Assembly: GCA_033442325.1 (NCBI GenBank)
Contig: JAWQFM010000013.1
Location: 210,069 to 274,068 of the forward strand
From: Salpingoeca rosetta
Taxonomy: Eukaryota; Protista; Choanoflagellata
DNA: 64,000 nt
Direction of reading: 5' to 3'
A model generated the notes under the pieces. The model had not been told where the DNA came from. It did no database searches and was given only the letters and a program-made list of their open reading frames with translations. Made by a program: the position numbers and the translations under genes. Shown here one piece after another: positions 1-64,000 of this stretch (within the stretch, counting starts at the first letter, position 1; every line of letters begins with the position of its first letter).

Positions 1-49847: not shown

Positions 49848-51116
49848 CAACAACAACAACAGAACGATGGCGATGGCGATGGCGATGCGGATGATGACAG
49901 CGGTGGCCCAGCATCCATTCACGACATCGTTCGCGACATTGGCGACAGCGTGCGGTACACGATGGTGCCCAAGTTTGAGGAGTACGTGTCGACGGTGAAG
50001 CACACGGTGGAGACGCTCAAGGAGCTGGGCATCGTGGTGCTGCGCAGCCGCAACTATTGGGGCGATGGGGACCACTACCAGGGCCTGAACATGACACTGA
50101 AGCACCCGACCGCAGGCGTGATGTTTGAGCTGCAGTTCCACACGGAGCAGGGCCTGAAGATCAAGAAGGAGTGCCACAAGCTGTACAAGAAGTACCGTGT
50201 GGAGAAGTCGCCCTTCAAGAAGAAGCGCTACTTTGATGCGGGCTGCAAGCTGGCAAACAAGGTCAAAGTGCCCGAGGGCGCGCTTGAGCTGGACACGATC
50301 GTGGAGACGGCCCCGCCAGACCCCGTGGAGCTGCTGGCCGACGACCTGCGCGTGACCAGCTTGCTCCTGCGCGAGACAATTGACAGCATCCTCGGCCCGC
50401 TCATTGCCGACATGCAGCCATCGGCACAGGGCAGCAGCGGCGGCGGCAGTGGCGATGGTGGTGGAGATGGTACTGGTGAGGAGCAAACGGCAACAGAGGA
50501 GGCGGAGGAGAGCAAGGGCGAGGGACAGGGACAGGACAAGGGAAGCCAGCGAAAGCAGAAGAAGAAGAAGACAAAAGGAAAGAAGCGGGCTGGAACCGGT
50601 GGCCGTGGCGGCGCTGCTGCGCAGAGCGAAGTGGCAACCAAGCAGCGGCTGATGGCGGAGATTACCGAGCACATGGAGAATGCCAAGTCGAAGAACGTGC
50701 GCGACGGGTCCAAGGCTGTGACCGATGTGCTGCGCTACCACGTGGTGGTGCCTGCGGACGAGTACGTGCCTGCTGTCGACCGCGTGTTGAAAGGGCTGGA
50801 GGGGGAGCGGCAGGTGACGGCGCGGCCCATCCAGAACTTCTGGCAGCACGGCGACGCGTATCAGGGGCTGCATGCGCCGTTTGTGTTTGTTGACAAGCGC
50901 GCAGGCACCGTTCCGTTTGAGATTCGCTTCCACACGCCGGAGACGTGGGCGCTGCTTCGTGGGCGCATGGCCGCATTCCTGGCCTCCCTCGACGCCCTCC
51001 CCGCACACGACCGCAAGCAAAAGTACCAGGTGTGTTGTCTGTGTCGATGTGTGTGTGTGTGTGTGTGTCTGTGTGTCTGTGCGTGTGTGTGTCTGTGTGT
51101 GTGTGTGTGTGTGTCG

Positions 51117-51155
<39 letters not shown>

Positions 51156-51582
51156 GTCGATATGTGTGTGTGNNNNNNNNNNNNNNNNNNNNNNNNNNNN
51201 NNNNNNNNNNNNNNNNNNNNNNNNNNNNNNNNNNNNNNNNNNNNNNNNNNNNNNNNNNNNNNNNNNNNNNNNCTCTATGCTCGCACGTGTGTGTTCTCTT
51301 CATCCCCCCCCTAGTCGTGAGAGTCTTTTTCATTTTCGCTTCAAGGTGTTGTGTTGTGTTGTGTTAACTCTGTCTCCGCTCGCCACACATCCACACACAT
51401 CCACACACATCTCGCACACATCCACACATTCCACACACATCCGCACATATCCTCCCCTATCTCATGTTTTGTGTACAGTCATGCTTGCGGAATGGGAGAA
51501 GCTGCCTATGCCTGAGGGCGTGCTGGAACTCAAGTCGAAGAGGCTGCAGGTTGACCTGGGCGAGCTGGTCCAAGACGTTTAG
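49452..51582 (+). CDS. RelA/SpoT-homologue small alarmone synthetase (toxin-SAS/Apk-like) domain plus degenerate tandem copy; exons about 49452-51033 and 51479-51582
   Basis: Copy 1: LAGLDHRTKEYESLLRK (RxKxxxSxxxK), DIGDSVRYT, RNYWGDGDHYQGLN, FELQFHT, HKLYKKYR, KVKVPEGALEL. Copy 2: TDVLRYH, QNFWQHGDAYQGLH, FEIRFHT, KLPMPEGVLEL. Confidence 0.88.
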
Positions 51583-51614
51583 TAGTCTCGAGTGTGCTGT
51601 GTGTGTGTGTGGGT

Positions 51615-51659
<45 letters not shown>

Positions 51660-51978
51660 CTGTGTGCTGTATGTTCGTCGCTGTGTGTCGGTGTCTGTGT
51701 CTGTGTATGTCGGTGTCTGTGTACTGTATGTTCGTCGCTGTGTGTCTGTGTGTGTGTGTGTGTCAATCTGTCCGTCTGTCCGTCGCTCTGTGTGTATATG
51801 ATTGTCTGTCTGTCCGTTGTCCTCTCTGGCTCCCTCTTTGCCGCTCTGTTTTGTCGTGTTGACCACGGATGTCTTGCGACGTGTGAGCTGTCTGTTGCTG
51901 TGCCCCTTTGCCTCCTTGCCTTCCTTGCCGTTTATGTATGTGAGCCATGTGCTGCCACAGGCTCTTGCTTCCGTCCAT

Positions 51979-52019
<41 letters not shown>

Positions 52020-53374
52020 GTATGCGTGTTGTGTGCGTGTGCTCTCCTTCTGCCTTTTGCCTTGTTCCTTCGTGTTGCTCTGTCCTCCGTCTTCCTGCAG
52101 ACCATGCTGACTGACAGCACAACAAGTATTGACGCGCGCTTTCTTCACGTCCTTCGCGTCCTTCGCTTCTGGCAACAAAACAATACATACAAAACACATG
52201 GCAGCTTCCTGTCTTACTTCACCTCCTTCGTGCCTTGCATGTACGCTGAAGTAACACATGACATGACTACTACAGGCATGCATGCGTGGAGGCATCATCA
52301 CATCATGCATCGCCCGTCCTCGCACCTCATGCCAACGAATGAATGAATGGATGGAAAGGGAGACAAGAGGAGGACGCAGACAAACGCCAGCACACAAACG
52401 CGCACTCACAGCCAGAAACAGCCAACAACCGTGCGTGCGTGTGGTGCATACCAAAACTACCCAAATTGTGCTGTTGCATGGATGCAGTGAGCTGCGAGTA
52501 AGATTTTTGCTGGATGATTTGCACTGATTGTATGCATGCAAGCAATCACGCCACTGATCCGCTCAATGACACACATCGCAACACACCCTGACCAATCACG
52601 CAACAGCGTTTGGTCCGGATACGAGGCAGTGTTGCGAACACAAGGGTGGCGTTCGCGTGGCGTTGTGGTACCGTTCGTTGAAAAAACTTGTGCAGCGTTT
52701 GCATTGGTCAGGGCCCGAAGCCGTTGCAGCCACACCACCACACAACAATGCATACCGCCGCTGCGCTGCACAACAGCACCGCCGACCTTGGCATCTGCTC
52801 GCCAACGTGCGCCTTCTCCACGCACAGCAAAATAACAGTCAACAAAGTGCCATCCCAACCAAGCTCCCCAAAGAAGCGAGCCAGCCTCTGTTAACAGGCA
52901 CAACGTTCTTCTTCTTCTTCCTTCTTCTGATGTTTTGCACGCACGCTTACACGAGCGCTGCAACGGCAAACCACACATTCACTCGCACATGCACAGCGAC
53001 CACAACGGACAAACCACACACACGCAAACAATCAAATCACTTGCTTGCCTCCCTTCCCTCATCAGTCGCTCGTTGGTCAGCCAGCCAGCCACAGGGCAAC
53101 CAATTCTCTCTCAACGGAAGCCCCATTTTCTTTCCACCACACGCACACACACGCTCCCCTCCCCCGTCACTATCACCACCACACACCACCACACACACAA
53201 CAACAACAACCCGCCAGCACCCATCATCAATCAATCAAATCATCCACCGAGTGCGCGTGTGTGTGGCCACCGAGCAATAACCGCCTCCACACTTTCCTTC
53301 TCTTCCCGCATCGCCAACCAACCAACCAACCACAAGAAGAACCCACCACGTCCCTCACCAGCACAGCTTCCACA

Positions 53375-54544
53375 ATGGCAAAGATGCTTGCTATCCTCGT
53401 CGCTGCTGTTGCAGCGCTCGTCACCATTGCCCCTGCCGCCAACGCGAACTGCCTTCACAGGTGTGTACCCTCGTGTGTGTGTATGTGTGTGTGTGTGTGC
53501 TCATGGCGAGCGGAAGAGAGAGAGAGAGAGAGGGAGAGGGAGAGGGAGAGCGAGTGGCACCAACACACTCGCGAGTTGCTGAGGTGGTCGTGGTGATGAT
53601 GCTCTGATGGCGATAGGATGATTGTGGCTGTGGTTGCTGTTACTACACGCCACACATGACAACACAAGACAACACACACACACCCCTTCTGTGTGCCTCC
53701 CTTCACTCACTCATGCGCCCGCACTTTTTACTTTGCATGCATCCGCAGCCTCAACCTGACCGAGGTGACCTACGACGAAGTGCACCAGTACCTGAACGAG
53801 TCCAGCCGTGGCTGCTTCTCCCTCACCCCAAGCAACGAAGGCTTCCTCTTCCAGCTCACCCAAGACCTCTCGTACACAGACGGTGTCAAGTTTGAGGCGT
53901 GCGACGAGTTTGGCGGCTGCCGCTGCCAGGCCTTCACCGCCTGCGACGCCTCTGAGGATGCTGAGGAGTGTGACTGCTTCACCCCGTATGCGTGCCGCGA
54001 CGACGAGGGCCTCTTCCGCTGCTTCGAGCCAACCTCCTGCGACCACAGCGAGTCCAGGACCTCCGTTGTGCTCCACTTCAACAAGGCCTGCGTCCCCACC
54101 GAGTTCACCAGCTCCTTTGGCTGCGTCGACTACTTTGAGGAGGAGCTCACCGCAAGCCTCGCCACGTGCGTGCGCAGCTGCCGCTTCGGGGGCAACATCA
54201 CCGTCATCGACTCGTCCCGCGTGCGCGTCTCCGTGCGCATGGCCTCGGACATCGACGACATTGTCGACTGCGTCAACACCCAGTACGTCGGCTCCAACGA
54301 CTGCTTTGCAATCAGCGCAAACGAGTACGGCATCACCACGACCACAACAACCACGACGACTACCACCACCACTACCACTACCACCACTACGACCACAACA
54401 ACTACCACTACCACCACCACCACGACGACCACTACCACTACTTCCACGACCACAACCACGTTCACCTCCACCTTTGAGTCGAGCTCTGTTGCGTCGTCGC
54501 CCTTCTCCTCTGTCATTGCCTCCTCCTTCGGTGGCTTCCTCTAA
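53375..54544 (+). CDS. Secreted cysteine-rich protein with a poly-Thr mucin-like tail (2 exons: 53375-53460, 53749-54544)
   Basis: Signal peptide MAKMLAILVAAVAALVTIAPAANA; 17 Cys; sequons NLT/NES/NIT; long Thr run encoded by mixed ACN codons; strongly coding-like codon usage. Confidence 0.85.
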
Positions 54545-55158
54545 GCGCTTGCTGCCTGTCACCTTTGCTCGTCCGTGCCCCCTTGATGTTCTCTCTCCCC
54601 CTCCCTTGTGTGATTGATTCTCAATCCTTTCAATTCGTGCCTTGTGGATTGTTTGCCTGTGATGGTTGTGTTGGCTTCCCCCCCCCCCCTACTTAACCAG
54701 TGTCCAGTGCCACAAGTGCGTGCGTGTGTATCTTAATGCATGCATGCATGCACGCACCTGTGCTTGATGTGTGGGGTTTTGTATGTGTGGCTTGTTCTCT
54801 CGCTGTTGTTGTTGATTTGTGTGGGTGTAAGAAGAAAAGGAACCGTGTCTGTTTGTGTGTGCGTGTATGTTTGTCTGTGTCTGTGTCTGTGCATTCCCGT
54901 TTTTTGTCGGATGTGTGCTCTTGCGGCTTTGCCGTGTCCTCATAATAGACAGACAAAACCTCTTGTTTCTCCATATTATGACATGCAACCAATGATGTGT
55001 GGGTTTTTACTGGGAGGTGCGGCAGGCGAGCACTGTACGATGTGCCGTGATGGTGAACACGAGATGTCAGTCAAGCCACACATGCACGCACTCAAAACTG
55101 CAGACAGGCGAAGAAAAGGGAAAACCGTGCTTATGAGACAAGAGCTGGCTGATCCCGT

Positions 55159-55250
55159 TCACACGAGCTTCTTTGCCTCAAAGAACGACTTGAGATGGCG
55201 CACTTGCCAGAATGCAGTCAACAGCAGCACAACCGCCTGTGTGTGTGTGT

Positions 55251-55281
<31 letters not shown>

Positions 55282-55532
55282 ATGGTGCATGCGACAAACC
55301 AAGCGTGAGTTGCAGCGATGGAAAGCAACCACTCCCAAACCACCCGTGTGCGCAGCTTATGACTGACCTGAGCAATGGACCACCAGAGCACACGCTGGTT
55401 CGTGCTCTCGCTGAGGGCGCGGAACGATGCTTCCCGCGTCTGGTATCGCATATGCACGGTGATGAAGTGGGGGGGGGATTGCCATGAGTGCCATGAAGAC
55501 GGTGACGGGACAATGCGCATGTGCGTGCGTGC

Positions 55533-55615
<83 letters not shown>

Positions 55616-55720
55616 TGTGTGTGTTGGGTGGGCTGCATGCATCATTCATGCATTGAGCAAACAGCAGTATTCCACGAGGCAATTTGCATGGTCGCCTCTG
55701 CTCCGTGCCCTCCCCCAACC

Positions 55721-55753
<33 letters not shown>

Positions 55754-55767
55754 CTTAAACAACAACT

Positions 55768-55816
<49 letters not shown>

Positions 55817-55944
55817 CTTAAACAACAACTTAAACAACAACTTAAACAACAACAACTTAAACAACAACAACAACAACTCAAACAACAACAACAACAACAA
55901 CAACAACTTAACCAACAACAACTTAAACAACAACAACAACAACT

Positions 55945-55978
<34 letters not shown>

Positions 55979-56303
55979 CTTAAACAACAACAACAACAAC
56001 AACAACAACTTAAACAACAACAAGGCCCAGTCTCCGTCACTGCGCTCGCCCCATTCCCCTGGTCCCCTTTCACTGCTCCCAACTGCCCGCCAGCTCTATT
56101 AGTTCTTCTGCGCACGCACCCGCTGGTACGCCTGCTCATTTGCAATCTGCTTCACTTGCGAGATGAGCTGGAAAATGCGCGTCTCAACCTGTCCATAGTT
56201 GTGTGCGTGTGTGTGGGGGGGGGGACAAGTTGATGACGCAAACAAGGACCGGGTGAGGCAAAGTTAACCAAGACACGCCGTTTGCAGTGCGATGCTCGCC
56301 CTT

Positions 56304-56374
<71 letters not shown>

Positions 56375-57162
56375 CGGTTACCGTGTTCAGCTGTTCTTTC
56401 TTGGCAATCATGCGGTAGTCGTTTGTGTTCTCGCCAACAAGGATGTCGAGGTGCACACGCTAGCAGCATTAACCACACGCATCACAACAAAACCCGCATG
56501 TGAGGGGTGCAGTGACAGCATGTACCTGCCACACACAGACACACAGACACAGAGACACACAGAGACACACAGACACAGACAGACACAGACAGACACACAC
56601 ACAGACAGACACAGACAGACACAGACAGACACACACAGACACAGACAGACACAGACAGACACACACAGACACACACAGACACACACACACGCGCGCGTGC
56701 GCGCGCGCGGGCGACGGGTGACCAGTCACGACACAGGGCACGTTGAGCATACCACGGTGCGGCCGGAGAACCAGCGAGAAGAGTTGGTGTGCATGCAGAT
56801 GATGTGCTCGCCAGGGTCGTGGGCCGTAAACGCAAACCGACCCTCAGCTGCACGTGAGCCAATGGCGAGATGAGAAAAATGGGCGCCCAGTGTGGCACGT
56901 CACGTGTTGTTGGGCGTATCATGAGGTATGGTATGGAAGTGCAAGGGATTGCAAGGGTCCGATGAGCCGTGGTGACAGAACGCTGCAGACCTGTACAGGC
57001 CATCACACGCAAAACAGTCCACTGACTCCCGCACAAACACAGACAACCGCGCCAGCACGAAGCCAAAGGCATGCAAACAAAACACCATTGCGCTGCGCAG
57101 TAGGTACAACGCGTCTGTGCGTGCACAGCTTTTTGAGTGTGAAAAAACACAAACACACACAC

Positions 57163-57203
<41 letters not shown>

Positions 57204-57791
57204 AACAAACACACAGGCGCATAGGCCCGTACCTTCGTAGTCCTTGGACATGATAATGTCGTCGTTGGGGTCAGTGACCTCGACGTGAATGCCAAACCCG
57301 GGGCTGGTCTCTTGGAACGTGCCATCTGGGTTCTGTGCCTGAGTCTTGTATTTGCCTGGAAAAAAGTTCGAAGGAAGGAAGGAAGGAAGATAGAAAGTGT
57401 GTTCCCAATAGCGCAGCAAACCCCAGTTTGTTGCGACATGTTACATGTCGAAAACAACAGAACCATGGTGGTCACTAGCATGACGGCAATCAACAACAAC
57501 AACGACGGCGACAACAACAACAACGACGGCGACAACAACAACAACGACGACAATGACGACAACAAAGACCGTCACTGCCACGGACTCAAGTGCACGCCAC
57601 TACTTGCGTTCAAAGAAACAGCAGCAGCCTTACAATCAAAGGAACGTACCGACGACCATGGTCTCATCTGGAACCTCCTCGATGAAGCACCGCTCCTCAT
57701 TCTCCTTGATGTGGAAGTAGAGCCCGTTGCAACCCGTGCAACCGAGCACGGCAACAACAGCCACCACAGCCACCAACACCGCGCTCCTCAT
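55159..57791 (-). CDS. TMED9: p24/GOLD cargo receptor, alpha subfamily (TMED9/TMED4/gp25L), 7 exons
   Basis: Signal peptide, [57 protein letters not shown]|[24 protein letters not shown], and C-terminal [16 protein letters not shown] (KKXX motif). Confidence 0.93.
55721..56022. repeat. (AAC)n interrupted by TTAA, in a TMED9 intron
   Basis: Directly visible. Confidence 0.9.
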
Positions 57792-57883
57792 TTCGTTGCT
57801 CGCTCGTTCGTTTATCGCAGTGGTTGTAGAAAATTGATCGAACATACTCGCAATTATCTTGTGGTGTCGTTGGTGGTGGTGGT

Positions 57884-57968
<85 letters not shown>

Positions 57969-58213
57969 GTGTGCCTTCATCTCTCTCTCCCTCTCTCGCC
58001 CTCTCTCTCTCGGTCTCCTCTCTTCATTAATGCACTTCAGATGCTGCCTCAACCACGCGGTTGTCTTTGGTGCTCTCCAACTCCTCTTCATCAACCCTCT
58101 TGCTGCTGCTGCCGTGTCGTTGCAATCCGTTTACTTAACCAGGAGCGGGCGGTTCTGCTGCCCACAATCCATGCATTTGCGAGCGCAGCACTCCTCCCTT
58201 CCCATCTCCAGAG

Positions 58214-58445
58214 CTAGAACAGCGCAATCTTTGGCCAGCCGGTCTTCACCGTCGCCGGCAAGATGTGGCGGCACAGCAGCTGCGACAGCGCCACGCGAAC
58301 GTCATCCTGTGCACATGCAATGTGGGATAAGGGCATCAACGCAGGGGTGAGGAGAACAATGAGGGAACCGTCTGCGCGTCAACACGCGAGGAATCAAGGA
58401 CGACGGCGTTGGTCCACCAAACGCGCGCACACAAACACACACACG

Positions 58446-58522
<77 letters not shown>

Positions 58523-58963
58523 CACACACACACACACGNNNNNNNNNNNNNNNNNNNNNNNNNNNNNNNNNNNNNNNNNNNNNNNNNNNNNNNNNNNNNN
58601 NNNNNNNNNNNNNNNNNNNNNNNNNNNNNNNNNNNNNNTCTTTTTGTGAAAACAACGCCGACCCCGGATAATTCTTTTTTTTTCTCTTTTTCTCACTTGG
58701 CCTCTCCTAACTAAAAGAAAAAAATTTTCCCCCCGGCCCCTCTGGCACAGTCGCACACACACACACACACACACAGGACCAGGCACATACACAGGCAGGC
58801 ATGCAGGCACGGTTGGAAGATGCAGCGTTTCTTTGCATCTGTCCATGAGGCATGGATGCCAACGAGGCAGCCCTCGCCAAACGTCATTGCACCGGCCTGC
58901 CAAGCGCATTCACGCGCCAGGTTTCCCACGCTGCTGCCAACTTCGCTGTAGCCGCTGGTGTGT

Positions 58964-59007
<44 letters not shown>

Positions 59008-60800
59008 GTGTGCGTGTGTGTGTGTGTGTGAATGGTGAAGCAAGAGGGACAAAGAGGGCAAGGAGAGAAATTTCACGCTTCGACCAATGAGTCGCCACTG
59101 GTCAATCCAAGAGTACCAACAGCAACATGCGTATGCACACATGCGCGCATGCCACACCTTTTCTTGCTCGCTCTGCTTCATGTGTTTCGCAAACAGCTTG
59201 AGCACCTGCGCCATGACGTGCGACGATGAAGAAAACAAATGAACAAGAAAGTGAGTGGGCAACACGCAACCACAACCTTCGAGTAACACCCGAAATGCAG
59301 ACACACACACACACACATACACACACACAAACACAGACACACACAAACGCTGACACACACACACACACAAATACAGACACACACAAACGCTGACACACAC
59401 AAACAAACGCACACAAACGCAGACACACACAAACACACGAAAACACATCCGCCAACACAGGTGAAATCACATACATATACACCGCTCCCCTCCCCCTTGT
59501 TCCCTTCTGCTTGCTCGACTTACGCTGGATGGGGCGATGGCAGCAATCTTGGGCTTGACCTCAACACAGCGCTTTGCACTGACGGATATGACAATGAGCG
59601 TTGGCGGGTCGCCTTTCTTCTTCGGGTGCGGCAGACGCTTCTTTGTGCCCGTCACTGCACCCGGTTATGACCCCGGTGTGTGCATCGTGTTGCCAGGCGG
59701 TGGAGGTGAGGTGGGGTGTTGGTGGGGTGGGGTGTGGCCAAAAAGGGTGTAAAGCTGACAACAGGAAGTGTAAAGCACACTTCCACTGCGCGATGGACCT
59801 GTCCACCAGAACGCATGGCACAGAGCAAGGTGGATGGAAGAGAGACGAGGGGAAGCGGGAGAGAGCAGACAGAGACAGGCGGGTACAAAGATGTTCACGC
59901 AGATATGTGGGGGGAGGAGAGGAAGTGCAAGCACACGATACGAAAACGCACACACGCATGCATAAACGGACCAGCTTTGCAGAACGCAGTCAGCTGCCGG
60001 CCTTTGCTCCGTGATTTCACATCTGCATGTACGATATGTTCCGCTGCACGTGGACGAGAACAGAACACCAACCATGAACGGAGGGAAATGTATGTGTGTG
60101 TGTATGTGTTCATGTATGTGTGGGTGTGTATGTGTGAGGGTATGTGTGTGTGTGTATGTGCGTGTGTGTATGTGTATGTGTGTATGTGTTTGTGTGTATG
60201 TTTGTGCGGGCGGAGGCACCGTTCACGCGCAACGATGAAGACACTGAATCCAACTCACGCACACAGGCGCACACACAAACCTTTCAGTTGAACCTGTTCC
60301 AGCTCAAGATCTGTCATGGTTTTGCTCATGTCTACATGCCATGCCAAGCACACAAATACACACACATAATCGTACACGTACACACGTACATATACATACA
60401 CGCACACACGCGCACACATTCGGTCAGCAATGGAGAAGCGATCATGTGCTGGGTTGTGTGCAAAGACATGAGCGGTGGTGAGCATTTACACAATCGCACC
60501 TTTGGTGATGACATTCCACAGCACTTCCCGTGCACCCTCCGCGCCGCTGGTGTACAGCTCTCGCAGCTCGCGCTGCTTTTGTGCAAACTTGTCCGCCTAC
60601 AACCAAATCCGCAGTGGCAGTCAGCTGGTCAGCAACATGGAAACAGCCAGTCGGTGAAGGCCCCACCGAACACACGAGCAAGAAACGGGTGCGGTTGCTC
60701 GCACTCCAACGAGATACATGACCACACCATGAACATGCACGCACACGCACACACACACACACACGCACACACACACACACGCACACACGCACACACGCAC

Positions 60801-60837
<37 letters not shown>

Positions 60838-61140
60838 GGTATGCGTGTTCAACAACGAGAGCGCAGCTGCCATGACTGACGAACGGACCTTCTTCGCACG
60901 GCGCTTTGCCTGAGCCGATTTCTTGTCACCATCACCTTCAGCTGTGCCCAGTGTGTCACTATCTGTTTTGGCCTTGTTCCCCTTCTTCTGCTTTTTCTCC
61001 TTCTTCTGTTGTCGCTTTGCTTTCTTCGCCGGCTGTTCACTGACATCGTGATCTGTCACAGGCGATCCCTCATCCTCATTCTCCGAACTCTCGGCCACCA
61101 AGTTCTTGGATGGCTCCCACCACATCTCATCATCGCTCAT
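58214..61140 (-). CDS. CMSS1: Cms1/CMSS1 90S pre-ribosome factor (inactive DEAD-like)
   Basis: Acidic/Lys-rich N-terminus; LTDLELEQ-like MTDLELEQVQLK; PTLIVISVSAKRCVEV; VLKLFAKHMK; SWTDAKKRCIFQP; C-terminal PKIALF*. The GTPGR region (about 58890-58950) looks frameshifted near a gap. Confidence 0.8.
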
Positions 61141-61479
61141 CCTGTCGTTCTACAAGTCTGTGAGCGTGGGTGTATGTTCGTGTGCCAGTGAGTGGCTGTA
61201 TGTGAATCTCTGCGTCTGTCTGTGGATTGGAGTGTGTCTGTGCTCAAAGGACAACCAACACACGTGGGTTTGTTTGGAAAGGGTTCGCACGTTCCAGAGG
61301 CTGTCGAAAATTGGGTATATTTTCATACATTTCTCTACAACCTGGTCAAAGAAGAAGCAAACCTGCAGACGCAACTGCCAACCCAAGCTCACCTTTGCTG
61401 GCTTCTTGCTTCCTTGTTGGCTTTGTATTCCTGGCTTACCGCTACGCATTGCTTTTGCTGAAGCAACTGACGCACCACA

Positions 61480-61821
61480 ATGTCGTGGTTTGATTCGCTG
61501 GCATCCAGCGTGTCAAAGGTGCGGGTGCTTCTACGCGTGTGTGTGTGTGTGGCTTGCTTTTGTGCGTTTGTCTATGCGCTTACACTTTCTTTGCATTTGT
61601 TTGCGTTTGCTGTTGAGCTGATGGAATTTGATGCTTGCTGTCGGGTGACTCGCTGTAGGTGATCAACGACGTCCAGTCAGACATCGGACAATTCGTGGAC
61701 ACCATCCAGTCCGACACAAAACGGGTATAGTGTGTCTCTGTGTCTGTGTGTTTGTGTGCGCGTGCAGTGTCTGTGTGTGTGTGTGTGTGTGTCTGTCTGT
61801 CTGTCTGTGTGCATCTGTCTG

Positions 61822-61852
<31 letters not shown>

Positions 61853-62177
61853 CTGTGTGCGTCTGTGTGCGTCTGTGCCTGTGTCTGTGTCTGTGTGTCG
61901 CTCAATCTCGCACTTCTACCCCACCCAGCCATTCTATCATTACAGCCCACCCCGTTCTTGCCACTGTTTTGTATGCAGACTGTTGAAGCCATGGTCGCTG
62001 GAGAAGACACGTCAAAGGCAGCGTCGCCGCTCAGGAAACGCTATCTCACAGACCCTTCAGACCCAGAGTTTGCTGCATGGTCAGTTGGCTCCTGCACATA
62101 CCCTCTTGCCCCGCCTCTGCCTTTCGCCACACGGCTTTGATACTCCTCTCACGTCCTGTACATGTGCCTGTGCTCGT

Positions 62178-62247
<70 letters not shown>

Positions 62248-63287
62248 TTGTATTTGTTTGCGTGTGTGCGACCAGGCTGGACCGATTTGATGTGCATGCG
62301 CAATCCGCGACCATCACGCAGATCCTCAGCAGCGACGAGGGCATCCGCAAGCTCCACACAGAGCTGGTGTGACAGTCATGTTCTGTCATTGTGCTATGTG
62401 TATATGTGTGTGAGTGTTTGTTTATGTTTGTGTGTGTGTGTGTGCAATTGTGTGTTGAATCTCGCGTGTTTGCATTCTGTGCATTCCCATGTTACCCTTC
62501 CTTCCTTCCTTCCTTCCTTCCTTCCTTCCTTCCTTCCCATCTCACTCAACCCATGTTCTGTGCGACGTTGCTCCATTGCTTGCAGATCCCGACCCACACC
62601 ACGTACCGCCTCTTCTGGGCCCGCCACTTCTTCCAAACACACGCGTCCCAGGTAGAGACGCACGGATGCGCACGCGTGCATGCAGGAAAACGCCCCCTTC
62701 CCTTTCATTCATGGCCACAACCAGCACTCCTGCACGCGCTTTCCAAACTTCCAATCTTTCCCATGTAACCACACACACACGCACATGCACACGCACACAC
62801 ACACACACACATCTTCATCTGCTGTGATTGTTGGTACCAGGCGCAGCAGGCAAAACGGTCTGAGTTGGTGAAGCGCATGCAGGCCTCTGTCAAACACGAC
62901 GCAGACAGCGATGACGACTTCTCAGACTGGGTATGGCCGTTGCGTGCGTGATTGGTGATGTGGATGGATGGCATAGAATTGATCAGGTGGCTCGTTGGTG
63001 CATCGTAGCTCTGTGTGTGTGTGTGTGTGGGTGGGTGTGTGTGGGTGTGTGTGGGTGTGGGTGTGTGTGGGTGTGGTGCGTGTCCTTGGACTCACATGCT
63101 ACTGCTGCTGCTGCCGCTCACGGGACCCCTGATCGTGATCGTGTGGTTGCAACAATCAGGGTGCTGAGAGCGATGGTGGTGATGACGATGATGACCAAGA
63201 TGCCGCAATGCCTGAACGACGCGACATCACGCCAACACGGACGACAACATCGGATGGTGGCACCGATGTGACAACGACGGCAGCATC

Positions 63288-63344
<57 letters not shown>

Positions 63345-63930
63345 CCCGAAGAGCACGGTGGATGGTGGCGATCAGAGCAAAGCCGCTGACGAGAGCACCG
63401 CTGACGGAACGACAATCACGGACACGGCGGCTGTGACGGATAAGAATGAGGAGGGTACGTATACGGGTGTGGATACAGGTGTGGTAGACGCGGCTGTGAC
63501 GGCGCTGGTGAATGCAACAGCAGCCAGCGGCCTGGCCAAGGCGGTGGAGGAGGAGGAGCAGGAGCAGGAGGGGAAAGAAGAGGAGGAAAAGGAAAAGGAA
63601 GAGATTGAGGAGGACGATGATGAAGAAGAGCAGGATGAGCAGGAGGGAGAGGGGGAGGAAGCGAACGAACAACCACAACCACAACCACAACCACGCAGCC
63701 ACCAACAGCCTCAGCAATCCCAAGGCGATGACGACCAACAACAGGAACCACAACAGGAACCCTCGCAGCCGCAAGCACCGGGCACTGCTCCCCAGAGCAT
63801 GTTTGATTGGGACGATGACCTTGATGATCTTGATGACGACGATGATGAGCTGGCCACCATTGGTGGGCCCGTCGTAGATGCTGCTGCTGTTGGCGGCGAC
63901 GACGACGAAGATGACTGGGGCGAATGGTGA
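61480..63930 (+). CDS. BSDC1: BSD-domain protein (BSDC1-like) with an acidic tail
   Basis: [13 protein letters not shown]|[12 protein letters not shown]; [13 protein letters not shown]|LDRFDV...IRKLHTEL|[16 protein letters not shown] (BSD FW motif); C-terminal DDWGEW*. Confidence 0.85.
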
Positions 63931-64000
63931 TGCCCTCACTTGCAACACACGCTTTTTGCTCTTTGAGAAGCACGCGTGTGTGTGTGTGTGTGTGTGTGTG

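Follow-up and report, generated by a model that had tools for sequence, protein, structure and literature searches.

Toxin-type and exported-type alarmone synthetases are regarded as weapons of bacteria and phages; in eukaryotes, outside plastids, we know of the hydrolase Mesh1 and of no synthetase. The gene described here, on the forward strand of a 64,000-nucleotide stretch of a Salpingoeca rosetta contig (the whole stretch is called the window below), raises the question of what a degenerate synthetase copy does when it is carried on the same polypeptide as an intact one. In one expressed S. rosetta protein, encoded by a gene that is single-copy in the genome, a degenerate copy of the small alarmone synthetase (SAS) domain (domain 2, aa 287-560) stands behind an intact SAS domain (domain 1, aa 30-286). 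Domain 2 is coded in two pieces, 50310-51029 and 51479-51579 of the window. The features of the gene, in window coordinates, are as follows:

49452..50309, + strand: domain 1, intact SAS, aa 1-286, with all five synthetase motifs and a match to 8VX3
50310..50414, + strand: start of domain 2, a PPDP linker and a long first helix (aa 287-321) that aligns with its homologous counterpart in domain 1
50415..50624, + strand: Gly/Glu/Lys-rich low-complexity insert, aa 322-391, with pLDDT <60; RNA reads cover the stretch
50625..50660, + strand: pseudo-Syn1 helix SEVATKQRLMAE, counterpart of the ATP-binding R-x-K-x3-S-x3-K, with every key residue changed
50721..50741, + strand: TDVLRYH, the Syn2 equivalent, with Asp425 and Arg428 retained (alignment, HMM columns)
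50835..50873, + strand: NFWQHGDAYQGLH, the G-loop (Syn3) equivalent, the most conserved domain-2 stretch among choanoflagellates
50916..50936, + strand: FEIRFHT, the Syn4 equivalent, with Glu retained and Gln replaced by Arg
50961..50984, + strand: GRMAAFLA at the HxxY (Syn5) site, with His replaced by Met and Tyr by Phe
51030..51478, + strand: spliceosomal intron containing (GT)n, the N gap (51173-51272) and CA-rich sequence (RNA reads)
51479..51582, + strand: exon 2, with the 34 C-terminal residues of domain 2, among them the W-x2-L-P-x-P-E-G motif, and the stop codon (RNA coverage, alignment)

The synthetase motifs of domain 1 are all present, namely HRTKEYESLLRK, GDSVRYT, YQGLN, FELQFHT and CHKLY. 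A phmmer comparison of domain 1 with PDB sequences matched 8VX3, the structure of SaEAS, an exported small alarmone synthetase from Streptomyces albidoflavus, with an E-value of 2.8e-15, and the domain 1 model of an orthologue aligns with 8VX3 at a Z score of 20.3. SaEAS is the nearest solved relative by both sequence and fold (PMC12691689); its five motifs match those of domain 1, and the Asp changed in its inactivating mutation D121A aligns with Asp165 of domain 1. SaEAS has one domain and a Sec signal peptide and works extracellularly (PMC12691689), whereas the S. rosetta gene is eukaryotic and intron-bearing, has no evident signal peptide (read by eye, its N-terminus has no hydrophobic core) and carries a second, dead copy. 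Neither domain reaches the gathering score of Pfam RelA_SpoT (PF04607), and none was found in a six-frame scan of the genome for this family; the branch as a whole, domain 1 included, falls outside the Pfam RelA_SpoT model. When the protein and its two halves were scanned against Pfam, the polyQ tract gave low-complexity noise and nothing else was returned.

An earlier note, made from the letters of the window, had claimed that the C-terminal half of the protein repeats the fold of the first; this held, over a wider extent than described. Domain 2 starts at aa 287 (position 50310) with its own long first helix (residues 5-33 of the AF2 domain-2 model, pLDDT about 95), so the entire SAS domain has been duplicated, beyond its core. 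The repeat is seen when aa 1-286 are compared with aa 287-526 by BLASTP (E-value 2e-9, 33% identity across 83 residues) and when an HMM built from intact domains is applied, which matches aa 412-545 with an E-value of 2e-16; the short stretch coded by exon 2 aligns with VKVPEGALEL of domain 1 (its VPEGALEL region) and with the domain-2 tails of orthologues. All five motif pairs that the note had drawn between the two domains align as stated. With phmmer, domain 2 had no relevant match among PDB sequences. Its AF2 model, built from D2 sequences only and with a folded chain without exon 2, has a pLDDT of 82 and a pTM of 0.73; compared with 8VX3, it scores a Z of 15.8 with an rmsd of 3.0 over 168 residues, followed by RelP (13.4), RelQ (13.1), CapRel (11.6) and Tas1 (10.8). 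Two RSH-synthetase folds in one polypeptide, which the note had proposed to test for with AlphaFold, are thus supported; the first carries every catalytic motif, and the second is degenerate.

Between the first helix and the pseudo-Syn1 helix of domain 2 lies the low-complexity insert, the Lys-rich part of which spans 50550-50594. In the alignment, the insert columns are occupied by one sequence only, and the aligned orthologues are without it.

Read through the HMM columns, domain 1 gives RKSRK/DRY/YQGN/EQHT/HY and domain 2 gives EARAE/DRY/YQGH/ERHT/MF. The motif losses listed in the note are correct: the key positions of RxKxxxSxxxK read E-A-R-A-E, ExQ has become E-I-R and HKLY has become M-A-A-F. 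As the residues holding the ATP pyrophosphate donor and the His and Tyr of Syn5 are lost, domain 2 would no longer catalyse, and we predict from its residues that it is catalytically dead. Asp425, Arg428 and Glu490 are retained in S. rosetta domain 2, the Gln of ExQ being an Arg. The Syn1 motif is also lost in the domain-2 copies of the two other choanoflagellates; at the positions of Asp425, Arg428 and Glu490, Salpingoeca infusionum has N, V and Q, and Hartaetosiga has retained the Asp and lost the Arg. The pseudo-enzyme architecture, an intact SAS copy followed by a dead one, is well supported.

The two domains are carried by one messenger. The span 50301-51582 given in the note does contain the domain 2 copy, but it is no single open frame, being interrupted from 51030 to 51478 by the intron that holds the N gap. 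Between 51032 and 51283 stranded RNA reads drop to zero, coverage is back from 51480, and one RNA contig links 51030 directly to 51480. The loose ends of RNA before 51480 read ...AAGTACCAGGC, which is the end of exon 1, and the joined sequence gives KYQ-A-MLAEWEK in frame. A single spliced, expressed mRNA, present in RNA from several studies, encodes domain 1 and domain 2 in frame. All RNA runs that cover the junction have two letters where the assembly shows a T at 51479, and RNA and assembly further disagree at 51492, 51508, 51542 and 51560 (five or six places in total); the assembly after the gap is therefore probably of low quality, and the acceptor can be placed only to within one or two bases. 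Given the mismatch there, the junction was derived from the loose ends together with a single RNA contig that aligns in two pieces. On the assembly as it stands, joining a GT donor at 51030 to an AG at 51477-78 breaks the frame, and an alternative in-frame donor at 51034 was dropped, as the RNA puts the end of exon 1 at 51029/51030. The S. infusionum transcript appears to continue into unspliced sequence at the same codon.

The note had suggested looking for the same tandem in other eukaryotes, and this search was fruitful. An intact copy followed by a degenerate one is also found in the choanoflagellates S. infusionum and Hartaetosiga gracilis, in the amoebozoan Phalansterium solitarium, in the dinoflagellate Polykrikos kofoidii, in an MMETSP transcriptome and in alga-like marine contigs; the architecture is conserved across eukaryotes. 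GC-richness and GT/CA microsatellites had at first suggested a kinetoplastid, a reading dropped in view of the introns and of the choanoflagellate orthologues. A word-index protein search with the full-length protein scored 8000 candidates and was partly swamped by polyQ words, and the same type of search with domain 2 alone (region 395-526) returned zero matches, although orthologues exist; we, thus, carried out a large profile search. Among 24 tandem proteins, the full Syn1 motif of domain 2 is kept in one, the Glu in seven and the His in one, whereas almost all full-length domain-1 copies in the family read intact. In cluster P0034 and in P0030, domain 2 keeps nearly all catalytic residues, so that the ancestral role of domain 2 need not have been inhibition. 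The contig that encodes P0078 is 2.2 kb long, with no informative context. A scan of bacterial and archaeal genomes with an alignment of the P0100 group found only relatives that are at most 41% identical. In bacteria, relatives occur either as toxin domains at the C-terminus (MuF, WXG100) or as arrays in which the copies are intact. No description of a eukaryotic tandem of an intact and a dead SAS copy was found in the part of the literature searched.

In the trees, the D2 copies of choanoflagellates group together with an SH-like support of 96, in a clade mirroring that of D1, and 19 D2 copies from named eukaryotes and environmental contigs also form a clade (SH-aLRT 95); monophyly of all 24 D2 copies is not rejected (AU p 0.66). 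Long-branch attraction may have helped the D2 copies to group. Domain 2 is the faster-evolving of the two, with a mean pairwise identity of 0.20 vs. 0.36 for domain 1. The nearest S. rosetta orthologues are only 21-27% identical in domain 2, i.e., saturated; the dN/dS ratio was, thus, estimated on one pair of alga-like homologues, where it is 0.20 for domain 2, from 17 substitutions and in a lineage other than that of S. rosetta. Neutral decay of domain 2, which would have spoken against the proposal of the note, is not what we see: the copy forms a clade in choanoflagellates, its fold is predicted with confidence and its dN/dS is about 0.2 in the alga-like homologue.

What, then, might a conserved dead copy do to its live neighbour? 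The complex prediction for domain 1 with domain 2 scored 0.77 vs. 0.01 for the best control; the score expresses the confidence of the model itself and was calibrated for the most part on microbial pairs. Of 78 solved complexes, 51 reached that mark, as did 2 of 108 mismatched pairs. At least 37% of the contacts are common to the runs, with a partner pLDDT of at least 67. On the domain 1 side, the predicted interface comprises S86, R89, K90, D165, Y209, N213, K238, H242 and Y245, touching Syn1, the catalytic Asp, the G-loop and Syn5; on the domain 2 side, it comprises A287-R307, including D297 and D298. According to this model, the first half of the first helix of domain 2 rests on the catalytic face of domain 1. 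The score may echo the solved SAS homo-oligomers, and part of the contact near the junction is trivial, as the two domains adjoin in one chain. An AF2 model of both domains together has a pLDDT of 68 and a pTM of 0.51, and the interface was not taken from it.

We put at about even the chance that aa 287-560 are a full, noncatalytic SAS duplicate selected as an intramolecular pseudo-dimer partner that gates domain 1. The PPDP linker, the acidic first half of the first helix and the pseudo-Syn1 helix would pack onto the substrate cleft of domain 1, against Syn1, the catalytic Asp165, the G-loop and His242/Tyr245, and domain 2 would in this way gate the entry of ATP or of the acceptor nucleotide; a very fast, potentially self-poisoning pyrophosphokinase would be held in check until some signal loosens the contact. 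SaEAS, the closest solved relative, is very fast and highly toxic in the bacterial cytoplasm (PMC12691689), which makes a need to control domain 1 plausible. Regarding the claim that the dead domain inhibits or gates the live one, a contact on the catalytic residues is predicted, as is its location; an inhibitory, releasable nature of this contact is our inference, and the “built-in antitoxin” of the note is a prediction.

The same contact could serve other ends, since the complex prediction favours an interaction and is silent on its sign. Domain 2 may be a non-inhibitory partner, either a structural pseudo-subunit that takes the place of the second protomer in an oligomeric SAS and stabilises or activates domain 1 or an allosteric nucleotide sensor acting through its G-loop (GDAYQGLH) and the Asp, Arg and Glu; we consider this rather unlikely, while giving it real weight. 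The solved SAS enzymes RelQ and RelP are oligomers under allosteric regulation, no part of domain 2 is better preserved than the G-loop in choanoflagellates, Phalansterium and P0030, and S. rosetta retains Asp425, Arg428 and Glu490. The three residues are, however, not jointly retained in the other two choanoflagellate copies, which would leave the G-loop as the sole basis for a common role in nucleotide binding, and the predicted contact falls on the catalytic residues of domain 1 and not on a back face.

It is improbable, in our opinion, that domain 2 is instead a module for the recognition of a target or substrate (the acceptor end of a tRNA, a ribosomal site or a partner protein) that directs domain 1. 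Some toxSAS enzymes (CapRel, FaRel2 and PhRel) transfer pyrophosphate to tRNA, for whose selection they require additional surfaces (PMC11559606, PMC12691689). A Lys-rich insert lies within S. rosetta domain 2; it is, however, disordered and species-specific. Many orthologues begin with MGxxxS/T, which suggests placement at a membrane and hence partners, but SaEAS, the nearest solved relative of domain 1, acts on nucleotides.

We judge it very improbable that domain 2 is still an enzyme, with an altered chemistry or a different donor. The catalytic Asp and Arg and the Glu of ExQ in S. rosetta, like the nearly intact domain-2 copies of P0034 and P0030, would fit such an activity, but all four key Syn1 residues have changed, two of them to Glu, and the His and Tyr of Syn5 are lost. 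The closest orthologue has Asn, Val and Gln in the places of Asp, Arg and Glu, which excludes catalysis as the role for which choanoflagellates conserve domain 2. Least credible, and close to refuted, is a functionless domain 2, as a decaying relic or an artefact of assembly around the gap: its faster evolution and the N gap and sequence errors within the span point that way, but the frame is open throughout with an in-frame splice in RNA from several studies, D2 sequences on their own yield a confident fold, the copy is kept in three choanoflagellates with corresponding D1 and D2 clades and in other phyla, dN/dS is 0.2 in a homologue and the gene is single-copy.

Gating of domain 1 by domain 2, the reading we prefer, has a counterpart among known systems in CapRel(SJ46), where the C-terminal domain of one polypeptide folds onto the synthetase active site and keeps it off until triggered (PMC9712102). 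The RSH synthetase fold is common ground as well (Z 11.5-11.6). The inhibitory domain of CapRel is a pseudo-zinc-finger, whereas domain 2 has the SAS fold itself; with a fused inhibitor of another fold, the comparison is an analogy of mechanism only. CapRel targets tRNA and is triggered by a phage capsid protein (PMC9712102). By extension, domain 2 may plug the cleft in a one-protein eukaryotic alarmone switch, in which a trigger (a viral or bacterial protein, or a nucleotide) would release a burst of (p)ppGpp, (p)ppApp or tRNA pyrophosphorylation; this fuller scenario seems to us unlikely, if slightly less so than a recognition module. XopAD-type type III effectors and toxins also have two RelA/SpoT-like domains per protein (Zhang et al. 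2012, PMC3482391); these proteins are bacterial, are injected into plant hosts and belong to another branch of the family.

In this expressed, intron-bearing choanoflagellate gene, an intact synthetase is thus joined to a dead copy that has been conserved, and amoebozoans, dinoflagellates and picoalga-like contigs have relatives of it. Should the dead copy gate the live one, toxic enzymes could be tamed in a new manner, by a paralogous pseudo-enzyme in cis, and genetics in a close relative of animals would gain a concrete, testable candidate for making and controlling alarmones. It would also be another case of duplicated, inactivated catalytic domains turning into regulators. A dead domain regulates its live neighbour in the RelA pseudo-hydrolase and in the JAK JH1/JH2 tandems. 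The dead domain of RelA is a hydrolase with a fold unlike that of the synthetase, whereas that of S. rosetta is a paralogue of the live synthetase.

The absence of a hydrolase gene next to the synthetase gene, reported in the note, was borne out. A Mesh1-like HD_4 hydrolase is present in the genome, on another contig, so a fused antitoxin would not be the sole means of containment, and this hydrolase could handle the product in trans.

The synthetase gene is single-copy in the genome (55.4 Mb, 68 contigs); it encodes an intact small alarmone synthetase (SAS) domain (D1) followed by a degenerate SAS copy (D2), laid out as follows.

49452-51029, plus strand: first part of the ORF, from the ATG at 49452, open over 526 codons
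49452-50309, plus strand: D1, aa 1-286
50310-51029 and 51479-51579, plus strand: D2, aa 287-560
downstream of 51029, plus strand: GT-rich tract, then an N gap (51173-51272), then a CA-rich tract
about 51480 to 51582, plus strand: resumption of the protein, with the stop codon at 51580-51582

Two stranded raw RNA-seq runs and two contig sets, one of RNA and one DNA-like, were aligned to 49100-51600. Gene-strand RNA depth is 25-175 over 49436-51031, zero over 51032-51283, and recovers from 51480; a single RNA contig matches 49900-51030 and 51480-51585 with one letter separating both pieces, and the loose end AGCAAAAGTACCAGGC on reads that begin at 51480 makes the mRNA read Lys-Tyr-Gln-Ala-Met-Leu-Ala-Glu-Trp, in frame. 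The N gap thus lies inside a spliced intron and does not affect the coding sequence. A GT(51030)/AG(51478) splice on the assembly letters as written is out of frame; every RNA run shows two letters in place of T at 51479, and the RNA also differs at four further positions, of which 51492 (A>G) is silent and the others change a residue: 51508 (A>G) Met to Val, 51542 (G>A) Arg to Lys, and 51560 (G>A) Gly to Asp. No DNA contig covers 51479-51560 at ≥95% identity, and the assembly after the gap is probably poor in quality or from a different strain. As RNA coverage is unbroken over the D1/D2 junction, both domains are on one mRNA; its gene-strand reads start near 49361, and the transcribed leader from about there holds no ATG upstream of 49452. 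The S. infusionum transcript (P0001 residues 416-492) has, past the codon equivalent to the exon 1 end, a Cys/His-rich tail unlike any orthologue, probably an intron retained at the same position; this transcript appears unspliced right after the matching codon, which suggests that the intron position is common to both species.

The earlier note had seen the fold repeated in the C-terminal half, and this is borne out by the internal BLASTP (aa 1-286 against aa 287-526; aa 155-236 match 415-497 at 33% identity, E 2e-9) and by a D2 model matching SAS structures; all the motif pairs it named also correspond in the multiple alignment and the HMM-column read-out. Exon 2 aligns to the VPEGALEL region of D1, and the duplication spans the entire domain, including, beyond the core, the long first helix (aa 287-321). 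Pfam recognises neither half. The best PDB match of D1 (phmmer, E 2.8e-15) is 8VX3 (SaEAS). This alarmone synthetase, exported by Streptomyces albidoflavus, produces (p)ppGpp and (p)ppApp at very high speed and is toxic when inside a bacterial cytoplasm (PMC12691689). The S. infusionum orthologue, modelled with AF2, matches 8VX3 through its D1 at Z 20.3, and RelP, RelQ, Tas1 and CapRel at Z 11.5-13.2. The window's D2 was modelled solely from 25 aligned domain-2 sequences (pLDDT 82, pTM 0.73, disorder limited to a Gly/Glu/Lys insert); compared on its own, the model reaches Z 15.8 with 8VX3 (rmsd 3.0 over 168 residues), 13.4 with RelP, 13.1 with RelQ, 11.6 with CapRel and 10.8 with Tas1. The AlphaFold check proposed earlier therefore returns two tandem RSH synthetase folds.

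Key catalytic columns of the five synthetase motifs (Syn1 RxKxxxSxxxK, Syn2 Asp/Arg, Syn3 G-loop, Syn4 ExQ, Syn5 HxxY), taken from the HMM alignment
D1: Syn1 RKSRK; Syn2 DRY; Syn3 YQGN; Syn4 EQHT; Syn5 HY
D2: Syn1 EARAE; Syn2 DRY; Syn3 YQGH; Syn4 ERHT; Syn5 MF

The losses previously named for D2 hold in these columns (Syn1, Syn4, Syn5): it lacks the residues holding the phosphates of ATP, two of them now Glu, and the His/Tyr pair of Syn5. In S. infusionum, D2 additionally lacks the Asp, Arg and Glu, and that of Hartaetosiga keeps Asp and Glu with Arg lost; because key residues are lost across the choanoflagellate copies, catalysis is unlikely to be the conserved role of D2. Loops of both domains carry species-specific low-complexity inserts absent from aligned orthologues: a polyQ plus Asp/Gly tract in D1 (49791-49900) and, in D2 (50550-50594), the Lys-rich RKQKKKKTKGKKR, which resembles a nuclear localisation signal.

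When aa 30-286 and aa 287-526 were predicted as a complex, the three runs gave scores of 0.77, 0.68 and 0.77 and the three controls 0.00-0.01; among solved complexes 51 of 78 reach the pass mark, among mismatched pairs 2 of 108. At least 37% of contacts are common to the runs, and the partner pLDDT is at least 67. The predicted contacts are:

D1, Syn1: H79, S86, R89, K90
D1: D165, equivalent to the Asp that, when mutated, leaves SaEAS inactive
D1, G-loop: R200-Y202, D207-Y209, N213
D1, Syn5: K238, C241, H242, Y245
D1, next helix: up to F261
D2: A287-R307, the PPDP linker (a motif common to all three choanoflagellates) and the acidic start of the first helix
D2: Q398-M408, the pseudo-Syn1 helix

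The two halves would thus form a pseudo-dimer, with the live copy's substrate cleft covered, or completed, by the dead one. The interface expected by the earlier note is predicted. The modelled contact most likely means gating or autoinhibition, since the free enzyme is dangerous in bacteria, and an antitoxin-like function of D2 is a reasonable prediction; a role of D2 as scaffold or sensor keeps some probability. As noted before, no hydrolase or antitoxin gene was found adjacent to the synthetase gene. The whole genome holds no canonical RelA_SpoT match. Its single HD_4 match, which is Mesh1-like, lies on a different contig (G000:C3:1104608-1104838, L007) and, at 37 bits, exceeds the Pfam cut-off; it is a candidate for hydrolysing the D1 product in trans.

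CapRel comes closest in mechanism: its synthetase is fused to an inhibitory C-terminal domain, the fold of which, however, differs from that of D2. By descent, the SaEAS/polymorphic-toxin SAS branch is nearest. RelA, with its dead hydrolase domain, and kinase-pseudokinase pairs are similar in logic. The tandem family is undescribed in the part of the literature covered (eukaryotic or choanoflagellate SAS, eukaryotic toxSAS, tandem or pseudo RSH domains).

Word search found both domains in the 492-residue S. infusionum protein (E 4e-55) and at the C-terminus of an 844-residue marine-metagenome protein; the remaining matches are bacterial proteins in which one C-terminal copy is joined to MuF/SPP1-gp7 or WXG100-like domains. 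The metagenome gene has HPAT, U-box and BMT5-like genes as neighbours on its 602 kb contig, which suggests a compact green-alga-like genome. A tandem profile run against 1.84 billion representatives gave 4113 matches, many spanning its full length, with Hartaetosiga gracilis, Phalansterium solitarium (two paralogues), Polykrikos kofoidii and an MMETSP transcriptome as named sources. With this recurrence in other eukaryotes, including S. infusionum, two folds, one mRNA and the D2 motif losses, the intact-plus-degenerate architecture proposed earlier is right. In almost all whole-profile matches with a complete D1, D1 is intact and D2 degenerate to a varying degree; D2 keeps a full Syn1 in 1 of 24 copies, the Asp in 17, the Arg in 5, the Glu in 7 and the His in 1.

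D1 copies of tandem proteins form one clade (FastTree, 145 domain instances); choanoflagellate D1 copies group as a clade with support 99, and choanoflagellate D2 copies as one with support 96. Under IQ-TREE (LG+C20), 19 D2 copies from named eukaryotes and environmental contigs cluster at SH-aLRT 95, and a tree uniting all 24 is not rejected (AU p 0.66), which fits, with a long-branch caveat, a single old duplication followed by long retention. D2 evolves faster than D1 (mean pairwise identity 0.20 vs 0.36). The proposed dN/dS check gave a non-neutral 0.20 for D2 (D1 0.12), from small counts in two closely related alga-like homologues, a lineage other than S. rosetta.

Some giant proteins (P0025, P0031, P0059, P0071, P0076 and P0079) carry arrays of two to six SAS-like copies, most of which are intact; one of these proteins, from Nocardia inohanensis, is WXG100-like, 2495 residues long, and has three near-identical copies, and one subgroup reads EQPT in place of EQHT. 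Zhang et al. (2012, PMC3482391) describe two copies in some type III effectors. At many Streptomyces loci (L016, L019, L029, L033, L036, L037, L039, L043, L046, L051, L053, L056, L057 and others), an intact EAS-like ORF (SKSRK/DRY/YKGN/EQHT/HY) has upstream, on the same strand, an ORF with a partly degenerate C-terminal SAS (e.g., RKARQ/DRY/YKGR/ERHT/QY), an intact-plus-degenerate pairing across separate genes. One D2 subgroup (P0002, P0027, P0028, P0036, P0038, P0039, P0041, P0042, P0049, P0053, P0057) conserves a G-x-D-D-G-V-A-F-T-x-D-D insert upstream of the Syn4 strand; choanoflagellate D2 copies lack it.

Many orthologues (P0001, P0030, P0034, P0039, P0044, P0047) begin with MGxxxS/T, some with a Cys adjoining the Gly, a typical N-myristoylation/palmitoylation pattern suggesting that they may be membrane-anchored; the window's own protein starts MFLCR, without this pattern. 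Next to its gene, a minus-strand transcript (48938-49361) shows splicing of an exon at about 49198-49361 to 48937 (35 reads), across an intron that contains the long (GT)n tract; both transcripts start less than about 100 bases apart, which suggests a shared divergent promoter.
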